Origin: Escherichia coli
Lineage (GTDB): Bacteria > Pseudomonadota > Gammaproteobacteria > Enterobacterales > Enterobacteriaceae
Length of the DNA: 64,000 nucleotides
Assembly (NCBI RefSeq): GCF_045037415.1
Contig: NZ_CP173438.1
Reading direction: 5' to 3' (one strand)
Shown here: positions 1 through 64,000 of the stretch, piece by piece
How positions within the stretch are numbered: position 1 is the first letter of the stretch
Layout of the letters: every line of letters begins with the position of its first letter
The notes under the pieces: generated by a model
What the model was told of the DNA's origin: nothing
Databases searched by the model: none
What the model saw: the letters and a program-made list of their open reading frames with translations, nothing else
Program-made: the position numbers and the translations under genes

Positions 1-866
1 TCCTGCAATGTGTTATAGGCATCCACCCACGCTTTAACCGCATTTTCAGCTTTGGATGTGTCTTTACTGATGGTCAGTGTCTGATTACCGGTGGTGACGT
101 CATTCAGGTTGAGGGTGATATCTTCCAGTGAGTCGCTGATAGTGTTACTGCTGTTTTCAATCTCAACGTTATTGACTGTCAGTTTGGCGTTTTGCGCGGT
201 GACGCTTTCAATCATGCCATTGCTGCTATCACCCGGCGTTCCGTTGTAACCCATAAAACTTTCCAGGGCGCTGTCGCCGCTGACGCTAAGTTTCATAGCG
301 TTATTGCTGCCCGTATCGTTAGCGGTGATGGACAGACGATATTCGCCGTTTCCCACATTGATGATACTGGCGCTGACACCAGCTTTGGCGTTGTTAATGG
401 CATCGCGAATGCCGGAAAGTGACGAGTTACCCGCGCTGATATCAATCGTGACCGGATCTTTACCGCCGCCTTGTTGGATGGTCAGTACGCTATCGCTGGT
501 GGCGATGGCGGCTTTACTGTCTTTTTGACTATTTTTTGTTGTCAGCGTCTGTGCCTGCGCCAGTTGGCTAACGCTAATGGTGTATTTCCCAGCAATCGCG
601 CTGCCCGTGGTGGTGGCGCTGAAAGCCGATGAACTGCTGGTGGTTGAGGTGGCGGTAAATAAATCGGCTTTATTCAGTGCTGTGTTGGCTGTCTGGAAAC
701 TCTCTAGTGCACTTTTCAGCGTCCCGTAGGCGCTCAGTTTCGCGGTGTAAGAGCTTTGCTGTTTTGATATCGGCGTCAGGGTAGATTTTTCTGCCGCCTC
801 CAGACTGTCAAGGATGCTGCTTAAGTCCAGCCCCGACCCAACCCCAAGCGTTGAAATACTAGCCAT
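1..866 (-). CDS. fliD: flagellar filament capping protein FliD, N-terminal part (3' end lies beyond the left edge)
   Basis: Minus-strand ATG at 866 reads MASISTLGV... and stays open to position 1. Divergent from fliC as in E. coli. Absent from the ORF track because truncated. Confidence 0.85.
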   Translation of the reverse strand, partial: MASISTLGVGSGLDLSSILDSLEAAEKSTLTPISKQQSSYTAKLSAYGTLKSALESFQTANTALNKADLFTATSTTSSSSAFSATTTGSAIAGKYTISVSQLAQAQTLTTKNSQKDSKAAIATSDSVLTIQQGGGKDPVTIDISAGNSSLSGIRDAINNAKAGVSASIINVGNGEYRLSITANDTGSNNAMKLSVSGDSALESFMGYNGTPGDSSNGMIESVTAQNAKLTVNNVEIENSSNTISDSLEDITLNLNDVTTGNQTLTISKDTSKAENAVKAWVDAYNTLQ

Positions 867-910
867 ATAGTTTCCTTAATCATGCGACGTGTATAGAACG
901 AATACCGGGG

Positions 911-937
911 TTATCGGCGTAAGCGGGGTAAAGTTTA
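911..937 (-). promoter_or_regulatory. sigma-28 (FliA) promoter candidate for fliD
   Basis: Minus strand reads TAAACTTT-N11-GCCGATAA, close to the FliA consensus TAAAGTTT-N11-GCCGATAA. Confidence 0.6.
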
Positions 938-1010
938 CGATTTATTTTTTGCCTTAATGGCACGAACAGCAACGAGGAAGGGGAGTATTTCGACCGCTAG
1001 AAAAAAATTC

Positions 1011-1037
1011 TAAAGGTTGTGAGTGACCAGACGATAA
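1011..1037 (+). promoter_or_regulatory. sigma-28 (FliA) promoter candidate for fliC
   Basis: TAAAGGTT-N11-GACGATAA about 75 nt upstream of the fliC ATG. Confidence 0.65.
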
Positions 1038-1113
1038 CAGGGTTGACGGCGACGAAGCCGAAGGGTGGAAGCCCAATACTTAAACCGTAGACTTGAAAAC
1101 AGGAAAATGAATT

Positions 1114-2163
1114 ATGGCACAAGTCATTAATACCAACAGCCTCTCGCTGATCACTCAGAACAACATCAACAAAAACCAGTCTGCGCTGTCGACTTCTATC
1201 GAGCGCCTCTCTTCTGGTCTGCGTATTAACAGCGCTAAAGATGACGCCGCGGGCCAGGCGATTGCTAACCGCTTTACTTCTAACATCAAAGGTCTGACTC
1301 AGGCCGCACGTAACGCCAACGACGGTATTTCTCTGGCGCAGACGGCTGAAGGCGCGCTGTCAGAGATTAACAACAACTTGCAGCGTATTCGTGAACTGAC
1401 CGTTCAGGCCTCTACCGGCACGAACTCTGATTCCGACCTGTCTTCTATTCAGGACGAAATCAAATCCCGTCTTGATGAAATTGACCGTGTATCTGGTCAG
1501 ACCCAGTTCAACGGTGTGAACGTGCTGTCGAAAAACGATTCGATGAAGATTCAGATTGGTGCCAATGATAACCAGACGATCAGCATTGGCTTGCAACAAA
1601 TCGACAGTACCACTTTGAATCTGAAAGGATTTACCGTGTCCGGCATGGCGGATTTCAGCGCGGCGAAACTGACGGCTGCTGATGGTACAGCAATTGCTGC
1701 TGCGGATGTCAAGGATGCTGGGGGTAAACAAGTCAATTTACTGTCTTACACTGACACCGCGTCTAACAGTACTAAATATGCGGTCGTTGATTCTGCAACC
1801 GGTAAATACATGGAAGCCACTGTAGTCATTACCGGTACGGCGGCGGCGGTAACTGTTGGTGCAGCGGAAGTGGCGGGAGCCGCTACAGCCGATCCGTTAA
1901 AAGCACTGGATGCCGCAATCGCTAAAGTCGACAAATTCCGCTCCTCCCTCGGTGCCGTTCAAAACCGTCTGGATTCTGCGGTCACCAACCTGAACAACAC
2001 CACCACCAACCTGTCTGAAGCGCAGTCCCGTATTCAGGACGCCGACTATGCGACCGAAGTGTCCAACATGTCGAAAGCGCAGATTATCCAGCAGGCGGGC
2101 AACTCCGTGCTGTCTAAAGCCAACCAGGTACCGCAGCAAGTTCTGTCTCTGTTACAAGGCTAA
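1114..2163 (+). CDS. fliC: flagellin (short central variable region, 349 aa)
   Basis: Conserved flagellin N-terminus MAQVINTNSLSLITQNNINKNQSALSTSIERLSSGLRINSAKDDAAGQAIANRF and C-terminus ...QVPQQVLSLLQG. Confidence 0.97.
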   Translation: MAQVINTNSLSLITQNNINKNQSALSTSIERLSSGLRINSAKDDAAGQAIANRFTSNIKGLTQAARNANDGISLAQTAEGALSEINNNLQRIRELTVQASTGTNSDSDLSSIQDEIKSRLDEIDRVSGQTQFNGVNVLSKNDSMKIQIGANDNQTISIGLQQIDSTTLNLKGFTVSGMADFSAAKLTAADGTAIAAADVKDAGGKQVNLLSYTDTASNSTKYAVVDSATGKYMEATVVITGTAAAVTVGAAEVAGAATADPLKALDAAIAKVDKFRSSLGAVQNRLDSAVTNLNNTTTNLSEAQSRIQDADYATEVSNMSKAQIIQQAGNSVLSKANQVPQQVLSLLQG

Positions 2164-2181
2164 TGGCCTTAACCTGCCTGA

Positions 2182-2204
2182 CCCCGCCAACGGCGGGGTT
2201 TTTT
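2182..2204 (+). terminator. rho-independent terminator after fliC
   Basis: CCCCGCC-aac-GGCGGGG hairpin followed by TTTTTT. Confidence 0.7.
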
Positions 2205-2326
2205 CTGCCCGCAATTTACCGGTAACCCCCAAATAACCCCTCATTTCACCCACTAATCGTCCGATTAAAAACCCTGCAGAAACGGATAATCATGCCGATA
2301 ACTCATATAACGCAGGGCTGTTTATC

Positions 2327-3046
2327 GTGAATTCACTCTATACCGCTGAAGGTGTAATGGATAAACACTCGCTGTGGCAGCGTTATGTCCCGCTGGTGCG
2401 TCACGAAGCATTGCGCCTGCAGGTTCGACTGCCCGCGAGCGTGGAACTTGACGATCTGCTACAGGCGGGCGGCATTGGGTTACTTAATGCCGTCGAACGC
2501 TATGACGCCCTACAAGGAACGGCATTTACAACTTACGCAGTGCAGCGTATCCGTGGCGCTATGCTGGATGAACTTCGCAGCCGTGACTGGGTGCCGCGCA
2601 GCGTGCGACGCAACGCGCGTGAAGTGGCACAGGCAATAGGGCAACTGGAGCAGGAACTTGGCCGCAACGCCACGGAAACTGAGGTAGCGGAACGTTTAGG
2701 GATCGATATTGCCGATTATCGCCAAATGTTGCTCGACACCAATAACAGCCAGCTCTTCTCCTACGATGAGTGGCGCGAAGAGCACGGCGATAGCATCGAA
2801 CTGGTTACTGATGATCATCAGCGAGAAAACCCGCTACAACAACTGCTGGACAATAATCTGCGCCAGCGGGTGATGGAAGCCATCGAAACGTTGCCGGAGC
2901 GCGAAAAACTGGTATTAACCCTCTATTATCAGGAAGAGCTGAATCTCAAAGAGATTGGTGCGGTGCTGGAGGTCGGGGAATCGCGGGTCAGTCAGTTACA
3001 CAGCCAGGCTATTAAACGGTTACGCACTAAACTGGGTAAGTTATAA
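2327..3046 (+). CDS. fliA: flagellar sigma factor sigma-28
   Basis: 239-aa ORF with GTG start. Sigma-70-family regions 2-4. Sequence and position match FliA as I recall it. Confidence 0.97.
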   Translation: MNSLYTAEGVMDKHSLWQRYVPLVRHEALRLQVRLPASVELDDLLQAGGIGLLNAVERYDALQGTAFTTYAVQRIRGAMLDELRSRDWVPRSVRRNAREVAQAIGQLEQELGRNATETEVAERLGIDIADYRQMLLDTNNSQLFSYDEWREEHGDSIELVTDDHQRENPLQQLLDNNLRQRVMEAIETLPEREKLVLTLYYQEELNLKEIGAVLEVGESRVSQLHSQAIKRLRTKLGKL

Positions 3047-3091
3047 CGTCAGTAAATGCCGCACTTTAATTTTGACTACCAGGAGTTCTTA

Positions 3092-3643
3092 ATGATGGTG
3101 CAGCACCTGAAAAGACGGCCATTAAGCCGCTATCTTAAAGACTTTAAACACAGCCAGACCCATTGCGCGCATTGCCGTAAATTACTCGATCGCATTACCC
3201 TCGTTCGCGACGGCAAAATAGTGAATAAAATCGAGATTTCCCGCCTGGACACGCTGCTTGATGAAAATGGCTGGCAAGTGGAACAACAATCATGGGCGGC
3301 ATTGTGCCGATTTTGCGGTGATTTACATTGCAAAACGCAGAGTGATTTTTTCGATATTATCGGCTTTAAGCAATTTCTTTTTGAGCAAACTGAAATGAGC
3401 CCTGGTACGGTGCGTGAATATGTCGTTCGTCTGCGCCGTTTGGGGAATCATCTACACGAGCAAAATATTTCCCTCGATCAGCTGCAGGACGGTTTCCTCG
3501 ATGAAATCCTCGCCCCGTGGCTGCCCTCCACCAGCACCAACAATTACCGCATCGCGTTACGGAAGTATCAACACTATCAGCGTCAAACGTGTACCGGACT
3601 TGTGCAGAAATCCTCCAGCCTGCCTGCTTCTGATATATATTAA
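3092..3643 (+). CDS. fliZ: flagellar regulator FliZ
   Basis: Internal start MMVQHLKRRPLSRYLKDF gives the 183-aa K-12 length. The track ORF starts 36 nt earlier. Confidence 0.9.
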   Translation: MMVQHLKRRPLSRYLKDFKHSQTHCAHCRKLLDRITLVRDGKIVNKIEISRLDTLLDENGWQVEQQSWAALCRFCGDLHCKTQSDFFDIIGFKQFLFEQTEMSPGTVREYVVRLRRLGNHLHEQNISLDQLQDGFLDEILAPWLPSTSTNNYRIALRKYQHYQRQTCTGLVQKSSSLPASDIY

Positions 3644-3730
3644 ATAAGAATAAGATGTAGCGGAGTTGTTTTTGTGTTTACAAACAATGGCTCTACACTG
3701 CAAACAGACATAACAACATTCGGGGTGAAT

Positions 3731-5622
<1,892 letters not shown>

Positions 5623-5636
5623 CTCCGGGAACGCTC

Positions 5637-6305
5637 ATGCAAGAAAGTATACAACTGGTTATTGATTCCTTGCCGTTCCTGCTGAAAGGGGCTGGGTATA
5701 CGCTGCAACTCAGTATCGGAGGCATGTTTTTTGGCTTACTGCTCGGGTTTATTCTCGCGCTGATGCGCCTGTCGCCAATCTGGCCCGTGCGCTGGCTGGC
5801 GCGTTTTTATATCTCTATTTTTCGTGGTACGCCGCTCATCGCACAACTGTTTATGATCTATTACGGACTGCCACAGTTTGGTATCGAATTAGATCCCATT
5901 CCGTCAGCAATGATTGGTCTGTCGCTGAACACTGCCGCCTATGCTGCTGAAACGCTGCGCGCCGCCATTTCTTCTATTGATAAAGGTCAGTGGGAAGCTG
6001 CAGCCAGTATTGGTATGACGCCATGGCAGACCATGCGTCGCGCGATTTTGCCACAGGCGGCGCGGGTGGCGTTGCCGCCGCTGTCGAACAGCTTTATCAG
6101 CCTGGTAAAAGATACGTCGCTGGCCGCGACAATCCAGGTGCCGGAGCTGTTCCGTCAGGCGCAGTTGATTACCTCGCGCACGCTGGAGGTGTTCACCATG
6201 TACCTGGCGGCTTCGCTCATCTACTGGATCATGGCGACTGTGTTATCGACGTTGCAGAACCATTTTGAGAATCAACTTAATCGCCAGGAGAGAGAACCCA
6301 AATGA
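5637..6305 (+). CDS. tcyL: cystine ABC transporter permease
   Basis: 222-aa polytopic permease of the polar amino-acid ABC type. Overlaps the next gene by 4 nt. Confidence 0.93.
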   Translation: MQESIQLVIDSLPFLLKGAGYTLQLSIGGMFFGLLLGFILALMRLSPIWPVRWLARFYISIFRGTPLIAQLFMIYYGLPQFGIELDPIPSAMIGLSLNTAAYAAETLRAAISSIDKGQWEAAASIGMTPWQTMRRAILPQAARVALPPLSNSFISLVKDTSLAATIQVPELFRQAQLITSRTLEVFTMYLAASLIYWIMATVLSTLQNHFENQLNRQEREPK

Positions 6306-7054
6306 GTGCCATTGAAGTTAAGAACCTGGTGAAAAAATTCCACGGTCAGACGGTGCTGCATGGTATCGACCTTGAGGTGAAGCCAGGCGAAGTAGTGGCA
6401 ATTATCGGTCCGAGTGGTTCCGGCAAAACCACGTTGCTACGCAGCATAAATCTGCTGGAACAACCGGAAGCGGGAACCATCACCGTTGGCGATATCACTA
6501 TTGATACTGCACGTTCATTAAGTCAGCAAAAATCGCTGATTCGCCAGTTGCGTCAGCACGTCGGGTTTGTCTTCCAGAACTTTAATCTGTTTCCGCATCG
6601 TACGGTGCTGGAAAACATTATTGAAGGGCCGGTGATCGTCAAAGGCGAACCGAAAGAAGAGGCCACGGCGCGCGCTCGCGAGCTGCTGGCGAAAGTTGGG
6701 CTGGCCGGTAAAGAAACCAGTTATCCACGTCGTTTGTCTGGCGGTCAACAGCAGCGCGTTGCGATTGCGCGTGCTCTGGCAATGCGTCCTGAAGTGATTT
6801 TGTTTGACGAGCCAACGTCGGCGCTGGATCCAGAGCTGGTGGGCGAAGTCCTGAACACCATTCGTCAGCTGGCGCAGGAAAAGCGCACGATGGTGATTGT
6901 GACGCACGAAATGAGCTTTGCCCGGGATGTTGCGGACCGGGCGATTTTTATGGACCAGGGGCGGATAGTCGAGCAGGGGGTAGCAAAAGCGTTATTTGCT
7001 GATCCTCAGCAGCCTCGCACCCGCCAGTTCCTGGAGAAGTTTCTGCTGCAATAA
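6302..7054 (+). CDS. tcyN: cystine ABC transporter ATPase
   Basis: Walker A GPSGSGKTT, signature LSGGQQQR and Walker B ILFDEPTSALD. 250 aa. Confidence 0.95.
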   Translation: MSAIEVKNLVKKFHGQTVLHGIDLEVKPGEVVAIIGPSGSGKTTLLRSINLLEQPEAGTITVGDITIDTARSLSQQKSLIRQLRQHVGFVFQNFNLFPHRTVLENIIEGPVIVKGEPKEEATARARELLAKVGLAGKETSYPRRLSGGQQQRVAIARALAMRPEVILFDEPTSALDPELVGEVLNTIRQLAQEKRTMVIVTHEMSFARDVADRAIFMDQGRIVEQGVAKALFADPQQPRTRQFLEKFLLQ

Positions 7055-7283
7055 TAAGAAAAAATCAGCCCCGACGATTCACCAGTCGGGGCGGGACGCC
7101 ATTTCAAACGTGATAAAACTGCTTAACAAATCAGCATAACTCATTAATAACATAAGAGAATGCGATGGCTTGCAAAAGTAATTCATTGCCTGAATAATAT
7201 AAATTATATATAAATCTTATTTATGTGATAGTTTGAATTATCATTATAAATGATACTCACTCTCAGGGGCGTTGCGGTTTACT

Positions 7284-8006
7284 ATGCAGGATACGGATTT
7301 TTTCAGCTGGCTTCGCACGATGCTGTTGCGTTTTCAGAGGATGGAGGCCGCAGAAGAGGTCTACCATGAAATAGAGCTTCAGGCTCAGCAGCTGGAGTAC
7401 GATTACTATTCGTTATGTGTTCGCCACCCGGTACCATTCACGCGACCTAAAGTGGCTTTCTACACCAATTACCCTGAGTCGTGGGTTAGTTATTATCAGG
7501 CAAAAAATTTTCTCGCAATTGATCCGGTGCTGAACCCTGAAAACTTTAGTCAGGGCCATTTAATGTGGAATGATGACTTATTCAGCGAAGCACAGCCGTT
7601 ATGGGAAGCTGCGCGCGCACATGGTTTACGCCGCGGTGTCACTCAGTATTTAATGCTGCCAAATCGGGCGTTGGGCTTTTTGTCCTTTTCCCGTTGCAGC
7701 ACGCGCGAAATACCCATTCTTAGTGATGAACTGCAATTAAAAATGCAGCTACTGGTGCGCGAAAGTCTGATGGCTCTGATGCGTTTAAATGATGAAATAG
7801 TGATGACGCCAGAGATGAATTTCAGCAAGCGCGAAAAAGAAATTCTGAAATGGACGGCGGAAGGTAAGACATCAGCAGAGATAGCGATGATTTTGTCAAT
7901 CTCTGAGAATACGGTCAATTTCCATCAGAAAAACATGCAGAAAAAAATCAATGCACCGAATAAGACGCAGGTTGCCTGTTACGCGGCCGCTACTGGCTTA
8001 ATTTGA
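7284..8006 (+). CDS. sdiA: LuxR-family quorum-sensing regulator SdiA
   Basis: Start MQDTDFFSW gives 240 aa. C-terminal LuxR HTH (EKEILKWTAEGKTSAEIAMILSISENTVNFH). Confidence 0.93.
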   Translation: MQDTDFFSWLRTMLLRFQRMEAAEEVYHEIELQAQQLEYDYYSLCVRHPVPFTRPKVAFYTNYPESWVSYYQAKNFLAIDPVLNPENFSQGHLMWNDDLFSEAQPLWEAARAHGLRRGVTQYLMLPNRALGFLSFSRCSTREIPILSDELQLKMQLLVRESLMALMRLNDEIVMTPEMNFSKREKEILKWTAEGKTSAEIAMILSISENTVNFHQKNMQKKINAPNKTQVACYAAATGLI

Positions 8007-8039
8007 TCTCTTTTCTGTTCTGCGTGCCAGATGCAAAAA

Positions 8040-8070
8040 CCGGCTGAAAGGCACGCTCTCAGCCGGTTTT
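8040..8070. terminator. hairpin terminator between convergent sdiA and yecF
   Basis: CCGGCTGA ... TCAGCCGG inverted repeat followed by TTTT, with an A-run on the other side. Confidence 0.6.
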
Positions 8071-8073
8071 ATA

Positions 8074-8298
8074 TTACTGACGGTAGGCTTGTTTAATTTG
8101 CTTAACCGTTTTGGAAAATACTGCAGCCTGGGTTTCGTCTTCGATCAGCGCAAGCTGTTTTTCCATCTTTAACATCACGCGGCCCGCGTCAGCTTGTCCC
8201 ATCGCCTGCAGCATCAGCGTCAGCATCGCTTTCAGGCAGGAGACTTCATTTGCCAGTTCTTGATTATTCTCGGCAGTAGAAAAATCAGGCGTACTCAT
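8074..8298 (-). CDS. yecF: small conserved protein YecF
   Basis: 74-aa ORF at the K-12 yecF position between sdiA and uvrY. Confidence 0.85.
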
Positions 8299-8756
8299 TT
8301 ATTTTCCTCGTCATGTTGCAATGAAAATTTGCGGTGAAAAATGTTAAGGCGGCGGAGTATACCATAAGCTTTGCTAAAAATAGCAGTGGTTGTTTTTTGA
8401 GCGTGATATCAACAGTACTATAAAATACGTTAATATAATGACCAATAAATATTTTTATCATGAATGTTTTTTGCCCGTATTGTTCGGGTTAATTAATGTT
8501 ACATATTCAGCGGGCTGATTTTCATTTTTGCTGAATAAAGTCAATTTTTGTCACATTTCATCGCCGGGCTTACTGTGAAACGATCCCGGAAGCCGTTGGT
8601 GACGGGCGTGACCATAACTGTGGACAATCGAATTGACAAAAACGAGAGAAAAATCGAATACCCACCATTTTTAACGTTTCAAAGTTGCAATAAAAACCGC
8701 TAATATACGAATGACTAACTATCAGTAGCGTTATCCCTATTTCTGGAGATATTCCT

Positions 8757-9413
8757 TTGATCAACGTTCTACTTGTTGATGACCACGAACTGGTGCGCGC
8801 AGGGATACGACGCATTCTGGAAGATATAAAGGGTATAAAAGTCGTCGGTGAGGCATCGTGCGGTGAAGACGCCGTTAAATGGTGCCGGGCAAATGCCGTT
8901 GACGTGGTGCTAATGGACATGAGTATGCCGGGCATTGGCGGTCTTGAGGCGACGCGTAAAATCGCGCGTTCCACAGCTGATGTCAAAATCATCATGCTTA
9001 CCGTCCATACAGAAAACCCTTTACCAGCGAAAGTCATGCAGGCCGGAGCTGCGGGCTACCTCAGCAAAGGCGCGGCTCCGCAGGAAGTCGTGAGTGCGAT
9101 TCGTTCTGTCTATTCAGGGCAGCGTTACATTGCTTCTGATATCGCTCAACAAATGGCGTTAAGCCAGATCGAACCAGAAAAAACAGAAAGCCCATTTGCC
9201 AGTTTGTCTGAACGTGAATTGCAGATTATGCTGATGATCACCAAGGGCCAGAAGGTCAATGAGATCTCAGAACAGCTCAATCTCAGTCCGAAAACGGTGA
9301 ACAGCTACCGCTATCGTATGTTCAGTAAACTAAACATTCATGGCGATGTTGAGCTGACTCACCTGGCAATTCGCCATGGTCTGTGTAATGCGGAGACATT
9401 ATCAAGTCAGTGA
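8757..9413 (+). CDS. uvrY: response regulator UvrY (BarA partner)
   Basis: 218 aa. Receiver domain ([12 protein letters not shown] ... [11 protein letters not shown]) plus LuxR-type HTH. Confidence 0.95.
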
Positions 9414-11242
9414 GTGATCAGTTTGACGCAAAAGCGTTTTTAAAAACCGTAACCAGCCAGCCAGGCGTTTATCGCATGTATGATGCTGGTGGTACGGTTA
9501 TCTATGTCGGCAAAGCGAAAGACCTGAAAAAACGGCTTTCCAGCTATTTCCGTAGCAACCTCGCTTCGCGCAAAACCGAAGCGCTGGTCGCCCAGATCCA
9601 GCAAATTGATGTAACGGTTACTCATACAGAAACCGAAGCGCTGTTACTGGAACACAACTACATCAAACTTTATCAGCCGCGTTACAACGTTTTGCTACGC
9701 GATGATAAATCATATCCTTTTATCTTCCTGAGTGGCGATACCCACCCGCGTCTGGCGATGCATCGTGGAGCGAAGCATGCCAAAGGTGAATATTTCGGCC
9801 CGTTCCCGAATGGCTATGCCGTACGTGAAACACTGGCGCTACTGCAAAAGATTTTCCCCATTCGCCAGTGCGAAAACAGTGTTTATCGCAACCGCTCGCG
9901 TCCGTGTCTGCAATATCAGATAGGGCGCTGTCTGGGGCCGTGCGTTGAAGGACTGGTGAGTGAAGAAGAATACGCTCAGCAGGTCGAGTATGTGCGCCTG
10001 TTTTTGTCTGGCAAAGATGATCAGGTGCTTACGCAACTCATTAGTCGTATGGAAACTGCCAGCCAGAATCTGGAGTTTGAAGAAGCGGCGCGGATTCGCG
10101 ACCAAATTCAGGCGGTGCGACGTGTCACCGAAAAACAGTTTGTTTCCAATACCGGCGACGACCTTGACGTTATTGGAGTGGCGTTCGATGCGGGTATGGC
10201 TTGTGTCCACGTATTGTTCATTCGTCAGGGCAAAGTGCTCGGCAGCCGCAGCTATTTCCCGAAAGTGCCTGGCGGTACGGAACTGAGCGAGGTGGTGGAA
10301 ACCTTCGTAGGTCAGTTCTATTTACAAGGCAGCCAGATGCGCACCTTACCGGGTGAGATCCTGCTCGATTTTAATCTTAGCGATAAAACGCTGCTCGCCG
10401 ATTCCCTTTCAGAACTGGCGGGACGCAAGATTAATGTTCAAACCAAACCTCGTGGCGATAGAGCGCGTTATCTGAAACTCGCGCGTACCAATGCGGCGAC
10501 GGCCTTAACCAGCAAACTTTCGCAGCAATCTACCGTTCACCAGCGGCTGACCGCGCTTGCCAGCGTGTTGAAATTGCCGGAAGTGAAGCGGATGGAGTGC
10601 TTTGACATCAGCCATACCATGGGTGAACAAACCGTCGCTTCCTGTGTGGTGTTTGATGCCAACGGCCCGCTGCGTGCGGAGTATCGGCGCTATAACATTA
10701 CTGGCATCACGCCGGGCGATGATTACGCGGCGATGAATCAGGTGCTGCGTCGGCGTTATGGTAAAGCTATCGACGACAGTAAGATCCCGGATGTGATCCT
10801 TATTGACGGCGGCAAAGGCCAGCTTGCGCAGGCGAAAAATGTTTTCGCCGAACTGGATGTCTCATGGGATAAAAATCATCCGCTGCTACTTGGCGTTGCC
10901 AAAGGAGCAGATCGTAAGGCTGGGCTGGAAACGCTGTTCTTTGAGCCGGAAGGTGAGGGATTTAGTTTGCCGCCAGATTCTCCCGCGCTGCATGTTATCC
11001 AGCATATTCGCGATGAATCACACGATCACGCGATTGGCGGGCACCGTAAAAAACGGGCGAAGGTCAAAAATACCAGTTCCCTGGAAACCATTGAAGGCGT
11101 CGGGCCAAAACGTCGGCAAATGTTGTTGAAATATATGGGCGGTTTGCAAGGTTTACGTAACGCCAGCGTCGAGGAAATTGCAAAAGTGCCGGGTATTTCG
11201 CAAGGTCTGGCAGAAAAGATCTTCTGGTCGTTGAAACATTGA
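9410..11242 (+). CDS. uvrC: excinuclease ABC subunit C
   Basis: 610 aa. GIY-YIG N-terminus ([24 protein letters not shown]). Overlaps the uvrY stop. Confidence 0.97.
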
Positions 11243-11298
11243 TGTCTCTGTAGCAACATAGGGGTAATCTTACTGACAACAGATAGTTACCCGTCATT

Positions 11299-11847
11299 AT
11301 GCAATTTAATATCCCTACGTTGCTTACACTGTTCCGTGTCATCCTTATCCCATTCTTTGTATTGGTCTTTTATTTGCCTGTCACCTGGTCGCCGTTTGCC
11401 GCCGCGCTCATTTTCTGCGTCGCGGCGGTGACTGACTGGTTCGATGGTTTTCTGGCACGCCGCTGGAATCAGAGTACCCGGTTTGGTGCTTTCCTTGACC
11501 CTGTCGCAGATAAAGTTCTCGTGGCTATCGCCATGGTGCTGGTAACCGAGCATTACCACAGCTGGTGGGTGACCTTACCGGCAGCAACGATGATCGCCCG
11601 TGAAATTATTATTTCTGCGCTACGCGAATGGATGGCGGAGTTGGGTAAACGCAGTAGCGTGGCTGTCTCCTGGATTGGAAAAGTGAAAACCACTGCCCAG
11701 ATGGTGGCGTTGGCATGGCTGCTGTGGCGTCCGAATATTTGGGTTGAGTACGCCGGTATTGCACTTTTCTTTGTGGCTGCGGTACTGACTCTGTGGTCAA
11801 TGTTGCAATATTTGAGCGCTGCGCGTGCAGATTTGCTTGATCAGTGA
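11299..11847 (+). CDS. pgsA: phosphatidylglycerophosphate synthase
   Basis: 182 aa. CDP-alcohol phosphotransferase motif [27 protein letters not shown]. Confidence 0.95.
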
Positions 11848-11897
11848 TCGTTTCGGCGCAATTTTCAGCAAACGATCAAAAGTGGTGAAAAATATCG

Positions 11898-11925
11898 TTG
11901 ACTCATCGCGCCAGGTAAGTAGAAT
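11898..11925 (+). promoter_or_regulatory. sigma-70 promoter candidate of the glyW-cysT-leuZ tRNA operon
   Basis: TTGACT-N16-TAGAAT followed by a GC-rich discriminator, ~75 nt upstream of glyW. Confidence 0.55.
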
Positions 11926-11998
11926 GCAACGCATCGAACGGCGGCACTGATTGCCAGACGATAATAAAATCAAGTGATTAACTGATTGCTTGATGAAT

Positions 11999-12074
<76 letters not shown>

Positions 12075-12127
12075 GTTTAAAAGGCATCGGCGTCAGCGGA
12101 TGTCTGGCTGAAAGGCCTGAAGAATTT

Positions 12128-12201
12128 GGCGCGTTAACAAAGCGGTTATGTAGCGGATTGCAAATCCGTCTAGTCCGGTTCGACTCCGGAACGCGCCTCC
12201 A
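12128..12201 (+). tRNA. cysT: tRNA-Cys (anticodon GCA)
   Basis: 74 nt GGCGCGTTAACAAAGCGG...GGTTCGACTCCGGAACGCGCCTCCA. Confidence 0.95.
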
Positions 12202-12213
12202 CTTTTTTCCCGA

Positions 12214-12300
12214 GCCCGGATGGTGGAATCGGTAGACACAAGGGATTTAAAATCCCTCGGCGTTCGCGCTGTGCGGGTTCAAGTCCCGCTCCGGGTACCA
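12214..12300 (+). tRNA. leuZ: tRNA-Leu (anticodon UAA), intact copy at prophage attL
   Basis: 87 nt GCCCGGATGGTGGAATCGGTAGACACAAGGGATTTAAAATCCC...GGTTCAAGTCCCGCTCCGGGTACCA. Long variable arm. Confidence 0.95.
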
Positions 12301-12369
12301 TGGGAAAGATAAGAATAAAATCAAAGCAATAAGCAGTGTCGTGAAACCACCTTCGGGTGGTTTTTTTGT
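12245..12369 (+). repeat. attL: left copy of the 125-bp direct repeat
   Basis: Identical base for base to 54857..54981. Covers the last 56 nt of leuZ plus the downstream terminator. Confidence 0.93.
12345..12367 (+). terminator. tRNA operon terminator (inside the att repeat)
   Basis: CCACC-ttcg-GGTGG followed by T7. Second copy at 54957..54979. Confidence 0.75.
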
Positions 12370-12430
12370 ATCTTCTTTCTCATTTCCGAAGATGCGTCCG
12401 AAGATGATTTTTCTCTGGACGCATCATCAT

Positions 12431-13477
12431 TCATTTTCTCTGGCCACCAACTACGGGCACTACTTTAACTTTCCGGTCATATGCTGCTGTCTGTCGCGGG
12501 TTCTTATGCCCGGAAATTGCTTGCTTCTCTTCCAGGCTGCCTTCCAGATCAGAGATACCTTTTGCTTTCAGATCATGAAATGTGAAGTCTATTTGCAGAT
12601 GAGGATATTTTTCCTGTGCTGCCGCTTTGACATCACGCCAACGAGAGTTAAAACCATCACGGGTATACTTGCCACCGGTAGTTTGATGAATCACAAACAG
12701 GCTACTGATTCCCGTTTTTAATGGCAGAGAACGAGCCAGAGCTATCGCTTTCTGCAGACGAGGCGACCAGGCTTTGATTTGCTTAACGCCGGTTTTTCCC
12801 TGACGAATGTAGATCCCGGAATCGAACAGCTGGTCTTTCTGCAATGAAAGTACATCACTCTGTCTGGCCACGCATAAGTAGGCAATCTCCATTGCTACGC
12901 GAACAACATCAGGAGACACTTCATAAACGGCCTGATATTCTTCATCCGTAATATAACGTTCGCGAGCTTTCTCTTTAAACTGTTTAACTCCCTGACAAGG
13001 ATTCCTCTGAACATAACCTCGTTCATAACCCCAACGGAATACCCGGGACATAAAGCTTTTTTCCCTGTTTGCCTGAGTTCGGCTTGATAAACCGCGTTGA
13101 TCCATATAGCGCCGAATATGTTCAGGTTTGATTTTATCCGGGTCGATCTTCCCGAAGACAGGCAGAACTTTTCCGGAATATTTTGTGTAGTCTTTCCGGG
13201 TTTCGACTGCCAAATCCATAAAATCAGGGGAGGTCATGAATTGTTCCGTGAGCGCCTGAAAAGTATTTCTTTCTTTTTCGTCACCGACCGCTTTTTCATA
13301 TGCCAGCCATACGGCTGATCGTGGTGCATCCAATGCGCACAGGCGTATCGCTTTGTTATCTTTATTCCTGAATTCGTAGGCCGCTTTGCCCTGGTAAACA
13401 CGAGGCGGCATCCAGTTATCTGCTGGGTTCTTTCTCTTTCCGGCCATTAAATATTGCTCCAAAATCAGGTTCATCAT
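12431..13477 (-). CDS. int: tyrosine-recombinase phage integrase
   Basis: 348-aa ORF adjacent to attL. C-terminal catalytic-domain hallmarks (ARQSDVLSL, FHDLKAKG, SGHKNPRQTAAYDRK). Start may be the internal Met at 13447. Confidence 0.92.
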   Translation of the reverse strand: MMNLILEQYLMAGKRKNPADNWMPPRVYQGKAAYEFRNKDNKAIRLCALDAPRSAVWLAYEKAVGDEKERNTFQALTEQFMTSPDFMDLAVETRKDYTKYSGKVLPVFGKIDPDKIKPEHIRRYMDQRGLSSRTQANREKSFMSRVFRWGYERGYVQRNPCQGVKQFKEKARERYITDEEYQAVYEVSPDVVRVAMEIAYLCVARQSDVLSLQKDQLFDSGIYIRQGKTGVKQIKAWSPRLQKAIALARSLPLKTGISSLFVIHQTTGGKYTRDGFNSRWRDVKAAAQEKYPHLQIDFTFHDLKAKGISDLEGSLEEKQAISGHKNPRQTAAYDRKVKVVPVVGGQRK

Positions 13478-13679
13478 CTTTTCGCGTCGTCACCTCCTGT
13501 AAATTGCGAAATTTTATTGGGTTCATGAAATGGCCCCAGGTTGTTTTTGGGTGTCCGTCAGCCCTTTCCATGAAGAAAATTCCAGCCCGGCGAAGAGCCT
13601 CACATTGCTTTGATTTAAGTGGGCTTCCCGTCAGCTCGACCATTTCTTCTCTGGTGATTATGTCGTGATCGCTTTTCAT
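13416..13679 (-). CDS. excisionase-like small DNA-binding protein (DUF4224-like)
   Basis: 87 aa directly upstream of int and overlapping it. ITREEMVELTGSPLKSKQCEALRRAGIFFMERADGHPKTTW resembles DUF4224. Preceded by the GAGGAAAGACC-ATG motif. Confidence 0.6.
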   Translation of the reverse strand: MKSDHDIITREEMVELTGSPLKSKQCEALRRAGIFFMERADGHPKTTWGHFMNPIKFRNLQEVTTRKDDEPDFGAIFNGRKEKEPSR

Positions 13680-13839
13680 GGTCTTTCCTCATTATGTAGC
13701 TTATTGCGTCATCTGCCTTCTGGCAGGCACGGGCAATATCAGACTCGGTCAAAGTCTGTTTCCTGACGCTGGCCGACAGTCGACCAATTTTGATATCAAA
13801 TGCGGAGAGCAGAGTTGCTCCCGGTTGCCATCGCAGCAT
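13615..13839 (-). CDS. hypothetical protein (weak call)
   Basis: ATG at 13839 with a GGAGG 7 nt upstream, but 65 nt overlap with the next gene. The track start at 13869 is a TTG. Confidence 0.3.
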   Translation of the reverse strand: MLRWQPGATLLSAFDIKIGRLSASVRKQTLTESDIARACQKADDAISYIMRKDHEKRSRHNHQRRNGRADGKPT

Positions 13840-13888
13840 TGTGATCCTCCGGTGTCTGGTGAATCGCAATGCTAGCGATGGTGAGTTT

Positions 13889-14071
13889 TTATTTCTGATT
13901 AGGCGTAATCAGTTCTTGTGGGGTGAATGCCGATTTCTCCCGAGTGACCTTAATGTTTTCTGGCAGGTGTAGCCCAAGTTCGCAGCGGCTCCGTGCTTCA
14001 ATAATGCCATTGGTACCATCGGCAAGTACCAGGTGAACCGCGTCACCACGCTTTAATGTGAGTTTAAGCAT
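13889..14071 (-). CDS. CsrA-like small RNA-binding protein candidate
   Basis: 60 aa. Ungapped alignment with E. coli CsrA (61 aa) conserves M1 L2 L4 T5 G9 E/D10 G33 P37 V42 R44 E45. TAATG coupling to the upstream gene. Confidence 0.5.
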   Translation of the reverse strand: MLKLTLKRGDAVHLVLADGTNGIIEARSRCELGLHLPENIKVTREKSAFTPQELITPNQK

Positions 14072-14640
14072 TAGCGTATCCTCAGTGACCGTTCGCCGCG
14101 TTCCAGATGTGCGCCTGGTACCGGGTTTAATAACTCGGCTGGTGGTGTTTCTCCACGCGCCAGTATTTCGGCGGCAACCGCCTCCGCAGATTCAATCACT
14201 TCTTTAATGGCTCGCTTGTTTGGTGTAATAACCGTTTCTACATCAACAAGTGACACGCCCTCATACTCATCCGGGATCTTATCTTTGCTATCGATAATTA
14301 CCCGGATAGTCCCCTGTGCATCAGTAAATGTGTTTTTTGCGGTTTTCAGTTTATCCAGGCCAGCAGCTTGCAGGCAGGTGAGCATATGCTTTCGAATTGC
14401 TTTTTCCTTGCCTTCAAAGGACGTCTTACGGGTTGCCAGGCGAGACATTTCTTCAGCGCAGGTATTGGCATTGCCCTGTAAATTACGGCAGATGACCATC
14501 ATGGCGTCCAGTTTGTCTCCCAGTTCTCCTTCCATGCCTTCAAGCGTGTCGGCGATCATCTCTGGCGTCAGTTCATCGGCGGTTTCTAACAGGTCAATCA
14601 GACTGGCATATTCTTTTGCAATAGCGATAGCAGTGCTCAT
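14071..14640 (-). CDS. Siphovirus Gp157-like early protein
   Basis: 189 aa acidic helical protein. The N-terminal pattern resembles the Gp157 family as I recall it. Lies in the recombination module. Confidence 0.5.
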   Translation of the reverse strand: MSTAIAIAKEYASLIDLLETADELTPEMIADTLEGMEGELGDKLDAMMVICRNLQGNANTCAEEMSRLATRKTSFEGKEKAIRKHMLTCLQAAGLDKLKTAKNTFTDAQGTIRVIIDSKDKIPDEYEGVSLVDVETVITPNKRAIKEVIESAEAVAAEILARGETPPAELLNPVPGAHLERGERSLRIR

Positions 14641-16853
14641 GCTGTTTGCTCCTGTGCAGCGGTAAGGGCGGCGAGGCGTTCAGTTTTAATGTCGGTGATA
14701 CGGCGCAGACGTGATCCCAGATACGATGAATATTCTTTATCGCCTTTGGTTTCCGCTGCTTTCCTGTGTACATCCACTTCGCGGGCGATGAGGCCAAATA
14801 CCTTGTTTACTTCGTTGGCGGTTACCGCGGCGGCCAGCGTATTGGCAACGTTGATAAGCTTCTCATCCAGTTCCTTACGCAGACGGGTAGCATCTTCCGC
14901 ATTCTCGCTGGCATTCTTGATATCAAACTCAGCTTTATTCCTCTGGCGGTATTCCGGATTGTCGTACAGGCCCATGAAAATATCGGCGCTGAATCCGAGA
15001 GGGGATAGCGCTTTCTTAACAGCATCCGTCCAGGATTTCTTCGGTGCTTCGCCGTCGCTTGTTGGTCCGTATTTAGTGTCGTAGATATAAGGTGTGCATC
15101 CGTAAGCCTCGGACTCACCGCGTACCCCATTCAATATGTACCAGACTCTCACTTTCATGGTGTGGTGCATTTCACATAGGTACCCGCCAACACCGTCTTG
15201 AATCAGATCCCATTCTATTTTTTCACCAACCTGTTTTTTGCGAACTATTGGTGCGCCTTTATCAAAGCGCTCCTCCAGCACCTCTACCCCCCAGCCAATA
15301 CCAAATGGCCCAAATTCGCGAGTCGCTTTCATCGCTATATAAGTGCCGTTGATGGATGTGCCGCCGCCATTCTGAGAGAAAGCACTGGTGAAGCGCTCAT
15401 CGGTTTTGAATACGTTCTTCCACAATGCCAGGTTATCCGTGTCATCTGAGTCCTTTAACTCCGTTTCGATAGCTGAGATTGCATTCTGCCGCTTGTGCTC
15501 TTCGGCATGGATCCGCTCAACCAGCGCGTCAACGTTCTGCACCAGATCCTTTACCTGCTCGCTAAGTTGTTCTTGTGGAGGAGTCTCTTCTGCCAGGGTA
15601 ATAGCTGCAGGTTCCCTCTGTGATACGGCGTTATTTTCAGGTACGTCATACACATGGCGAGGCGTGACAAACTGCTCACGCAACTGCTGCAAACTACGTT
15701 CTCCAGCATTTGCAGCTTCGCTTTTTTCGCCCTGATTTGAGGGTGTTTCTGACATCATCCCATCAATTGAGAATCGTCCGCCGCCGTGGTTGGTGACTTT
15801 TACATCATCCTTGGGTGCTGCTTCCTTTGGCTTCTCTTCAACAGCATTTGCATCACGCTGCCCGTTAGCTTGCAGCCAGTTGTCGATGTGACTGCGCAGG
15901 GATTGTGGGAAGTGGTACGTGTCTTTTGCGGGGGCGCTCTGAATAACACCGAATACTGATGCGCGGTCATAGGCAAGGATCTGATCCGTTGTGCGCAAGG
16001 CCATTGACCAGCGTTTAAAATCTTCCCTGTCCTGACTGATTATTTCGTCTGCCGCTTTCAGGATGCTGGGGGTGATTTTTTCCGGGGCAACAGGTAACAG
16101 GGCGCAGGCAATTTCACGATCCAGAGTGGCGTGAGTCTGTTTGTAAGGACGTGCGGATGCTGTTTCTGGTTTTACCTCCGGCAGCATTTCATCTCGTTTA
16201 CCGGGATTCTCTACCCATTTTTTTATAAATTTGGAGATAGTCCAACTGGTCGGGTTTTGTTCCTGGGTATCGCAACTTGCCAAAATTGCATGTACCAGAT
16301 TATTCAATCCAGCAATATGCATGTACTCGATGGGCTTACACGCCACCATGGCATCAAGAACGATGCGGTTAAACGCGTCAACCTCATCCTCACTGTCAGT
16401 ATCACTGTTATCGAGCATCTCCAGGTATTCACGCGTCTGCACAAGCAATTCACTGTCGACTTCGTTGGCGTCGTGGCTGAACAGCAGAACGGCGGCGAAT
16501 CGTTCACGAGCCGGCAGTTTCATCAGGTCGCTAACCTGTGAGATATCTGCTGAACTGCAATCTGAATCAACAGGAGTGTTAACTACCCATTTTTCGCCAT
16601 CAAAACTGTGTTCTGTGGCAAACGTCTCATCAAACTCACCGACGCCTGGGCGCGGTTGGCCCGGGGCATCTTCCCAGATTTTAGGTTTGAAATAGTTGTC
16701 GCCGTGGTCAGGGTAGGCTTCCCACAATTTGCCGATGATGATGTTCTCGGCAACTTTTTTGTTAGGGGCGGCGATGGCGATGGCCAGCGCCGGGATCGCG
16801 CCGTTTTTGAGCGCGCCTTTTTTCGCTTCTAACAAGCCGTTAAAAATGGTCAT
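14637..16853 (-). CDS. 738-aa protein with a C-terminal Rad52/Sak-like single-strand annealing domain
   Basis: Region ...NGGGTSINGTYIAMKATREFGPFGIGWGVEV...AYGCTPY...KKALSPLGF resembles Rad52/22-family annealases. The ~480-aa N-terminal extension is unassigned. Confidence 0.65.
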   Translation of the reverse strand: MTIFNGLLEAKKGALKNGAIPALAIAIAAPNKKVAENIIIGKLWEAYPDHGDNYFKPKIWEDAPGQPRPGVGEFDETFATEHSFDGEKWVVNTPVDSDCSSADISQVSDLMKLPARERFAAVLLFSHDANEVDSELLVQTREYLEMLDNSDTDSEDEVDAFNRIVLDAMVACKPIEYMHIAGLNNLVHAILASCDTQEQNPTSWTISKFIKKWVENPGKRDEMLPEVKPETASARPYKQTHATLDREIACALLPVAPEKITPSILKAADEIISQDREDFKRWSMALRTTDQILAYDRASVFGVIQSAPAKDTYHFPQSLRSHIDNWLQANGQRDANAVEEKPKEAAPKDDVKVTNHGGGRFSIDGMMSETPSNQGEKSEAANAGERSLQQLREQFVTPRHVYDVPENNAVSQREPAAITLAEETPPQEQLSEQVKDLVQNVDALVERIHAEEHKRQNAISAIETELKDSDDTDNLALWKNVFKTDERFTSAFSQNGGGTSINGTYIAMKATREFGPFGIGWGVEVLEERFDKGAPIVRKKQVGEKIEWDLIQDGVGGYLCEMHHTMKVRVWYILNGVRGESEAYGCTPYIYDTKYGPTSDGEAPKKSWTDAVKKALSPLGFSADIFMGLYDNPEYRQRNKAEFDIKNASENAEDATRLRKELDEKLINVANTLAAAVTANEVNKVFGLIAREVDVHRKAAETKGDKEYSSYLGSRLRRITDIKTERLAALTAAQEQTA

Positions 16854-16883
16854 TGGTCTTTCCTCATTACAGGTCAGTGGTTT

Positions 16884-17204
16884 TTAGTAGGGGAGCTCAT
16901 CGGTATCTGGCGTGTATTCGATGCAAAGTAACTGCTGGATTTTGTCATCGATAGCAGCAATACGCTGTTGGGCGTCGGCGACTGTTTTCTGTTTTTGTTC
17001 ACGCAGTTGCTCGACCTGTAAACCGATGATGTCGATTGGCTCGGGCTGGTTAACGGTAATTTCAATTTCGCGGCTTTCCAGAAGGATGTACCTGTCTGGA
17101 AAATTTTTTGACATATCAACAGTCGCAACAAGCAGCTTTTCGTGGCTGAAAGTTGAAGTTGCATAATGAATAAAGAGTGTTACTGGGATGGTGCGCGCTT
17201 CCAT
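16884..17204 (-). CDS. hypothetical early protein
   Basis: 106-aa ORF with a strong AAGGAG RBS. First clear ORF of the leftward operon. Confidence 0.6.
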   Translation of the reverse strand: MEARTIPVTLFIHYATSTFSHEKLLVATVDMSKNFPDRYILLESREIEITVNQPEPIDIIGLQVEQLREQKQKTVADAQQRIAAIDDKIQQLLCIEYTPDTDELPY

Positions 17205-18060
17205 AGCGACTCCTTGGTAATGTATACTCAGAGCCGATCAGCGAATATTGATCAGCTTCCATAGCGTCAGTGTCGTTGGTCTTTCCTCATCACAAGTTTG
17301 GTCACTTGTGATAAATCCGAATGGTTTGGTCGCCGTTCGGGGTAACTGGCCCGCCTTGTGCGGGTCTTTTGCTATCTAAAGGGTGCCGGTTACGTTTCCG
17401 GCGTCGTTATGTTTCCATTACGACCGTACAGGGCTGGTCAGGCCCGGGCTGGTCTTTCCTGTTTTGAGCTGGTCAGGCTCATGGTCAACGCTGGTCAGGC
17501 GTGGTACTTCCTCCGGTCTTTCCCTGGTGTCACGCTGCGGGTTTGGCCTCTCCTGTTGGGGACTCAGGCACAGCGATAAAACCTGGCTGTGTGAAAAAAT
17601 GGCCCATCGTGCGGACTGGGCAAAGACTAAACACAGCAAATTGATGATGGGCGCCCGGAATCGAACCGGGTAACGGGCAGGGAGTTCCCGTTAAACACCT
17701 GTTCACCACAACCGGGAGCGCACTCCGCCATTTCAAAATTTAACGACAAAGCTCAAAGTTGAGTCGATGAAGTGCGCTCTCGTGTTGTAGCCAGGACTCT
17801 TCCCTGGTGGTCACACCGTATCGCCTTGATGGTGAATCAATCGCTCATACCTGGCTGTGGCTTGCACATTCCGGCTACCTGCTATGGAGACAACGCGTTA
17901 AGGCTCCGCTTCCATCCAGACCGCTTCGACACATGTGCCATATGCCGGTGAAGTCTTTCCCTCTGTCACCGTGTTGGCGCCGACGCGCAAAATTTGGTGC
18001 CGTCTTTCCGGCTGTCAGAACGTGTTTCTGAACAACTGCCGCTGGGTAAGCGTTGTTGAT
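17205..18060 (-). other. ORF-free, GC-rich transcribed leader of the leftward early operon (candidate structured RNA)
   Basis: No protein-like ORF on either strand. Many hairpins, five GGAAAGAC copies and three GCCTGACCAGC copies. Lies between the putative pL and the first ORF. Confidence 0.4.
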
Positions 18061-18067
18061 GAAAGTG

Positions 18068-18096
18068 ACTTTACAATTTGTATTTGTAATGGTCAA
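18068..18096 (-). promoter_or_regulatory. candidate pL promoter with overlapping operator
   Basis: Minus strand reads TTGACC-N17-TAAAGT. The palindrome TACAAtTTGTA (18072..18082) overlaps the -10 and spacer. Confidence 0.45.
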
Positions 18097-18214
18097 TGTG
18101 TTTTTAAAAAATAATTTGTAGTTAGGGGCAAAAAAATATTCACTGTGTAAAGGTGTTTTTGTGTTAGGGGAAAGTTGCATGCCAGCAGCGGCTGGCCTGG
18201 AAATTTGAACTGAA

Positions 18215-18608
18215 CTATTTTGTCTGGTTTTTGGCTTCAAGTAGTTCTTTTAGCAGTAGATCGAAGTGCTCTCTTTTTTCTTTTAGCTCATTGATTAATT
18301 TATTTTTTTCGCTCTCAGGCAGTCCTCTGAATAGTTGCAGTAGAGCCTGTTCTTGCGGGGTTAGTTCTTGATTGTAATTACCCGGGTGTAGTGTGGATTC
18401 ATCCAAATATTCCCCTTCATTCATGAAGAAAAAATGAACAGGGTATCCGGTCACTTTTGCTAGCTTGTCTAATTTATCTTTTCTTGGAGTTACCCCATTA
18501 CACCATGCCTGAACTGATTGAGCCGTAACCCCAATATGGCGAGCTAACTCAGATTGAGAACCAGCCTAAGTCTTTTAGAATCCGTTGTAGTCGGCTAGCA
18601 AAAGCCAT
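18215..18608 (-). pseudogene. CI-type HTH (XRE) repressor interrupted by a 1-nt frameshift
   Basis: ATG at 18608 gives MAFASRLQRILKDLGW and then a TGA. The next frame continues SQSELARHIGVTAQSVQAWCNGVTPRKDKLDKLAKVTGYPVHFFF... into ORF 18215..18454. The span is 394 nt, i.e. 131 codons plus 1. Confidence 0.75.
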
Positions 18609-18727
18609 GTTTTTCGTTTTTGTGTTCATACCGTAAGGATACAAGGTTTAATTGTAGGGAGCATTGCAAATATAATTTGTAATTACAGTTATTGTTTGTA
18701 ATGATGACGCGGACACAAGGAGTCCAT
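18609..18727. promoter_or_regulatory. divergent immunity control region (PR/PRM-like) with operator candidates
   Basis: TATAAT at 18671..18676. Perfect palindrome TGTAATTACA at 18678..18687. TTTGTAAT-type half sites recur here and at 18072-18125. Confidence 0.5.
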
Positions 18728-18958
18728 ATGGATAAACAACTGCAAGACAAAATTCTTTCCGTAATGAGTCAATCCGAGTTAGGGCGGCGATTAGGGAAAA
18801 AACCACAAACGGTAAGCCTCTGGTTCAAAGGACGGGTTCCCGGTGAAGAGGTTTTGCGCACATCTGAAGCTCTTGAATGGCGCGTGACCCCTCATGATCT
18901 TAGACCGGATCTTTACCCAAACCCAGATGACAGCTTGCCTAAAACGGAAGCAGCTTAA
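18728..18958 (+). CDS. Cro/YdaS-like HTH protein
   Basis: 76 aa from the ATG with an AAGGAG RBS. HTH in SQSELGRRLGKKPQTVSLWFKG. Divergent from the repressor. Confidence 0.7.
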   Translation: MDKQLQDKILSVMSQSELGRRLGKKPQTVSLWFKGRVPGEEVLRTSEALEWRVTPHDLRPDLYPNPDDSLPKTEAA

Positions 18959-19016
18959 CTGTTGGTGAGCCCCAAATCTGATTAAGCGTAATCAATTTTT
19001 AGCGACAGGAGACGCT

Positions 19017-19493
19017 ATGGAAAACCAAGAGGAATTACAAAAAGAGATTTTGACCTGGGCGGCAAGGGCAGGGCAGGAACTCGTCACGATTGAAATCTGC
19101 CGGGCCTGGTTCAGTCAGGGACGCAATGATGAGTTGAGACTACATGAATTTGAGGACGCGGACGGCAACGTGGACTGGAGAGCCATCAACAACAATCGGC
19201 AGAAAATCTTTCGCTGGTTACGTGGCGAGACAACGGCGGCGCGCCGAAAAACTCAGGTGCTGGCCAGTGTGATGAAAGCCGTGCTACCCGCAGAACGGCG
19301 GGCACGTCTGGAGTCGCCGGGCGATCCCGTTTTGCTGGCAACGCTGGCGGCAAAAGAAGGGGTGGAAGCGATTAACGCTGTACATCTCCACTTCGCGCCA
19401 GAGTTAACTATTCAGGAAATTGACGAAGCAATAGCGGCGCTGGTAGCGACGCGAGGAGCAGTGATACGCACTGCGCAAGACCACCATGCATGA
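19017..19493 (+). CDS. CII/YdaT-like early regulator candidate
   Basis: 158-aa ORF immediately after the cro-like gene, with a good RBS. Function assigned by position only. Confidence 0.45.
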   Translation: MENQEELQKEILTWAARAGQELVTIEICRAWFSQGRNDELRLHEFEDADGNVDWRAINNNRQKIFRWLRGETTAARRKTQVLASVMKAVLPAERRARLESPGDPVLLATLAAKEGVEAINAVHLHFAPELTIQEIDEAIAALVATRGAVIRTAQDHHA

Positions 19494-19532
19494 GCGCCTG
19501 ACCAGCGTTTAACTTATACCGAGGAAAGACCG

Positions 19533-19757
19533 ATGTTAAGACATATTGACCGCATTACCTGGCGTAACGGCTGGCACCTGAATGGACGCCCGGCACATGT
19601 TGCAGAGATCCGCCCCATATTCGATGGCCGCGTCGCAGCTGCACGTTCTGTATGGGAAAAGTACGAAGAAGAAAAAGCGAAACTGCGTGAGCAAAATCTC
19701 TCTGGCGCTGCCTATGAGGCTGGCTGTCGCGTTCTCTCAGAGGCTTTGGGCATATGA
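19533..19757 (+). CDS. hypothetical protein
   Basis: 74 aa. Preceded by GCCTGACCAGCG ... GAGGAAAGACC-G-ATG. Confidence 0.55.
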   Translation: MLRHIDRITWRNGWHLNGRPAHVAEIRPIFDGRVAAARSVWEKYEEEKAKLREQNLSGAAYEAGCRVLSEALGI

Positions 19758-20509
19758 ACATCCTCCCGTTACTTGATAGACCCATAGCCTTCCAGAGAAG
19801 TTTTATCCGTCTTGAAATGGGCGTGACTGCCGCATTGTTTCTGTCGCAGTTGACGTACTGGACAAACAGAACAACTGACGACGGCTGGGTATATAAAACC
19901 CAGGATGAGTGGGAAGAGGAAACAGGGCTTTCACGATACGAGCAGGAGGGCGCGCGCAAAAAACTACGTGGTCTCGGCGTCTTGCTGGAACGTAAACAGG
20001 GCTTGCCTGCCAGGCTGTACTACAAAATCGATAATGATGTGTTGTGCCAGCTACTTACGTCCGCATACAAGGATGCGGAAAAACCACATACAGGTGAGGG
20101 GAAAACCACCAGGCCTGTACGTGGAAAACCAACAAACATTCTTACAGAGAATACTACAGAGATTATTACTGATGGTGAATCGGCTGACGCCGACACCCAA
20201 CAACCTGCCGACCAGAGAATAAATTATCAGGTGATACTCGATACCTATCACGAGATTTTGCCAGAGATGCCACCAGTGAAAATCCTCACTGACGGCAGAA
20301 AAAAACACCTTCGCACTTTCTGGAAAAAATTCAATTTCAATGAGTCCCGTTGGCGGGCCTATCTGGAATTTATCGGTGGCAATTGTCGCTGGATGCTGGA
20401 GGACAGGCCAAATGGCAGGGGAGGATTCTGGCGGCGTAAAAATCTTGATTATCTGATTACCGAACGCTGCTATGTTTCGGTCAAGGAAGAACGCGCAAAT
20501 GATAAATAA
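19754..20509 (+). CDS. replication initiator (O-like, winged-helix N-terminus)
   Basis: 251 aa. N-terminal region typical of phage replication initiators. Immediately upstream of, and overlapping, the helicase gene. Confidence 0.6.
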   Translation: MNILPLLDRPIAFQRSFIRLEMGVTAALFLSQLTYWTNRTTDDGWVYKTQDEWEEETGLSRYEQEGARKKLRGLGVLLERKQGLPARLYYKIDNDVLCQLLTSAYKDAEKPHTGEGKTTRPVRGKPTNILTENTTEIITDGESADADTQQPADQRINYQVILDTYHEILPEMPPVKILTDGRKKHLRTFWKKFNFNESRWRAYLEFIGGNCRWMLEDRPNGRGGFWRRKNLDYLITERCYVSVKEERANDK

Positions 20510-21914
20510 CGCGATTGCACTGTACAGCGTTGACGCAGAACAGGCTGTTCTGGGCTGTCTGATGCTGAATACCGACCACGACAGAACCAATGCGGTATTT
20601 GCGTTACTGAAACCGGAAACGTTTTATATCAATGCGCATCAGGTTATCTACCGGGAGATCAAAGGATTATTTCAAGCTGATAAACCAACTGACCTGATAA
20701 CACTGACCGAACTGATGGAATCGAAGGGGCTGTATGAGCGCGTGGGGGGATTCGCATACCTGGCTGAAATGAGTAAGGCGGCGATTCCGGCCTCAATGGT
20801 CAACTACGCGAAAATTGTACGTGAAAAAGCCATTCTTCGTTATGCCGTGGAAAAGTTGAATTCTTGTCTGGAGATTATGATCCAGCCTGCAGATATGACT
20901 GCTACTGACAGGATCACCGCCGTTCAGCAAGTGATTGGGCAGGTGGCCGAACATTCCCGTACCGGGCATAAGGGCGGTTTGCGTCCGGCAAGTGAAGTCG
21001 TCGATGACTGGATAGATGACCTTGAGCGCCGTTTCAATGATCCAGCACATGCAGCCGGACTAACGCTCGGAATCGAAAGCCTTGATCGCTTAATGGCACC
21101 AAAGCAGGCGTTAAGAGGTTCATTGGTCGTTATTGGTGCCCGGCCAAAAATGGGCAAGACAGCCGCGTTTAATAAAATTGCGGTGCATTTTGCTCTGAAT
21201 CATCGTTTGCCGACGCTGGTATTTAGCCTGGAAATGACTGACAGAAGTCTCATTGAACGCATGGTTGCGCAGGAAGCAAAGGTCAATTCGGAGATTTTTT
21301 ATCTTGGCCCTAACGATGAATCTGAATTGAGTCTCGCAATAGCAAAGGCGGGGGAGATTGCCGAATCCAACATGATGATTGACAGCACGGCAGGTGTAAC
21401 CCTTGCGCATATTGTCGCTGAATGTCGAAAAGTTAAACGGATGCGTGGCTCGGTTGGCCTGGTGGCAATTGACTATTTGACGCTGATGAAGACCGAATCG
21501 GCAGAGCGTAGGGATATTGCGTATGGCGATATCACAACCGGTTTGAAGAACCTGGCAAAAGAGCTGGATTGTGTTGTGGTCCTGCTGACGCAACTCAACC
21601 GAAAGCTTGAAGAACGTGCCGATAAGCGGCCTAACCCGAGCGACAGTAAAGATACCGGGCAGATCGAACAAGATTGCGATGTCTGGATTGGCCTCTATCG
21701 TGATGCTGTTTATAACGAAAATGCCGACCCAAATCTCATGGAAATGTTGCTACGTCTGAACCGCGAAGGACCATCGGGAACAGCCTATGCCCTGATGAAA
21801 AATGGCTCAGTTATTGATATCAGCGATGAGGAGGTTTATCGCCTTACCAACGACCGCTCAGAAAAAAATAAACGTTATTCCCGTAGCGATAATTCTCGCA
21901 CAAATGAATTTTAA
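20499..21914 (+). CDS. DnaB-family replicative helicase
   Basis: Start MINNAIALYSVDAEQAVLGCLML. Walker A GARPKMGKT. Conserved DnaB C-terminal motifs. Confidence 0.9.
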   Translation: MINNAIALYSVDAEQAVLGCLMLNTDHDRTNAVFALLKPETFYINAHQVIYREIKGLFQADKPTDLITLTELMESKGLYERVGGFAYLAEMSKAAIPASMVNYAKIVREKAILRYAVEKLNSCLEIMIQPADMTATDRITAVQQVIGQVAEHSRTGHKGGLRPASEVVDDWIDDLERRFNDPAHAAGLTLGIESLDRLMAPKQALRGSLVVIGARPKMGKTAAFNKIAVHFALNHRLPTLVFSLEMTDRSLIERMVAQEAKVNSEIFYLGPNDESELSLAIAKAGEIAESNMMIDSTAGVTLAHIVAECRKVKRMRGSVGLVAIDYLTLMKTESAERRDIAYGDITTGLKNLAKELDCVVVLLTQLNRKLEERADKRPNPSDSKDTGQIEQDCDVWIGLYRDAVYNENADPNLMEMLLRLNREGPSGTAYALMKNGSVIDISDEEVYRLTNDRSEKNKRYSRSDNSRTNEF

Positions 21915-21952
21915 CCACGCCTGACCAGCGTGAAATAACCGAGGAAAGACCA

Positions 21953-22363
21953 ATGACCACCACTCCAGGCAAATTAGAGTACCCGTCGGACAAAGGACAC
22001 ATAGACGACGGTAAAAACTATCTCGACGTCATTTTGTGGAATATGAACGTCGGGCCACGTGCGCGCACTCGCGCGGTTTTTGTGCCAAGACCTAAAGCAG
22101 GCAATTTTTCAACCCCTGCTAAGCCTGCCCGTCAGGCATCCGTAGCCGCAGCGCCAGCAGTGAAACGTAAGGGCAAAACGCACACCGGGATCGCGATTCG
22201 CAGAAATGGTGAGCGGCAAGTGAAACTCCACGAAACAGCGACAACCTGGTGTGCCTCACCGCATGAAACTTACGACAAGATAACCGGGCAGCGCATTGGC
22301 GCGCCTGGTCGCTGCCGCCTGCTGCTGAGTTCCATCACTCCGATAGCAAAGAAAGGGGCGTGA
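21953..22363 (+). CDS. hypothetical protein
   Basis: 136 aa. Preceded by the second GCCTGACCAGCG ... GAGGAAAGACC-A-ATG cassette. Confidence 0.6.
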   Translation: MTTTPGKLEYPSDKGHIDDGKNYLDVILWNMNVGPRARTRAVFVPRPKAGNFSTPAKPARQASVAAAPAVKRKGKTHTGIAIRRNGERQVKLHETATTWCASPHETYDKITGQRIGAPGRCRLLLSSITPIAKKGA

Positions 22364-22364
22364 T

Positions 22365-22601
22365 ATGGCCGGGCAATCAGATTACCTGCCGCCCGGCTTA
22401 CCACACAACCGCGCCAAATGGCCCCAGGAATACCAGCTTAAAGAGCACTACGACATGCGAGCGGCGGCGCTGATCCGCCAACTCTTTGAGAAACGTATTC
22501 CGAGGGGAAGCGTGATTGAGCAAATCGGAATGACGCCAGATACGTACCGGGAATTTTTCAGAGAGCGTCTGAACTACTGGAGAGGGGTGATGGAACAATG
22601 A
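22365..22601 (+). CDS. hypothetical protein
   Basis: 78 aa, tightly packed in the rightward early operon. Confidence 0.55.
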   Translation: MAGQSDYLPPGLPHNRAKWPQEYQLKEHYDMRAAALIRQLFEKRIPRGSVIEQIGMTPDTYREFFRERLNYWRGVMEQ

Positions 22602-22909
22602 AATACAAACGGTGGGTGCGTGCGGAAGTCGTAATCATCAAACAATGTGCGGGCAGCATGACAGTTGAACGTATAGGGCAGCTTATTGGCAGAACCGGTG
22701 CAGCGGTACGCACAAAAGCGCGCGAGCTGAAAATCTGTATGTATCTGCGGGGTAATTATCACCAGTCAGTGAAATACCTCCAGGAAGATATCGAGCTGGC
22801 AAGGGAATTACATCAGTCGGGTATTAATCGCCAGGATATCGCAGAAAAACTCGAAATGCCGATCGGAGCGGTGAATCAGTTTGTTTATTTTGAGCGGAGA
22901 ATTTCATGA
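22598..22909 (+). CDS. hypothetical protein with two HTH-like segments
   Basis: 103 aa. MTVERIGQLIGRTGAAVRTKAREL and INRQDIAEKLEMPIGAVNQF look like HTH motifs. 4-nt overlaps on both sides. Confidence 0.55.
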   Translation: MKYKRWVRAEVVIIKQCAGSMTVERIGQLIGRTGAAVRTKARELKICMYLRGNYHQSVKYLQEDIELARELHQSGINRQDIAEKLEMPIGAVNQFVYFERRIS

Positions 22910-23130
22910 AAGAACTTTTTCTTGCATTTGTGCCCCGGTTTATTAATGACCAGATCGCACTGACTGATAATGGTGAACAATATGAAATTGCCTGCAGCAT
23001 GGTGGATGTGAATCCTGGCGAACGGTATGACGCGATGTGTGACCTGAAAATATTTACCTGGCTGGGTTGGGCTATTCCGTGTGGAGAACCAACCAATATT
23101 CGTCCGTTTGAGAGCAGGGAGGCTGTATGA
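22906..23130 (+). CDS. hypothetical protein
   Basis: 74 aa, overlapping start and stop with its neighbours. Confidence 0.5.
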   Translation: MKELFLAFVPRFINDQIALTDNGEQYEIACSMVDVNPGERYDAMCDLKIFTWLGWAIPCGEPTNIRPFESREAV

Positions 23131-23317
23131 GTGAATTGAAAATACGTCGCAAGGCAATAGCACGCGTTAAAAATCTATTACCAGTGCCTGTCAAATATCG
23201 TTTTTGTGGTGGGAATGTACGGATTGGTACGGATGTATGGTGATTGCGGAGTGACGTAAAACGAATCGTTGTGGGTGTAATATCGTCAATATCATTGGTT
23301 TCCCGGAGGGAAAGGAC

Positions 23318-23539
23318 ATGTTTGGCGATAAACTGGAGTTACCACGGAACGGGCGGATAGTGCTCTATATTTCAGATTACAAAGTAACCCGGGCTGAGGT
23401 GTTGGAACCGGAAAAACATCTGGTCACGTTACCGGACATTATTGAGTTGTATAAGCGGGTCGGATATGTGGACTTGCATCGCGATGATGTTCCCGTTGAG
23501 TGTATGGAATGTGAACACCGGAGGTTTGAAGTTGATTGA
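23318..23539 (+). CDS. hypothetical protein
   Basis: 73 aa with a GGAGGG RBS. Confidence 0.5.
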   Translation: MFGDKLELPRNGRIVLYISDYKVTRAEVLEPEKHLVTLPDIIELYKRVGYVDLHRDDVPVECMECEHRRFEVD

Positions 23540-23540
23540 A

Positions 23541-23569
23541 TTGACTTAGAAAAAGTCCGGGGCTATAGT
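23541..23569 (+). promoter_or_regulatory. near-consensus sigma-70 promoter
   Basis: TTGACT-N17-TATAGT. Confidence 0.55.
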
Positions 23570-23575
23570 TTCCGC

Positions 23576-23650
23576 GCAGCCGCAAAATCGGTTGCCGGGA
23601 TTGGCGTCCCGGATATCTAAGTGACGCATAGCCGCGTTAGCGGTTTTTTT
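23576..23650 (+). ncRNA. candidate ~75-nt short transcript or attenuated leader upstream of the ant-like gene
   Basis: Runs from the predicted start after the promoter through hairpin CCGGGA-ttggcg-TCCCGG (23595..23612) to GCCGC-gtta-GCGGT plus T7 (23631..23650). Confidence 0.35.
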
Positions 23651-23811
23651 ATGTGTTAGGCACGGCCACATTCGCATTATGGTGGGCTGTGTGGGGGCTT
23701 CTGTGGAAGCGCCGGGTTCACTTAGCCGGTTACGCCAACCCTGCACAGCTCACCACCAGATGATTGGCGTCGCTGGTGGTGATGAAAAAAACACTAAGTG
23801 AGGCCACTGCG

Positions 23812-24600
23812 ATGACAGTCCAAATATCTGCGGAATCCCTTTCTCCGCTACATCATAACCAACTTCCCGTCATCACTACTGAATTGCTTGCCAGTTTGTA
23901 TGGCACGGAAGTAAATGGTATCCAGCAAAACTTCAAGCGCAACATCGCCAGATTTGTCGTAGGAAAGCATTTTTTTAAGCTGGAAGGTAATGAATTACGC
24001 GACTTCAAAAACAGACTGACAGATAGTCAGTCAGTTGCTAAACATACCCGATCCCTCATTCTCTGGACAGAACGCGGCGCAGCTCGCCATGCCAAAATGC
24101 TGGAAACAGAACAGGCCTGGGAAGTTTTCGAAAAGCTGGAAGATTGTTATTTTAGCCAGCGTCCAGAGAGGCGGAGTACAACTACCGATGACCGTACTCC
24201 CTTGCGTGATGCCGTTAATATACTGGTCGGCAAGAAAGGCATGATGTATCCCGATGCCTACACCATGATTCATCAACGCTTCGCCGTCTCTCACATAGAA
24301 CAACTGTCACAGACGCAAATGTTAGAGGCGATTGAATACATCCACTGCCTGCTACTCGATGAAAATCACCCAACCATTCCAGATTTTTCTTTTATCACCA
24401 CTATCAAAAATGGAAAAGTGACCGGGATGCGCCATGTTGCCAAAGGCGAACATCTGATGACCTTTGACGCTTTCAAAGAGATCGCTGAGCGGGCAGGGTA
24501 TCTGGTGATCCACAGCGACAATCTGCGAAGTATGACACTGGATAAATTGATGGTAATGGGGAAAAAGTCGGCTATATCCGTTGCTAATTCAGCATTTTGA
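23812..24600 (+). CDS. ORF6N-domain antirepressor-like (Ant/KilA-type) protein
   Basis: Start MTVQISAESL with a GAGG RBS. NQLPVITTELLASLYGTEVNGIQQNFKRNIARFVVGKHFFKLEGNELRDFK fits the ORF6N pattern. Confidence 0.65.
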   Translation: MTVQISAESLSPLHHNQLPVITTELLASLYGTEVNGIQQNFKRNIARFVVGKHFFKLEGNELRDFKNRLTDSQSVAKHTRSLILWTERGAARHAKMLETEQAWEVFEKLEDCYFSQRPERRSTTTDDRTPLRDAVNILVGKKGMMYPDAYTMIHQRFAVSHIEQLSQTQMLEAIEYIHCLLLDENHPTIPDFSFITTIKNGKVTGMRHVAKGEHLMTFDAFKEIAERAGYLVIHSDNLRSMTLDKLMVMGKKSAISVANSAF

Positions 24601-24628
24601 CAGGTTGTTTGGGGCGGAAATACTCTAT

Positions 24629-24710
24629 TTGCGCTTAAAAAGGTATTTGACCACGACCAGCACGAGACCGAATACCTCTGTCAAAGTACCGCCCATATAA
24701 AACAGTTACA
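24629..24710 (-). pseudogene. 3'-terminal remnant of a paralog of gene 28047..28652
   Basis: ~82 nt align without gaps to 28051..28132 with ~10 mismatches. Minus strand encodes ...YMGGTLTEVFGLVLVVVKYLFKRK*, versus ...YMGGTLTEVFGLVLVVTKYLFKRK* in the full gene. Confidence 0.65.
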
Positions 24711-24774
24711 TATGCACTTGATGACTAAGCTGGCACCAGGTTAACACCTGGCGCCAGCTTGAAGGAGACTTCAG

Positions 24775-25698
24775 TTATTGGTTTCTGAGGAAAGCGATTC
24801 TTGAAAGGGTCATTTGCGTCTGGCAGTCGACCATTTTCTTGACTTCAGCATCTGTTCCCTGCATTGAAACTTTACCGCACATAGCATCCTTAGTTTTGAT
24901 CCACTGACGCTGAGAAGGCAGCAAATCTTTTTTCTTCGCCGGGGTTAACTTGCTCCAGACGGTACTCAAATCAGAGTCGGCATTCGCAAATGCCATTCGG
25001 GACTGATCAAGGTTGTCAGCTTTTTGCGGCTGAAGTTGTGCCTGTCTCTCTATTTGCTTCTCCGCCTCATACTTAGCCTGTTCTTGCGCCCTGAGTTGCA
25101 CCTGTTGTTCCGCTTCAATTTGACTCTGTTGGGCATCCTTAGCCTGCTGGATTTTCTGCTGCTCAACGATCGGGGTGATAATGGAAAGCGATGTCAGTAA
25201 AGCGGCGCCCACTGATATCGGATTATCAGTAGAGGTTTTTACAAAAACGTTTTTCTGATCGTCGGTCGCCTGCACGGTGTAGGTGATACGTTTTGAAAAG
25301 GCGTTTGCGTTGTTCTCCAAAAACAGGCTTTCCATTTGCTTATCGAGATTACGATTAAAATTCTTTCTGTAAGCATCTGAAAGCTGGACGTACTCGTTCG
25401 CAGATAGAGTCATCGTCACGGTCCCTTCACAAGTTTTCATTGTGCTGCCCGTGTCACTTGATGTTGTGGAGATCTCAGAGATGGCTAGTTTGATCTTGTC
25501 CAGTGTGCTTCGTTTGGTCTGATTAGTGACATCAGGGTATTTATCGACCTGTTCAGAGAGTCCTTCATAAGCAGATTTTTTTAATAAATCCATGAGAGCT
25601 GACTGGGTTATTTCCGAAGAACAACCGATCTCATCTTTTTTGTTATCACAGCCTGTAAGGGCAATGGCGAGTAAGAGTACTGAGTATTTTAATCTCAT
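24775..25698 (-). CDS. lipoprotein with a DUF1311 (LprI-like) C-terminal domain
   Basis: Lipobox LLAIALTGC. Q-rich coiled-coil middle. C-terminal LPSQRQWIKTKDAMCG...C...R pattern typical of DUF1311. Confidence 0.75.
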   Translation of the reverse strand: MRLKYSVLLLAIALTGCDNKKDEIGCSSEITQSALMDLLKKSAYEGLSEQVDKYPDVTNQTKRSTLDKIKLAISEISTTSSDTGSTMKTCEGTVTMTLSANEYVQLSDAYRKNFNRNLDKQMESLFLENNANAFSKRITYTVQATDDQKNVFVKTSTDNPISVGAALLTSLSIITPIVEQQKIQQAKDAQQSQIEAEQQVQLRAQEQAKYEAEKQIERQAQLQPQKADNLDQSRMAFANADSDLSTVWSKLTPAKKKDLLPSQRQWIKTKDAMCGKVSMQGTDAEVKKMVDCQTQMTLSRIAFLRNQ

Positions 25699-26211
25699 GA
25701 ATTCCCTTTAGAGTAAGGATTGGTTTTTAAGACGCGGTCTGTAATCAGTCCCGAGAGCTACAGTAAACAACGCTGAGCACTGAACGCATCACAGGTAAGG
25801 TAAAAGGTGATATCGGCAAAGGCTGTGAAACCTTTAATTCAACAGATGGGAACGGTATGCGCAGGATCCTGTAACGACGCTCCCAAAACCGGAAACCTGT
25901 AAGGCATGTTTTCGCTGCTGAACTTAATATACGAACCTGCACTATCATGAACATATTTTATATCGTTATACCCCGAGTGATTGTGCCCGGCAATGGATAG
26001 TGTCCTGGAGGAACTATTTCTACTGTAAAAGGTAGATATTTAATTTCAGTTTTGAATTATTCCCTGCTGTTAATAACAATGGCTGTATATGGCACCGAGT
26101 AGGCATTTTTTCGCTTACTGAAGGGCAGCTGTGAGCGAGGAACAGACTTTCCCTACTTCGTTGAGAGTACACCTAGTACAATCAAGGCTAAATGATAAAA
26201 ATATACAAAAT

Positions 26212-26242
26212 ATCATATTTATGATATATATAATGGCATTAA
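26212..26242 (+). promoter_or_regulatory. palindrome plus MAL mini-ORF unit, copy 1
   Basis: ATCATA-tt-TATGAT followed by ATGGCATTAA. A near-identical unit occurs at 26798..26836. Confidence 0.3.
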
Positions 26243-26314
26243 TCTTATTCTTGGATTACGTTGAAAGGGTAATATTATATTTGTGTAACATAGTTTAGAT
26301 AACAATGCCGTTAT

Positions 26315-26322
26315 GGGGGGGG
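26315..26322 (+). repeat. homopolymeric G8 tract
   Basis: Eight consecutive G in a very AT-rich stretch, 3 codons after an ATG (26305). Separates two reading frames. Confidence 0.9.
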
Positions 26323-26797
26323 AAAGACATTTCAACATATTAGCTTTGTATCTAACGCTCATGTAGATCTCGATTTTGAACTTAAAGAACAATTATTTTT
26401 TAGAGAGCAAGGTATTTTTGGGGAACAAAAACATAAAGTAATGGAGAGAGGAGAATGTATCAAAAAATCATCGATTTAATTTAGATTGTCCGTATAGTTG
26501 GGGGTAAGTCGAATCGCTGGGCTACATGGAATATTGTGTCAAGTAAAAATATATTTCAATCTTGCAATAACCGATTGTTGAAAATAATGTCAAATCTTAA
26601 TGGTGAATGGGGAGAATATAATAAACATGAGTCGATATTATGCAAATGGATTTAAATATTTTATACCCGAAGACATAGGGTTTCGAGAGTTCGATGAGAC
26701 TACTTTGAATGCTTTCGAATTTGCTGGCTAAAACATATAGGTTATATCTTACATCTGTTTGTAATGGAGCGTAGATGCGACAAGCTACACCATAATA

Positions 26798-26836
26798 ATC
26801 ATATTATGATATATTGTTAAGTTGTTATGGCATTAA
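26798..26836 (+). promoter_or_regulatory. palindrome plus MAL mini-ORF unit, copy 2 (upstream of gene 26886)
   Basis: ATCATA-t-TATGAT followed 12 nt later by ATGGCATTAA. Confidence 0.3.
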
Positions 26837-26885
26837 ATAAAATTATGTCATTTTGTTAACCAAGCAAGAATCAAAGGACTTTTAG

Positions 26886-27584
26886 ATGGGTACGGCATTA
26901 ATTTCAAGCTTTATTAGTGGTGCAATAGCTATAATCTCTATTGCTATATCTACTTATAATCAGAATAGAATAAACAAGCTCAATGAATCACTGGATGTAA
27001 GGAGAAAACATCAGTACTATATTGAACCGTTAATTCGCTCAGCTTCAGACTTACAAAGCCGTATTTATAATATATTAGAATTGGGGTTCATTGAAGAGTT
27101 TTATCATAATGGGAATAAGCGCCAACAAGATTATGTTATCAACAATACTGTTTTTCTTTTTTCCCAGTTTTTTGCATGGACAGAAGCTGCCCGCATAGAC
27201 ATTCAATACCTTAGCCTAGAAAAAAATAAAAAAATGAGGGAGTTTATTAGATTACAGAACAATATTAACTCATTAATCCAAACAGACGTCTTTGGTCAGT
27301 ATTTTATGTTTTTCATAGGAGAGCAGAGAGCTATTGCAGAAAAGATGCTGATATCAACAGATACTGGATTTGATTGCATAGGTTACGGCAGTTTCACAAA
27401 GGAAAATTGCTTTATCAATGAGCCATTTTTTTTAGATTTAAACAATGAAGTGATAAATATGACAAGAGATATCGGAATTTATAAAGAAAGGCTAATCAGA
27501 ATACAGCACGCGTTAATCGATTTAATTAATTTTCTTGATCCTGGCATGATTCGATTTGACGGAAAAAAATATGGAAAAATATAA
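26886..27584 (+). CDS. membrane-anchored protein of unknown function (cargo gene)
   Basis: 232 aa with an AAGGA RBS. N-terminal TM helix ALISSFISGAIAIISIAISTY followed by a helical soluble domain. Very AT-rich. Confidence 0.65.
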   Translation: MGTALISSFISGAIAIISIAISTYNQNRINKLNESLDVRRKHQYYIEPLIRSASDLQSRIYNILELGFIEEFYHNGNKRQQDYVINNTVFLFSQFFAWTEAARIDIQYLSLEKNKKMREFIRLQNNINSLIQTDVFGQYFMFFIGEQRAIAEKMLISTDTGFDCIGYGSFTKENCFINEPFFLDLNNEVINMTRDIGIYKERLIRIQHALIDLINFLDPGMIRFDGKKYGKI

Positions 27585-27769
27585 CCCAGATGATTCGTAT
27601 CAAGGTAAGTTGCTATATGTATCAATTTAATTATGGTTGGGTGAAATTTATGTTAATAGTAGCGGAGGGTTAGTTAAAATATGCTCTCAGTGATTTTTGG
27701 ATAGTTCTTTTATTTATCATTGAAAGTAAATATGTATAGCTTCAAGATTTACAAGTGAATCTGTTTATT

Positions 27770-27801
27770 GACAGTCCGCTTATGGCACAGAGCGGACTGT
27801 C
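27770..27801. terminator. strong hairpin downstream of gene 26886
   Basis: Perfect 11-bp inverted repeat GACAGTCCGCT ... AGCGGACTGTC with a 10-nt loop and AT-rich flanks. Confidence 0.6.
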
Positions 27802-28046
27802 ATATTAAATTTGGCTCCACGCCATAGATGTGTCAGCTCATATCTTATCTAATACACACAATAACTTTCTCATTCTTGGAGAATTATTTTTTTAAGGGTA
27901 GGTGTTGACGTTAGAGCAAAAGAATGGTGATTTTTTTGATGTGTATTACGTTGGAACTGATGGGAATAACTATCTGTTTTCAACGCACTGCTAATTTATC
28001 AAGGCCCTTTGATCAGGGCCTTCGAAAGACTGTTGGACCGAGAGAG

Positions 28047-28652
28047 TTACTTGCGTTTAAAAAGGTATTTTGTCACGACCAGCACGAGGCCGAATACCTC
28101 TGTCAAAGTACCGCCCATGTACAACTGTAGTGTTAAATCCTCAAATTCCAGCTTACCTGCGCCGTCGGCAATAAATACACCATTCATTATCAGAAGTTGG
28201 AAAGCAAGGATAATCAGGAACCATTTCCCGTATCGTTTTTTTAGAGCGATTTCTGCTTCAAAATCTTTGTTGTTGAGTTGTTTGCGCTCATGCTCGGTAT
28301 CAAGTGAATTCACCTGTTTCACAGATGTGAACTCGGTCAAGATTTTACTCTCAGTACGGGTGACTTGTTGAGAGGGTGTAGCAGTTGGAATTCTTTTGCT
28401 AGACGCAGCTACAGCCATTTTGCGAGCTTCGGCAGCTCTTTTTCTGGCTATTCCGCGAATACGGACAGCCGTTTTTTTGGGGGCGTGCGAAACCTTTGGC
28501 TGAGGTGAAGCTTCGTCAGGAGACTGAACCGGAGTTTCATCGTCCTCCGGCTCAACCTCTTCTGCTAACTGACGGTGTAGGTTGAGGGAATCCTTCAGTC
28601 TGCGTGCTACTTCCTGTTTGAAACGGCTGTTAAAATCGTCATCCGATGGCAT
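28047..28652 (-). CDS. two-TM membrane protein with a charged, disordered N-terminal region (candidate effector)
   Basis: 201 aa. Hydrophobic helices WFLIILAFQLLIMNGVFIA and GGTLTEVFGLVLVVTKYLF. Starts 9 nt after the peptidase gene. Confidence 0.7.
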   Translation of the reverse strand: MPSDDDFNSRFKQEVARRLKDSLNLHRQLAEEVEPEDDETPVQSPDEASPQPKVSHAPKKTAVRIRGIARKRAAEARKMAVAASSKRIPTATPSQQVTRTESKILTEFTSVKQVNSLDTEHERKQLNNKDFEAEIALKKRYGKWFLIILAFQLLIMNGVFIADGAGKLEFEDLTLQLYMGGTLTEVFGLVLVVTKYLFKRK

Positions 28653-28661
28653 TTTAAAGCG

Positions 28662-29150
28662 TTACCCCAACCTCAAGTTCTTTAAACGATAAGTCATCGC
28701 ATCGTCAGATACGCCAAAATAATGCGCCATTATATAACTTGGTTGACCGTCAGCGTGCAGTTTTCTGACCTCATCTACCGGCATCAGAAGTTCTGCTGCG
28801 AACTTGTTTGCAAAAATTTCATCAGGATGCGTTCCGGCGCTTGCGGTTTCGCCACGTAAATCAACGTACTCATATTCATCGCTATGCGATGCTTGCCGGG
28901 CGATGTAATGCCCCAACTCATGCCCACATGAAAAACGTTGACGAACTTTGTTGTCATCACTGTTTAGAAAGATCGCTGGATCTTGATCTTTTTGTTTAAT
29001 CAGTGCGCCAGAAACTTTCCCAGGAAGATCGGTAATAAAAACATCTAATCCCATGTCGTGAGCAATTTTCGCTGGATCAACAGGGAAACCACGCCCGCAC
29101 CAGAACGTGTCCAGCACTCGCCGGGCGTGCTCTCTTGGGTTGGTAGCCAT
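28662..29150 (-). CDS. ImmA/IrrE-family (M78) zinc metallopeptidase, stand-alone
   Basis: 162 aa. HExxH in FSCGHELGHYIARQ. GGAGG RBS. No HTH domain or adjacent HTH gene. Confidence 0.8.
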   Translation of the reverse strand: MATNPREHARRVLDTFWCGRGFPVDPAKIAHDMGLDVFITDLPGKVSGALIKQKDQDPAIFLNSDDNKVRQRFSCGHELGHYIARQASHSDEYEYVDLRGETASAGTHPDEIFANKFAAELLMPVDEVRKLHADGQPSYIMAHYFGVSDDAMTYRLKNLRLG

Positions 29151-29548
29151 AGCTCCTCCAGTTACTGCATTACGATTATTGGTTGAAATATAGACAGCAT
29201 GTTCCGTACCACATTCCTGTAAAAGTGCAAATTCTGCACTTCTGGTACGATATTAACTGTTAGTAGTAAAGTCTTCCAGATAAATCACTTTAAAATCTTG
29301 TGAATTGCTTGCTTTTTACGCTGTATTGTGGATGGTTCAATGTTTCCAGTAAAAACATACATGATAATCATGAGTTTAGTGTTTTTTTAGGCGTCTATAT
29401 GTTTCTGGAAAATACAGGTCTAACCTGATCTTATCGTTGAGATTTTTTGTACTCAGTATGCGTGAACGATTCGACCAGGTGACTGTGTACGTGAAGAAGA
29501 CCGCCCTTAATATTTTAAATGTGCAACCCCTCAGAAGAGGGGCTACTC

Positions 29549-29782
29549 TCACTTCTGCAGTATCTCGCCAATACCTGCCAGATTCTCGTCCATCTTGTCA
29601 CCGTTTTCGATAAGGATGGAGTTGAGCCGATTCAGTTGCATAGCAATTTCAAGTTTGATTAAGGTATCCACCGATACACCAGTTTCTTTTGCTAACTTAG
29701 TAAGAGCCGCAGCTCGATTGGCTAAATTAAAATCATCGAACTCATAACGACTTCTGCACGGCTGGTTGCCTAACGTACCCAT
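29549..29782 (-). CDS. hypothetical protein
   Basis: 77-aa ORF with a GAGGAA RBS. Hairpin CCCCTC-agaa-GAGGGG just after the stop. Confidence 0.5.
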   Translation of the reverse strand: MGTLGNQPCRSRYEFDDFNLANRAAALTKLAKETGVSVDTLIKLEIAMQLNRLNSILIENGDKMDENLAGIGEILQK

Positions 29783-30025
29783 AGTGATTCCTCATGATAT
29801 AAAGACCCAACAATATAAATTACCAGGCACATCATAAGATAGGGTTCCAGCCCATATTTTCAAATATTTGCAAGTATCACCGTTCAGTCTAAAAAGTTGG
29901 ATGATGATTTAACGAGCCATAACAAAACCCTGCCTCGGAGGTTTTTTCTTTTTTATAGAACTCAGCGGCGTGAAAACGAATAATAAATTGTGCAAATAGT
30001 GCAGTTTTTATTATTCGAGGTAATT

Positions 30026-30667
30026 ATGAAAACCTTCTATGAGGACTGGCCTGAAACTTTCGTTAGCCGGTTAGATATGTTACGGGCGTTGGATGATCGC
30101 GGTTCGACCCGGAGGCTCTATCTTGAACGGACCGGGGCAATATTTGACGCTCTGGCAGAAGAGATACGTACAGTCGTTGCCGGGCATCCTGAAATCGACG
30201 TGAGTGAACTTGATATCGGGCCGCTGTATCGCTATTACAAACGTGGAGAAAAGGGGAATCCGCTGGCTGACTTACTTATTGAGTTGGCTCCACCAACTTG
30301 TGAACGGGTTCGTATATCTCCTGAAGTGTACATAATCCCGTATCTGTTTTTTGCACTGTTGATAGCGCAAGGCGCTGACAACGATGCCCGCGATTTTTTC
30401 AATATGATGATGCGACCGTTAATCATCGCCTACCGTTTCAAACAACTGGCGCGATACCTGGGAACAAAGGGCGGAGGACGACCACAGCACAGATTAAAAA
30501 GCGAAGCCATTGAACTGGCTGATCGTTTTTTTACTGAAAACCCGACAGCGCCATTATCGCGTGGCGTGCAATACATATCCGGTATTTTTGTGGCGAAATA
30601 CTCTGACCCACCTGCAGCGTCGACGATTAGAAAATGGTTAATTCCAATTTACAGGAGTGATAAATAA
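30026..30667 (+). CDS. hypothetical protein (cargo gene)
   Basis: 213 aa from the ATG with a GAGG RBS. No motif I recognise. Confidence 0.55.
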   Translation: MKTFYEDWPETFVSRLDMLRALDDRGSTRRLYLERTGAIFDALAEEIRTVVAGHPEIDVSELDIGPLYRYYKRGEKGNPLADLLIELAPPTCERVRISPEVYIIPYLFFALLIAQGADNDARDFFNMMMRPLIIAYRFKQLARYLGTKGGGRPQHRLKSEAIELADRFFTENPTAPLSRGVQYISGIFVAKYSDPPAASTIRKWLIPIYRSDK

Positions 30668-30760
30668 TGACCATAAACGGTTTAATCCCCTATAAAACCG
30701 TTTAATAAAATTCACGACGTGAATATAATTGTTCATTATTCCCTCATTGTATTTGGCGTT

Positions 30761-30796
30761 ATGACAAATGCCATAAAATACTGTATAAATATACAG
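30761..30796 (+). promoter_or_regulatory. sigma-70 promoter overlapped by a LexA (SOS) box
   Basis: ATGACA-N17-TATAAA. CTGTATAAATATACAG at 30781..30796 fits CTGT-N8-ACAG and the TACTGTATATATATACAGTA consensus. Confidence 0.6.
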
Positions 30797-30818
30797 GTTG
30801 TGGCATTGGGGGGAAGAC

Positions 30819-30998
30819 ATGAATATTCAAGAATCTATAGGCGAACTACCGGAAACATGCCGGGCTGTTATCAAGCGTAAGGACGGACACATCGTTGGTG
30901 TGCGTGTTCTGACCGATGATGAGCGGATTGCCAGCCTGATGGCGTTTCTCGAGTTGGCAGAAATAGCTGGATATACTATTACACCCCCTGACGCGTAA
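30819..30998 (+). CDS. small SOS-controlled protein (antirepressor candidate)
   Basis: 59 aa. ATG directly after GGGGGGAAGAC. First ORF downstream of the LexA box. Confidence 0.45.
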   Translation: MNIQESIGELPETCRAVIKRKDGHIVGVRVLTDDERIASLMAFLELAEIAGYTITPPDA

Positions 30999-31075
30999 AA
31001 CACGGTATAATATCGGTGCTGGATTGAACACCCGGCATCATTTTCTGAACACTGCCGCGCCACCTGGAGTTAACC

Positions 31076-31672
31076 ATGGCGCAGCATTCATTTATCAGGG
31101 TATCCGGCGGTTCGCTAATACCCGCGACACCAGACACGCAACGCTGGTTGACTGAACGAGTCAAACCAGGTGCTGTTGTGTATGCAGATTTCAAACAGGC
31201 GCGTAATCCCGCGTTTCATCGTAAATTTTTCTCACTTCTCAACCTGGGCTTTGATTACTGGCATCCGTCCGGAGGGGCTATTTCTCCTGCGGAGCGCGAA
31301 CTGGTTCACGGCTACGTTAAGTTACTGGCGTATTACGGTGGACACGGTGATGTCATGGCAGAGCTGGCTGATCAGTATCTTCTCGATGAGTCGGAAAAGC
31401 GCGCGGGGAGTATCAGTGCGGTGAAGTCGTTCGAGGCGTTTCGCGCATGGGCGATTATGGAAGCTGGGTTTTATGACGTTCATCAGATGCCAGACGGCAG
31501 TTTGATGCGCGTACCTCGTTCAATCTCGTTTGCAGCGATGGACGATCTTGAGTTCGGTCAACTGTATTCAGCCGTTTTAGATGTGCTGTGGAATTATATT
31601 TTGTTCCGCACATTTGCCTCTCAGGAGGCCGCTGAAAATGCCGCCGCGCAGCTGCTGGATTACACATCATGA
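31076..31672 (+). CDS. DUF1367-like nin-region protein
   Basis: 198 aa. N-terminal pattern FIRVSGGSLIPATPDTQRWL...ADFKQARNPAFHRKFFSLL resembles DUF1367 as I recall it. Confidence 0.55.
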   Translation: MAQHSFIRVSGGSLIPATPDTQRWLTERVKPGAVVYADFKQARNPAFHRKFFSLLNLGFDYWHPSGGAISPAERELVHGYVKLLAYYGGHGDVMAELADQYLLDESEKRAGSISAVKSFEAFRAWAIMEAGFYDVHQMPDGSLMRVPRSISFAAMDDLEFGQLYSAVLDVLWNYILFRTFASQEAAENAAAQLLDYTS

Positions 31673-31962
31673 AAAAAATCGACCTGAGAAAAGCTGCACG
31701 CAGTCGCGCTTGTACTGTGCGTATCCCCGGTGTGTGCAATCACAATCCTGAAACCAGCGTACTGGCTCATTATCGTCTCGCCGGAACGTGCGGCACAGCC
31801 ATCAAACCTCACGATATGCAGGGCGCTATCGCCTGCAGTGCGTGTCACGATGCCATCGACGGACGTACAAAAACGGATTACGAGCACGACTCATTGTTGT
31901 TGATGCACGCTGAGGGAGTTTTCAGAACACTGGCTATCTGGCGCGATGAGGAGTTTATCTGA
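31669..31962 (+). CDS. YbcO-like protein (DUF1364)
   Basis: 97 aa. DLRKAARSRACTVRIPGVCNHNPETSVLAHYRL...ACSACHDAIDGR closely parallels DLP12 YbcO. Confidence 0.75.
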   Translation: MKKIDLRKAARSRACTVRIPGVCNHNPETSVLAHYRLAGTCGTAIKPHDMQGAIACSACHDAIDGRTKTDYEHDSLLLMHAEGVFRTLAIWRDEEFI

Positions 31963-32633
31963 TGAGTAACGAGTATTTATTGGAATATACCCGCATAAAA
32001 CTGCGCGCTGCATTGCGGGATTTGTCTGGTGGTTCTAAGGGGCAACTGGAAGCATTGTGTGAGCACCCACCGGCAGACAAAAACGCATACCCACGCAAAC
32101 ATATTCACCGTGTGCAGCTGGAGGACCGGACCGTTGATGCTCTGGTTACGCCAGTTTACGCTCTGGAAAGTTTCAGCAGACGTCGCCCCGCGCCGCCGAT
32201 GAGTGATTTTGAATTTGCTGATTCATCCTGGCGGCGTTCTGTGAACTCGCTGGATGCAAGTCAGCAAGCGTGGTTGCGTTATTGCTACGGTGGTAACCTG
32301 GCATTCAAACACCAAACAGCTATTTGTGAGGCTGTCTGGAGTCGCTATAAAGGAAACATCCCCGCGTCAACTCAGAGAAAAGTAGTTAAGCGCCTGCTTT
32401 CGTTGGTGTGGTTGTCCGTGCAGGCGGTCGCAGCAGCAAATAAACGCGAGGATTTTAAGGAGATGGCCGGATCTACCCTAGCAGGAATGCTGTCGGTTTC
32501 TCGTTCCACCTGGTGCGAAACATACTCCCTGCACTGGGTAGGAATGAAAGAGGCGGTGAGAGCACTTGATGAAGTGGCACTTCTTGCAACTTTGCATCAT
32601 TATCAGAACCATTTAGACGACGTTTGCGTATAA
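31962..32633 (+). CDS. late-gene antiterminator Q-like protein
   Basis: 223 aa. Immediately upstream of a promoter and terminator leader and the lysis genes. QAWLRYCYGG region resembles the Phage_antitermQ family. Confidence 0.6.
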   Translation: MSNEYLLEYTRIKLRAALRDLSGGSKGQLEALCEHPPADKNAYPRKHIHRVQLEDRTVDALVTPVYALESFSRRRPAPPMSDFEFADSSWRRSVNSLDASQQAWLRYCYGGNLAFKHQTAICEAVWSRYKGNIPASTQRKVVKRLLSLVWLSVQAVAAANKREDFKEMAGSTLAGMLSVSRSTWCETYSLHWVGMKEAVRALDEVALLATLHHYQNHLDDVCV

Positions 32634-32745
32634 TGCTTGCAAAAACGAACAAAATAGGCCATATTTGACGCTAATTTGGTATGTTGCCAAATTTCTAAGA
32701 ACCTCGCCACGGCGGGGTTTTGTCGTTTCTGAATCAGGAAAAATC
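32634..32745 (+). promoter_or_regulatory. late operon leader: PR'-type promoter candidates plus tR'-like terminator
   Basis: TTGCAA-N17-CATATT (32637..32665). Hairpin CCTCGCC..GGCGGGG plus TTTT at 32702..32721, before the holin ATG. Confidence 0.45.
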
Positions 32746-33129
32746 ATGTCTGAACCTCTAACCGCTGGCGTTGCTGCTGGCTCGGCGGGGGTGACGTTTG
32801 CTGCGTTATTTCCTGAGGCAACACCTGCAGTGATGATCTGTGCGCTGGCAGGCGCAGCTCTCTATGTGTTGTCGTCCGGGCAGCATCGATTCTGGAAGCA
32901 GGTTATTTTCGCACTCATTTCGTTTGTTGGCGGTGTGTATTGCGCTGAGACAGCGTCAGCCATCATTACCGGTATTCTGAACGCGGTGCTGAGTCACCTG
33001 AACCCTCCCGTAACAGTAAAAGTCTCTCCCGCCATTGGTGCACTGGTTGCATCAGTAATCAGCGTTACATCACTGTTGCGGATCATGTCACAAGCTCGTT
33101 TATGGAAATCAGATAAGGGGATGAAATAA
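32746..33129 (+). CDS. holin candidate
   Basis: 127 aa from the ATG with several TM segments. First gene of the late operon. The track start at 32665 is a TTG inside the leader. Confidence 0.6.
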   Translation: MSEPLTAGVAAGSAGVTFAALFPEATPAVMICALAGAALYVLSSGQHRFWKQVIFALISFVGGVYCAETASAIITGILNAVLSHLNPPVTVKVSPAIGALVASVISVTSLLRIMSQARLWKSDKGMK

Positions 33130-33401
33130 TGACCCTGCACTCTGTCCTCATCAATGCCAATGCAATTATTTGTCTGATGTTGGCACTACGGTTGATGTTT
33201 TTTCAAAAAACAGGCCGCTATCGTTTTTTCATCTCACTAACTGCTTACCTCGCGATTCTGTCTGCTGCGTGGATAGCCCTACGAATTTTTTACGGGAAAT
33301 ATACGCAGGTTGATCCCGCAGAGTTCTTTCTCAACCTCACCATCTGTATTGCTGTCTGGCGGGCACGAGGGAATATTTCAAAAATAACAGGAGACAGGTA
33401 A
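33129..33401 (+). CDS. second small membrane protein (holin or antiholin candidate)
   Basis: 90 aa with three hydrophobic helices. ATGA overlap with neighbours. Confidence 0.55.
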   Translation: MTLHSVLINANAIICLMLALRLMFFQKTGRYRFFISLTAYLAILSAAWIALRIFYGKYTQVDPAEFFLNLTICIAVWRARGNISKITGDR

Positions 33402-33880
33402 TGACGGATCCTAAATGGCTAATCGAGGCTCGAAAAAACCTCGGCATTCGGGAAATGAAAGGGAAGCAACATGCTGCAGAAATTGTGCAGTACTGGAAAG
33501 ATATCAAACGCGGCGGCATTAAGGATGACGAAACACCGTGGTGCGCTGCTTTCACCGGGGCAATGCTGGAACGTGCGGGTATTCGCTCAACGCGTTTTGA
33601 GTCTGCGAATTCTTATCTCGATTGGGGTAATGAACTGAAGGAACCCGCCTATGGATGCATTGCTATTCTGTCTCGGTCTGGCGGTGGTCACGTCGGCTTT
33701 GTTGTCGGGAAAAATGCCGCCGGGGATTTAATGATTTTGGGGGGCAACCAGGCAGATGAAGTAAATATCAAAGCTTTTCCTCGTTCCCGCGTAACAGGCT
33801 ACCGCTGGCCAGCAGGTCAAACGGATGTTCCACAATCACTTCCATTGGTGAATGCTGAGAAATCTATCTCAGAAGCGTAG
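33401..33880 (+). CDS. endolysin candidate (NlpC/P60-CHAP-like, TIGR02594-type)
   Basis: 159 aa. TPWCAAFTG...GGGHVGFVVG pattern (Cys/His). Position after the holins. Confidence 0.7.
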   Translation: MTDPKWLIEARKNLGIREMKGKQHAAEIVQYWKDIKRGGIKDDETPWCAAFTGAMLERAGIRSTRFESANSYLDWGNELKEPAYGCIAILSRSGGGHVGFVVGKNAAGDLMILGGNQADEVNIKAFPRSRVTGYRWPAGQTDVPQSLPLVNAEKSISEA

Positions 33881-33887
33881 GTAAAAC

Positions 33888-34082
33888 GTGAAAAAACTTC
33901 TCTTAGCTGTCGCGTTCTTCACGCTGGCAGGCTGCACACATTCGACATACACCGAAGCGACTCGCGCTGACGGCAGCAGTATTAAACACGTGATGATCGC
34001 GCCGGGTACGAAGATTACTACTGCGAACGGTGGTTGTATTGATTCAACCGGGGCAGAGGCTTCATGCCTTGGTGGAAAATAG
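33888..34082 (+). CDS. small lipoprotein at the end of the lysis cassette
   Basis: 64 aa with GTG start. Lipobox FFTLAGC. Confidence 0.55.
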   Translation: MKKLLLAVAFFTLAGCTHSTYTEATRADGSSIKHVMIAPGTKITTANGGCIDSTGAEASCLGGK

Positions 34083-34141
34083 GGTAATTTACTTTAACGA
34101 GAGGCCGCCTTTTTGTTTTAAGGCGGCACACATTCAACAGA

Positions 34142-34402
34142 TTAAGGTAACTGATTTGACCATTTTGTTGCGCGCCAGTTGTTCTGAACCATAATCTTCT
34201 GAAGTATCTCATCTGAAGGCTCTGCTTCGCCGCTTAGCCATTCTCTTAAAGTTGAACAATTTAGATAAGAGGAGTTCGCACGATAAAAAGATACGATGGC
34301 GTCCTCTGATAACTTCTCAGGAAACTTTTTTGGGTCAGCTTCTTTTAATATTACGCTCATTAAGGCTTCAATTTTTTCTCTGTTCATTTTTTGCGTTCTC
34401 AT
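34142..34402 (-). CDS. hypothetical protein (weak call)
   Basis: 86-aa ORF on the opposite strand between the lysis and packaging genes. No clear RBS. Confidence 0.4.
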   Translation of the reverse strand: MRTQKMNREKIEALMSVILKEADPKKFPEKLSEDAIVSFYRANSSYLNCSTLREWLSGEAEPSDEILQKIMVQNNWRATKWSNQLP

Positions 34403-34755
34403 GGTTGTTGTTTTTCTGTAATGATATCAATAAGTTCAAGATATATACATATATGGAAAACTTGTTCGGTAGTCTATCGATACAGCACAAAAGGATGGCT
34501 CGCTGCCAAAGTGAAAGCTTACGCTGATAATCAGATACACAAAGCTGATGTATGCAAACAAGTACGCCGCGAGGCTACAGTTGAGTTTGATGAACCTGAT
34601 GCGAGCCCCTAATTCCTGTCCTGAAAGGGAGATAGCCCCCTGGTCGCGGGTCCTTTCCGAAATCCAAAACACCGAGGGTCGGTAGACGCGCAAAAACTCG
34701 CTCGTTTTTAGTATTTTTTCATTTTGGGTATTTCCGGTTCCGGTGAGGATTTTTA

Positions 34756-35322
34756 ATGGCAAGTCAGGCTGAGGTTGCAGCACATTTACTGCTATCTGAT
34801 CGTCGTCTGCGCGATCTCGCAAAACTTCCGGGAGCACCAGTCCCACAAGGACGTGGTGATTGGGAGCTAGACGCATGGCGCCATTTTTATATTCGTTATC
34901 TCCGGAGCAATAGACGCGACACAACTAGTAATGACGAACCGGAAGCGGGGGACAATTCTCCCGAAAAAAATCGCGAGCAGTGGCTGAAAAATGAGGAACG
35001 ACAGGAGCGAATCCTGATGGCACGAGTAAAACGCCGCATTCTCGCTAAACGCTACGCGCCAATTGAATTAATTAGCGTCGCTGTATCTCGCGTCGCCGTT
35101 GAATTACGTACCCGCGTCGAGTCGTGGCCACCACGCCTGAAAAAGGTCTGGCCGGAGATGCCGCAAGAGGCGAGCAGTGTATTACGAGAGGAGCTGGCGA
35201 TAGCCTTAAATGAGTTGTCAGACATACGAATCGACTTCAGCGATTACGATGTCAGCGATATCGAACGCGATCTCGACAGGGTTGAATCCCTTGCGCGTGA
35301 CGATACCGATGACGGGTGTTGA
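34756..35322 (+). CDS. terminase small subunit (Nu1-like)
   Basis: 188 aa. N-terminal QAEVAAHLLLSDRRLRDLAKLPGAPV (HTH) like lambda Nu1. Directly upstream of the large subunit. Confidence 0.7.
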   Translation: MASQAEVAAHLLLSDRRLRDLAKLPGAPVPQGRGDWELDAWRHFYIRYLRSNRRDTTSNDEPEAGDNSPEKNREQWLKNEERQERILMARVKRRILAKRYAPIELISVAVSRVAVELRTRVESWPPRLKKVWPEMPQEASSVLREELAIALNELSDIRIDFSDYDVSDIERDLDRVESLARDDTDDGC

Positions 35323-37171
35323 GTGGGCTGATAAATATTTTTATCTCCCTGAGGGCTCCAGCCACATCGCTGGGCACTGGACGACTCAGCCGGTCCAGGT
35401 AGTGATGCTCAATATGATGACGAACGACGCGATAAAAATCGTGTCTGTTCGCAAATCAGCTCGTCTCGGTTATACAAAAATACTCGTCGCGGCGCTGCTC
35501 TATTTCGCTGAGCACAAAAAACGTAGTGCCGTGGTCTATCAGCCTATCGATGACGAATCGGATGGATTTGTCGCCGACGAGGTTGACCCCGCTATCGCCG
35601 AAATGCCAGTGATTCAGAAAATTTTCCCCGACTGGGATAAAAGCAACGAGCGTAACAATCTCCAGCGTAAAGAAATGAGCGGCGCGATTCTTGATTTTCG
35701 CGGCGCGAGTGCACCAGGAAATTTCCGGCGACTAACGAAACAGGTTGTCGAGGGTGACGAAGTTGACGGCTGGCCGCTGGAAGTTGCCAAAAAAGGCAAA
35801 GGCGAGGGCTCGCCCATCGAACTGGCGCTCGTTCGAATTAAAGGGGCAGCGTACCCGAAGGCGATTTTTGGTTCGACGCCGACCGTTACCGGCAAAAGTC
35901 ATATCGAAATGCTCGAAGACGCTGCCGATCTGACGTTTCGTTTTTACCTGACATGTCCGCATTGTGGCGAGGAGCAGGTCCTGGTATTTGGTTTCGACGG
36001 TATCGAATACGGCCTCAAATGGGATAACAGCCTGCAGACCAATGAGGCGAAATCGTCGTCCGCGTATTACCAGTGCTGCCACTGCCCGGAACATTTTTAC
36101 TATCGCGATCTCGAAAAAATGGAGTTCGGGGGGCGCTGGATAGCCGAGGACTGCACCTGGACCCGAGACGGCATTCATTTTTTTGATCATGACGGTGGCG
36201 TCGTTCGCGCGCCGAAACACGCTGCGATCGTGATAAACGCCCTGTATTCACTAAACCTCGATGGATGGGGCGAGATTGTCAGCGAGTGGCTGAAAGCGAA
36301 AGGCGACCCGCTCAAGGAAAAGACGTTTCATAACACGACGCTCGGCGAACTCTGGAGCGACGTGGCCAGCGAGCAGCTGGAGCACGATATTCTGGTTAAT
36401 CGCCGGGAAAAATACGCCAGCCAGGTTCCTGACGGTGTTGTTTATATAACCGGCGGCATCGACTCTCAGACGTCCGGGCGCTACGAGTGTTATGTGTGGG
36501 GCTGGGGAGCCGAGGAGGAGTGCTGGCTGATTGATAAAACAATCGTCCTCGGTCGCTACGACGAGGAGGACACGCTGCAGCGCGTCGACGGAGTGATTCG
36601 CAAACAATACCGGCGCAGCGACGGGACCACAATCGGCGTCAGTCGCTGGGCGTGGGATACCGGTGGTATAGATGCGCAGGTCGTTTATAACCGCTCGCTG
36701 AAACTCGGTCCGCTGTGGGTCATTCCAATCAAGGGCGCGAGCTCATACGGCCAGCCGGTCGTAAATATGCCTCGTACCCGTAACGCGAATAAAGTGTATT
36801 TGTCGTTGATTGGGACAGATACAGCGAAAGACCTGCTCGCAATGCGCCTGCAGCTGGAACCCGACTCCAAATCGGCGACACCAGGTGCGATTCATTTTCC
36901 CAACGACGACGAAATATTCAGCACGACAGAGGCAAAACAGCTCGTCTCCGAGGTTCTGATCCCGAAACTCATTAACGGTCGCGTCGTTTATCGTTGGGAC
37001 AACCAGGGCCGGCGAAATGAGGCGCTCGACTGCTGGGTGTACGGACTGGCAGCGCTGCGTATCAGTAAAATTCGTTTCCAGCTCAATCTCGAGACGCTCG
37101 CTGAGCAACGGAAAAAATCACAAAACAAACTGTCTCTCGAGGAGATGGCCAGAATGCTCGGAGGGAGCTAA
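35210..37171 (+). CDS. terminase large subunit (lambda gpA-like)
   Basis: Collinear with lambda gpA (VEWADKYFYLP, SARLGYTK, CPHCGEEQ, IKGAS.YG, NEALDC). Start is 35210 or 35249. Confidence 0.92.
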   Translation: MSCQTYESTSAITMSAISNAISTGLNPLRVTIPMTGVEWADKYFYLPEGSSHIAGHWTTQPVQVVMLNMMTNDAIKIVSVRKSARLGYTKILVAALLYFAEHKKRSAVVYQPIDDESDGFVADEVDPAIAEMPVIQKIFPDWDKSNERNNLQRKEMSGAILDFRGASAPGNFRRLTKQVVEGDEVDGWPLEVAKKGKGEGSPIELALVRIKGAAYPKAIFGSTPTVTGKSHIEMLEDAADLTFRFYLTCPHCGEEQVLVFGFDGIEYGLKWDNSLQTNEAKSSSAYYQCCHCPEHFYYRDLEKMEFGGRWIAEDCTWTRDGIHFFDHDGGVVRAPKHAAIVINALYSLNLDGWGEIVSEWLKAKGDPLKEKTFHNTTLGELWSDVASEQLEHDILVNRREKYASQVPDGVVYITGGIDSQTSGRYECYVWGWGAEEECWLIDKTIVLGRYDEEDTLQRVDGVIRKQYRRSDGTTIGVSRWAWDTGGIDAQVVYNRSLKLGPLWVIPIKGASSYGQPVVNMPRTRNANKVYLSLIGTDTAKDLLAMRLQLEPDSKSATPGAIHFPNDDEIFSTTEAKQLVSEVLIPKLINGRVVYRWDNQGRRNEALDCWVYGLAALRISKIRFQLNLETLAEQRKKSQNKLSLEEMARMLGGS

Positions 37172-37404
37172 TGACGTCGCGCGAGGTTTTAACAGAACGA
37201 CTGCTGGAAGCGGAAATCGCTCTGCACAAATTATTAACGGGTAAATCGACCGTGTCGCTGTCTCACGGCGATTCAGCAGGAAATAACCGGAGCTATCAAT
37301 ACTCGCAGGCGAGTATTGAGCAGCTCCGAACGTACATTATCGAGCTGAAATCACAGCTCGGTCTGAGTACGGGACGCCGTCGGCCCGTGGGAGTTCGATT
37401 ATGA
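37171..37404 (+). CDS. head-tail joining protein (lambda gpW-like)
   Basis: 77 aa. Aligns with gpW (ALHKLLTGK...QLRTYIIELKSQLG...RRRP). Confidence 0.8.
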   Translation: MTSREVLTERLLEAEIALHKLLTGKSTVSLSHGDSAGNNRSYQYSQASIEQLRTYIIELKSQLGLSTGRRRPVGVRL

Positions 37405-38975
37405 CTGCTCCGCAGCAGCTGCTCGGGCCTGACGGTAAAACGCCACTACGCCGTTACGCGGGGTATAACGGCGGCGGTCCCGGTTTCGGTGGCCAGCTGA
37501 TTGACTGGAACGCACCACAGCAGAGCGCCGACGCAGCACTGTTGCCGAATTTTTATCGCGGTAACGCGCGAGCAGACGATCTCGTTCGCAATAACGGCGT
37601 CGCGTCGAACGCCGTGCAGCTGCACCAGGATCATATCGTCGGCAATCTGTTTAAGTTGAGTTATCGCCCTAACTGGCGTTACCTCGGCATATCTCGCGAG
37701 GACGCCAGGGCGCTGGCGCGTGACGTCGAGGTAGCGTGGACTGAATACGCCGAGGACCCTCACTGCACGATTGATATCGAGCGGAAACGGACGTTCACAA
37801 TGATGATCCGCGAGGGCGTGGCTACTCACGCTTTCAACGGTGAAACCTGCGTACAACCAGTCTGGGAGAGTAGTGCCGGCAGCGTTTTTCGGACGCGATT
37901 CAAAATGGTCTCACCGAAACGGATTCGAAATCCGGGTTACGCAGCTGACACTCAATTTCGCCGCGCCGGTGTTGATATCGATAAAAACGGGGCCGCGGTC
38001 GGGTACTGGATAGCCGAGGATACTTACCCTCTCGGCGGAGTCGGTAAATGCCGGCGTATCCCAGCACAGCTCAGCAGCGGCAGACACGCATTCATCCACA
38101 TATTCGAGCCGCTCGAGGACGGACAGACCCGCGGGGACAATATTTTTTACAGCGTCATGGAGCGCCTGAAAATGCTCGACACACTGCAGCAAACACAACT
38201 GCAGAGCGCCATTGTGAAGGCGATGTATGCCGCGACAATCGAATCAGAGCTCGACAGCCAGCAGGCGTTTGAATATATCGCCGGCGCGGGTACTGATATC
38301 GACTCGAACCCGCTGAATTCGTTTATTCAGAGTTACGTGACGTACTACAACGGCGCAAATATCAAGCTCGGTGGTGTGAAAGTTCCCCACCTGCATCCCG
38401 GCGACAAACTCAGTTTACAGACCGCTCAGAATGCTGATGCTGGTTTTAGTTCACTGGAAAAATCACTCCTGCGTTACGTTGCAGCTGGCGTTGGCGCGTC
38501 ATACGAAGAACTTAGCCGGGACTACAGCCAGGTCAGTTACTCCAGCGCCCGGGCCAGTGCTAACGTCAGCTGGCGATTTTTCATGGGGCGTCGACGTTTT
38601 ATCGCCGCGCGACAGGCGTCGCTGATGTTCTGCTGCTGGTTTGAAGAGGCGCTGGCACGCGGAATTATCACCCTGCCACGCTCAGCTGTCCGGTCGTTTT
38701 ATGAGGCGCGGAACTCCTGGACGAACGCGCTCTGGATCGGCGCTGGTCGCATGGCGATTGATGGGCTGAAAGAGGTTCAGGAGAGCGCCATGCGCATCAC
38801 AACTGGCCTCAGCACGTATCAGAACGAACTGGCGCTGCAGGGACAGGATTACGAGGAGGTTATGGAGCAGCAGGAATACGAAATTCAGCGCCGGCGTGAA
38901 ATGGGGCTGAGCGAACCGTCATGGTCTGTATCTCACCCCTCAAATACCAACGATAACGGCTGGGGAGGTAACTGA
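37401..38975 (+). CDS. portal protein (lambda gpB-like)
   Basis: 524 aa at the position and size of lambda gpB. Confidence 0.9.
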   Translation: MTAPQQLLGPDGKTPLRRYAGYNGGGPGFGGQLIDWNAPQQSADAALLPNFYRGNARADDLVRNNGVASNAVQLHQDHIVGNLFKLSYRPNWRYLGISREDARALARDVEVAWTEYAEDPHCTIDIERKRTFTMMIREGVATHAFNGETCVQPVWESSAGSVFRTRFKMVSPKRIRNPGYAADTQFRRAGVDIDKNGAAVGYWIAEDTYPLGGVGKCRRIPAQLSSGRHAFIHIFEPLEDGQTRGDNIFYSVMERLKMLDTLQQTQLQSAIVKAMYAATIESELDSQQAFEYIAGAGTDIDSNPLNSFIQSYVTYYNGANIKLGGVKVPHLHPGDKLSLQTAQNADAGFSSLEKSLLRYVAAGVGASYEELSRDYSQVSYSSARASANVSWRFFMGRRRFIAARQASLMFCCWFEEALARGIITLPRSAVRSFYEARNSWTNALWIGAGRMAIDGLKEVQESAMRITTGLSTYQNELALQGQDYEEVMEQQEYEIQRRREMGLSEPSWSVSHPSNTNDNGWGGN

Positions 38976-40282
38976 TGCCGTGGAACAATTTTCCGCACCT
39001 CGCCGCCAGGGCGTTCAATCAACCGCTTTTGCTGGAGCCCACCTACGCGCGGGTATTTTTTTCGGCGCTGAGCGACCGGTTCGGTACCGGGCGACTGATT
39101 GATACAGCGTCTGGAGAGGTAATGAACAGCGACGAAATGAACGCGCTCGCGATGGGGTGGGACAGCAGCGAGCGAACACGCCAGAAATCGTATCGCGTGG
39201 AGCGTGGTATAGCCGTTCTGCCGGTTACCGGGACGCTGGTTCATAAATTGGGTTATATCAACCCAGTTAGCGGGATGAGCGGTTACAACGGAATCGCAAA
39301 ACGCCTGCAGCAGGCGATTTCTGATCCCGATGTAAGAGGGGTCCTGCTTGATATTGACTCCCCTGGCGGTGAAGTCGCCGGCGCGTTTGATACTGCTGAT
39401 TTAATCGCCCGGGCGCGAGAGCAAAAACCTGTGTGGGCGCTGGCCAGCGATACGGCCTGCAGCGCTGCCTATTTGCTGGCGTCAGCGTGTTCGCGCCGGC
39501 TGATAACGCAGACAGGCACAGTTGGTTCAATCGGTGTCCTGATGGCTCACCGCTGCGTCGAAAAAGCGCTGGAGATTGCTGGCGTCGACGTGACGCTGAT
39601 TTACGCCGGCGCGCACAAAGTTGACGGGAACCCGTATTCCCAGCTGCCAGGCGACGTTCGCGACGAATTCCAGCTGAGTATTAACAGCACGCGCGAGCAG
39701 TTCGCGCAAAAAGTCTCGGATTATACCGGGCTGAAAAAATCCAGGGTGCTGGCCACGGAAGCTGCAGTATTTATCGGCGCGGACGCGATTAAATCTGGTC
39801 TCGCTGATCAACTCGTTAATTACGCGGACGCTATCGCAGTGATGGCCGACGCACTGAAACCAAAAATGGAGCGCTTTATGTCTGGTACAGAAACCACGGC
39901 GGAGACCACGACCACAGAACAAACCGCGACCACGACTACTGTCGCGCAGGTTGAGTTTAACACGGAGCAGATTCGCGCGGACGCCGCATCAAGCGAACTG
40001 GCGCGTGTGATGGCCATCATCAATTGTCCCGAAGCTGTTGGGCGCGAGGCGCAGGCAAAAGCGCTCGCTGGCGTCCCCGGGATGACGGTCGGGCAGGCGC
40101 AGGTAGTCCTCGCTGCAGCACCTAAAACGGCGCAGGCGCGGACAGAAACGGCGCTCGATACACTAATGAGCACTGAATCACCAGCGACTATTCAGGATGC
40201 TGGCAGTACTACGGCAACAGGAACAACCGCAAACGTCTCGATGCTGGTTGCTGCAGGGCGTTCAATTTTAGGGGATGAATAA
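38975..40282 (+). CDS. S49-family prohead protease/scaffold (lambda gpC-like)
   Basis: 435 aa. ClpP/SppA-type core (GVLLDIDSPGGEVAG ... SAAYLLASA). Confidence 0.85.
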   Translation: MPWNNFPHLAARAFNQPLLLEPTYARVFFSALSDRFGTGRLIDTASGEVMNSDEMNALAMGWDSSERTRQKSYRVERGIAVLPVTGTLVHKLGYINPVSGMSGYNGIAKRLQQAISDPDVRGVLLDIDSPGGEVAGAFDTADLIARAREQKPVWALASDTACSAAYLLASACSRRLITQTGTVGSIGVLMAHRCVEKALEIAGVDVTLIYAGAHKVDGNPYSQLPGDVRDEFQLSINSTREQFAQKVSDYTGLKKSRVLATEAAVFIGADAIKSGLADQLVNYADAIAVMADALKPKMERFMSGTETTAETTTTEQTATTTTVAQVEFNTEQIRADAASSELARVMAIINCPEAVGREAQAKALAGVPGMTVGQAQVVLAAAPKTAQARTETALDTLMSTESPATIQDAGSTTATGTTANVSMLVAAGRSILGDE

Positions 40283-40611
40283 TGACTACAGAAACGTATA
40301 GCCCGGACGATTTTATTCTTGGGCCTGACCTTGTTGTCACGACCGTCGGTCATTTTCAGGGCGGGATCAACGTACCCCGGCTGACACCGATTATGCTCGA
40401 CGCTACTGTCGGGACGTTTAAGGTTTGGGACGGCTCAGTCGGTAAAGCTATTGGCCTCACTGCCACCGCAGTTAATACTGGCTCCAGTTCTGCAGACTGC
40501 TCGTACTATAAATCAGGCTCGTTCCGTTACACGGCGATTAACTGGGGTACGGTTACCGACGTAGCTAAACGCAAATCAGCATTTGCGGGTACGCCGATCA
40601 GCGTCGGCTGA
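40282..40611 (+). CDS. head decoration protein (lambda gpD-like)
   Basis: 109 aa. LTPIMLDA...KVWDG...YKSGSFRY...KRKSAFAGTPISVG parallels gpD. Confidence 0.85.
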   Translation: MTTETYSPDDFILGPDLVVTTVGHFQGGINVPRLTPIMLDATVGTFKVWDGSVGKAIGLTATAVNTGSSSADCSYYKSGSFRYTAINWGTVTDVAKRKSAFAGTPISVG

Positions 40612-40669
40612 TAGCAAAAAACTCAAAACAAGCCGCCTCCGGGCGGTTTTTTTATAACAGGATATATAA

Positions 40670-41705
40670 ATGAGCGATTCGTTTACTACGTCAGAACTGA
40701 TTACCGCGACACAGCAGGTATTTAAGTTCAATCCGTTGTTTTTAAAGCTGTTTTTCCGTGAGACCTACACGTTTACGAGCGAAGAGGTTTTTCTGGATAA
40801 AATCCCGGGAAAAGTGAACATGGCCGTGTACTGCGCGCCGATGATCACCGGCAAAGTTGACCGCACTCGCGGCTATTCAACGAACCATTTCAAACCGGGT
40901 TACACGAAACCCAAGCACACGATCAATCCGAATATGAGCATCAAGCGCGCAGCCGGTGAGCAGATTGGCCAGCCGGAAACGCCGGTCGAACGTCGTGCAA
41001 AAATCATCATGCAGAACCTGCTTGATGAGGAACTGAGCATCAGCCAGCTCGAAGAGTTCCAGGCGGTACAGGCTGTTCTGTACGGTAAATACACTGTTTC
41101 CGGCAGCAATATCGAGAACCTATGAGATCGACATGAGCCGCAGCGCGACGAATAACGTCACTCAGTCCGGTTCGACAGCCTGGTCGACTCAGGACGCGGA
41201 AACGTATGACCCGAGCGACGATATTGAATCCTACGCGGACCTCGCCTCCGGTGCGGTTAACGTGATCATCATGGATGGTAAAGCCTGGAAGCAGTTGAAG
41301 CGTTTTAAAAAATTCTGGACGGCACTGGATACGCGCCGTGGCTCAAACAGCCAGCTCGAGGTCGCGCTGAAAAACCTGGGCGACGTTGTCAGCTTTAAAG
41401 GCTACTACGGCGACACTGCGCTGTTTGTCTACAAAGGGCAATACCTCGACCCGGTAACAGACACTGAAACGCGTTATATGCCGGATAACACGATGATCCT
41501 TGGCAACACAAAAAACCGCGGGCTCCGCACTTATGGCGCAATTCAGGACGAAGACGCGCTGAAAGAGGGTATTTCCGAAGCGACGCGCTATCCAAAAGTC
41601 TGGACCACTACCGGTGATCCGGCAGTGACGCAAACAATGACGCAATCCGCGCCAGCAATGGTCCTCACGGACGCCGACGCGTTCGTTGTCGTAAAAATCG
41701 CGTAA
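40670..41705 (+). pseudogene. major capsid protein (lambda gpE-like) split by a +1 frameshift
   Basis: ORFs 40670..41125 and 41133..41705 align end to end with lambda gpE (341 aa). The frames switch around 41117..41122 (gagaaCCtatgag). Confidence 0.85.
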
Positions 41706-41739
41706 GAGTCGAAAGGCTCTTTTTTGTTAAGGAATCAAC

Positions 41740-42159
41740 ATGAGCACAAAAACAGAATTGCTGGCGCGTATTGACGATCTGAGCGCTCAGCTCGGTCGCG
41801 AATTACCGCGCAGCGGGACTATTGCGGAACTGGAATCAATCGTTGCCGGCGCTGAGTCAGAGCTCGATATTCTGAACGAGCAATCCGGTGACGCGGGAGG
41901 CATCGAGATTACAGTGAATACTGCGTCCGGGACCGATAATGAACTCGCTCAATCAATCGCGAGCGCTATCGTTTCACAGTCACAAGAGCAGGAGCTCGCA
42001 CCGGCTACGCGCCGCGTCAAGTTGCGTAACACGCTGGACGTTTATCACTACGTGAACGGGCGTCGCGTTCGCGAGATTGTTGCCGCAGGCCGTGAAATTG
42101 TTGTTGATTCACCGGAGGTCGCAGACCTTATCGCAGCTGATCACGTTTACGCTCTATGA
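41740..42159 (+). CDS. hypothetical head-associated protein
   Basis: 139 aa. Position between the capsid and tail-completion genes. Confidence 0.5.
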   Translation: MSTKTELLARIDDLSAQLGRELPRSGTIAELESIVAGAESELDILNEQSGDAGGIEITVNTASGTDNELAQSIASAIVSQSQEQELAPATRRVKLRNTLDVYHYVNGRRVREIVAAGREIVVDSPEVADLIAADHVYAL

Positions 42160-42536
42160 GCTACTACGATGACCTCCGGGCCGGCGACGAGGAGATGATC
42201 CGTGAGTGGGGACGGCCCGTTAAATTACGCGGTAAAACCGACCCCATTATCGCTATTTTCAACGAGCCTTACGCGCGCGTTGACGTTCCTCACGCTGGTT
42301 TTATTACCGGTACAGTAACGAGCCTGACGGCGCTCTCGGACGACGTCGCTGGCGTTGTTGCGCGTGACGTCGTCCAGGTTCCAAAGCAGCGCAGCATCGA
42401 ACCTGACGGCTCTGTTACCTGGTCTGGCTGGACCGATTACGTGGTTAAAGAGCCTCAACCTGATGGCACAGGGCTCACGAATATTTTTTTAGAGCCTCAC
42501 ACGTCCAGCGAAAACAGCGAGTATTCAAAATACTAA
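42156..42536 (+). CDS. hypothetical head-tail connector candidate
   Basis: 126 aa with a 4-nt overlap to the previous gene. Confidence 0.5.
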   Translation: MSYYDDLRAGDEEMIREWGRPVKLRGKTDPIIAIFNEPYARVDVPHAGFITGTVTSLTALSDDVAGVVARDVVQVPKQRSIEPDGSVTWSGWTDYVVKEPQPDGTGLTNIFLEPHTSSENSEYSKY

Positions 42537-42567
42537 GTGGGACCTCGGTCCCACTTAAGGGGGAACC

Positions 42568-43247
42568 GTGGCCGATTTACGTAGTAACGCGCAGATGTTC
42601 GATATCGATGTTTCGGCGCTGGAGCAGCTCAGAGTCGAAATCAGCGCGACGCAACATCAAATGTTAATGGTATACAACAGGGCGCTGAACCGAACTGCAA
42701 AACATATGCACCGAATTTCAGCAGGAATGATTTTGACTGCACTGGCAGCTAAAAATCATAAGGCCGTAGATAAACGAATCAAGCCGTTCATTAAGCGCCG
42801 TAATTTTACAAAAGAAGGGGCAGGAGACCTGAGCAGCGCCAAGCTCTGGTACGGTCTGAATGATTTCCGGGTATCTGAGCTAAAGGGGCGATTACAAAAT
42901 CCACGGAGGCAAAAACAGCCTCGCGATCTTGAACCGGCCTGTTTTTGAAAACCAAAAAAGGCGCTAGAGGGGCAACTTTTACACCCAAAAGTGCAGGGCT
43001 GGCGATGATGAGTTGGCCCGATTCATTCGTAGCGAAACGCTACGGTGCGAAAAGTGTCTGGATTCGACTGGATCGCGGAGGAATCGAAGAGGCTCGCGTA
43101 CCTGTGCACGACGCGCTGGAGGATGCTATCGATGATTATATTTTTGAAAACATTGGCCCTGTTTTTATGGGCTTTTTTGAGAAAGATTTGCGCGGTCGCG
43201 TGAAAGGTAATGTCCACGTAGACCCAAAAACAGGTAAACGATTATGA
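42568..43247 (+). pseudogene. tail completion protein (lambda gpZ-like) split at a T5 run
   Basis: ORF 42568..42948 and ORF 42945..43247 together parallel gpZ. One extra T in T5 (42942..42946) would fuse them. The second ORF has no ATG start. Confidence 0.55.
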
Positions 43248-43780
43248 GCGGACTGGATGCATTTGACGAATATCTTGATCGCGTTAAAGGCGCGGTTTTA
43301 CAAATACCGTTCATCAAAACATTCGGAATTTATCCGGAAATTCCGGCTGGATTTGAAACGCCAGCTCTGTTCCTGGAAATCAGCAACTGGTCACAGAGTG
43401 ACGAATCGGTTCCAGGCTCAATTCAGTCAGTCGAGCTGTCGTGTAATTTGTATTTGCTGCGTGAATTTGCAGCTGATCAGTACGGACTGAAATCGCAGAA
43501 TGCAGCGCTCTATATGACGAGCTGGATCAATGGGCGAATGTTCGGTCCCGGAACTAAACCGGCAAAATTCAGCGACGCGGAACCGTGCGACTGGATTAAA
43601 AACGGGCAGTCAGTCGGTTCGCATTCAGTTCAGTGCGTGTCGTTCACGCAGGTTGTAGGCGTTGGTCCAGATATTTTCGATTATCCCTCACAGGGGACCC
43701 TGAAAAATATATACGTCGGAATAGCACCAGATATCGGCGCAGAACATGAGGGCGACTATTATGGCCCAATCGGACGATGA
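43244..43780 (+). CDS. hypothetical tail protein
   Basis: 178 aa, between the tail completion and baseplate genes. Confidence 0.5.
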   Translation: MSGLDAFDEYLDRVKGAVLQIPFIKTFGIYPEIPAGFETPALFLEISNWSQSDESVPGSIQSVELSCNLYLLREFAADQYGLKSQNAALYMTSWINGRMFGPGTKPAKFSDAEPCDWIKNGQSVGSHSVQCVSFTQVVGVGPDIFDYPSQGTLKNIYVGIAPDIGAEHEGDYYGPIGR

Positions 43781-44663
43781 ATATGCTGCAGCGGAGAACG
43801 CGCGCAGGCTGCGTGACGCAGTTAAACGCGGCACGATAGCTGCAGTTAAAATGAATCCTCCACGCTGCCGAGTCTCATTTGGTGGCGAACACCAGTCAGG
43901 CTGGCTGCAGTGGTTTACTCACGCCACCTCAGAACGCGTCGACTGGAGCGCACCATCAGTGGGCGATCCCGTTACTGTTGTTTCTGAGGGTGGGGATACG
44001 CGGAACGGTGTAGTTATGCTCGGGCTGCACATTGACGACAAAGCTCCGCCAAGCAATGACCCCCATGATCATGTCACTGCATACTGTGACGGGGCTACGA
44101 TGACGTATAACACAAAAAATCACACTCTGACATGGCAGGGCGTACCGGACGGCGTGGTAAAAATACTCGGTGAGTCTGAAATAGAAATATTTGGACGCGC
44201 AGATGTTACTATTAATAGCGAAAATGTAGTTAATATCCATGGTGGGAAATTAATTAACGCAGACGCTGATATTATTAATGTCACAGCGACAGATACAATT
44301 AACGCACATGCTGATTTAGTGAACGTTATAGCAACGAGTTCTGTTAGTGTTACTGCTGCGAACAGAATATCGCTGACAGCTCAAACAATCAGCGCGTGGG
44401 CTCCGGGTGGTATAACACTAGCTGGTCCAACGCATATTACCGAGACATTAGTAGTAGATAAATTAGCGACATTCCGTAACGATATTTCTGTCACTGGAGA
44501 TAACGGTGGAACAGGTAATATCACAACTCGCGGTAGTGTGTTAGCAGGGCAAGAGGTGCAGGACCGACAAGGCACAATAACTGAAGTCCGCACAACGTAT
44601 AACGGACACACTCATATATGTCCGGACGGGGAAACTCAACAACCGAACCAACCAATGGCGTAA
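43761..44663 (+). CDS. baseplate central spike (P2 gpV-like)
   Basis: RCRVSFGGEHQSGWLQWFTH...WSAPSVGDPV parallels P2 gpV. C-terminal HTH.CP metal-site-like motif. Confidence 0.85.
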   Translation: MAQSDDEYAAAENARRLRDAVKRGTIAAVKMNPPRCRVSFGGEHQSGWLQWFTHATSERVDWSAPSVGDPVTVVSEGGDTRNGVVMLGLHIDDKAPPSNDPHDHVTAYCDGATMTYNTKNHTLTWQGVPDGVVKILGESEIEIFGRADVTINSENVVNIHGGKLINADADIINVTATDTINAHADLVNVIATSSVSVTAANRISLTAQTISAWAPGGITLAGPTHITETLVVDKLATFRNDISVTGDNGGTGNITTRGSVLAGQEVQDRQGTITEVRTTYNGHTHICPDGETQQPNQPMA

Positions 44664-44665
44664 AG

Positions 44666-45007
44666 ATGCTTGGAATGGACCGTAACACCGGTAAACTTTT
44701 ATCGGGGACTGATCACATTCGTCAGTCTATCGTTGATATTTTAACGACCCCGCTGGGGACGCGTGTAATGCTGCCGGAATATGGCAGCAAATTATTTGAT
44801 CTTGTTGATAATCCCACAGATCCGTCGCTTGCTATGCGAATAATCATGGAAAGCGCTGGCGCAATAGCACGATGGGAACCACGCGTCAGAATTGACAGAA
44901 TAAATGTGTTAGCAGTGGATATCGGGAAAATAACAATATTAATTATCGCAACAGATATCGAAACACAACAGCGATTAGAGTTTAATAATATGGAGCTGAT
45001 ATTTTGA
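44666..45007 (+). CDS. baseplate wedge protein (P2 gpW / T4 gp25-like)
   Basis: 113 aa from MLGMDRNTG. HIRQSIVDILTTPLGTRVMLPEYGS...WEPRV matches gpW. Confidence 0.8.
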   Translation: MLGMDRNTGKLLSGTDHIRQSIVDILTTPLGTRVMLPEYGSKLFDLVDNPTDPSLAMRIIMESAGAIARWEPRVRIDRINVLAVDIGKITILIIATDIETQQRLEFNNMELIF

Positions 45008-45924
45008 TAACATCAACAGTTCAGAATTCGATAGTGAAAACTATTGATATGAGTCTGCTGCCGCCGCCAGCATTCGTTAAAACCCCGTTATTTTCAGATG
45101 TTAAATCTAATCTACTGTCAGAGCTGCAGATATTATATCCACAATTTAACGCACTCCTGGAGTCAGACCCGGCCGTTAAACTGCTGGAAATAGTTGCATA
45201 CAGAGAAATCATTATTACAGCTCGGGTAAATCAGGGGATGCTCGCTGTATTGCTCGCGTTTGCAAAGGGGAGTGACCTCGACCAGATTGGCGCTAATTTT
45301 GACTGCCTGCGGCTGTTGATAACGCCAGCTAATCCCGATGTAATTCCCCCGACTGAGGCTGTTTACGAGAGTGACGACGAGTATCGACACCGAATACAGC
45401 TATCATGGTATGCGCGGAATACTGCCGGCAGTACGAACGCCTATAACTATTTCGCGCTGTCGAGTGATCCCGACGTTCTGTCAGCTCAGGCGTACGGCCC
45501 GCCGGTGACCCAGCCTGGATACGTCGATATGTATGTCTTGTCGCGAACCGGCGACGGCACTCCGCCTCAATCACTACTGAATACAGTGAATGCGGCCCTG
45601 TCTCCTGACGATACTCGACCGCTGACTGATTTCGTGACTGTAAAACCTGCGTCGAACCTGAATTACCGGGTTGAGGCCGTTATCGTAGCCGGGCTCGGAC
45701 CCGACCAGAACGTTTTGCTTAACGGTGCTCAGAGCGATTTGGCGATATATGTGGATACGCAACATAAAATCGGAGCGACGGCAGCTCTGTCAGGAATTTA
45801 CGACGCGATACATCGTGACGGCACTGAACGTGTGATTCTGATATCGCCAACAGAGGATGTGATCGCTGGCGTCGGGCAGGCTCCGTACTGCACAGAAATC
45901 AAACTCAGCGTGCAAATGGGGTAG
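45004..45924 (+). CDS. baseplate protein (P2 gpJ-like)
   Basis: ESDPAVKLLEIVAYREIIITARVNQ...GSDLDQIGANF parallels gpJ. Start uncertain (45004 or 45049). Confidence 0.85.
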   Translation: MITSTVQNSIVKTIDMSLLPPPAFVKTPLFSDVKSNLLSELQILYPQFNALLESDPAVKLLEIVAYREIIITARVNQGMLAVLLAFAKGSDLDQIGANFDCLRLLITPANPDVIPPTEAVYESDDEYRHRIQLSWYARNTAGSTNAYNYFALSSDPDVLSAQAYGPPVTQPGYVDMYVLSRTGDGTPPQSLLNTVNAALSPDDTRPLTDFVTVKPASNLNYRVEAVIVAGLGPDQNVLLNGAQSDLAIYVDTQHKIGATAALSGIYDAIHRDGTERVILISPTEDVIAGVGQAPYCTEIKLSVQMG

Positions 45925-45926
45925 CC

Positions 45927-46553
45927 ATGACAAGTCAAAGCGTACTGCCTCCGAACGCAATAACCCCTGAGAGGGCGCTTGAGGTTGTTTTATCTCACGT
46001 CGGCGATCTGCCTGGCGATATTCGAATTATTAAAAATCCCGATTTGTGCCCTGCAAATCTGTTGCCGTGGCTGGCGTGGGAGTACGCGGTCACCTACTGG
46101 AACCCCGACTGGAGTGAGCAGCAAAAACGCGAAATTATTAAAGCAGCTGCGTGGCAGAATAAGCACCGCGGAACGCGTGGAGCTGTTGAACGAGCGTTAT
46201 TAACTGTTGGCTTTGAGAGCAAAATGAGAGAGTGGTTTGAAGCCACGCCCAGGGACGACCCGTATACATTCGCAATTAAAATATATCTGCTAAAAAGCAT
46301 GGGGTTAGATTTAGAACTATTGAATACATTTATTGCACAAATATTTGATGCAAAAAATTGTCGTTCCTTATTAAAAGAAATAAATTTCGAAACGGGTGTC
46401 GATGGTGAGTTTTTTATAGCCGGTACACCTTACGCGAAAATAGGCGTAAACGTCCCAGCAGACGGCGACGGCGGTGTAAAAATTAACGGCGGGCTATATA
46501 TATCGGGCTCACCAATTGTTAGTTTAAATGTGGAGATAGGGCCAAATGGCTGA
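45927..46553 (+). CDS. tail protein (P2 gpI-like)
   Basis: CPANLLPWLAWEYAV...KHRGTRGAVERAL matches gpI. Confidence 0.85.
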   Translation: MTSQSVLPPNAITPERALEVVLSHVGDLPGDIRIIKNPDLCPANLLPWLAWEYAVTYWNPDWSEQQKREIIKAAAWQNKHRGTRGAVERALLTVGFESKMREWFEATPRDDPYTFAIKIYLLKSMGLDLELLNTFIAQIFDAKNCRSLLKEINFETGVDGEFFIAGTPYAKIGVNVPADGDGGVKINGGLYISGSPIVSLNVEIGPNG

Positions 46554-47730
46554 AAATAAAATTTACGCAGTACTGACAGACCGTGGCGCACAACTTGAAG
46601 CCGCTGCGCTGGCATCGGGTGTACCCGTGGTGCTGAATAAATTCGTTATTGGCGACGCAAACGGAAACGACGACGTAACACCGGACCCGGCACGAACTGC
46701 ATTAATTCACGAGACGTATCGTGGGGATATTAAATCCGCAGAAAATAGCGGTAACCAGGTTATCTTTACACTTTACGTACCGCCAGACACTGGGGGCTAT
46801 ACTATCCGTGAGGTGGGGATATTAACAGATAAAGGCGAGCTGTACTCTGTGGCGCGCTCGCCGGACATTTTAAAACCTACGGACAGCAACGGTGCGCTGA
46901 TTTCAATCACGTATAAATACACACTCGCGGTGTCCAGCACATCTACGGTTAATGTTGTAGTATATGACAACTACGTAACTCCCGAGGAAGCTGACAAAAA
47001 ATATTTGCAGATAAGTAAAAACTTATCTGAAATTCCCGCAAATGGTGAAACTGCTCAGCAGGCTGCGCGGAAAAATATTGGTATAGATGGGGACGTTGCA
47101 TATAGAGATAAGGGTAATGCATTTACTCATCCAAATACTTTTAAAGATGATGTGATTTTTGAAGACGTTTTATCCTCTAAAAAACAAATAAATATAAACA
47201 AACCGGGCACTGATTTGACGTTGTTTTCATTTGCTGGTTTATCAGATGTGTCGGGCGATTATTTAGATTTTTCGACCCGTGGAGAAAACAATCAGAAGGT
47301 TTTTTATAGATTACGCGGAGTTCACTATGATGGCCTGGTGTTACTGTGCGGCGGGCAGACGTATAAATACTGGAATGAGGCTAATCTTAAACCGGTTAAA
47401 ACGATTAACGGGGAGTCGCCGGATGAAAATGGCAACATAGATATAAGTCTTTCACCGGACCCATCACCGGAAATAGGTGTTGTTGGCGCGGTTGGTACTT
47501 ATGCGCTTGTCGCTATTAATCATGCACCACAAATACTCCCGGGCTCCATATGGGCTGGAGGGGATTTATATTACGCTAGTATAAATAATACCGGTTCATA
47601 TAACACGGATATTGCCACAAAACCATTTTATGACACACCACTTATTGGCTCATGGCGAGCCATGGCGTATTCACCCGGTGGAGTCGGTGATATTGGGACT
47701 GCCTGTTTTTTAGCTATTAGGATTGCGTAA
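46546..47730 (+). CDS. tail fiber protein
   Basis: 394 aa. N-terminal tail-collar fibre region (YAVLTDRGAQLEAAALASG...KFVIGDANG) like P2 gpH. Confidence 0.8.
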   Translation: MAENKIYAVLTDRGAQLEAAALASGVPVVLNKFVIGDANGNDDVTPDPARTALIHETYRGDIKSAENSGNQVIFTLYVPPDTGGYTIREVGILTDKGELYSVARSPDILKPTDSNGALISITYKYTLAVSSTSTVNVVVYDNYVTPEEADKKYLQISKNLSEIPANGETAQQAARKNIGIDGDVAYRDKGNAFTHPNTFKDDVIFEDVLSSKKQININKPGTDLTLFSFAGLSDVSGDYLDFSTRGENNQKVFYRLRGVHYDGLVLLCGGQTYKYWNEANLKPVKTINGESPDENGNIDISLSPDPSPEIGVVGAVGTYALVAINHAPQILPGSIWAGGDLYYASINNTGSYNTDIATKPFYDTPLIGSWRAMAYSPGGVGDIGTACFLAIRIA

Positions 47731-48119
47731 TGATAAGCGTTGATTCATTTAGAAAAATAACAAACCCTGTTTTTAATGACGAGCATGGGTTATCTATAAA
47801 TATTATTTGCGATATTGACGGGATTGGAAACGACATTCCATTCACCGCAATGAAAAATGATTGCGAGGAACACGGTAGGGTTTTATATGAAAGAGCGCTG
47901 AGCGGGGATTATGGGAGCATTTCTAAATTTGTAAAAAAAGAGCAGACGCAAAAACTCCAGACTACATTACGGACTGTTGGCGATCTGTCAATTGAGGCAT
48001 TCTCAATTCAGTGTGCAGTAGATGCCGGAACCGCATCTGACGCGCAAATCGAAAATTTGGCCGAGCTTAAAGAAGCAATAGCGACGCGAATTGGTGAAAA
48101 TAGAGAAGGAATAAAATGA
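47730..48119 (+). CDS. tail fiber assembly/chaperone candidate
   Basis: 129 aa directly after the fiber gene. Assigned by position. Confidence 0.5.
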   Translation: MISVDSFRKITNPVFNDEHGLSINIICDIDGIGNDIPFTAMKNDCEEHGRVLYERALSGDYGSISKFVKKEQTQKLQTTLRTVGDLSIEAFSIQCAVDAGTASDAQIENLAELKEAIATRIGENREGIK

Positions 48120-49618
48120 GCGTAACTAATTTTTTACACGGTATTCGCACGCTCGAATACGACGACGGCACAAAAGAGATCAACACAGTAGATATTTCCG
48201 TGATTGGGATTGTTGGTACTGCTCCCGATTCCAGCTACCCAACTTGTGCATCACTATTATGGGGATCAGAGCTCGCAGACAATCTTGTTGAGTTTTCGAC
48301 TGTCATGCCAGGGGCCGACGGAAACAACTGGATTGTTGAAATTGTTGATTTGGGAATTAACGGGAATGTAGCAACTCCAGGATACAGCACACTGCCCGAC
48401 GGTTCGAGAAAATTAACAATGATCACGGACGGTGCCATGACCCCGTCAAAAATGTACGATCAGAACCAGCAGTATAAAGAAGGACTCCAGATTGGAGAAT
48501 ATATTAACGTCACATTCGGTGGTGATCACGCAGGAACGGGGACTGTATTCGCGCTCCCCCCAACAAATTTATCCGGTGGTAAAGACGAATCGTTCAAATA
48601 TAATGTTCCGACGTTAATTGCAGGCAGTCAAAAAAAAGCTGGATTGCTCGGTGGGTCTGGAACCCTTCCTCCCGCTGTATCTGAAATACTAAATCAGGAG
48701 GATGCCATTATTGTTGTTGTCCGCGTCGAAGAGGACAGCGACGAAACAAAAATGCGGCAGAACGTCGTTAACGGGATTAACGCATTGTTGACGTCTGCGC
48801 AAATAAATCAAGTAACGCCGAGAATTTTAATCGCTCCAGATTATAGTGCTAACGATTATATTGCAGAACAACTTGAAGTGGTGACAAATAAATTACGAGG
48901 CGTTGGATATATCGATTCACCGCGAGGCGCTACGCCTGCTGACGTTGTAAATCGTCGTCAGAGGTACGGCGGCAGAATGGAAATTCTGCGCCCTCGTGTT
49001 TATTCTACGAGTGATGTTAGTGGTTTATCTCGTCCGTATTCAGCTATCGCTGCTGGTTTACGAGCCAGAATTGATAACGAAAAAGGGTTTTGGTGGAGCA
49101 AATCGAATCAAAATATCTACGGAATTACAGGACTCGAACAAGTCGATGATTTTATAATCGGTGAAACGAACTGCACAGCAAATCTGCTGAACGCCAGCCA
49201 GGTCAGCACAATTATTCGCTATGATGGATTCAGACACTGGGGTAACTATCTGTGTAGCCTCAGTCCCCAATGGTCCTTTGAATGCGTTCGTCGGACAGCT
49301 GACGTAATTGAGGATTCAATAGCCCGGGCAATGATGACCGATTTTATTGATCGCCCGATAGACCTGCACCTCGGAACAGACGTTGTAGAGTCGATAAACG
49401 CGTATCTGCATAAATTAGAGGAGCAGGGCGCGATTAACGGAGGACGGGCGTGGTTAGATGAAGAGTTAAATACAAAAGAAAGTCTGGCCGCTGGTAATCT
49501 TTATATTAATGTTGACTTTGGACCGAAATCCCCGGCACAAACAATTACGTTAATGTACCGCATTAATAATGATTACACAGTTGAAGCTCTGGCCTCTCTT
49601 TTTAAAGAAACAGTCTAA
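48116..49618 (+). CDS. contractile tail sheath protein
   Basis: 500 aa, immediately upstream of the tube gene. C-terminal pattern typical of sheath proteins. Confidence 0.8.
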   Translation: MSVTNFLHGIRTLEYDDGTKEINTVDISVIGIVGTAPDSSYPTCASLLWGSELADNLVEFSTVMPGADGNNWIVEIVDLGINGNVATPGYSTLPDGSRKLTMITDGAMTPSKMYDQNQQYKEGLQIGEYINVTFGGDHAGTGTVFALPPTNLSGGKDESFKYNVPTLIAGSQKKAGLLGGSGTLPPAVSEILNQEDAIIVVVRVEEDSDETKMRQNVVNGINALLTSAQINQVTPRILIAPDYSANDYIAEQLEVVTNKLRGVGYIDSPRGATPADVVNRRQRYGGRMEILRPRVYSTSDVSGLSRPYSAIAAGLRARIDNEKGFWWSKSNQNIYGITGLEQVDDFIIGETNCTANLLNASQVSTIIRYDGFRHWGNYLCSLSPQWSFECVRRTADVIEDSIARAMMTDFIDRPIDLHLGTDVVESINAYLHKLEEQGAINGGRAWLDEELNTKESLAAGNLYINVDFGPKSPAQTITLMYRINNDYTVEALASLFKETV

Positions 49619-49635
49619 TAATCTGGAGAATTGAT

Positions 49636-50148
49636 ATGGCAGATAGTAACACCTATCGTGCATTTGCGTTGTTCGTCCAGGGAGAACGAGTTTTAAATTG
49701 CACTGAATACACTCCCGTCGATATGAAAATAATCGAAGATGATTTTAAGACGGGCGCTATGGATACAGCTATCACTCTGGACGGGGGAATGGAGAAAATG
49801 TCAGCCAGTTTTAAAGTCTCTGGCTCCGATTCTGGTGTGATGGGGTATTTGGGATTAATACCAGGTGCTAAAACAAGGTTCGAAATTCGAAGTGCATATA
49901 CTGACAATTACGGTGTCAATTTTGAACGTATTGATACATATGAGGGGCTTATTACGGCGATTACTGATGACGCGCAGGGGACTGATTCAAAATCAGCAGT
50001 TGGGCAATCAGTAACGATTGCGCCGAGCTATTATAAACGAGTTCAAAATGGAAAAATTATTTACGAGATTCATCCTGCAAAAATGAAACGAGTAATTAAT
50101 GGTGTTGACGTTCTTGCGGGCGTTGCTCGTATTCTCCATGTATATTAA
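49636..50148 (+). CDS. tail tube protein (P2 FII-like)
   Basis: 170 aa. C-terminal KRVINGVDVLAGVARIL parallels FII EKVNGVDRLEQHRRNIGL. Confidence 0.8.
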   Translation: MADSNTYRAFALFVQGERVLNCTEYTPVDMKIIEDDFKTGAMDTAITLDGGMEKMSASFKVSGSDSGVMGYLGLIPGAKTRFEIRSAYTDNYGVNFERIDTYEGLITAITDDAQGTDSKSAVGQSVTIAPSYYKRVQNGKIIYEIHPAKMKRVINGVDVLAGVARILHVY

Positions 50149-50160
50149 AAGGCAAATAAA

Positions 50161-50442
50161 ATGGAATCATTATTAGACAGTATGACTATTACGCTCTCTC
50201 GCCCGTTTATTATTAAGGGGGAGAGCCGCGATACAATTACTATTCGCGAACCAAAATTACGCGACCGCATTATGTTCAGTAACGATAAAAGTGGTCTTGA
50301 AGAGCGGACAGCGACAATGCTGGCGCGCCTGGCAAATCTGGAGCGTGAGGATTTATATGCACTGCCTGCGTGCGATTACGATCAAATGGAGGCCGCATTT
50401 AACGAACTGGTAAAGCCTCCGAAAGACCGACATCAGATATAG
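50161..50442 (+). CDS. tail assembly chaperone (P2 gpE-like)
   Basis: 93 aa between the tube and tape measure genes. Confidence 0.65.
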   Translation: MESLLDSMTITLSRPFIIKGESRDTITIREPKLRDRIMFSNDKSGLEERTATMLARLANLEREDLYALPACDYDQMEAAFNELVKPPKDRHQI

Positions 50443-50573
50443 TTATTCTGATTCCGTTTATTGCGAAAAAACTTGCCATCCCGCCCGATACGCAAATGGA
50501 CCTGCCGTACCGGGTTTTTAATTTCTATGTAAACGAGGTCATGAAAATCGATGGCTATTTCTCAAAACTTTAA
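50403..50573 (+). other. -1 frame extension of the chaperone gene (E+E' / G-T type frameshift product)
   Basis: The -1 frame is open from 50403 to the TAA at 50571..50573 and bridges the gap to the tape measure gene. A_AAG at 50412..50415 is a possible slip site. Confidence 0.45.
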
Positions 50574-52191
50574 AACGCAGGTTGTATTCGGTGGGCGAAT
50601 AGACCCGTCGTTTCGTCGCGGTACAACAGAACTCAATGATGCGATTCGGCAGACGTCGTCTACTGTCGGGAAATTAACGAAAAGTCAGGATAAATTAAAA
50701 GACAAAATCGCAGCAATGAAACTGGCAGGTAAAGACGTTTCTGATTTATCTGCTCAGTATCAAAAGCTGGACCGTCGAATAAAAGCGACAACGCAGGACC
50801 AGGAGGCGCTGAATACTCAACTTGCTAAAAAACAGCGGCTGGAGAAGTGGACGGGTCGCGCAAAAGGAGCTGCAAAATGGGGCGGACGAGCCGCCGCAGG
50901 TGCGGTGAGGGCTACGGGGCGGGGTATCAAATGGGGGACACTTGGCGCGGCAGGGCTCATTGGCGGTGCTGCAGCTGGTGCGCTGGCAATGAATGCAGAG
51001 ACGTCAGAAAAACTCGGTCTGGCGAAGTCCTACGGCGTTGGCGTCGAAAAATACGCTGCGTGGGAAAATATTGGTAAAGCCGCGGGCCTGAACGGCGAAA
51101 ATATCGGGGATTTGTCTGAAGAACTTACAAATAAAATCGGCGAAATCGGAAACGAAAAAAGCCTGAATCCCATGTTATTTCAAATTGGCCTGACGAAAAA
51201 ACGAATGGCTGGCTGGGATCGGGAAAAACAGTTTAATGAGGTTATGCGTCGCATCTCTGAAATGAAAGATGAGAAGCAAGCGGCGAGCCTCGCTGACCAG
51301 CTCATGGGGGGCGAGGCTAATAAGATCATGACGTATATGAAGGCGACGGGTAAAAGCTGGGAACAGACAATGTCTGACGCGCAAAAGTCGAATTTGTTAA
51401 CAAAAGAGGGTGCGGAAGGGGCGGCGCGTGCGCATGTATCAGTGACAAATCTGTGGGGCTCTATTACGTCGGGACTTGCAGATACACTCGGTAAAATCGG
51501 GGGGGAACTCGCGCCGACGTTTGACTCAGTACGTGAAACATTTACATCCTGGTTTAAGGATAATCAGGGTGGTTTTGTCAGCACAATTACTGAGTGGGTA
51601 AAACCAGAAAATATGAAAAAAATGTGGGATGGCATCGTCAATTTTGGAGAAGGTTGCGTCAAATTCGGGAAGATTATATGGGCTGTCGTAAAGAAACTGG
51701 AGTGGCTTATTCCGGATGAAAAATCAGATGAAGAACAGAAAACTTATAATGACGAATATAATCGGGCATATCAAGAGTTTATGGATTCGGGAGGTAAATA
51801 TTCACCGAACGCTGGATTGACTGCTGATAATATTGCGAAGGCAAAAGCCGAAGAGGCTGTCGAAAATATGCGGCATCCAGAACGGCAAGAACAGGCAAAA
51901 TCTCAGGCAGAATCAATGCTCGCGTTTGTTAATCCATTATCCGGGATGGTAAATAAAAATACCGCGCCTGCAGCACTGGATTCGTCGACGTTAAATATTG
52001 ATACGTTGAAGCAGGCAGTCTCGACACCTGCGCCGGAGCAAAACAATAAAATCGAAATCAATATTGTCGGTGCGACAGATCCGCAGTCAATACAACAATC
52101 TGCAGCGTCGGGGGTGCTCGATGGACTGAGACAGGCTGCGAGTTCGTACAATCGTGGCGCGATGTTTGATAAACCAGCTGCGGCGGGGTGA
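50551..52191 (+). CDS. tail tape measure protein
   Basis: 546 aa, helical, with a Gly/Ala-rich hydrophobic segment. Canonical position. Confidence 0.85.
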   Translation: MAISQNFKTQVVFGGRIDPSFRRGTTELNDAIRQTSSTVGKLTKSQDKLKDKIAAMKLAGKDVSDLSAQYQKLDRRIKATTQDQEALNTQLAKKQRLEKWTGRAKGAAKWGGRAAAGAVRATGRGIKWGTLGAAGLIGGAAAGALAMNAETSEKLGLAKSYGVGVEKYAAWENIGKAAGLNGENIGDLSEELTNKIGEIGNEKSLNPMLFQIGLTKKRMAGWDREKQFNEVMRRISEMKDEKQAASLADQLMGGEANKIMTYMKATGKSWEQTMSDAQKSNLLTKEGAEGAARAHVSVTNLWGSITSGLADTLGKIGGELAPTFDSVRETFTSWFKDNQGGFVSTITEWVKPENMKKMWDGIVNFGEGCVKFGKIIWAVVKKLEWLIPDEKSDEEQKTYNDEYNRAYQEFMDSGGKYSPNAGLTADNIAKAKAEEAVENMRHPERQEQAKSQAESMLAFVNPLSGMVNKNTAPAALDSSTLNIDTLKQAVSTPAPEQNNKIEINIVGATDPQSIQQSAASGVLDGLRQAASSYNRGAMFDKPAAAG

Positions 52192-52616
52192 CAATGAGTG
52201 ATGCAATAAACGGTGCTGAGGATATCATGCTCGGCCTGGGTGATTTCATTTTTGCTATATCAACAGTAGCGTACAACAAACTGCAACGTAGTGACGCCTG
52301 GCGCTGGGCTCAGCAAACACGATTCGGGAAAAACGACGCGTTGCAGATAACCGGACGACCGAACCCCACAATTACTATCGATGGAAAGATAAACGCTTTA
52401 TTTCTTGACGGGTGCGGCGTCGGCCTGTTGACAGATTTGCGAGCGCTCGGGAACACGGGAGAACCCCAGCAGCTAGTGCTGGGGACCGGGGAGGTGAAAG
52501 GGTACTGGGTGCTGCGAGAACTAACTGAAACGCAAAACAGCTTTTTGATGGGCGGAACACCTAAATCGCAGGACTTTTCACTCACGCTCGAATATTATGG
52601 AGCTTCGCTAGATTAA
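52188..52616 (+). CDS. tail protein (P2 gpU-like)
   Basis: MLGLGDFIFAISTVAYNKLQRSDAWRW...GTPKSQDFSLTLEYYG parallels gpU. Confidence 0.85.
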   Translation: MTMSDAINGAEDIMLGLGDFIFAISTVAYNKLQRSDAWRWAQQTRFGKNDALQITGRPNPTITIDGKINALFLDGCGVGLLTDLRALGNTGEPQQLVLGTGEVKGYWVLRELTETQNSFLMGGTPKSQDFSLTLEYYGASLD

Positions 52617-52623
52617 TACAAAA

Positions 52624-52758
52624 TCAAGCGCTACCAGAGCACTTAACAAGTATAAAAATAATAAAAAAAACTACGAACATAAATGTAAAACAACCTGATG
52701 GTATTTTTTTTGACGCCGAAATACTAATACCTCTCCGACTACTAAAATTAATTCTCAT
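52624..52758 (-). CDS. 44-aa hydrophobic peptide ORF antisense to the tail operon (speculative)
   Basis: ATG with an AAGGA 7 nt upstream. MRINFSSRRGISISASKKIPSGCFTFMFVVFFIIFILVKCSGSA. Lies in a 160-bp AT-rich gap and is too short for the ORF track. Confidence 0.35.
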   Translation of the reverse strand: MRINFSSRRGISISASKKIPSGCFTFMFVVFFIIFILVKCSGSA

Positions 52759-52789
52759 TATGAAATCCTTTTAATTAATGGGGCCCCAA

Positions 52790-53002
52790 ATGATTACATA
52801 CACTACACGGGACGGTGACCGTCTCGATCAGATCTGCCTTGCGGTCTACGGGAGAGCGTCAAAAACGACAGAGACTGTTTTATATCAGGTTTCGAATTAC
52901 GGCGTAACGGATATGTGTGCCGTGTTTCGTGCTGGAGAAAAAATTGTTTTACCAGATATCGAACCAGAGCCGGTTAAAAAAGAAACGCAATTATGGGATT
53001 GA
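52790..53002 (+). CDS. tail protein X (P2 gpX-like)
   Basis: GDRLDQICLAVYGR...ETVL...LPDIEP parallels gpX (LysM-like). Confidence 0.8.
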   Translation: MITYTTRDGDRLDQICLAVYGRASKTTETVLYQVSNYGVTDMCAVFRAGEKIVLPDIEPEPVKKETQLWD

Positions 53003-53005
53003 TGA

Positions 53006-54050
53006 ATGAGTGATTACGTAAATACTGGCGTGGAGGCGTGGAAACCTAATTTTTATATATCTGCTGATAATAAAAACATCACGGATAAAATAAGAAAAGG
53101 TTTGATCAATATCACGCTGACAGATTACGGCGGCTCCAGTAAACAGACAGACGAACTCCGCGTAGCAATAGTTTCTGAAACTCTGAAAATTCCGGCCCGC
53201 GGAGTAAAAATCAGTATTGGGCTCGGTTTCGGTAATCAGATAATTGATAAAGGGATATACATCGTTGACGGTGCTAGCAGTGGCGGTGAACCCCGGGTAG
53301 TTGATTTCACAGCAAAAGCGGCTCCGATGAACGCAGCAAAAGGATCTCCGACAGTTCAGAGCAAAAAGACTCGTTCCTGGAGCGACGTCACTGTCAGCGA
53401 TATCGTTGCGACAATAGCGAGCGATAATGGGCTAAAACCACGCGTATCAAAGCGGTTTGCAGACAATGTTATCACGCAACTCGATCAGGTCGGCGAGTCA
53501 GATATGCACCTGATGTCGCGGCTCGCAACGAGATTCGATGCGGTGAGTAAACCCGCGGGCGGGTACTGGATATTCCTGCCGCGCGGCGCGGGCGAATCTG
53601 TTAGCGGTGCTCCGCTCCAGCACTACACGCTAACTCGTCGTGATAACTCCAGCTGGGGCTATTCGAGAAATGGACAAAGTGGCGATAGTGGTAGCGGTGG
53701 CGAAAATCCGGAACCGACGTATCTGATTAAATATCACGACACAGCAACTGGGCAGATCAAAGAATTGCGGACAAGGTAGTGGCGGCGATCCTGTCATTGA
53801 ATGGCCGGCAGTTGAGCCGTCGCTCGACGCAGCGAAAGAAGCTGCACCAGGGCTCAAGGGCGGTGCAGCTAAAAAAGAGTTCTCTATGACGTACACGACG
53901 CCAGCGACGCTCGATTTAGTGTCGCTGACAGCAGAATGCAAAGTCACAACTCAAGGTTTCGGGACCGAGGAGGACCGGGACTGGACTATCAACACACTGA
54001 GTCTGACGCTCGCTGAAAACGGTTTTTCGGTTCGGCTGTCTCTGGAGTAA
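53006..54050 (+). pseudogene. late control/tail protein D (P2 gpD-like) with a +1 frameshift
   Basis: ORF ends at the TAG at 53777..53779. The next frame, open from 53727, continues GSGGDPVIEWPAVEPSLDAAKE...FSVRLSLE* to 54050. The span is 348 codons plus 1 nt. Confidence 0.8.
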
Positions 54051-54216
54051 ATGGGCTCGGCGAGCCGGTGGCGGTATGAATTTAGTATTAACAGATGTCG
54101 ACTGCAAACGGCACCTGCGATATTTTTAGGCGTAAGCCGGAGAACGAAGAGTCTCTGGTGCTGAACGTTGTTATCGTTAGATGCTGACATATTTTTAATA
54201 TTGGGAGTTTTCAAAC

Positions 54217-54636
54217 ATGGTCGTTAAAAATGGTCTTGCCTGTGGGATTATGCTTGCTCTTGTCGGTTGTGCTACAAAACCTGTCTCAAATGAACAAGCC
54301 ACTCCTGTTCCTGAAAAACAAATTATCAGTACCGCGTTACTCGAAAAACGAGACGGTACGGGAGAGGTGATCATCAAGCGTGACTCGGGTTTCTTTGGAA
54401 GCGCGTGTTTTTCCCGTGTTTATGTTGATGGTAAAGAGGTGGCAGATTTAGGTACAGCTCAGAAAGTCGTTGTATACCCAACGATTGGTGATCATGTCTT
54501 CAGCGCGTGGCCAAAAGGAGTATGTGGTGGTGGCATGAGCGAACAAGCGGGCAAGGTGACAACAGATCGTACTTTGATGTATCGCATAGGGTATGGATCA
54601 AACGGTGAATATGGAATTCACCCAACCGCGTTTTAA
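54217..54636 (+). CDS. lipoprotein cargo gene next to attR (DUF2846-like)
   Basis: Lipobox MLALVGC. 139 aa. Lies after the last tail gene and is followed by a hairpin. Confidence 0.7.
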   Translation: MVVKNGLACGIMLALVGCATKPVSNEQATPVPEKQIISTALLEKRDGTGEVIIKRDSGFFGSACFSRVYVDGKEVADLGTAQKVVVYPTIGDHVFSAWPKGVCGGGMSEQAGKVTTDRTLMYRIGYGSNGEYGIHPTAF

Positions 54637-54644
54637 TTTGTGTT

Positions 54645-54671
54645 GGGGTATGTGAGTTTTTCTCATACCCC
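54645..54671 (+). terminator. hairpin terminator after the lipoprotein gene
   Basis: GGGGTATG ... CATACCCC followed by TTT. Confidence 0.55.
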
Positions 54672-54856
54672 TTTACCTCGCTTTGCTCCTGACAGTTTGG
54701 TCACATAAAGGCGCAGAACATCACCATTTTTGCCAAAAACCTTCAGAAGACGATGAGTAAGACGCGTCGTAACTATATGATTATTTGATATTCATACACA
54801 CCATTATGTCCGGATAATTTGCCATAATTATTTGAATTTATTGCACAAAGCGACCA

Positions 54857-54981
54857 ATTTAAAATCCCTCGGCGTTCGCGCTGTGCGGGTTCAAGTCCCG
54901 CTCCGGGTACCATGGGAAAGATAAGAATAAAATCAAAGCAATAAGCAGTGTCGTGAAACCACCTTCGGGTGGTTTTTTTGT
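54857..54981 (+). repeat. attR: right copy of the 125-bp repeat (3' fragment of leuZ plus terminator)
   Basis: Identical to 12245..12369. Contains only the last 56 nt of the tRNA (54857..54912). Confidence 0.93.
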
Positions 54982-55107
54982 GCCTGCAACTTGTCGTTAC
55001 ACCCTCCTTAATTTTTAATCACCGGCAAAGCCACTCAAAAAGTATCTCTGATACGGACCGGCATGTAAGATAGGTGCTGGCGAGTTGAGATCCACAAGGA
55101 AAAGCGT

Positions 55108-55773
55108 ATGAAAACGGGACCGTTAAACGAAAGTGAGTTGGAATGGCTGGACGATATTCTGACCAAATACAACACTGACCACGCCATTCTTGATGTGGCG
55201 GAGCTGGACGGTTTATTGACGGCGGTGTTGAGTTCTCCGCAAGAGATTGAACCGGCACAGTGGCTGGTTGCCGTGTGGGGTGGGGCTGACTATGTGCCGC
55301 GCTGGGCGTCAGAGAAAGAGATGACGCGCTTTATGAACCTGGCTTTTCAACATATGGCCGATACCGCAGAGCGTCTGAACGAATTTCCGGAGCAGTTTGA
55401 GCCATTATTCGGCTTGCGAGAAGTCGATGGCAGCGAGCTGACGATTGTTGAGGAGTGGTGCTTTGGCTATATGCGGGGCGTGGCACTTTCTGACTGGTCA
55501 ACGTTGCCCGATTCGTTAAAACCAGCGCTGGAGGCGATTGCGCTGCACGGTACTGAGGAAAACTTCGAGCGGGTAGAGAAGATGTCGCCAGAAGCGTTTG
55601 AAGAGAGCGTAGATGCCATTCGACTGGCGGCGCTTGATCTACATGCGTACTGGATGGCGCATCCGCAGGAAAAAGCTGTTCAGCAACCGATCAAAGCAGA
55701 AGAGAAACCGGGGCGTAATGATCCTTGCCCGTGCGGTAGTGGTAAGAAATTTAAGCAGTGCTGCCTGCATTAA
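55108..55773 (+). CDS. yecA: UPF0149/SEC-C motif protein YecA
   Basis: 221 aa. C-terminal SEC-C metal-binding motif [17 protein letters not shown]. Confidence 0.93.
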
Positions 55774-55823
55774 GAGGTCAAATTGGGTGTCAGCGTTAAT
55801 TCTGGCACCCAATAAGAATCTAA

Positions 55824-57035
55824 TCACCCCACTTCTGGTAACAAGCCTGCCGCAATCAAAAATTGCACGCCAATCACAGCAATACCACAGAGAAACACCA
55901 CCACCAGCGCCGGACGACCACCTTTCACCCGGTAACCCGCCTGAGGATTGTGCTTCCTGCTTTGCCAGGTCAACAGCGAAGGGATAATCAATGCCAGTAC
56001 CGCCAGTGCCACACCGGCGTAACCCAGCGCCATCACAAATCCTCGTGGATAAAACAGTGCAAACGCCAGTGGCGGCAGAAAGGTAATTGCACCAGTTTGC
56101 AATCGTCCACCAACGGTATTTGAACGCTGAAACAAATCTGCCAGATAATCAAATAAGCCTAACGCTACGCCGAGGAAGGACGTGGCGAGGGCTAAATCAG
56201 CAAATAAATGCACTGCCAGCTCAACATGCGGAGAGGCCACCATTTCGCGTAACGCCTGTAACAGCCCGTTTAATCCGGCATGATTAGCCAGCAATCCCAT
56301 AAAGGTTGTTGAATCAATGCTGCCAAGGGTCGCCAGCTGCCAGAAAATATATGCCACCAGGGGGATCGCACTACCGATTATAAACACCCAGCGTAGCTTA
56401 CGAATGTTGCCATCCATATAGCTGACAATACTCGGCACGCTACCGTGAAAACCAAACGACGTAAAAATCACCGGGATTGCAGACAGTGCCAGTCCCTGTT
56501 GCAACGGCAGGGTTAAAAGATTCACTTTGTGAATATGCGGTAGCAGCAATACCAGCATCACCACCAGAAAAATAATTTTGGCGCTGAACAGAAAACGGTT
56601 AAATAAATCGACCAGCGAAGTTCCGACACAAACCACGCCACCGGCAACAAAAGTGAACAACAGCACGCCAGCGGTTGCCGACATTGAAATACCTGTCCAG
56701 TCGCTGATGCTGGAGGCCAACAATTCACCGGCACCGCTGATGTATGCCGCAGTCAGAGCATACATTAAGAACATCATACTGAAGCCCGTCAGCCACTGAC
56801 CGTAGCGTCCCAGATAGCGTTTTGCCAGCGTGCCCAGACCGGTATCTGCCGGGACATGCTGATACACCTCCAGCAGTAATAGCGCCGTGTAGCACATCAA
56901 CGCCCAAAGCCCAATCAACAAGATTAACGTGACGCTAAAACCAACACCTGCCGCAGCCAGCGGCATTGCCAGCATGCCTGCGCCAATTGTGGTTCCCGCC
57001 ACGATAAAAACACTTCCCAGAGTTCTGTTTTTCAC
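55824..57035 (-). CDS. tyrP: tyrosine-specific transporter
   Basis: 403-aa polytopic HAAAP-family permease at the K-12 tyrP position. Confidence 0.95.
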
Positions 57036-57225
57036 GCTTTCTTCTGTCCTGACGATCTTTATGAGTGATATCTGCGGCGCAGGTTAAGGCATAACGGCTG
57101 ATTCGTCAAATCGACGTTACATATAGTGTAAATATAAATGTACAATAAAAAGCGTTCAGTTCTGCGCTGGCGCAAAGTCTTCATAAGCAGCAATCGCTAC
57201 GCTAGGCTTTTTTTGAGGAGGAACG

Positions 57226-57465
57226 ATGGACTCTATTCACGGTCATGAAGTGTTAAATATGATGATTGAATCAGGCGAGCAATATACGCATGCCAGTCTG
57301 GAAGCAGCAATTAAAGCGCGTTTTGGTGAACAGGCACGTTTTCACACCTGCTCGGCAGAAGGGATGACTGCGGGAGAGTTGGTGGCGTTTCTGGCAGCAA
57401 AAGGCAAATTTATACCTTCAGAAGAAGGTTTTTCAACCGATCAGAGTAAGATTTGCCGTCACTGA
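57226..57465 (+). CDS. yecH: DUF2492 protein YecH
   Basis: 79 aa, MDSIHGHEVLNMMIESGEQY... as in K-12. Confidence 0.85.
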   Translation: MDSIHGHEVLNMMIESGEQYTHASLEAAIKARFGEQARFHTCSAEGMTAGELVAFLAAKGKFIPSEEGFSTDQSKICRH

Positions 57466-57502
57466 TTTGAAACGGCGGCAGAAAACCTGCCGCCGGAGAG
57501 CA

Positions 57503-58000
57503 TTAGTTTTGTGTGTCGAGGGTAGAGAGTTCTTTGTCGATAAAATACAGACCTTCGCCACTTTTGCCTGCCAGGCTTAATTTATCAATAATCGATTTGA
57601 ACAGTTTCTCTTCTTCATGCTGCTCAGAAACATACCATTGCAGGAAATTAAATGTTGGGTAGTCCTGATTGGTCATTGCAGCATGAGCCAGTTCGTTAAT
57701 TTTCTGCGTGATTAATTGTTCGTGTTTATAGGTTTCCTGGAATAATTCATCAAGTGAGGAATATTCAGCAAACGGAGATTCAACGGTATTAATACGCGGT
57801 AAGTTGCCGGTATCAGTCAGGTAATCAAACAGACGCTGCATATGCGTCATCTCTTCCTGGGCGTGACGGCGCAGGAACGCGGCAGCACCTTCGAAGGTAT
57901 GATAGCTGCACCAGGCGCTCATTTGCTGATAAAGCAGTGAAGAGTACAGTTCCAGGTTCATCTGCTCATTAAGTTTTTCAATCATTTCTGGTTTCAGCAT
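57503..58000 (-). CDS. ftnA: ferritin
   Basis: Start [19 protein letters not shown] gives 165 aa. Ferroxidase-centre residues present. Confidence 0.93.
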
Positions 58001-58171
58001 GATAGTGCTCCACAAAGGTTATATTTGTTGCTGTAGCGTCACTATAATTTGTTATTTTATTATTTGCAAAAGGTAAAATATAAACATCATTTATTAAAAA
58101 TACGAATGGGAATAAAACGCATTACCGCTATTTATTTAATCAGCGAAGATCCCCCTCGCTGATTAAAACGT

Positions 58172-58495
58172 TTAGAGAAAGACAGGGAAGGCGGAATGAT
58201 GGCACTGATATGACAAAGTGAATTCCGTATTCAAACATAAGGAACCCGCAAAGAGGCTACAGTTGCCTACTGGCTGACCAAAGGGGATAGCGTGGGTATA
58301 GCCTGCCTGCTGGCATGCGCGATCGGCGATCCCGCGACTGACATAACGATCGGTACGGGCATGCTGCAAAAAAGCCTGATCATAAACCAACCGAACAATA
58401 CCTGTTGCCGCGTCAACTTCGCTCACATGGGCCTGGCGAGTAACCGTACACCCCGTCAGCGTTATTAAGGAAAGAGTCAGAATCAGAAGTCTCAT
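58172..58495 (-). CDS. yecR: lipoprotein YecR
   Basis: 107 aa. Lipobox LITLTGC. Confidence 0.85.
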   Translation of the reverse strand: MRLLILTLSLITLTGCTVTRQAHVSEVDAATGIVRLVYDQAFLQHARTDRYVSRGIADRACQQAGYTHAIPFGQPVGNCSLFAGSLCLNTEFTLSYQCHHSAFPVFL

Positions 58496-58758
58496 GGTCC
58501 AGCCAGAAGAGTAAAAGAAAGCAGTATTTTACGCGTTACAGCGCTGCGACAATGGCCGGAAAAGACGCCTGGCAGGCGCTATTTCTTGCCATCTGTATGT
58601 GTCAGAAATTGGAGGGCTGCTTTTTTGATTATCATTTTTATAACATTAAAGGGGTATTTATGTGATTTACATCACATAAAGATTGATTTTTGTGATGGTT
58701 GTCATATTATAAACGCAAAGACAATAACACCTGTATAACAAATGGTCGGAGTACCGCG

Positions 58759-58845
58759 ATGAAACTGCGCAAGATCCTGAAAAGTATGTTCAATAACTAT
58801 TGCAAGACGTTCAAAGACGTACCGCCAGGCAATATGTTCCGATAA
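58759..58845 (+). CDS. azuC: 28-aa small protein AzuC (encoded on the AzuCR/IsrB dual-function RNA)
   Basis: MKLRKILKSMFNNYCKTFKDVPPGNMFR, followed by terminator AACCTGC-tccg-GCAGGTT plus T-run. Too short for the ORF track. Confidence 0.8.
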   Translation: MKLRKILKSMFNNYCKTFKDVPPGNMFR

Positions 58846-58959
58846 CAAAAAACCTGCTCCGGCAGGTTTTTTTGTGTTCTGATGACGGTGGATGTGACTA
58901 TCGCTGAAGATGTGAAGCCGCTACTATAACGGCTTTCAAAATGCTATCAGGAGTTTACG

Positions 58960-59211
58960 ATGTCCCAGCCGCTGAATGCCGATCAGGAACTGGTTTCTGA
59001 TGTGGTTGCTTGCCAGTTGGTTATCAAACAAATTCTGGATGTTCTCGATGTGATCGCGCCCGTTGAAGTTCGCGAAAAAATGTCCAGCCAGCTGAAGAAT
59101 ATCGACTTTACTAACCATCCCGCCGCCGCAGACCCGGTCACCATGCGGGCAATCCAAAAAGCCATCGCGTTGATTGAACTCAAGTTTACCCCACAGGGCG
59201 AATCCCATTAA
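58960..59211 (+). CDS. yecJ: DUF2766 protein YecJ
   Basis: 83 aa at the K-12 position. Confidence 0.85.
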
Positions 59212-59288
59212 AAAACCGCTGCTTCAAAAAAATGAGGCAGCGGTTTCTCAAAAACTTCATCGGCGCAATGCATTAGCGCCGATGATGA

Positions 59289-59792
59289 TCAATGTAGCTG
59301 ATGCGACACGACATTCAGAACATGTTGGTCGGTCTGCACAGGACACATACCAGCAAGTTTCGCACTGCGCACTTCATCAAGAATGGTTTGCAGTAACAGG
59401 CCATCATGCTGCTGTTCTTTTTCCAGATCGCGCAGGAAATTGACGGTTGAATCATCATTCAGTTCTTTCGCTTCATCGGCTAACTGTGCCAGCGTGCTTG
59501 AACGTTGCTCGTATTCTTCCATCGTTTTTTGGAACAGTTCTTCCAGAGAGTTCAGTTTTTCACCGGGAACATCAATGGCTTTAACGATGGGGGTAGCGCC
59601 GACACTCTTCATAAAGTTAAACATGCGCATCATTTGGGTCACATTACTCTGTGCCTGGGCGCGAAGGAAAGTGGCGGTGCCGTTCAGACTCTGTTCAGAA
59701 CACCAGTTACTCAGGTGAAGGTAGAGATTGGATGCGTAAAACTCGCGGTTCATTTGAGAGTTGAGTTTGAGAAGCATTCCAGCGGTTGCCAT
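59289..59792 (-). CDS. ftnB: ferritin-like protein FtnB
   Basis: 167 aa, ferritin fold. Synteny matches. Confidence 0.9.
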
Positions 59793-60586
59793 ACCTAATA
59801 TCCTTATATCCAGAAGTGGAGAGGTGCAAGATAAATCAAAACACCATAATTACTGTTTGCAGAATAATTCCTTTCTGCCGGTCCGAAATGTGATCGTGGA
59901 GTCAATTCTGACGATGATCTGAAATAAGAATAACGTCTGAACGGGTATAAGAAAATGCTTAAATCATCAAGTTTATATTTTTACATTTCATTGATGAAAT
60001 CAATGTAACTGTAATGAATTTTAATGATGGTGCCTTTTGTATCTTATTGATATTAATCGATGAATTTGAATTCATGATGAGGCAATGATTTTATAAAACG
60101 TTTTTTCATTTTTGCGATATGGCTCTCATTATACGTGTTCTGTTAATTAATGAGCACAGTGATAATTAATGGCGAAATGAATGACGCGCATTTTCCACAT
60201 CTTTAAGTTGCGGTTATTACACCATTGCAAAAACTCAACGCCAGGTAATGAGGCCTATTGACTGGTTAAAAAGAAGACATCCCGCATGGGTACCAAAGAC
60301 AACAAGGACTTCCAGGCTAATCTTATGGATTATTCTGCTGTGCACTCGATAATTTGTCTGACAAATTCGCTTTTCCTTATGTCTTTTCCCGCTAAATTTA
60401 TGCACGTTCTCACTGTAATTCTGCGATGTGATATTGCTCTCCTATGGAGAATTAATTTCTCGCTAAAACTATGTCAACACAGTCACTTATCTTTTAGTTA
60501 AAAGGTAATGCTTTGTTTTCCGATTAATTTAACGAATGTCATTCGTTTTTGCCCTACACAAAACGACACTAAAGCTGGAGAGAACC

Positions 60587-61576
60587 ATGCACAAATTTAC
60601 TAAAGCCCTGGCAGCCATTGGTCTGGCAGCCGTTATGTCACAATCCGCTATGGCGGAGAACCTGAAGCTCGGTTTCCTGGTGAAGCAACCGGAAGAGCCG
60701 TGGTTCCAGACCGAATGGAAGTTTGCCGATAAAGCCGGGAAGGATTTAGGGTTTGAAGTTATTAAGATTGCCGTGCCGGATGGCGAAAAAACATTGAACG
60801 CTATCGACAGCCTGGCCGCCAGTGGCGCGAAAGGTTTCGTTATTTGTACTCCGGACCCGAAACTCGGCTCTGCCATCGTGGCGAAAGCGCGTGGCTACGA
60901 TATGAAAGTCATTGCCGTGGATGACCAGTTTGTTAACGCCAAAGGTAAGCCAATGGATACCGTTCCGTTGGTGATGATGGCTGCGACCAAAATTGGCGAA
61001 CGTCAGGGCCAGGAACTGTATAAAGAGATGCAGAAACGTGGCTGGGATGTCAAAGAAAGCGCGGTGATGGCGATTACCTCCAACGAACTGGATACGGCTC
61101 GTCGCCGTACTACGGGGTCTATGGATGCGCTGAAAGCTGCAGGATTCCCGGAAAAACAAATTTATCAGGTACCGACCAAATCTAACGACATCCCGGGGGC
61201 ATTTGACGCTGCCAACTCAATGCTGGTTCAACATCCGGAAGTTAAACATTGGCTGATTGTCGGTATGAACGACAGCACCGTGCTGGGCGGCGTACGCGCG
61301 ACGGAAGGTCAGGGCTTTAAAGCGGCCGATATCATCGGTATCGGTATTAACGGTGTGGATGCGGTGAGTGAACTGTCTAAGGCGCAGGCAACCGGCTTCT
61401 ACGGTTCCCTGCTGCCAAGCCCGGACGTACATGGTTATAAGTCCAGCGAAATGCTTTACAACTGGGTTGCAAAAGGTGTTGAACCGACCAAATTCACCGA
61501 AGTTACCGACGTGGTGCTGATCACGCGTGACAACTTTAAAGAAGAACTGGAGAAAAAAGGTTTAGGCGGTAAGTAA
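60587..61576 (+). CDS. araF: L-arabinose-binding periplasmic protein
   Basis: Start MHKFTKALAAIGLAAVMSQSAMA (signal peptide) gives 329 aa. Confidence 0.95.
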   Translation: MHKFTKALAAIGLAAVMSQSAMAENLKLGFLVKQPEEPWFQTEWKFADKAGKDLGFEVIKIAVPDGEKTLNAIDSLAASGAKGFVICTPDPKLGSAIVAKARGYDMKVIAVDDQFVNAKGKPMDTVPLVMMAATKIGERQGQELYKEMQKRGWDVKESAVMAITSNELDTARRRTTGSMDALKAAGFPEKQIYQVPTKSNDIPGAFDAANSMLVQHPEVKHWLIVGMNDSTVLGGVRATEGQGFKAADIIGIGINGVDAVSELSKAQATGFYGSLLPSPDVHGYKSSEMLYNWVAKGVEPTKFTEVTDVVLITRDNFKEELEKKGLGGK

Positions 61577-61645
61577 TTTGCCGGAAAAATTCCCCTCTGC
61601 ATGATGCAGAGGGGGTGTGAACGACCAGTGATTCACGGAGACGTT

Positions 61646-63160
61646 ATGCAACAGTCTACCCCGTATCTCTCATTTCGCGGCATCGGTAAAACGTTTCCCG
61701 GCGTTAAGGCGCTGACGGATATTAGTTTTGACTGCTATGCCGGTCAGGTTCATGCGTTGATGGGTGAAAATGGCGCAGGAAAATCAACTCTCTTAAAAAT
61801 CCTCAGCGGAAACTATGCGCCAACCACGGGTTCTGTAGTGATTAATGGGCAGGAAATGTCCTTTTCCGACACGACCGCAGCACTTAACGCGGGTGTGGCG
61901 ATTATTTATCAGGAACTGCATCTCGTGCCGGAAATGACCGTCGCGGAAAATATCTATCTCGGCCAGCTGCCGCATAAAGGCGGCATTGTGAATCGTTCAT
62001 TGCTGAATTATGAGGCAGGTTTACAACTTAAACATCTTGGTATGGATATTGACCCGGACACGCCGCTGAAATATCTCTCCATTGGTCAGTGGCAGATGGT
62101 TGAAATCGCCAAAGCGCTGGCGCGTAACGCCAAAATTATCGCCTTTGATGAGCCAACCAGCTCCCTCTCTGCCCGCGAAATCGACAATCTTTTCCGCGTT
62201 ATTCGTGAATTGCGAAAAGAGGGGCGGGTGATCTTATACGTTTCTCACCGTATGGAAGAAATATTTGCCCTCAGCGATGCCATCACCGTCTTTAAAGATG
62301 GGCGTTATGTCAAAACTTTTACCAATATGCAGCAGGTTGACCACGACGCACTGGTGCAGGCGATGGTCGGGCGAGACATTGGCGATATCTACGGCTGGCA
62401 ACCGCGTAGTTATGGCGAGGAGCGGCTGCGTCTTGATGCTGTGAAAGCACCAGGCGTGCGTACGCCAATAAGTCTGGCGGTTCGCAGTGGAGAAATTGTC
62501 GGTCTGTTTGGTCTGGTCGGGGCAGGGCGTAGCGAATTAATGAAAGGCATGTTTGGCGGGACGCAAATCACCGCCGGTCAGGTTTATATCGACCAACAGC
62601 CGATCGATATTCGTAAACCGAGCCACGCCATTGCCGCAGGCATGATGCTCTGCCCGGAAGATCGCAAAGCGGAAGGCATTATTCCCGTGCACTCCGTTCG
62701 CGACAATATCAACATCAGTGCCAGACGTAAACATGTGCTTGGCGGTTGTGTAATCAACAACGGTTGGGAAGAAAACAATGCCGATCACCACATTCGTTCG
62801 CTCAACATCAAAACGCCGGGCGCTGAGCAACTGATCATGAATCTCTCAGGCGGAAATCAGCAAAAAGCCATTCTGGGCCGCTGGTTATCGGAAGAGATGA
62901 AGGTCATTTTGCTGGATGAACCTACGCGTGGCATTGATGTTGGTGCTAAGCATGAAATTTACAACGTGATTTATGCGCTGGCGGCGCAGGGTGTGGCGGT
63001 GCTGTTTGCCTCCAGCGACTTACCTGAAGTCCTCGGCGTTGCCGACCGGATTGTGGTGATGCGGGAAGGCGAAATCGCCGGTGAATTGTTACACGAGCAG
63101 GCAGATGAGCGTCAGGCACTGAGCCTTGCGATGCCTAAAGTCAGCCAGGCAGTTGCCTGA
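61646..63160 (+). CDS. araG: L-arabinose ABC transporter ATPase (duplicated ABC domains)
   Basis: Start [12 protein letters not shown] gives 504 aa. Walker [10 protein letters not shown] and a second ABC domain. Confidence 0.95.
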
Positions 63161-63171
63161 GTAAGGAGAGT

Positions 63172-64000
63172 ATGATGTCTTCTGTTTCTACATCGGGTTC
63201 TGGCGCACCTAAGTCGTCATTCAGCTTCGGGCGTATCTGGGATCAGTACGGCATGCTGGTGGTGTTTGCGGTGCTTTTTATCGCCTGTGCCATTTTTGTC
63301 CCAAATTTTGCCACCTTCATTAATATGAAAGGGTTGGGCCTGGCAATTTCCATGTCGGGGATGGTGGCTTGTGGCATGTTGTTCTGCCTTGCTTCCGGTG
63401 ACTTTGACCTTTCTGTCGCCTCCGTAATTGCCTGTGCGGGTGTCACCACGGCGGTGGTTATTAATCTGACTGAAAGCCTGTGGATTGGCGTGGCAGCGGG
63501 GTTGCTGCTGGGCATTCTCTGTGGTCTGGTCAATGGCTTTGTTATCGCCAAACTCAAAATAAATGCCCTGATCACGACACTGGCAACGATGCAGATTGTT
63601 CGAGGTCTGGCGTACATCATTTCAGACGGTAAAGCGGTCGGTATCGAAGATGAAAGCTTCTTTGCCCTTGGTTACGCCAACTGGTTCGGTCTGCCTGCGC
63701 CAATCTGGCTCACCGTCGCGTGTTTGATCATCTTTGGCTTGCTGCTGAATAAAACCACCTTTGGTCGTAATACCCTGGCGATTGGCGGGAACGAAGAGGC
63801 TGCGCGTCTGGCGGGTGTACCGGTTGTTCGCACCAAAATTATTATCTTTGTTCTCTCTGGCCTGGTATCAGCGATAGCCGGAATTATTCTGGCTTCACGT
63901 ATGACCAGTGGGCAGCCAATGACGTCGATTGGTTATGAGCTGATTGTGATCTCCGCCTGCGTTTTAGGTGGCGTTTCTCTGAAAGGCGGCATCGGAAAAA
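63172..64000 (+). CDS. araH: L-arabinose ABC transporter permease, N-terminal part (runs off the right edge)
   Basis: MMSSVSTSGSGAPKSSFSFGRIWDQYGMLVVFAV... open to the window end. Confidence 0.9.
   Translation, partial: MMSSVSTSGSGAPKSSFSFGRIWDQYGMLVVFAVLFIACAIFVPNFATFINMKGLGLAISMSGMVACGMLFCLASGDFDLSVASVIACAGVTTAVVINLTESLWIGVAAGLLLGILCGLVNGFVIAKLKINALITTLATMQIVRGLAYIISDGKAVGIEDESFFALGYANWFGLPAPIWLTVACLIIFGLLLNKTTFGRNTLAIGGNEEAARLAGVPVVRTKIIIFVLSGLVSAIAGIILASRMTSGQPMTSIGYELIVISACVLGGVSLKGGIGK

What the first reader, a model, noticed from the sequence alone, without database searches (positions are those of the whole stretch)
13680..21951. Start-associated motif family: GAGGAAAGACC(A/G)ATG with an upstream GCCTGACCAGCG partner, plus decoy copies in the leader
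Seen, in orientation relative to transcription:
- GAGGAAAGACC sits immediately before the start codons of genes at 13679 (-), 16853 (-), 19533 (+) and 21953 (+). The plus-strand motif coordinates are 13680-13690, 16855-16865, 19521-19531 and 21941-21951.
- One more copy at 17278-17288 has ACG in place of ATG.
- The three leftward copies (13680-13690, 16855-16865, 17278-17288) share T(A/G)ATGAGGAAAGACC, which contains stop codons for the upstream gene.
- The two rightward copies sit in a ~40-nt conserved cassette, (C)GCCTGACCAGCG-N13/17-GAGGAAAGACC (19496-19531 and 21919-21951).
- GCCTGACCAGC recurs three more times in the leader (17433-17443, 17468-17478, 17490-17500).
- The 8-mer GGAAAGAC recurs there at 17452-17459, 17516-17523, 17953-17960 and 18002-18009 without an adjacent start codon.
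- A looser relative, GGGGGGAAGAC-ATG, precedes the SOS-controlled ORF (30808-30821).

An 8-mer is not expected to recur by chance in under 1 kb.

Established: Cluster K mycobacteriophages have 13-bp start-associated sequences (SAS) with extended partners.

Inference: this may be an analogous phage-specific translation or RNA-binding signal, or a conserved module-boundary recombination sequence.
Basis: partly seen in the sequence, partly recalled or inferred. Interest (0 to 1): 0.55.

Follow-up and report, generated by a model that had tools for sequence, protein, structure and literature searches.

The report
Prophage antisense RNA and its start-site targets
The repeated motif in front of four early phage genes is real and conserved in over a hundred related prophages, and it most likely marks the binding sites of a previously undescribed ~140-base phage antisense RNA that would block translation of the excision, recombination and replication genes.

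Summary
GAGGAAAGACC occurs 5 times exactly, against 0.84 expected. All copies run with the direction of transcription, and four lie 0-1 nt before a start codon. The GCCTGACCAGC partner is a small hairpin, GC[CUGACCA]GC, with covarying flanks.

Both elements sit at the same gene positions in at least 120 viral contigs from enterobacteria.

The new result concerns the one copy without a start codon (17278-17288). It is the unpaired seed of a structured RNA gene on the opposite (+) strand, 17223-17374. That gene has:
- an invariant TATA(C/A)T -10 box
- two hairpins with strongly covarying stems, both with UUGGUC loops
- a rho-independent terminator

G·U pairs (122 versus 12) show it folds in the + sense. 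One copy is present in every related locus that includes the leader.

Its seed pairs with the Shine-Dalgarno-to-AUG region (12-17 bp) of four genes: excisionase, exonuclease, the first gene of the replication module, and the gene after the helicase. Its loops complement the target hairpin loops.

The pL leader carries further target-like hairpins, which may be decoys or termination sites.

No transcript data were available, and the seed never varies, so seed-target covariation could not be tested. A protein partner is not excluded.

It is not in Rfam, in RefSeq annotation or in the papers I searched. I class it as a new variant of phage antisense-RNA control.

The parts
17223..17374 (+). Candidate antisense sRNA gene, including its -10 box. 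The RNA itself probably spans about 17235-17372 (~140 nt).
   Evidence: The covariance model R1 finds a single hit in the window: 142.8 bits, E = 3e-34, filters off. There is one copy in 74 of the first 99 cassette loci searched, and one in all 49 protein-anchored loci. Covariation: 93.5% of cells are paired against 79.5% in shuffles, and 17 of 25 pairs show double changes; 0 of 500 shuffles reach these values. The fold is -59.5 kcal/mol, z = -6.6. There is no Rfam match.
17223..17228 (+). Putative -10 hexamer TATACT (TATAAT in some relatives)
   Evidence: T1, A2, T3, A4 and T6 are invariant in the 27-sequence alignment A1, and TATA(C/A)T is present in every version shown in A3. No convincing -35 was found. 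The promoter is inferred, not shown.
17272..17288 (+). UUUCCUC is unpaired in the predicted fold.
   Evidence: GGTCTTTCC is invariant in all aligned versions. It is complementary to GAGGAAAGACC(AAUGAC) at the four gene starts. In the predicted fold, the 5' hairpin pairs with UUGGUC.
17289..17312 (+). sRNA hairpin HP1: 9-bp stem, loop UUGGUC (17298-17303)
   Evidence: 8 of 9 pairs show compensatory changes and 99.8% of cells are paired. There are 21 G·U pairs in the + sense against 1 A·C.
17316..17341 (+). sRNA hairpin HP2, loop (U)UUGGUC(G) at 17325-17332
   Evidence: 6 of 9 pairs show compensatory changes. There are 94 G·U pairs in the + sense against 3 A·C.
17348..17372 (+). Rho-independent terminator of the sRNA: GGCCCGC-cuugu-GCGGGUC followed by UUUUG
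   Evidence: Found by the terminator scan. The stem covaries (GGCCCGC / AGCCCAC / AACCCAC versions) and the U-run is always on the + strand.
13680..13690 (-). Start-associated motif before the excisionase gene (DUF4224, phrog_1266; ATG 13679)
   Evidence: Two unrelated excisionase families carry the motif across loci. This copy lies inside the phrog_27062 ORF.
16855..16865 (-). Start-associated motif before the exonuclease gene (phrog_2489; ATG 16853). 17 bp complementary to the sRNA seed.
   Evidence: It precedes an exonuclease in 109 loci. The weak upstream UGACCU element is at 16875-16880.
19493..19531 (+). Cassette: hairpin AGCGC[CUGACCA]GCGUU (19493-19509), 11-nt linker, then the motif (19521-19531), before the 74-aa phrog_2465 gene that heads the replication module
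   Evidence: The hairpin is present in 135 of 135 loci at this position.
21916..21951 (+). Cassette: hairpin CACGC[CUGACCA]GCGUG (21916-21932), 8-nt linker, then the motif (21941-21951), before the 136-aa phrog_5148 gene that follows the helicase gene
   Evidence: The hairpin is present in 90 of 90 loci at this position.
17430..17503 (-). Three target-type hairpins NGC[CUGACCA]GCN in the pL leader (17433-43, 17468-78, 17490-500), plus a GGAAAGACC copy (17451-59)
   Evidence: Their flanks covary (CGC..GCG, AGC..GCU, GGC..GCC). In the leader hairpins across loci, G·U pairs fall on the pL-transcript sense (14 against 4).
17510..17530 (-). Leader unit UGACACCAG-GGAAAGACC (hairpin-type copy, 17516-17523)
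17945..18035 (-). Two pL-proximal leader units, UGACAG plus hairpin NNNG[GAAAGA]CNNN (GGAAAGAC at 18002-18009 and 17953-17960)
   Evidence: This is the most conserved part of the leader, present in 54-65 loci. It is conserved downstream of divergent pL promoter and operator sequences. The 4-5 bp stems covary, with G·U pairs on the pL sense.
18040..18052 (-). First leader hairpin CGC[UUACCCA]GCG (CUAACC-type loop in relatives)
   Evidence: Read directly from the sequence and from the alignment.
17592..17616 (-). Intrinsic-terminator-like hairpin inside the pL leader (GUCCGCACGAUGGGC followed by CAUUUUUUC)
   Evidence: Found by the terminator scan. At the same place relatives have different, stronger stems followed by U-runs (GCCCGGG..CCCGGGC in L002; GCCCCG..CGGGGC).
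18068..18096 (-). Probable pL promoter (TTGACC, 17 nt, TAAAGT)
   Evidence: Found by the promoter scan. In the alignment, a conserved TTGACC is followed by variable operator-like sequence and then the conserved leader.

Best explanation
The motif family is the target set of a phage-encoded antisense small RNA.

The RNA:
- A gene on the + strand (about 17235-17372) lies inside, and opposite to, the long untranslated leader of the leftward early (pL) operon. It makes a structured RNA of about 140 nt.
- Its unpaired segment, 5'-(GUCGU)UGGUCUUUCCUC-3', is complementary to GAGGAAAGACC(AAUGAC). That stretch covers the Shine-Dalgarno sequence, the spacer and the start codon.
- Four genes carry this target: excisionase, exonuclease, the small gene that heads and is translationally coupled to the replication module, and the first gene after the helicase.
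- Two hairpins in the RNA display UUGGUC loops. These can 'kiss' the (C)UGACCA loops of the small hairpins that lie 8-11 nt upstream of the motif in the targets.

Proposed action:
- Binding would occlude the ribosome-binding site. That would keep excision, recombination and replication silent whenever the RNA is abundant, for example in the lysogen or during establishment of lysogeny.
- The pL leader carries 6-8 further target-type sites: GC[CUGACCA]GC hairpins, and G[GAAAGA]C hairpins preceded by UGACAG. It also carries an internal terminator and the full complement of the RNA.
- Strong pL transcription would therefore both titrate the RNA and collide with its synthesis, which would sharpen the switch.
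- Alternatively, as with the P4 CI RNA, pairing in the leader could promote termination.

What is shown:
- the motif statistics
- conservation at fixed gene positions
- the structure, strand and terminator of the RNA gene
- the complementarity
- the strict co-occurrence of the RNA gene with the motif system

What is inferred:
- that the RNA is transcribed from the TATACT box
- that it acts in trans on the four start sites
- the direction of the effect (repression)
- the role of the leader copies
For: 1. The motif is non-random and co-oriented with transcription.

2. It is conserved at orthologous starts in diverged phages. It is restricted to four operon positions, even where the downstream protein family differs. 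Two unrelated excisionase families both carry it.

3. The 34-version alignment of 17185-17425 shows an invariant -10 box, an invariant GGTCTTTCC, two hairpins with covarying stems and constant TTGGTC loops, and a terminator whose T-run is always on the + strand.

4. The covariance model finds one hit in the window. It also finds one hit per locus in 74 of the first 99 cassette loci searched, and in 49 of 49 loci anchored only on the neighbouring protein, always 12-19 nt from that gene's ATG.

5. The 35 cassette loci without a hit lack the neighbouring phrog_2479 gene in the stretch of DNA held for them. For most, the position of the cassette in that stretch puts the leader outside it.

6. Covariation beats all 500 shuffles and all slid controls.

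7. There are 122 G·U cells in the + sense against 12 in the - sense, so the structure is selected on the strand antisense to the operon. The target-type hairpins show the opposite bias: 14 against 4 in the leader, and 12 against 5 at the RBS cassettes.

8. The seed pairs over 17 bp (exonuclease and the 21953 gene), 15 bp (19533) and 12 bp (excisionase), start codon included. The four targets rank 1-4 of 57 prophage gene starts in duplex energy: -32.0 to -32.7 kcal/mol, next best -27.7, median -17.8.

9. In the predicted fold, UUUCCUC is left unpaired between hairpins, and the SD region of the targets is unstructured.

10. The only sRNAs with both loops changed to UGGUU (L289, L291) have CUAACCA target loops. 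This is suggestive only.
Against: - There is no transcript evidence. The promoter has a good -10 box but no recognisable -35.
- The seed and the motif core never vary, so the decisive seed-target covariation does not exist in the data. Pairing beyond the core is no better for cognate than for non-cognate pairs (3.02 against 2.97 bp).
- Loop-loop covariation rests on two related loci. A-type (CUAACCA) target loops also occur in phages whose sRNA loops are UGGUC (8 of 143).
- The excisionase targets have no upstream hairpin (0 of 95 instances).
- Part of the seed (UUGGUC) is paired in the predicted fold.
- The 7-nt target loop and the GAAAGA hairpins are conserved more fully than base pairing alone requires. 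A protein partner may therefore also exist.
- The complementarity at 17278 is partly automatic for any RNA that is antisense to a leader copy of the motif.
Confidence: 0.6

Rival explanations
1. The motif and its hairpin partner are binding sites for a phage RNA-binding protein. That protein would control translation or mRNA fate. The leader would act as a CsrB-like sponge, and the antisense RNA would be a separate, cis-only regulator of the leader. Candidate proteins are the 60-aa phrog_2482 product and the 74-aa phrog_2465 product.
For: - phrog_2482 is present in 45 of 45 untruncated anchored loci.
- It has a weak CsrA-profile match over residues 1-45 (E = 0.097). By eye, an arginine lines up with CsrA R44.
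- The motif contains AGGA.
- The leader presents GGAAAGAC in covarying hairpins many times.
- The loops are conserved beyond what 5-6 bp of kissing would need.
Against: - The CsrA match is below Pfam's cut-off (13 against 27 bits).
- The family profile finds no CsrA among PDB sequences.
- The AF2 model (pLDDT 77) has no Foldseek match with E below 2.
- The CUGACCA hairpin has no GGA.
- A protein does not explain why an RNA selected to fold on the opposite strand displays the exact complements of both elements in unpaired positions.
Confidence: 0.15
2. The hairpins are nut- or put-like antitermination signals. Their loops are GAAAGA, which resembles lambda boxB, and CUGACCA/CUAACC, which resembles phi21 boxB. 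They would let RNA polymerase read through the leader terminator and downstream terminators. On this view the GAGGAAAGACC at gene starts is only a strong ribosome-binding site that shares sequence with them.
For: - Two hairpins lie within about 100 nt of pL, and the leader contains an intrinsic terminator.
- There is no other obvious way past it.
- The resemblance of the loops to boxB loops is from my own memory of the lambda and phi21 literature. It was not tested.
Against: - No N-like arginine-rich protein and no boxA were seen. The first pL gene product, phrog_2479, is not basic (and my reading of the sequence).
- The motif is fixed 0-3 nt from start codons.
- The excisionase sites have no hairpin.
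- This reading does not account for the antisense RNA.
Confidence: 0.07
3. The antisense RNA is real but acts only in cis on the pL leader and the phrog_2479 gene. The start-associated motif would be an independent translational enhancer or standby site, recognised by the ribosome (16S rRNA or S1), and the leader merely happens to contain copies of it.
For: - The motif contains GAGG at ideal spacing from the start codon.
- There is no seed-target covariation.
- Cis-antisense RNAs in phage leaders are known, for example P22 sar (review PMC12197685).
Against: - Positions beyond GAGG (AAAGACC) cannot pair with the 16S 3' end, yet they are invariant.
- Only 4 of about 57 prophage genes use the motif, and none are late genes.
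- The RNA's two loops are under selection in the + sense and match the target hairpin loops elsewhere in the genome.
Confidence: 0.1
4. The ~40-nt cassettes are conserved junctions at which related phages exchange modules by homologous recombination. Their conservation would reflect that history, not a function.
For: - The cassettes flank the replication module, which differs between the window and L002.
- The same cassette precedes different genes.
Against: - A DNA recombination site would not be expected to show strand-specific G·U patterns or compensatory stem changes around an invariant loop.
- The spacer between hairpin and motif varies from 8 to 24 nt, and in sequence, while the two elements stay fixed.
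- The motif also occurs inside a coding region and in the leader.
Confidence: 0.05

Closest known systems
[quoted passage not shown] 2011, PMC3203893)
   Same: - An asymmetric motif containing a Shine-Dalgarno core lies a few nt before the ATG of a subset of non-structural genes.
- The motif has one orientation.
- It is conserved across phages whatever the gene family.
- It is absent from the host.
- About half the sites have an upstream partner element.
- One odd copy is not at a gene start.
   Different: - The sequence is unrelated (GGGATAGGAGCCC) and so is the host.
- ESAS are 17-bp inverted repeats that, according to the authors, do not support RNA hairpins. Here the partner is a 4-5 bp hairpin with compensatory changes.
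- SAS are far more numerous (11-19 per genome).
- The function of SAS is still unknown (PMC12699233). Here an antisense RNA partner can be named.
c4 antisense RNA of phages P1/P7 (Rfam C4, RF01695; review PMC12197685)
   Same: - A phage-encoded, structured antisense RNA.
- Its complementary segments are exposed, partly in loops.
- It pairs at two sites, one of them the ribosome-binding site, to block translation of an early function.
   Different: - c4 is encoded on the same strand, upstream of its single target operon (icd-ant), and is cut out of that transcript.
- Its loop sequences vary and determine heteroimmunity.
- Here the RNA is encoded opposite a leader and has its own terminator. It has an invariant seed and at least four dispersed targets in both early operons.
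- The Rfam C4 model does not match it. A genuine C4/isrK module lies elsewhere in the window (23563-23760).
P22 sar RNA and P4 CI RNA (leader-embedded immunity RNAs)
   Same: - sar is transcribed opposite the leader of the operon it represses, and it blocks an RBS.
- The P4 CI RNA pairs with repeated complementary sites in a leader, next to a terminator. This part is from my own knowledge.
   Different: - sar acts on one overlapping RBS only.
- The P4 CI RNA is processed from the same strand and acts by transcription termination.
- Neither has a set of shared start-site motifs on distant genes.
Hfq-type trans-acting sRNAs with sponge RNAs (e.g. prophage anti-sRNAs AgvB/AsxR, review PMC12197685)
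   Same: - A seed region, structured hairpins and a rho-independent terminator.
- Several mRNA targets are paired at the RBS.
- RNA decoys may titrate the regulator.
   Different: - Here regulator, targets and decoys all belong to one phage.
- The targets carry an invariant 11-nt motif, not loosely matching sites.

Membership tests
Cluster K SAS/ESAS | 13-bp consensus GGGATAGGAGCCC (up to 2 deviations) | tested here: not met
   The motif here is GAGGAAAGACC. Only the GGA core is shared.
Cluster K SAS/ESAS | Lies within a few nt of start codons, in one orientation, on non-structural genes only, and is rare in the host | tested here: met
   The motif is 0-3 nt from the ATG in most of the 215 cassette instances. 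All copies are co-oriented with transcription. None lies in the late genes or in the 21 kb of host flank.
Cluster K SAS/ESAS | Extended partner made of 17-bp imperfect inverted repeats that do not behave as an RNA hairpin | tested here: not met
   The partner here is a 4-5 bp hairpin with compensatory changes around an invariant 7-nt loop.
C4 antisense RNA (Rfam RF01695 / clan CL00128) | Match to the family covariance model | tested here: not met
   Nothing at 17223-17374 reaches the gathering score or E <= 5. The only hits on that strand are Trp_leader (19 bits) and isrK (14 bits), in its 3' part. True C4 and isrK hits lie at 23563-23760.
C4 antisense RNA (Rfam RF01695 / clan CL00128) | Exposed segments complementary to two target sites, one of which covers an RBS | tested here: met
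   The seed is complementary to the SD-AUG region, and the UUGGUC loops are complementary to the (C)UGACCA loops. This is a likeness in how it works, not homology.
C4 antisense RNA (Rfam RF01695 / clan CL00128) | Encoded on the same strand as its target operon and released by RNase P processing | tested here: not met
   The RNA here is encoded on the opposite strand and has its own -10 box and terminator. Processing could not be tested.
Cis-antisense leader RNA (P22 sar type) | Transcribed opposite the leader of the regulated operon, convergent with its promoter | tested here: met
   The + strand unit lies inside the pL leader, 12-19 nt upstream of the first pL gene, in all 49 anchored loci.
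Cis-antisense leader RNA (P22 sar type) | Overlaps, and so blocks, the RBS of the gene it is antisense to | tested here: not met
   The inferred 5' end (~17235) lies upstream of the SD and ATG (17204) of phrog_2479. The RBS-like sequence it covers (17278-17288) has no start codon in the window.
Lambda-type N/nut antitermination | boxA, a boxB hairpin, and an N protein with an arginine-rich motif | tested here: inconclusive
   The leader hairpins G[GAAAGA]C and [CUGACCA] resemble boxB loops, but that resemblance is from memory only. I saw no boxA-like sequence and no N-like ORF in the 850-nt leader, and I made no dedicated search for an N-like protein.
CsrA/CsrB-type protein-sponge system | A CsrA-family protein | tested here: inconclusive
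   - phrog_2482 matches the Pfam CsrA model at E = 0.097, 13.1 bits (cut-off 27).
- The profile finds no CsrA among PDB sequences.
- The fold search finds nothing.
- A monomer model of an intertwined dimer is a weak test.
CsrA/CsrB-type protein-sponge system | Many GGA motifs in hairpin loops of a decoy RNA, and GGA at the target SD | tested here: inconclusive
   The leader has 4-8 GGAAAGAC copies, several of them as G[GAAAGA]C hairpins. The targets have AGGA. The invariant AAGACC and the GGA-free CUGACCA hairpin are not explained by this model.
Rho-independent-terminator trans sRNA (generic) | Own promoter, seed, 3' stem-loop with U tail, several trans targets | tested here: inconclusive
   The terminator and seed are met. 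The promoter is only a conserved -10 box. Action in trans and dependence on Hfq cannot be tested with these tools.

The most novel reading that the evidence does not exclude
A self-contained RNA circuit would act as a second immunity layer that does not depend on the repressor. It has three parts:
- one antisense sRNA
- a shared 'start-associated' target motif on the excision, recombination and replication genes
- a multi-site decoy or termination leader

The circuit is present in a large family of enterobacterial prophages, including one carried by about 8% of complete E. coli genomes, mostly ST131.

The same logic may explain the unexplained start-associated sequences of Cluster K mycobacteriophages. 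In phage Anaya, the single inverted SAS forms the apical loop (CCUCCUAUCC) of a long hairpin. That hairpin lies in a gene-free gap on the gene-sense strand.
Probability: 0.3. Interest if true: 0.8.

Novelty: new variant of a known kind. Interest (0 to 1): 0.66.

Why it matters
- It would add a widespread, unannotated regulatory RNA to temperate-phage biology. The prophage concerned is stably carried by the pandemic E. coli ST131 lineage, and in this window its cI-like repressor gene is frameshifted.
- It would show a new layout for antisense control. One RNA gates several dispersed early functions through a shared sequence at the translation start, and decoy sites in the operon leader are placed to switch it off.
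- It would give the first concrete and directly testable mechanism for 'start-associated sequences'. That phenomenon was described in mycobacteriophages in 2011 and was still unexplained in the papers read here.

Tried and rejected
- Rfam, at gathering thresholds and at permissive E-values over the leader: no family matched.
- Full-text search for the motif strings: only unrelated primer hits.
- Search for known phage sRNAs: a keyword search for phage antisense and small RNAs, and text searches inside a 2025 review for terms such as antisense, immunity and c4 RNA. Nothing comparable turned up.
- A seed-independent DNA pattern in genome contigs. It was too loose for 596 Gb, so almost all of the 120 returned hits were chance. 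Only Rosenbergiella and Escherichia whittamii were real hits.
- Seed-extension covariation between each sRNA and its own targets: none found.
- Loop-type covariation: suggestive but based on two related loci.
- A counter-example, meaning the motif without the sRNA. The 35 loci without an sRNA hit lack the neighbouring gene in the stretch held. L119 is a rearranged remnant.
- CsrA identity of the 60-aa protein: not demonstrated by Pfam, tblastn, a PDB sequence profile, or AF2 plus Foldseek.
- Extended pairing of the motif with the 16S rRNA 3' end, and Chi-like or replication-oriented DNA explanations. I rejected these by inspection: only GAGG can pair with 16S, and motif orientation follows transcription, not the position of the origin.
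- The sRNA of the L062 type in cultured phages: no match in INPHARED. Only BUCT708/709 carry the system there.

Full report
**Context**

The window is E. coli chromosome. It is 100% identical to many ST131-type genomes. It carries a prophage integrated next to the tRNA Gly-Cys-Leu cluster.

The prophage has a lambdoid early region and P2-like tail genes. The finding lies in its early region.

Leftward (pL) operon, in order:
- leader
- phrog_2479 (106 aa)
- exonuclease
- Gam-like protein
- phrog_2482 (60 aa)
- an unannotated phrog_27062 ORF
- excisionase
- integrase

Rightward operon, in order:
- cro-like gene
- CII-like (YdaT) gene
- phrog_2465 (74 aa)
- O-like gene
- DnaB
- phrog_5148 (136 aa), and further genes

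**Checking the observation**

Every coordinate is right.

| Motif | Copies found | Expected from shuffles |
|---|---|---|
| GAGGAAAGACC | 5 exact + 1 one-mismatch | 0.84 |
| GCCTGACCAGC | 5 exact | 0.87 |
| GGAAAGAC | 11 | 1.8 |

- All GGAAAGAC copies lie between 13.2 and 26.3 kb. None lies in the host flanks or the late genes.
- Every copy in the early region is oriented with local transcription.
- Four copies lie 0-1 nt before an ATG.

- The second cassette's spacer is 10 nt, not 17.
- The 'stop codons for the upstream gene' idea fails. One upstream ORF reads through the motif. Another stops 19 nt earlier.
- The 30808 sequence is not a member.

**The partner is a hairpin**

GCCTGACCAGC reads as GC[CUGACCA]GC. 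The bases outside it change in a compensatory way:
- in the window: CGC..GCG, AGC..GCU, GGC..GCC
- across loci: GGCGC..GCGCC, CGCGC..GCGCG, GAGC..GCUC, and the common AGCGC..GCGUU, which has a G·U pair in the mRNA sense

**Conservation**

A phage only about 72% identical in the leader (OM816834, L002) has the motif at all five corresponding places. It has the hairpin at both rightward cassettes.

The spacer varies from 8 to 24 nt, and the start codon usually follows within 0-3 nt.

Across all loci the motif plus ATG precedes only a few kinds of gene:

| Gene position | Loci with motif | Upstream hairpin |
|---|---|---|
| phrog_2465 (heads replication module) | 135 | 135 of 135 |
| Exonuclease | 109 | 90 of 109 |
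| Post-helicase gene | 90 | 90 of 90 |
| Excisionase, DUF4224 family | 70 | none |
| Excisionase, unrelated second family | 25 | none |

A minor 94-96-aa family (9 loci) and a few one-off ORFs also follow the motif. Two further groups of short ORFs follow the motif where the cis copy lies.

The motif therefore belongs to operon positions and functions, not to inherited genes.

**The copy without a start codon is an RNA gene on the other strand**

I aligned 34 distinct versions of 17185-17425. On the + strand the alignment shows, in order:
- a conserved TATACT/TATAAT box
- a variable 5' hairpin
- invariant GGTCTTTCC(TC)
- a 9-bp hairpin whose stem sequence differs between phages while its loop, TTGGTC, stays the same
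- a second hairpin with loop TTTGGTC
- GGGTAA
- a GC-rich stem-loop followed by a T-run that is always on the + strand

A covariance model built from 27 of these versions gave these results:
- Exactly one hit in the window: 17223-17374 (+), 142.8 bits.
- One hit in 74 of the first 99 cassette-derived loci searched.
- One hit in 49 of 49 loci fetched only because they encode a relative (52-100% identity) of the neighbouring 106-aa protein. The hit always ends 12-19 nt from that gene's ATG, on the opposite strand.
- The 35 cassette loci without a hit lack that gene in the stretch of DNA held. For most, the cassette's position puts the leader outside it.
- Hits also occur in Escherichia whittamii and in a Rosenbergiella genome.

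On the model-based alignment of 47 distinct sequences:
- 93.5% of cells are paired, against 79.5% in shuffles.
- 17 of 25 pairs show changes on both sides. No shuffle (0 of 500) and no slid control comes close.
- HP1 has 8 of 9 compensatory pairs.

The strand is settled by wobble pairs. There are 122 G·U cells in the + sense, against 12 cells that would be G·U in the - sense.

By contrast, the CUGACCA hairpins in the leader and at the gene starts carry their G·U pairs on the mRNA sense.

So the + strand RNA and the mRNA elements are complementary partners, not copies of one element.

The RNA is predicted to fold to -59.5 kcal/mol (z = -6.6), with UUUCCUC unpaired between hairpins.

**Complementarity**

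The segment 5'-GUCGUUGGUCUUUCCUC-3' (17272-17288) pairs with the four start regions as follows:

| Target | Paired length | G·U pairs |
|---|---|---|
| Exonuclease (GAGGAAAGACCAAUGAC) | 17 bp | 1 |
| 21953 gene (GAGGAAAGACCAAUGAC) | 17 bp | 1 |
| 19533 gene | 15 bp | 2 |
| Excisionase | 12 bp | 0 |

- In each case the SD and the AUG are covered.
- This explains why the cis copy can read ACG where the targets read AUG.
- In duplex energy the four targets rank 1-4 of 57 prophage gene starts.
- The UUGGUC loops complement GACCA(A) in the target loops.
- With antiparallel pairing, the sRNA hairpins, which lie 3' of the seed, face the target hairpin, which lies 5' of the SD.
- UUGG and CUGA fit the YUNR U-turn motif of fast-pairing antisense loops. 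This last point is from my own knowledge.

**The leader**

The conserved leader lies downstream of a probable pL promoter. The promoter and operator sequences differ between phages, but the leader does not.

In the order of transcription it contains:
- a CUAACC/UUACCC-loop hairpin
- two units of UGACAG plus a covarying hairpin G[GAAAGA]C
- an optional middle module
- an intrinsic terminator
- a cluster of CUGACCA hairpins and GGAAAGACC copies
- the complement of the sRNA
- the first gene of the operon

Two roles are open and I cannot decide between them:
- They may titrate the RNA when pL fires. Convergent transcription through the RNA gene would then add to the effect.
- They may be sites where the RNA promotes termination.

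**Limits**

- No expression data were available to me.
- The -35 region is unconvincing.
- Seed and motif never vary across the 47 and 34 distinct versions in alignments A2 and A3 (the two sets overlap). Seed-target covariation is therefore impossible to observe, and pairing beyond the core is not cognate-specific.
- Loop covariation is only suggestive. The two loci whose sRNA loops are both UGGUU have CUAACCA target loops, but CUAACCA loops also occur in 8 of 143 targets in phages with UGGUC loops.

**Rivals**

It always accompanies the system. Its CsrA relationship is not established.
- A protein partner would explain why whole loops are conserved. It would not explain the antisense RNA.
- A nut-like reading, a pure RBS-enhancer reading and a recombination-junction reading each explain less (see the rival explanations).

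**Comparison with the known**

- The RNA is absent from Rfam 15.
- It is never annotated in the 448 of 5426 complete E. coli genomes that carry it.
- Among cultured phages in INPHARED, only BUCT708/709 have it.
- Text searches of a 2025 review of phage sRNAs turned up nothing like it.
- In mechanism it is closest to c4, sar and the P4 CI RNA.
- In appearance it is closest to the Cluster K SAS/ESAS, whose function is still unverified.
- Following that lead, I looked at mycobacteriophage Anaya. Its single inverted SAS lies in a 385-nt gene-free gap after a terminator. It forms the 10-nt apical loop (CCUCCUAUCC) of a long hairpin on the gene-sense strand. This is a lead, not a result.

**Verdict**

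- The best explanation is an antisense-sRNA regulon, at confidence 0.6.
- I class it as a new variant of phage antisense-RNA control.

Noticed in passing
window 23563-23760 (+): A known antisense-RNA immunity module lies upstream of an ORF6N-domain gene. Rfam finds isrK (80 bits), C4 (75 bits) and the c4 a1b1 target (53 bits). The prophage therefore carries a second, unrelated RNA control system.
   Followed up: no
window 18215-18630 (-): The cI-like repressor gene has a 1-nt insertion compared with relatives that are 98.4-99.8% identical (L243, L071, L252, L256, L254). The insertion breaks the reading frame before the helix-turn-helix. RefSeq annotates only a 63-aa remnant. The prophage is nevertheless stably present in hundreds of ST131 genomes.
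   Followed up: partly
L294 (NZ_ABACVG020000001.1 ~1426410-1426503), matching window 17273-17305: A CRISPR array in E. coli strain 2020CK-00188 holds two copies of a 33-nt spacer. The spacer is identical to the sRNA seed plus the first hairpin arm and loop.
   Followed up: partly
window 17640-17950 (middle of the pL leader): - An optional leader module (17776-17947) recurs at 70-77% identity in noncoding DNA of unrelated phages: SPN1S (between terminase and portal), Tyrion, SopranoGao, and the P1-like D6 and SJ46.
- Next to it, on the minus strand, is a tRNA-like T-arm (GGTTCGATTCCGGGCGCCCA, ~17640-17662) and a weak RprA-like Rfam hit (17592-17702, 37 bits, below threshold).
- I do not know what this module is.
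   Followed up: partly
window 13618-13839 (-): An unannotated conserved ORF (phrog_27062, E = 1e-32) overlaps the start of the excisionase gene. It reads through the 13680-13690 motif as ..MRKD..
   Followed up: partly
window 13892-14071 (-): - This 60-aa protein (phrog_2482) has a sub-threshold CsrA-like profile match.
- It is present in every untruncated related locus.
- It occurs in E. coli, Salmonella, Citrobacter, Enterobacter, Klebsiella and Yokenella prophages.
- The AF2 model is a 4-stranded beta meander with no PDB fold match.
   Followed up: yes
L295 31683-32067 (Mycobacterium phage Anaya JF704106, record ~59,680-60,066): - The single opposite-orientation SAS of this Cluster K phage lies at L295 31871-31883.
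- It forms the apical 10-nt loop (CCUCCUAUCC) of a long hairpin.
- The hairpin lies in a 385-nt gene-free gap just after a strong terminator.
- The 141-nt fold has z = -4.8.
- This could be an anti-SAS RNA.
   Followed up: partly
window 30780-30797: A LexA-box-like palindrome, TACTGTATAAATATACAG, lies directly upstream of the ORF that starts at 30820.
   Followed up: no
L002 (OM816834, 'Stenotrophomonas phage vB_SmeS_BUCT708'): The early region of this deposited phage is syntenic with enterobacterial prophages and carries the whole sRNA/motif system. The recorded host therefore looks doubtful.
   Followed up: no

What the first reader, a model, noticed from the sequence alone, without database searches (positions are those of the whole stretch)
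17205..18060. ~850-nt ORF-free, GC-rich, hairpin-dense leader behind the putative pL: candidate cis-acting or large structured RNA
Seen:
- A good leftward promoter (TTGACC-N17-TAAAGT, 18096-18068), overlapped by the palindrome TACAAtTTGTA, is followed by ~850 nt with no protein-like ORF on either strand. The ORFs listed there are R/P/S-rich and mutually overlapping.
- The first convincing gene starts at 17204.
- The region contains many local inverted repeats: GAGCGCACT...AGTGCGCTC (about 17714-17779) enclosing CTCAA-a-TTGAG; ACGGG...CCCGT; CCCGG-aatcgaa-CCGGG (17654-17670); CCAGG...CCTGG; and ATCACAAGT-ttggtc-ACTTGTGAT (17289-17312).
- It also has a duplicated ACCTGGCTGTG (about 17581 and 17850) and the motif families described separately.

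Established: lambda places nutL and N here. HK022 replaces N with cis-acting put RNAs that make RNA polymerase terminator-resistant.

Inference: this could be an RNA-based antitermination or regulatory leader, or a novel ncRNA. The alternative is a heavily decayed former coding region.
Basis: partly seen in the sequence, partly recalled or inferred. Interest (0 to 1): 0.6.

Follow-up and report, generated by a model that had tools for sequence, protein, structure and literature searches.

The report
Mosaic noncoding RNA leader behind pL
The gene-free kilobase behind this E. coli prophage's early-left promoter is neither a dead gene nor one giant RNA: it is a patchwork of conserved RNA modules, including a widespread structured phage RNA element that no database annotates, a decayed tRNA, a look-alike of the host small RNA RprA, and an antisense small RNA of the Salmonella IsrB type.

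Summary
Positions 17205-18060 carry no annotated gene, fold better than shuffles on both strands, and lie behind an operator-controlled leftward promoter. Comparison with a 71%-identical phage gives 20 indels, only 3 in multiples of three, and no codon periodicity, so decay of a gene is rejected.

The region is modular, not one RNA. On the minus strand:
- A 5' stem-loop conserved from the predicted start site.
- Element "E" (17956-17780), a ~175-nt structured RNA with strong covariation. It is absent from Rfam but present in 684 of 5426 complete E. coli genomes, in P1-like plasmids, in phages SPN1S and D6, and in more than 120 viral contigs. It is often fused to a same-strand tRNA-Arg or tRNA-Met.
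- A covarying helix, then a pseudo-tRNA.
- An RprA-like 3' domain with an intrinsic terminator (17646-17592).

On the plus strand lies an IsrB-family antisense sRNA (about 17286-17372). Its UUGGUC loops and anti-RBS stretch complement the phage's recurrent start motif GAGGAAAGACCAAUG, which explains the GGAAAGAC/GACCA motif families.

RNA-based regulation is supported. Membership of put, nut or CsrB-like classes is not. The functions of E and of the RprA mimic are unknown.

The parts
18068..18096 (-). pL-type early-left promoter: -35 TTGACC at 18096-18091, -10 TAAAGT at 18073-18068. Predicted start at about 18061/18060.
   Evidence: Found by the promoter scan. In heteroimmune relatives the promoters and operators differ, but sequence conservation begins at CATCAAC, about 7 nt after the -10.
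18071..18089 (.). Operator oL, the palindrome TTACAA-N7-TTGTAA, overlapping the pL -10 and spacer.
   Evidence: The same palindrome type occurs at 18664-18682 and 18682-18702 next to pR. The repressor gene at 18215-18607 has an HTH_3 domain.
18016..18061 (-). Conserved 5' leader: CAUCAAC, then SL1 (AACAAC 18057-18052 paired with GUUGUU 18036-18031), then SL2 (CAGAA/UUCUG, 18030-18016).
   Evidence: Conserved from E. coli to Serratia. The 5' arm of SL1 varies only by A-to-G changes that keep G.U pairs, which points to an RNA-level constraint on the sense strand. There is a single copy in the window.
17953..18012 (-). Two 'G-box' units: UGACA followed by a hairpin with a GAAAGA loop. The first is GCCG-GAAAGA-CGGC at 18012-17999. 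The second GGAAAGAC is at 17960-17953.
   Evidence: The same unit, CUGACAGCCGGGAAAGACCGGCA, recurs in relatives, with a compensatory GUCGG/CCGAC stem in L131.
17780..17956 (-). Element E, a ~175-nt structured RNA motif. Parts: P1 hairpin CGGCAUAU-GGCAC-AUGUGUCG (17947-17927); invariant core GGUAGCCGGAAUGUGCAAG (17879-17861); stem GGUCYGG/CCRGGUAGCC closing a variable apical insert; a small hairpin; hairpin CCAGG-GAAGAGU-CCUGG (17807-17791).
   Evidence: The covariance model built here scores it at 138.8 bits, and it is the only copy in the window. On 103 distinct homologues, 97-98% of cells are paired and the covariation score is 0.26-0.32 against 0.13-0.15 in shuffles (0 of 500 shuffles as high); slid controls pair 23-45%. 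No Rfam match at E <= 10.
17709..17787 (-). Helix H: CAAC-n-GAGAGCGCACU (17787-17771) paired with AGUGCGCUCCCGGUUG (17724-17709), enclosing a variable insert that contains the CUCAA/UUGAG hairpin.
   Evidence: Inverted repeat I7. The arms covary across loci: GAGAGCA/UGCUCUC 35 times, GAGGGCA/UGCUCUC (G.U) 32, AAGAGCA/UGCUCUU 6, AAGCGCA/UGCGCUU 6. Insert length ranges from 41 to 176 nt.
17646..17709 (-). Pseudo-tRNA (T): 5' GUGG acceptor remnant, an anticodon-arm-like ACGGG/CCCGU hairpin, and an intact T-arm CCCGG-UUCGAUU-CCGGG (17670-17654).
   Evidence: It sits where same-strand tRNA-Arg(UCU) starts, about 165 nt after the E core, in 25 of 120 viral loci. ARAGORN does not call it. Its best Rfam match is tRNA-Sec at only 19 bits. 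Alignment to the phage tRNA-Arg keeps mainly the T-arm.
17592..17646 (-). Module R, an RprA-like 3' domain: seed GCUGUGUUUAGUCUU (17637-17623), terminator hairpin (17621-17602) and U6 tract (17599-17594).
   Evidence: Rfam RprA scores 37.4 bits against a gathering threshold of 70. It matches 44 of 51 nt of E. coli RprA nt 54-105. The seed is invariant while the terminator stems exist in 5 unrelated versions. The full-length RprA model aligns at 50.2 and 48.8 bits in relatives L002 and L095. A terminator is detected by the scan.
17380..17591 (-). Repeat-rich spacer: CACAGC/GCUGUG hairpin, GGGAAAGACCGG (17523-17516 core), GCCUGACCAGC three times (17500-17433), GGAAAGACC (17459-17451), and GCCGG/CCGGC hairpin (17402-17385).
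   Evidence: The 17500-17550 block is 92% identical to BUCT708, the best-conserved stretch of the leader. The indels rule out coding.
17286..17372 (+). IsrB-family antisense sRNA. Parts: SL1 AUCACAAGU-UUGGUC-ACUUGUGAU (17289-17312); second conserved UGGUC motif GGUUUGGUCGCC (hairpin-2 loop in the IsrB model); terminator GGCCCGC-CUUGU-GCGGGUC + UUUU (17348-17370). It may extend 5' to about 17236, from a conserved -10 TATACT at 17224-17229. That extension would add the anti-RBS stretch CGUUGGUCUUUCCUCAU.
   Evidence: Rfam isrB scores 36.3 bits (gathering threshold 35) in the Serratia relative L130, 31.0 in L131, 30.4 in L095 and 15.2 in the window. Homology is supported by the six-way alignment: six different compensating SL1 stems around a conserved loop, and covarying terminator stems. 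The terminator is detected by the scan.
17272..17297 (-). Start-less copy of the phage's start-associated motif, ACUUGUGAUGAGGAAAGACCAACGAC. The ATG is ACG here, but it is ATG in BUCT708.
   Evidence: It is 88% identical to the translation start region of the 738-aa gene at 16849-16874 (repeat D4). BUCT708 and L095 have ATG at this position.
16884..17204 (-). First gene of the early-left operon (106 aa, phrog_2479). It is followed by the 738-aa exonuclease-family gene at 14637-16853.

Best explanation
The ORF-free kilobase is a two-strand, modular RNA locus in the leader of the prophage's repressor-controlled early-left operon.

SHOWN
- The region is non-coding.
- Sequence conservation starts at the predicted pL transcription start.
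- The basal leader, as seen in Serratia relatives, is about 346 nt. It consists of a 5' stem-loop, an RprA-like seed plus intrinsic terminator, a spacer rich in GACCA and GGAAAGACC, and a convergent antisense sRNA gene of the IsrB family whose terminator is bidirectional in relatives.
- In the E. coli lineage a mobile non-coding cassette is inserted into this leader. It consists of element E (a new covarying structured RNA), helix H, and a tRNA that is degenerate in this window.
- The same cassette occurs elsewhere behind other operator-controlled promoters, fused to a real tRNA-Arg(UCU), or just downstream of a tRNA-Met as in P1-like phage-plasmids.

INFERRED
- After derepression, pL would make a primary transcript of about 470 nt that ends at the R terminator (about 17594).
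- Processing at the H helix or at the tRNA-like junction would release a stable E-domain RNA and a 3' sRNA carrying the RprA-type seed. That sRNA could act on host mRNAs.
- Only read-through transcripts would reach the 106-aa and exonuclease genes.
- The rightward IsrB-like sRNA has three UGGUC motifs, two of them in hairpin loops of the UUGG (YUNR-like) type. If its 5' end lies upstream of the IsrB model, it also carries an anti-RBS stretch. It would pair in cis with the leader and in trans with start regions carrying GAGGAAAGACCAAUG, above all that of the 738-aa exonuclease gene, and damp early-left expression.
- The start-less GGAAAGAC and GACCA copies in the leader would then be cis targets or decoys for it.
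- The molecular function of E is unknown. My best guess is a stable, processed ncRNA or scaffold tied to phage tRNA cassettes, rather than a put-type antiterminator.
For: Non-coding: no PGAP gene. Of 20 indels against BUCT708, 3 are multiples of three, and mismatches fall 66/61/55 by phase. Frames are not kept among six relatives.

Promoter and operators. Conservation begins at the predicted start site in heteroimmune relatives.

Element E: covariation and controls. G.U pairs are common and A.C pairs are rare, so the minus strand is the RNA strand. The alifold energy is -27.96 for the sense strand against -14.97 for the antisense strand.

Distribution of E: 24 phage records, more than 120 viral contigs, 684 of 5426 E. 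coli genomes and 237 plasmids, always unannotated.

Context of E in the 120 viral loci:
- Same-strand tRNA-Arg about 165 nt downstream in 25 loci.
- Same-strand tRNA-Met about 170 nt upstream in 16 loci.
- RprA-type seed downstream in 22 loci.
- No opposite-strand tRNA within 600 nt in any locus.

Strong operator-bearing promoters lie 6-90 nt upstream of E.

Modularity: Serratia and E. whittamii variants.

Module R.

IsrB-like sRNA. Salmonella IsrB-1 and IsrB-2 are experimentally detected 88/94-nt sRNAs. They are encoded antisense next to the exonuclease gene sbcA; the Gifsy-2/Gifsy-1 prophage location is from memory (PMC2330248).

Anti-RBS link: among 31,982 windows of the 64 kb, the best trans duplex of plus-strand RNA 17265-17315 is the start region of the 738-aa gene, at -42.5 kcal/mol against a background of -14.7 +/- 4.3. 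The start regions at 21921, 13661 and 19521 are also among the 13 best non-overlapping hits. The motif is the real RBS of genes on both arms, here and in Serratia relatives.
Against: - There are no expression data for this prophage. The promoter, transcript ends and processing are all predictions.
- In the window the isrB score is only 15.2 bits. The 5' end of the antisense RNA is unknown. If it starts where the Rfam model starts, most of the anti-RBS stretch is excluded, and the trans complementarity would then be a trivial by-product of a decayed gene start in the leader.
- The RprA-like module is below the Rfam threshold and lacks the rpoS-pairing and 5' parts of RprA. It may be just a portable terminator.
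- No significant target for its seed was found inside the window: 5 hits against 2.6 expected.
- How RNA polymerase passes the leader terminator(s) is not explained.
- In this strain the repressor gene is frameshifted, so the prophage may be defective.
- Identity within E. coli is largely clonal: 443 of 698 matching records are at least 99% identical.
Confidence: 0.6

Rival explanations
1. Cis-acting processive antitermination RNA, put-like in function. The nascent 5' stem-loops (18061-18016), or element E, would bind RNA polymerase and let it read through the leader terminators and Rho sites into the early-left genes.
For: - No N-like gene lies between the repressor gene and the first gene.
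- One or two intrinsic terminators lie between pL and the first gene in all relatives.
- Conservation starts at the predicted start site, with an RNA-level (G.U) pattern in SL1.
- E always follows operator-controlled promoters or tRNAs and precedes untranslated RNA plus ORFs.
- E has long invariant stretches outside the covarying helices, as expected for binding a conserved host machine.
Against: - Serratia relatives keep both terminators without E, so E is not required for read-through.
- There is only one copy of E and of SL1, and none behind pR.
- blastn at word size 11 found no similarity to HK022, which is in the searched collection.
- E is about 175 nt, against about 70 nt for put (PMC9378689).
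- In P1-like elements no obvious terminator lies between E and the ban (replicative helicase) operon, by inspection of the sequence.
Confidence: 0.2
2. Decayed former coding region. The hairpins and motifs would be remnants of small early genes and their ribosome-binding sites.
For: - GGAAAGACC is this phage's real RBS motif.
- The copy at 17279 is 88% identical over 26 nt to a real gene start, but has ACG instead of ATG.
- BUCT708 has an ATG there and an annotated 37-aa ORF.
Against: - 17 of 20 indels are out of frame and there is no codon periodicity.
- There are no colinear ORFs in six relatives.
- Blocks are conserved with compensatory stem changes and conserved loops.
- Modules recur in unrelated phages as non-coding cassettes.
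- The E 'ORF' (ATGGCACAT...) is broken by a 1-nt indel among homologues.
Confidence: 0.03
3. One large ornate RNA, analogous to GOLLD or ROOL. The whole stretch from about 18061 to 17205, or at least E through R (about 365-500 nt), would fold as a single functional particle carrying an embedded tRNA-like domain.
For: - E, H, the tRNA or tRNA-like cargo, a hairpin, the seed and the terminator travel together in many loci, as 350-500-nt units.
- GOLLD and ROOL are phage RNAs found near tRNA islands, and tRNAs sometimes sit in the GOLLD linker (PMC12286853).
- The 856 nt fold better than shuffles.
Against: - Modules occur separately: E without R in L129, R without E in Serratia, and E followed directly by ORFs in P1-like elements.
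- No long-range covarying helix links the modules, apart from H.
- No Rfam GOLLD or ROOL match at E <= 10.
- The gene-proximal ~90 nt (17286-17372) belong to an opposite-strand gene.
Confidence: 0.07
4. DNA-level element. The repeats GGTCTTTCC and GCTGGTCAGG, and the CAAC...GTTG hairpins, would be protein-binding or recombination sites (iteron-like or integron attC-like) rather than RNA signals.
For: - The repeats are directly oriented.
- Helix H has conserved outer CAAC/GTTG, covarying arms and a variable centre. On a resemblance recalled from memory, this is reminiscent of attC. The 'cargo' after it varies between loci.
Against: - G.U (G.T) pairs are frequent and A.C pairs are rare in E and H, which indicates selection on one transcribed strand.
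- All 11 GGAAAGAC copies are co-oriented with transcription on both arms, and several are working ribosome-binding sites.
- No integron-type integrase is annotated in the ~19 kb around the element.
Confidence: 0.05
5. CsrA-sequestering sponge RNA (CsrB/CsrC-like), built from many GGA-containing hairpin loops.
For: Several hairpins carry GGA at the stem-loop junction (CCAGG-GAAGAGU-CCUGG, GCCG-GAAAGA-CGGC). GGAA is enriched and strand-specific.
Against: - GGA itself is not enriched: 20 against 16.1 +/- 3.0, with 64 of 500 shuffles as high. That is 23 per kb, against 19 per kb in the neighbouring gene and about 60 per kb in CsrB (own knowledge).
- There is no Rfam CsrB or CsrC hit. rsmX scores only 11.8 bits, on the other strand.
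Confidence: 0.02

Closest known systems
RprA (Rfam RF00034), the Hfq-dependent enterobacterial sRNA
   Same: Window 17646-17595 matches RprA nt 54-105 at 44 of 51 positions, including UUGCUGUGUGUAGUCUUUGCCC and a similar terminator. In relatives BUCT708 and L095 the whole RprA model aligns, including stem-loop 2, at 50.2 and 48.8 bits.
   Different: - It is below the gathering score of 70.
- It lacks the RprA 5' stem-loop and the rpoS-pairing stretch.
- It sits in a phage leader or as a tRNA 3' trailer, not at the chromosomal rprA locus.
- It is driven by pL, not by an Rcs/Cpx-controlled promoter.
- The true rprA is elsewhere in the same genome.
IsrB-1 / IsrB-2 of Salmonella (Rfam RF01386)
   Same: Both have two hairpins plus a terminator and a conserved UUUGGUC loop. 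Both are encoded antisense between co-directional genes next to an exonuclease gene: sbcA in Salmonella, and the phrog_2489 exonuclease here. That isrB-1 and isrB-2 lie in the Gifsy-2 and Gifsy-1 prophages is recalled from memory.
   Different: The window copy scores only 15.2 bits; one Serratia relative reaches 36.3. blastn detects no similarity to any other phage record over this part of the leader. IsrB has no assigned function, so the anti-RBS and decoy model is new inference.
HK022 putL/putR antiterminator RNAs
   Same: A structured RNA directly behind pL, in a lambdoid phage without an N gene, and upstream of terminators.
   Different: put is about 70 nt with two stems and has a second copy behind pR (PMC9378689). 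Here there is a single copy, no sequence similarity, and E is about 175 nt and is dispensable in relatives.
GOLLD and ROOL large phage RNAs
   Same: All are phage- or prophage-encoded, unannotated structured RNAs next to or fused with tRNAs, including Met-tRNA, with a conserved core plus variable regions (PMC12286853, PMC5737381).
   Different: There is no homology (Rfam negative). E is much smaller (175 nt, with cassettes of 350-500 nt). It occurs in Enterobacteriaceae, and no evidence bears on multimeric assemblies.
tRNA-spacer-derived sRNAs such as 3'ETS-leuZ (own knowledge: Lalaouna et al. 2015)
   Same: In the tRNA-Arg cassettes the RprA-like module begins right after the tRNA CCA end and runs to the operon terminator. 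It is therefore a 3' external transcribed spacer that tRNA processing would release.
   Different: 3'ETS-leuZ is a sponge for RyhB and RybB and has an unrelated sequence. In this window the tRNA is degenerate, so release by tRNA-processing enzymes is uncertain.
P1/P7 C4 and P4 CI immunity RNAs, and start-associated sequences (SAS) of Cluster K mycobacteriophages (own knowledge)
   Same: In the C4 and CI systems, a small phage RNA is complementary to repeated short sequences at or near ribosome-binding sites of phage genes, with extra copies in the leader. In SAS phages, a 13-nt motif lies just upstream of many start codons.
   Different: The sequences and families differ. A genuine C4/isrK module lies elsewhere in this window, at 23563-23760. 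No experiment links the IsrB-like RNA to the motif.

Membership tests
RprA (RF00034) | Covariance-model score at or above the Rfam gathering threshold of 70 bits | tested here: not met
   The window scores 37.4 bits (E 0.017 in a 1.5-kb search) and gives no hit at gathering level. Relatives score 50.2 and 48.8 bits.
RprA (RF00034) | 3' domain: single-stranded UUGCUGUGUGUAGUCUU followed by a Rho-independent terminator | tested here: met
   44 of 51 positions match RprA nt 54-105. The seed is invariant across 20 distinct phage versions whose terminator stems differ.
RprA (RF00034) | 5' stem-loops and the rpoS-pairing region (nt about 33-62) | tested here: not met
   The local alignment starts at RprA nt 54. 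Upstream of that point lies the pseudo-tRNA.
RprA (RF00034) | Hfq-dependent regulation of rpoS, csgD and ricI | not testable with these tools
   Needs genetics or RIL-seq.
IsrB (RF01386) | Covariance-model score at or above the gathering threshold of 35 bits | tested here: inconclusive
   The window plus strand 17286-17370 scores 15.2 bits. The homologous positions score 36.3 bits in L130, 31.0 in L131 and 30.4 in L095. Homology to the window is shown by the alignment.
IsrB (RF01386) | An sRNA of about 90 nt ending at an intrinsic terminator, encoded antisense between co-directional prophage genes beside an exonuclease gene | tested here: met
   The terminator is at 17348-17366 followed by UUUU. 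The flanking leader and genes are on the opposite strand, and an exonuclease-family gene lies downstream. The Salmonella context is taken from PMC2330248.
HK022 put RNA | Sequence or structural similarity to putL/putR (about 70 nt, two stems) | tested here: not met
   blastn at word size 11 with the whole leader against a collection that includes HK022 gave no HK022 hit. E is about 175 nt. The 5' SL1/SL2 are two hairpins but show no similarity. No put covariance model exists to test against.
HK022 put RNA | Two copies, one behind pL and one behind pR | tested here: not met
   There is a single E and a single 5' SL1 motif in the 64 kb.
HK022 put RNA | Cis antitermination through the RNA polymerase beta' zinc-binding domain | not testable with these tools
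   Needs read-through assays.
Lambda N / nut | boxA (CGCTCTTA or TGCTCTTT), a boxB hairpin (5-bp stem with a GAAAA, GAAGA or GACAA loop), and an N gene with an arginine-rich motif | tested here: not met
   There is no boxA-like or boxB-like site in the leader; the only TGCTCTTT in 12-30 kb is at 22447. No conserved small ORF is present. The TGCTCTY strand of helix H covaries with its partner, so it is not a fixed boxA.
tRNA | A cloverleaf callable by ARAGORN or the Rfam tRNA model | tested here: not met
   ARAGORN finds only the host Gly, Cys and Leu tRNAs. The best match in the region is tRNA-Sec at 19.3 bits against a threshold of 47. Only the T-arm and the GUGG start are retained.
GOLLD / ROOL | Match to the Rfam covariance models | tested here: not met
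   No such hit at E <= 10 in 16800-18300, nor in six related loci at E <= 0.05.
CsrB/CsrC-type CsrA sponge | A high density of GGA motifs in hairpin loops | tested here: not met
   GGA occurs 20 times against 16.1 +/- 3.0 expected, or 23 per kb.
New motif 'E' (defined here) | Invariant core GGUAGCCGGAAUGUGCAAG, P1 hairpin with GGCAC loop, GAAGAGA-loop hairpin, followed by helix H | tested here: met
   Window 17780-17956 scores 138.8 bits over the full model length. All helices are present.

The most novel reading that the evidence does not exclude
Element E, with helix H and its tRNA or tRNA-like cargo, is a new class of enterobacterial phage RNA. It would act on a conserved host machine, either RNA polymerase (a put-independent processive antiterminator) or the tRNA and translation apparatus. 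It would be delivered together with a mimic of the host sRNA RprA as its 3' trailer. In parallel, the IsrB-family antisense RNA would co-regulate a set of early genes through their shared 13-nt start-associated motif, with the leader's start-less copies acting as decoys.
Probability: 0.3. Interest if true: 0.8.

Novelty: new variant of a known kind. Interest (0 to 1): 0.65.

Why it matters
Element E is a well-supported structured RNA. It is present in about 13% of complete E. coli genomes (including pandemic ST131-type chromosomes and P1-like phage-plasmids) and in studied phages such as SPN1S, D6 and SJ46. It is nevertheless absent from Rfam and from genome annotation, and its core sequence drew no relevant hit in the searchable literature.

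Its constant association with phage tRNAs and with operator-controlled early promoters makes an old question testable in a tractable host: what do the unexplained RNAs that accompany phage tRNA genes do?

The RprA-like trailer suggests that phages copy the business end of a core stress sRNA.

The link between an IsrB-type antisense RNA and a phage-wide start-codon motif gives a first concrete, falsifiable function for the orphan IsrB family, and for start-associated motifs in a lambdoid phage.

Tried and rejected
- Rfam at gathering level and at E <= 10 found nothing for E, H or the spacer, only sub-threshold RprA, tRNA-Sec and isrB hits.
- ARAGORN calls no tRNA in the leader.
- Megablast of the region against phage records gave no match. 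Only the distant mode revealed E.
- CsrA-sponge idea: rejected, because GGA is not enriched.
- Lambda nut idea: no boxA or boxB. The boxA-like TGCTCTTT strand of helix H in other loci covaries with its partner, so it is a helix strand and not a fixed boxA.
- put idea: single copy and no similarity. The HK022 record has no annotated put or nun, so no direct structural comparison was made.
- Small-ORF ideas were dropped because frames are not conserved. These were the E 'ATGGCACAT' ORF, the 48-aa ORF at 17116-17262, and an Arg-rich N-like peptide in the Serratia open frame.
- In-window targets of the RprA-like seed: 5 hits against 2.6 expected, not significant.
- Literature searches by sequence and by keyword found nothing on E. 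'RprA-like' returned 0 papers. E. coli 'IsrB/AzuCR' is a different RNA from Salmonella IsrB.
- Which part of RprA uses the shared 3' stretch as a seed could not be settled from the papers read.
- The duplicated ACCTGGCTGTG was not explained.
Full report
SOURCE AND CONTEXT

The window is E. coli chromosome. The queried 961 nt are 100% identical to strain SK1144 and to many ST131-type genomes, and are present in 474 of 5426 complete genomes.

The region lies in a lambdoid prophage integrated just after the glyW-cysT-leuZ tRNA operon. Reading leftward, the order is:
- an HTH_3 cI-like repressor gene (18215-18607);
- the finding's region;
- a 106-aa gene (phrog_2479);
- a 738-aa exonuclease-family gene (phrog_2489);
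- a Gp157-family gene, a DUF4224 gene and the integrase.

Rightward lie a cro-like gene, a CII-like/YdaT gene and the replication genes.

OBSERVATION CHECK

- The promoter TTGACC-N17-TAAAGT (18096-18068) is the only leftward sigma-70-like site in 16500-19000.
- It is overlapped by TTACAA-N7-TTGTAA (18071-18089). This operator type occurs twice more beside pR, which supports a repressor-controlled pL.
- PGAP annotates nothing between 17205 and 18214.
- The listed inverted repeats and the duplicated 11-mer are present.
- G+C is modestly raised.
- Both strands fold better than dinucleotide shuffles, with z = -3.7 and z = -3.4.

CODING OR NOT

The closest full-length relative is the leader of 'Stenotrophomonas' phage BUCT708, at 71% identity.
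- Across the leader the two differ by 20 indels, of which only 3 are multiples of three. Mismatches are evenly spread over the three phases, 66/61/55.
- Six relatives, including E. whittamii and four Serratia species found through the 106-aa protein, share no colinear ORF.

The decayed-gene alternative is therefore rejected, apart from one local remnant. At 17272-17297 lies a copy, 88% identical over 26 nt, of the start region of the 738-aa gene, with ACG in place of ATG. In BUCT708 it is ATG, with an annotated 37-aa ORF.

MODULE E (17956-17780, MINUS STRAND)

A distant blastn search showed that about 170 nt of the leader recur in unrelated phages, always unannotated: SPN1S, SPN9TCW, SPC32H/N, PAT1, Tyrion, SopranoGao, ST512-KPC3phi13.3, D6 and SJ46.

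Structure, measured on 103 distinct sequences:
- RNAalifold gives -27.96 kcal/mol for this strand against -14.97 for the complement.
- For the predicted structure, 98.0% of cells pair, against 89.8% in column shuffles and 23-39% in slid controls. The covariation score is 0.259 against 0.126, with 0 of 500 shuffles as high.
- An alternative structure with a local P1 hairpin, CGGCRUAU-GGCAC-AUGYGCCG, does at least as well, at 0.322 against 0.146. It contains a clean covarying pair, GC in 71 sequences and AU in 31.
- Other supported helices are a stem closing a variable apical insert (UA 55, CG 48), a small hairpin, and a hairpin with a GAAGAGA loop in which four of five pairs show double changes.
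- G.U pairs are frequent and A.C pairs are rare, so this strand is the RNA strand.

E is absent from Rfam 15 at E <= 10. Literature searches with its core sequence returned only unrelated C. elegans papers. A covariance model built here finds one full-length copy in the window, at 138.8 bits.

E is present in 684 of 5426 complete E. coli genomes (482 chromosomal places and 218 on P1-like plasmids of about 90-100 kb) and in 237 PLSDB plasmids. No feature is annotated under it in any listed hit.

CONTEXT OF E

In the 120 viral loci:
- a same-strand tRNA-Arg(UCU) starts about 165 nt after the core in 25;
- a same-strand tRNA-Met(CAU) ends just upstream in 16, which are P1-like elements where the ban (replicative helicase) operon follows;
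- an RprA-type seed follows in 22;
- no opposite-strand tRNA lies within 600 nt in any.

Upstream, many loci have strong promoters overlapped by palindromes of several different specificities. In L035 and L115 the -10 ends only 6 nt before E. E is therefore the 5' part of repressor-controlled early or moron-type units.

HELIX H AND MODULE T

E is followed by a helix, CAAC-n-GAGAGCAYU ... AGUGCUCUC-n-GUUG. It encloses a 41-176-nt variable insert, and its arms covary, with G.U pairs.

The GUUG runs straight into GUGG. In tRNA-bearing loci that GUGG is the 5' acceptor strand of tRNA-Arg. Neither ARAGORN nor Rfam calls it.

MODULE R (17646-17592)

Rfam gives a sub-threshold RprA hit of 37.4 bits against a threshold of 70.
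- My recalled RprA sequence was confirmed as 100% identical to the annotated rprA.
- The window matches RprA nt 54-105 at 44 of 51 positions.
- Across phage loci the stretch GCUGUGUGUAGUCUU is invariant, while the terminator stem that follows exists in five unrelated versions. This suggests selection on the single-stranded seed.
- In BUCT708 and L095 the whole RprA model aligns, including stem-loop 2, at 50.2 and 48.8 bits.
- In tRNA-Arg cassettes this module starts right after the tRNA CCA, so it is a 3' trailer.

R is thus RprA-like but not a member of the family by the Rfam threshold. In the window it lacks the rpoS-pairing part.

THE BASAL LEADER

Serratia relatives have a leader of only about 346 nt, made up of the same 5' sequence, then the seed plus terminator, then the distal region. 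They have no E, H or T. E. whittamii has E and T but no R terminator. The modules are therefore independent, and E-H-T is an insertion.

In heteroimmune relatives the promoters and operators differ, but conservation starts at CATCAAC, about 7 nt after the -10. SL1 (AACRRC/GUUGUU) varies only by A-to-G changes that preserve G.U pairs.

THE DISTAL REGION AND THE OPPOSITE STRAND

The six-way alignment shows:
- a second conserved block, GGCGACCAAACC;
- a hairpin, CCCGC/GCGGG or CCCAC/GUGGG, flanked by an A-run and a T-run. This is a bidirectional terminator in relatives; in the window the U-tract is good only on the plus strand (17348-17366 plus UUUU).

On that plus strand Rfam isrB (gathering threshold 35) scores 36.3 bits in L130, 31.0 in L131, 30.4 in L095 and 15.2 in the window. 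Salmonella IsrB-1 and IsrB-2 are experimentally mapped 88/94-nt sRNAs, encoded antisense beside the exonuclease gene sbcA (PMC2330248); that these loci lie in the Gifsy-2 and Gifsy-1 prophages is recalled from memory. That is the same kind of place. A conserved -10 (TATACT, TATAAT or TATAAA) lies on the plus strand next to the RBS of the 106-aa gene. It could give a longer primary transcript starting at about 17236.

THE MOTIF FAMILIES

- GGAAAGAC occurs 11 times in the window against 1.8 expected, always co-oriented with transcription.
- Outside the leader it is the RBS of real genes on both arms, as GAGGAAAGACC(A/G)A-N0-3-AUG. The same holds in Serratia relatives, so it is a start-associated motif.
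- The leader holds five start-less copies, plus nine GACCA on the sense strand and none on the antisense strand.
- The plus-strand RNA carries the complements: UUGGUCUUUCCUCAU, loop UUGGUC, and GUUUGGUCGCC.
- Scanning 31,982 windows of the 64 kb, the best trans duplex of plus-strand RNA 17265-17315 is the start region of the 738-aa gene, at -42.5 kcal/mol against -14.7 +/- 4.3. The start regions at 21921, 13661 and 19521 are also among the 13 best non-overlapping hits.

One caveat applies. This complementarity follows automatically from the leader containing a paralogue of those start regions. It is functional only if the antisense RNA includes that stretch.

MECHANISM

Shown:
- The locus is non-coding and selected at the RNA level.
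- pL carries operators.
- There is an intrinsic terminator at about 17594.
- There is a convergent sRNA gene of the IsrB type.
- E-H-tRNA is a mobile cassette.

Inferred:
- pL makes a primary RNA of about 470 nt ending at R.
- Processing releases E and an RprA-seed sRNA.
- Read-through feeds the early-left genes.
- The IsrB-like RNA pairs with the leader in cis and with GGAAAGACCAAUG start regions in trans.
- The leader copies act as targets or decoys.

The function of E is unknown. A put-like role is possible, but it is weakened by three observations. Serratia leaders keep the terminators without E. There is only one copy, and none behind pR. There is no similarity to HK022.

COMPARISON WITH KNOWN SYSTEMS

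- The locus works partly like known phage RNA circuits: antisense sRNAs, the repeated-target logic of C4 and CI, tRNA 3'ETS sRNAs, and host-sRNA mimicry.
- Positionally it resembles put and nut, but the membership tests for put, nut, tRNA, GOLLD/ROOL and CsrB-like sponges are not met.
- RprA membership is not met by score. IsrB membership is inconclusive in the window and met in a relative.
- GOLLD and ROOL are the nearest conceptual relatives of E, being phage RNAs beside or fused to tRNAs (PMC12286853).

LIMITS

- There are no expression data.
- E-values from the home-made model are rough.
- The homologues of E were collected with an exact 19-mer, so the core's invariance is by construction. 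The covariation lies outside it.
- Much of the within-E. coli identity is clonal.
- The repressor gene in this window carries a 1-nt insertion relative to SK1144.

Noticed in passing
window 18215-18607 (-), extra A at 18559: The cI-like HTH repressor gene has a 1-nt insertion relative to strain SK1144, whose flanks are otherwise identical. The frameshift puts two stops before the helix-turn-helix, and the longest remaining ORF (79 aa) starts after it. The prophage may be derepressed or defective in this strain, or this may be a sequencing error.
   Followed up: partly
window 23563-23760 (+): isrK (80.4 bits), c4-a1b1 (52.9) and C4 antisense RNA (75.2) are all above the Rfam gathering scores. 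They are followed by an ORF6N (antirepressor-like) gene. This is a P1/P7-type immI module, with a Gifsy-1-type IsrK, inside a lambdoid prophage.
   Followed up: no
window 11999-12432: The prophage integrase end lies immediately after the terminator of the host glyW-cysT-leuZ tRNA operon. The 3' trailer of leuZ (12301-12370, known as the sRNA sponge 3'ETS-leuZ) appears intact.
   Followed up: partly
window 13681, 16856, 19523, 21943, 26321; L130 3647 and 1366; L131 3642 and 1199: A 13-nt start-associated motif, GAGGAAAGACC(A/G)A, lies 0-3 nt before the start codon of several early genes on both arms of the prophage. It is conserved in Serratia relatives.
   Followed up: partly
L060 384-430 (+): A sub-threshold Hammerhead_1 hit (28.7 bits against a threshold of 34) lies inside the variable insert of helix H in one viral contig. 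This suggests the insert position can host different RNA modules.
   Followed up: no
L002 (OM816834.1) and OM816835.1: Phages deposited as Stenotrophomonas phages BUCT708 and BUCT709 carry this enterobacterial-type early region: the leader at 71% identity, with the same gene order. The host assignment, or a recent host jump, deserves a check.
   Followed up: no
L016, L020 and about 57 other IMG/VR loci, the 150-200 nt after helix H: Where there is no tRNA, the cargo is a conserved tRNA-like unit: GUGGUGA...UCACCAC acceptor-like stem, a GCGC-AGGCUGAU-GCGC arm, and a CCGG-AGAUCAGCA-CCGG arm. There is also a second cargo type, GUGGUAAUCCGCGAAAUGGCGCGG.... Neither matches Rfam.
   Followed up: partly
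window 17574-17591 and 17842-17859: The duplicated CACAGCCAGGU (ACCTGGCTGTG on the plus strand) occurs once inside E and once just after the R terminator. After the terminator it forms a hairpin with GCUGUG. The duplication itself is unexplained.
   Followed up: no
NC_009801.1 (E. coli E24377A) 2217029-2217085: Only the first 57 nt of E are present, at 100% identity. This is a truncated copy and a possible recombination breakpoint inside E.
   Followed up: no

What the first reader, a model, noticed from the sequence alone, without database searches (positions are those of the whole stretch)
18215..18608. Immunity repressor gene carries a single-base frameshift 16 codons after its start
Seen: minus-strand ATG 18608 reads MAFASRLQRILKDLGW and then FSI-stop (TGA at plus 18549-18551). 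Removing one T from tggTTctc (plus-strand aa at 18559-18560) would give ...LGWSQSELARHIGVTAQSVQAWCNGVTPRKDKLDKLAKVTGYPVHFFF..., continuous with ORF 18215..18454 (130 aa in total).

The HTH is therefore disconnected from its start codon.

Inference: one of three explanations applies. The prophage may be immunity-defective and survive only because other functions are broken. There may be an assembly error. Or the repressor may be made at a low level by ribosomal frameshifting.
Basis: seen in the sequence. Interest (0 to 1): 0.5.

Follow-up and report, generated by a model that had tools for sequence, protein, structure and literature searches.

The report
Methylation-site sequencing error, not frameshift
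The one-base "frameshift" in this prophage repressor gene is real in the text of the sequence, but it is almost certainly a sequencing and assembly error at a methylated Eco31I site, so the gene is an ordinary intact 130-residue phage repressor.

Summary
Minus-strand ATG 18608 reads 19 codons to TGA. Deleting one T at 18559/18560 restores a 130-aa ORF.

The extra base lies inside GGTCTC/GAGACC. This is the Eco31I (EcoMI) site, which E. coli ST131 methylates on both strands.

Over 64 kb the window differs from strain EC958 by two SNPs and three one-base indels. All three indels lie inside GAGACC sites, which make up 0.12% of the bases (P about 2e-8). The other two indels "break" the major capsid gene and a 227-aa structural gene.

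The intact repressor allele is present in 433 of 436 complete E. coli genomes carrying this prophage, and in 13 of 13 metagenome/IMG-VR contigs. The three genomes that share the extra T have further GAGACC-site discrepancies and do not share ancestry at a nearby SNP. Near-identical "Esc" isolates carry different subsets of these indels.

Verdict: a methylation-motif consensus error, not biology.

The true gene encodes a Gifsy-type, non-cleavable HTH repressor with TTACA-N9-TGTAA operators. A LexA-boxed candidate antirepressor lies elsewhere in the prophage.

By-product: an unannotated, covariation-supported, pseudoknotted RNA of about 200 nt just downstream (17755-17964, minus strand). It is widespread in enterobacterial prophages.

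The parts
18215..18608 (-). Repressor gene as it reads in the window (394 nt). With one T removed it is the 393-nt, 130-aa gene WP_000853106.1.
   Evidence: Pfam HTH_3 scores 47.8 bits over residues 7-58 of the restored protein. The restored protein aligns to the 434 repressor N-terminal domain without a gap across the shift.
18556..18562 (.). GAGAACC (minus strand GGTTCTC). This is an Eco31I/EcoMI site GAGACC/GGTCTC carrying one extra base (18559 or 18560), and it is the 'frameshift'.
   Evidence: Forde 2015 (PMC4659465) reports GAG(m6A)CC as 100% methylated in EC958 and predicts GGT(m5C)TC methylation on the other strand.
18549..18608 (-). N-terminal fragment as read: 19 codons plus TGA. It encodes helix 1 of the HTH domain and then 3 out-of-frame codons.
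18215..18565 (-). Downstream open frame holding HTH helices 2-5 and the C-terminal domain. There is no canonical start before the GTG at 18454.
18639..18701 (.). Three operator-like palindromes TTACA-N9-TGTAA (18639-18657, 18664-18682, 18683-18701) between the repressor and cro-like genes (OR-like).
   Evidence: Both exact matches to the palindrome in the whole 64 kb fall in the immunity region.
18068..18096 (-). Leftward promoter-like site (TTGACC-17-TAAAGT) overlapped by a fourth exact operator palindrome at 18071-18089 (OL/PL-like).
18728..18958 (+). Divergent cro-like gene (76 aa; YdaS/HTH). It is followed by a cII-like YdaT-family gene at 19017-19493.
41114..41120 (+). Second GAGAACC where EC958 has GAGACC. 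It splits the major capsid gene (40670-41705) into ORFs 40670-41125 and 41133-41705.
   Evidence: One search shows that 18 of 430 genomes share this allele.
42929..42933 (+). GAACC where EC958 has GAGACC (one G missing). It truncates the 227-aa structural gene at 42568-43247.
   Evidence: One search shows 7 of 426 genomes share this allele, all from the 'Esc' series.
30781..30998 (+). Perfect LexA box CTGTATAAATATACAG (30781-30796), 22 nt upstream of a 59-aa gene (30819-30998). This is the candidate SOS-controlled antirepressor acting on the repressor.
   Evidence: The link to the repressor is inferred by analogy with Gifsy prophages (PMC3121763).

Best explanation
The extra T is a consensus error of the assembly, produced where the sequencing chemistry or basecaller mis-reads a doubly methylated Eco31I/EcoMI site (GAG-m6A-CC / GGT-m5C-TC). 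In the organism the gene is most likely intact. It encodes a 130-aa Cro/CI-type HTH repressor of the leuZ-integrated ST131 prophage.

Shown:
- The indel lies in the motif.
- All three indels of the window lie in this motif.
- The motif is methylated in ST131.
- The same kinds of discrepancy recur in unrelated recent assemblies and vary among near-identical isolates.
- The population allele is in frame.

Inferred:
- The platform was a long-read, methylation-sensitive one.
- The true protein acts as the immunity repressor by binding the TTACA-N9-TGTAA palindromes at OR (three sites) and OL (one site).
- Because it lacks a peptidase S24 domain, the repressor is inactivated on SOS induction by a LexA-controlled antirepressor, as in the Gifsy prophages.
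For: (1): over window 300-64000 against EC958 there are only 5 differences. Two are SNPs and three are 1-bp indels, at 18559, 41117 and 42932, each inside a GAGACC site.

(2): 10 such sites cover 0.12% of the 48.7 kb compared, giving P(>=3 of 5) = 1.9e-8.

(3) (Forde 2015, PMC4659465): GAGACC is 100% m6A-methylated in EC958 by M1.EcoMI, M2.EcoMI is predicted to add m5C on the other strand, and the motif is enriched in prophages. The indels fall at motif positions 3-4, which are the modified base pairs.

(4): only 3 of 436 complete genomes have the extra T.

(5): each of those three genomes has further differences at other GAGACC sites. A1.S1.126 also has differences at Dcm sites and two more PGAP 'frameshifted' genes. 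The older assembly Ecol_AZ146 has none.

(6): the extra T occurs on both alleles of the neighbouring SNP at 14310, and so does the intact allele. The four-gamete test therefore fails, meaning the extra T is recurrent, not inherited.

(7): the window's capsid-site allele is in 18 of 430 genomes and its 42932 allele in 7 of 426. These are concentrated in a few recent batches (Esc*, UID23/24*, 439/446/447, A1.S1.126). The near-identical Esc isolates (5,156,493-5,156,531 bp) carry different subsets.

(8): other contigs with a truncated product carry a different indel in the same GGTCTC (L011 and L016, where the C is missing), T6-homopolymer +/-1 errors, an N-run or a contig break. Two low-coverage metagenome contigs carry lesions outside these classes: a 1-bp deletion in AGCCGAC (L014) and C-to-T changes that create a stop (L018).

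(9): 13 of 13 metagenome and IMG/VR contigs have the intact 29-mer.

(10): the literature shows that nanopore consensus errors concentrate in methylation motifs.

(11): the repaired protein is a gapless match to HTH_3, to the 434 repressor N-terminal domain and to the Gifsy-1/-2 repressors.
Against: - No reads are available, so the error is inferred and not seen.
- I do not know the platform or polishing of the source assembly, nor of the three RefSeq genomes that share the extra T.
- The published nanopore methylation errors I could read are mostly substitutions, whereas this is an insertion.
- The window also has a private SNP (18123) about 90 bp beyond the repressor stop and 34 bp from the OL-like operator. 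It is not at any known ST131 methylation motif and is unexplained.
Confidence: 0.92

Rival explanations
1. The frameshift is a real mutation. This isolate carries a repressor-null copy of the prophage that is tolerated because the prophage is otherwise crippled or is silenced by another factor.
For: The sequence as given reads that way. Two structural genes are also interrupted. A private SNP lies near the OL-like operator.
Against: All three lesions are at the same methylated hexamer (P about 2e-8). Capsid or tail defects would not protect a derepressed lysogen, because integrase, replication (O-like, DnaB), Q, holins and endolysin are base-for-base identical to EC958. The same lesion recurs on different haplotypes and varies among near-identical isolates.
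Confidence: 0.05
2. Programmed +1 ribosomal frameshifting (or transcriptional slippage) produces a low level of full-length repressor from the shifted gene.
For: None beyond the fact that a +1 shift would restore the frame. A stop codon (UGA) follows 3 codons after the shift, as in prfB.
Against: 433 of 436 genomes and 13 of 13 other contigs have the gene in frame, so the shift is not the conserved state. The sequence GGC UGG UUC UCA AUC UGA G offers no re-pairing of the P-site tRNA in the +1 frame. There is no CUU-UGA-type site, no upstream SD-like stimulator, and the run of T is only two bases long (rules of prfB-type frameshifting and slippage from my own knowledge).
Confidence: 0.01
3. The extra base is real, and the C-terminal 63-79 residue fragment is made alone from GTG 18454, ATG 18424 or TTG 18406 as a truncated regulator.
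For: PGAP and other pipelines annotate 63-aa and 69-aa products on a few dozen contigs.
Against: Among the ten such contigs examined, the lesions are heterogeneous and are mostly typical sequencing-error types (homopolymer length, motif indel, N-run). The fragment has no DNA-binding domain and no Pfam family.
Confidence: 0.02

Closest known systems
Methylation-motif consensus errors of nanopore assemblies (for example Dcm CCWGG errors, Wick et al. 2019, PMC6591954; strain-specific motifs, Lohde et al. 2024, PMC11610573)
   Same: The errors are confined to a short motif that the strain methylates. They recur at the same sites in independent assemblies, are absent from assemblies made with other chemistries, and create false pseudogenes.
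   Different: The motif here is the ST131-specific Eco31I/EcoMI site GAGACC, not Dcm. At this site the error is a 1-bp insertion, whereas the cited papers describe mostly substitutions. The platform of the source assembly is unknown to me.
Gifsy-1/Gifsy-2 repressors GfoR/GtgR (Lemire et al. 2011, PMC3121763)
   Same: The restored protein is 130 aa against 136 aa for the Gifsy repressor. It shares 33% identity over 98% of its length with the Gifsy-1/-2 repressor genes. It has an N-terminal Cro/CI HTH and no peptidase S24 domain. A LexA box precedes a small gene far from the immunity region.
   Different: The operators differ. The candidate antirepressor (59 aa, phrog_340) is not shown to be related to GfoA/GftA, and no binding or induction data exist. 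The prophage also has an ORF6N Ant-like gene (23764-24600).
Phage 434 / lambda CI repressors
   Same: The N-terminal five-helix HTH aligns with 434 repressor residues 3-59. The gene is divergent from a cro-like gene, with three operators in between.
   Different: There is no C-terminal S24 autocleavage domain, so RecA-stimulated self-cleavage is not expected.
prfB-type programmed +1 frameshift
   Same: An in-frame UGA lies shortly after the point where a +1 shift would be needed.
   Different: There is no slippery codon and no SD-like stimulator, and the shifted arrangement is not conserved.

Membership tests
Methylation-motif sequencing artefact | The discrepancy lies inside a motif known to be methylated in the lineage. 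| tested here: met
   The extra base lies within GAGACC/GGTCTC. The motif is 100% m6A-methylated in EC958, with m5C predicted on the other strand.
Methylation-motif sequencing artefact | Other discrepancies of the same assembly concentrate in the same motif. | tested here: met
   3 of 3 indels, and 3 of 5 of all differences in 64 kb, are in GAGACC sites. P = 1.9e-8.
Methylation-motif sequencing artefact | The discrepancy recurs in independent assemblies without shared ancestry and varies among clonal re-sequenced isolates. | tested here: met
   Four-gamete failure with the SNP at 14310. The Esc, UID and 439-447 batches carry different subsets of the indels.
Methylation-motif sequencing artefact | Raw reads or orthogonal chemistry show the reference allele. 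| not testable with these tools
   No reads are available. Indirect support only: 433 of 436 genomes and 13 of 13 metagenome/IMG-VR contigs are intact.
Cro/CI-type HTH (Pfam HTH_3, PF01381) | A contiguous five-helix HTH domain scoring above the family's gathering score. | tested here: met
   The restored protein scores 47.8 bits against a cut-off of 23, over residues 7-58. As read in the window, the domain is split after helix 1.
Gifsy-type non-cleavable repressor (GfoR/GtgR) | Small size (about 130-150 aa), similarity to GfoR/GtgR over nearly the full length, and no S24 cleavage domain. | tested here: met
   130 aa, 33% identity over 98% of the length, E = 4e-11. No Peptidase_S24 hit.
Gifsy-type non-cleavable repressor (GfoR/GtgR) | A LexA-controlled antirepressor gene outside the immunity region that binds the repressor. 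| tested here: inconclusive
   A perfect LexA box lies at 30781-30796 before a 59-aa gene. About 0.6 such matches are expected by chance in the window. The protein (phrog_340) has no assigned function, and binding is not testable here.
Lambda CI / LexA-type autocleaving repressor | A C-terminal peptidase S24 domain with a Ser/Lys dyad and an Ala-Gly site. | tested here: not met
   No S24 hit. The protein is only 130 aa.
Programmed ribosomal frameshift gene | The out-of-frame arrangement is conserved among homologues. | tested here: not met
   433 of 436 genomes have the gene in frame.
Programmed ribosomal frameshift gene | A slippery site that allows P-site tRNA re-pairing, with a stimulatory element. 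| tested here: not met
   Inspection of GGC UGG UUC UCA AUC UGA G finds none. The criteria are from my own knowledge of prfB and dnaX.

The most novel reading that the evidence does not exclude
The extra base is real. Under this reading, Eco31I/EcoMI sites would be genuine 1-bp indel hot spots in ST131, for example through processing of the doubly methylated site. A minority of ST131 isolates would then carry a repressor-null but otherwise intact prophage, kept quiet by some other mechanism.
Probability: 0.03. Interest if true: 0.6.

Novelty: not a real feature. Interest (0 to 1): 0.08.

Why it matters
For biology, this removes a false lead: the ST131 leuZ prophage has an intact Gifsy-type repressor.

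For practice, it is a useful warning. In ST131 genomes the lineage-specific GAGACC methylation produces false frameshifts. This happens especially in prophages, where the motif is enriched. Such errors are already present in RefSeq 'complete' genomes:
- 3 of 436 at this site.
- 18 of 430 in the major capsid gene.
- 7 of 426 in a third gene.

Pseudogene calls, prophage-integrity scores and cgMLST distances in this clone will be affected unless assemblies are polished or basecalled with methylation-aware models.

Tried and rejected
- Megablast of the locus against 50,697 phage records gave no match. The prophage is represented there only by partial 'vB_EcoM-705R4'-type records of its late region.
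- Real-mutation reading: rejected on motif statistics and homoplasy.
- Programmed frameshift: rejected on conservation and sequence.
- I looked for the extra-T allele in contigs that encode the truncated 69-aa product. The ten places shown had other lesions instead. Four similar places were not shown, so absence from short-read data is not proven.
- I checked whether the private SNP at 18123 lies in a known ST131 methylation motif (GATC, CCWGG, CANCATC, AACN4CTTT, RTACN4GTG, GAGACC) by eye. It does not.
- For the ORF-free stretch downstream, Rfam gave only sub-threshold hits. The HK022 put RNA hypothesis was rejected, because the covariance model finds nothing in HK022 and there is no second copy in the window. 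A conserved small ORF was also rejected.
- I did not check whether the three genomes with the extra T carry the EcoMI genes, because the tool lists at most 60 of more than 400 expected hits.

Full report
**Observation**

- ATG 18608 opens MAFASRLQRILKDLGWFSI and stops at TGA (plus 18549-18551).
- A second frame is open from 18565 to the stop at 18215-18217. It encodes ...SQSELARHIGVTAQSVQAWCNGVTPRKDKLDKLAKVTGYPVHFFF... and has no canonical start before GTG 18454.
- Deleting one T of tggTTctc gives a 130-aa ORF.

**What the locus is**

- The window is E. coli ST131 chromosome (fliC, sdiA, uvrC, then glyW-cysT-leuZ) with a prophage of about 42 kb integrated at leuZ.
- 436 of 5,426 complete E. 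coli genomes hold the 661-bp locus.
- In SK1144, EC958, Ecol_AZ146 and others the gene is an intact 393-nt CDS, WP_000853106.1. It starts at the same ATG and has a single T.
- A 61-nt probe shows the extra T in only 3 of 436 genomes: A1.S1.126, UID2309220015 and Esc14.
- All 13 metagenome and IMG/VR contigs carrying the surrounding 29-mer have the intact form.

**Why the extra base is an artefact**

I aligned the window to EC958 over positions 300-64000 and found five differences:
- SNP 14310, which is polymorphic in ST131.
- SNP 18123, which is private to the window.
- Three 1-bp indels: 18559 (GAGACC to GAGAACC), 41117 (GAGACC to GAGAACC) and 42932 (GAGACC to GAACC).

EC958 has ten GAGACC/GGTCTC sites in the 48.7 kb compared, which is 0.12% of the bases. 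The chance that 3 of 5 differences fall in them is 1.9e-8.

GAGACC is the Eco31I site. Forde et al. 2015 (PMC4659465) showed the following for ST131 strain EC958:
- It carries the Eco31I-identical system EcoMI.
- 100% of GAG(m6A)CC sites are methylated.
- M2.EcoMI is predicted to give GGT(m5C)TC on the other strand.
- The motif is over-represented in prophages.

The indels sit at motif positions 3-4, which are the two modified base pairs.

Four further observations point the same way.
- The three RefSeq genomes that share the extra T have additional discrepancies at other GAGACC sites (37910, 40762, 24665-6, 42929-31). A1.S1.126 also has discrepancies at Dcm sites, plus two more PGAP 'frameshifted' genes. 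The older Ecol_AZ146 assembly has none.
- The extra T occurs with both alleles of SNP 14310, and so does the intact form. It is therefore recurrent and not inherited.
- The window's capsid-site allele occurs in 18 of 430 genomes, and its 42932 allele in 7 of 426. These are concentrated in a few recent submission batches. Isolates of the near-identical 'Esc' series (5,156,493-5,156,531 bp) carry different subsets of the three indels.
- Ten contigs on which a truncated 69-aa product was called show other lesions. These are loss of the C of the same GGTCTC (L011, a 5.15-Mb contig, and L016), +/-1 in a T6 run, an N-run and a contig break. Two low-coverage metagenome contigs carry lesions outside these classes: a 1-bp deletion in AGCCGAC (L014) and C-to-T changes that create a stop (L018).

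Systematic consensus errors at methylated motifs are well documented for nanopore data (Wick 2019, PMC6591954; Lohde 2024, PMC11610573).

I cannot see reads or the platform, so the conclusion is an inference, but a strong one.

**Why the rivals fail**

- *Real repressor-null prophage.* It would have to survive derepression. The only other 'broken' genes are the major capsid gene (40670-41705) and a 227-aa structural gene (42568-43247). Both are hit at the same motif. Integrase, replication, Q and the lysis genes are identical to EC958.
- *Programmed frameshift.* This is excluded by conservation, since 433 of 436 genomes are in frame. GGC UGG UUC UCA AUC UGA also lacks any slippery or stimulatory element (the criteria are from my own knowledge).

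**What the true gene does (partly inferred)**

The restored protein has these properties:
- It has a Cro/CI HTH: HTH_3 at 47.8 bits, with a weak Phage_CI_repr hit.
- It aligns without a gap to 434 repressor residues 3-59, across the site of the shift.
- It has no peptidase S24 domain.
- It is 33% identical over 98% of its length to the Gifsy-1/-2 repressors.

The Gifsy repressors are not cleaved. They are inactivated by LexA-controlled antirepressors encoded elsewhere in the prophage (Lemire 2011, PMC3121763).

The surrounding immunity region is laid out as follows:
- The gene is divergent from a YdaS/cro-like gene (18728-18958). That gene is followed by a cII-like YdaT-family gene, an O-like gene and DnaB.
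- Palindromes TTACA-N9-TGTAA occur three times between the repressor and cro genes (18639, 18664, 18683).
- A fourth palindrome lies at 18071-18089 and overlaps a leftward promoter-like site.
- A perfect LexA box (30781-30796) precedes a 59-aa gene of unknown function. Its PHROG family also matches the C-terminus of the ORF6N Ant-like protein at 23764-24600.

The likely mechanism is therefore operator binding by a dimeric small repressor, with SOS induction through an antirepressor. The homology and the sites are shown here. The regulatory links are inferred.

**By-product**

The ORF-free 0.86 kb downstream of the repressor contains a conserved element at 17755-17964 on the minus strand.
- Its invariant 19-mer GGTAGCCGGAATGTGCAAG occurs in at least 120 IMG/VR contigs and in 24 species-representative genomes of a dozen Enterobacteriaceae genera.
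- In 46 sequences less than 90% identical to one another, five helices are supported, including an H-type pseudoknot. 97% of cells are paired, against 28-51% when the 3' partners are slid. Twelve pairs show compensatory changes.
- Abundant G-U pairs fix the strand. No ORF is conserved.
- It is not in Rfam 15, and it is not the HK022 put RNA.
- Of 103 distinct copies, 21 have a tRNA-Arg(UCU) about 40 nt downstream and 13 have a tRNA-Met/Ile(CAU) about 45 nt upstream.
- In the window it is followed by a degenerate tRNA-like sequence at 17646-17723.
- Its function is unknown.

**Verdict**

The feature is not real biology, so its interest is low, apart from the warning about GAGACC-site pseudo-frameshifts in ST131 assemblies.

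Noticed in passing
window 17755-17964 (minus strand); alignment A3, model R1: Conserved, unannotated structured-RNA candidate of about 200 nt in the ORF-free stretch downstream of the repressor. It has five covariation-supported helices, including a pseudoknot (12 pairs with compensatory changes, 97% of cells paired). Its invariant 19-mer is present in at least 120 IMG/VR contigs and in a dozen Enterobacteriaceae genera. It is absent from Rfam 15 and is often flanked by tRNA-Arg(UCU) or tRNA-Met/Ile(CAU) at about 40-45 nt. In Uetakevirus phages it lies between the terminase and portal genes on the opposite strand. Function unknown.
   Followed up: partly
window 17646-17723 (minus strand): Degenerate tRNA-like sequence with a canonical T-arm (CCCGG-TTCGATT-CCGGG) about 30 nt after the RNA candidate. 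ARAGORN finds it only at 90% thresholds. A sub-threshold RprA-like Rfam hit overlaps it (17592-17702, 37 bits against a gathering score of 70).
   Followed up: partly
window 41114-41120 and 42929-42933: Two further 1-bp indels relative to EC958, both inside GAGACC sites. They split the major capsid gene (40670-41705) and a 227-aa structural gene (42568-43247). They are the same artefact class as the finding and are shared by 18 of 430 and 7 of 426 complete genomes respectively.
   Followed up: yes
window 18123: Window-private SNP: plus-strand T where all 436 complete genomes have G. It lies about 90 bp downstream of the repressor stop and 34 bp from the OL-like operator palindrome (18071-18089). 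It is not at a known ST131 methylation motif. I cannot tell whether it is real or an error.
   Followed up: partly
window 30781-30998: Perfect LexA box CTGTATAAATATACAG, 22 nt upstream of a 59-aa gene (phrog_340, unknown function). The same PHROG family matches the C-terminus of the ORF6N Ant-like protein at 23764-24600. This is a candidate SOS-controlled antirepressor module.
   Followed up: partly
window 28047-29150 (minus strand): ImmA/IrrE-family metallopeptidase gene (28662-29150, Peptidase_M78) with a 201-aa partner that has no Pfam family (28047-28652) and a small upstream gene. It sits far from the immunity region and may be an accessory or defence module. Not examined.
   Followed up: no
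loci L003, L005, L006 (RefSeq genomes UID2309220015, Esc14, A1.S1.126); hits H139-H153: Several recent RefSeq 'complete' ST131 genomes carry substitutions and indels at GAGACC sites, and in A1.S1.126 also at Dcm sites. These produce PGAP 'frameshifted' calls in the cro-like, endolysin and capsid genes. The pattern follows submission batch.
   Followed up: partly
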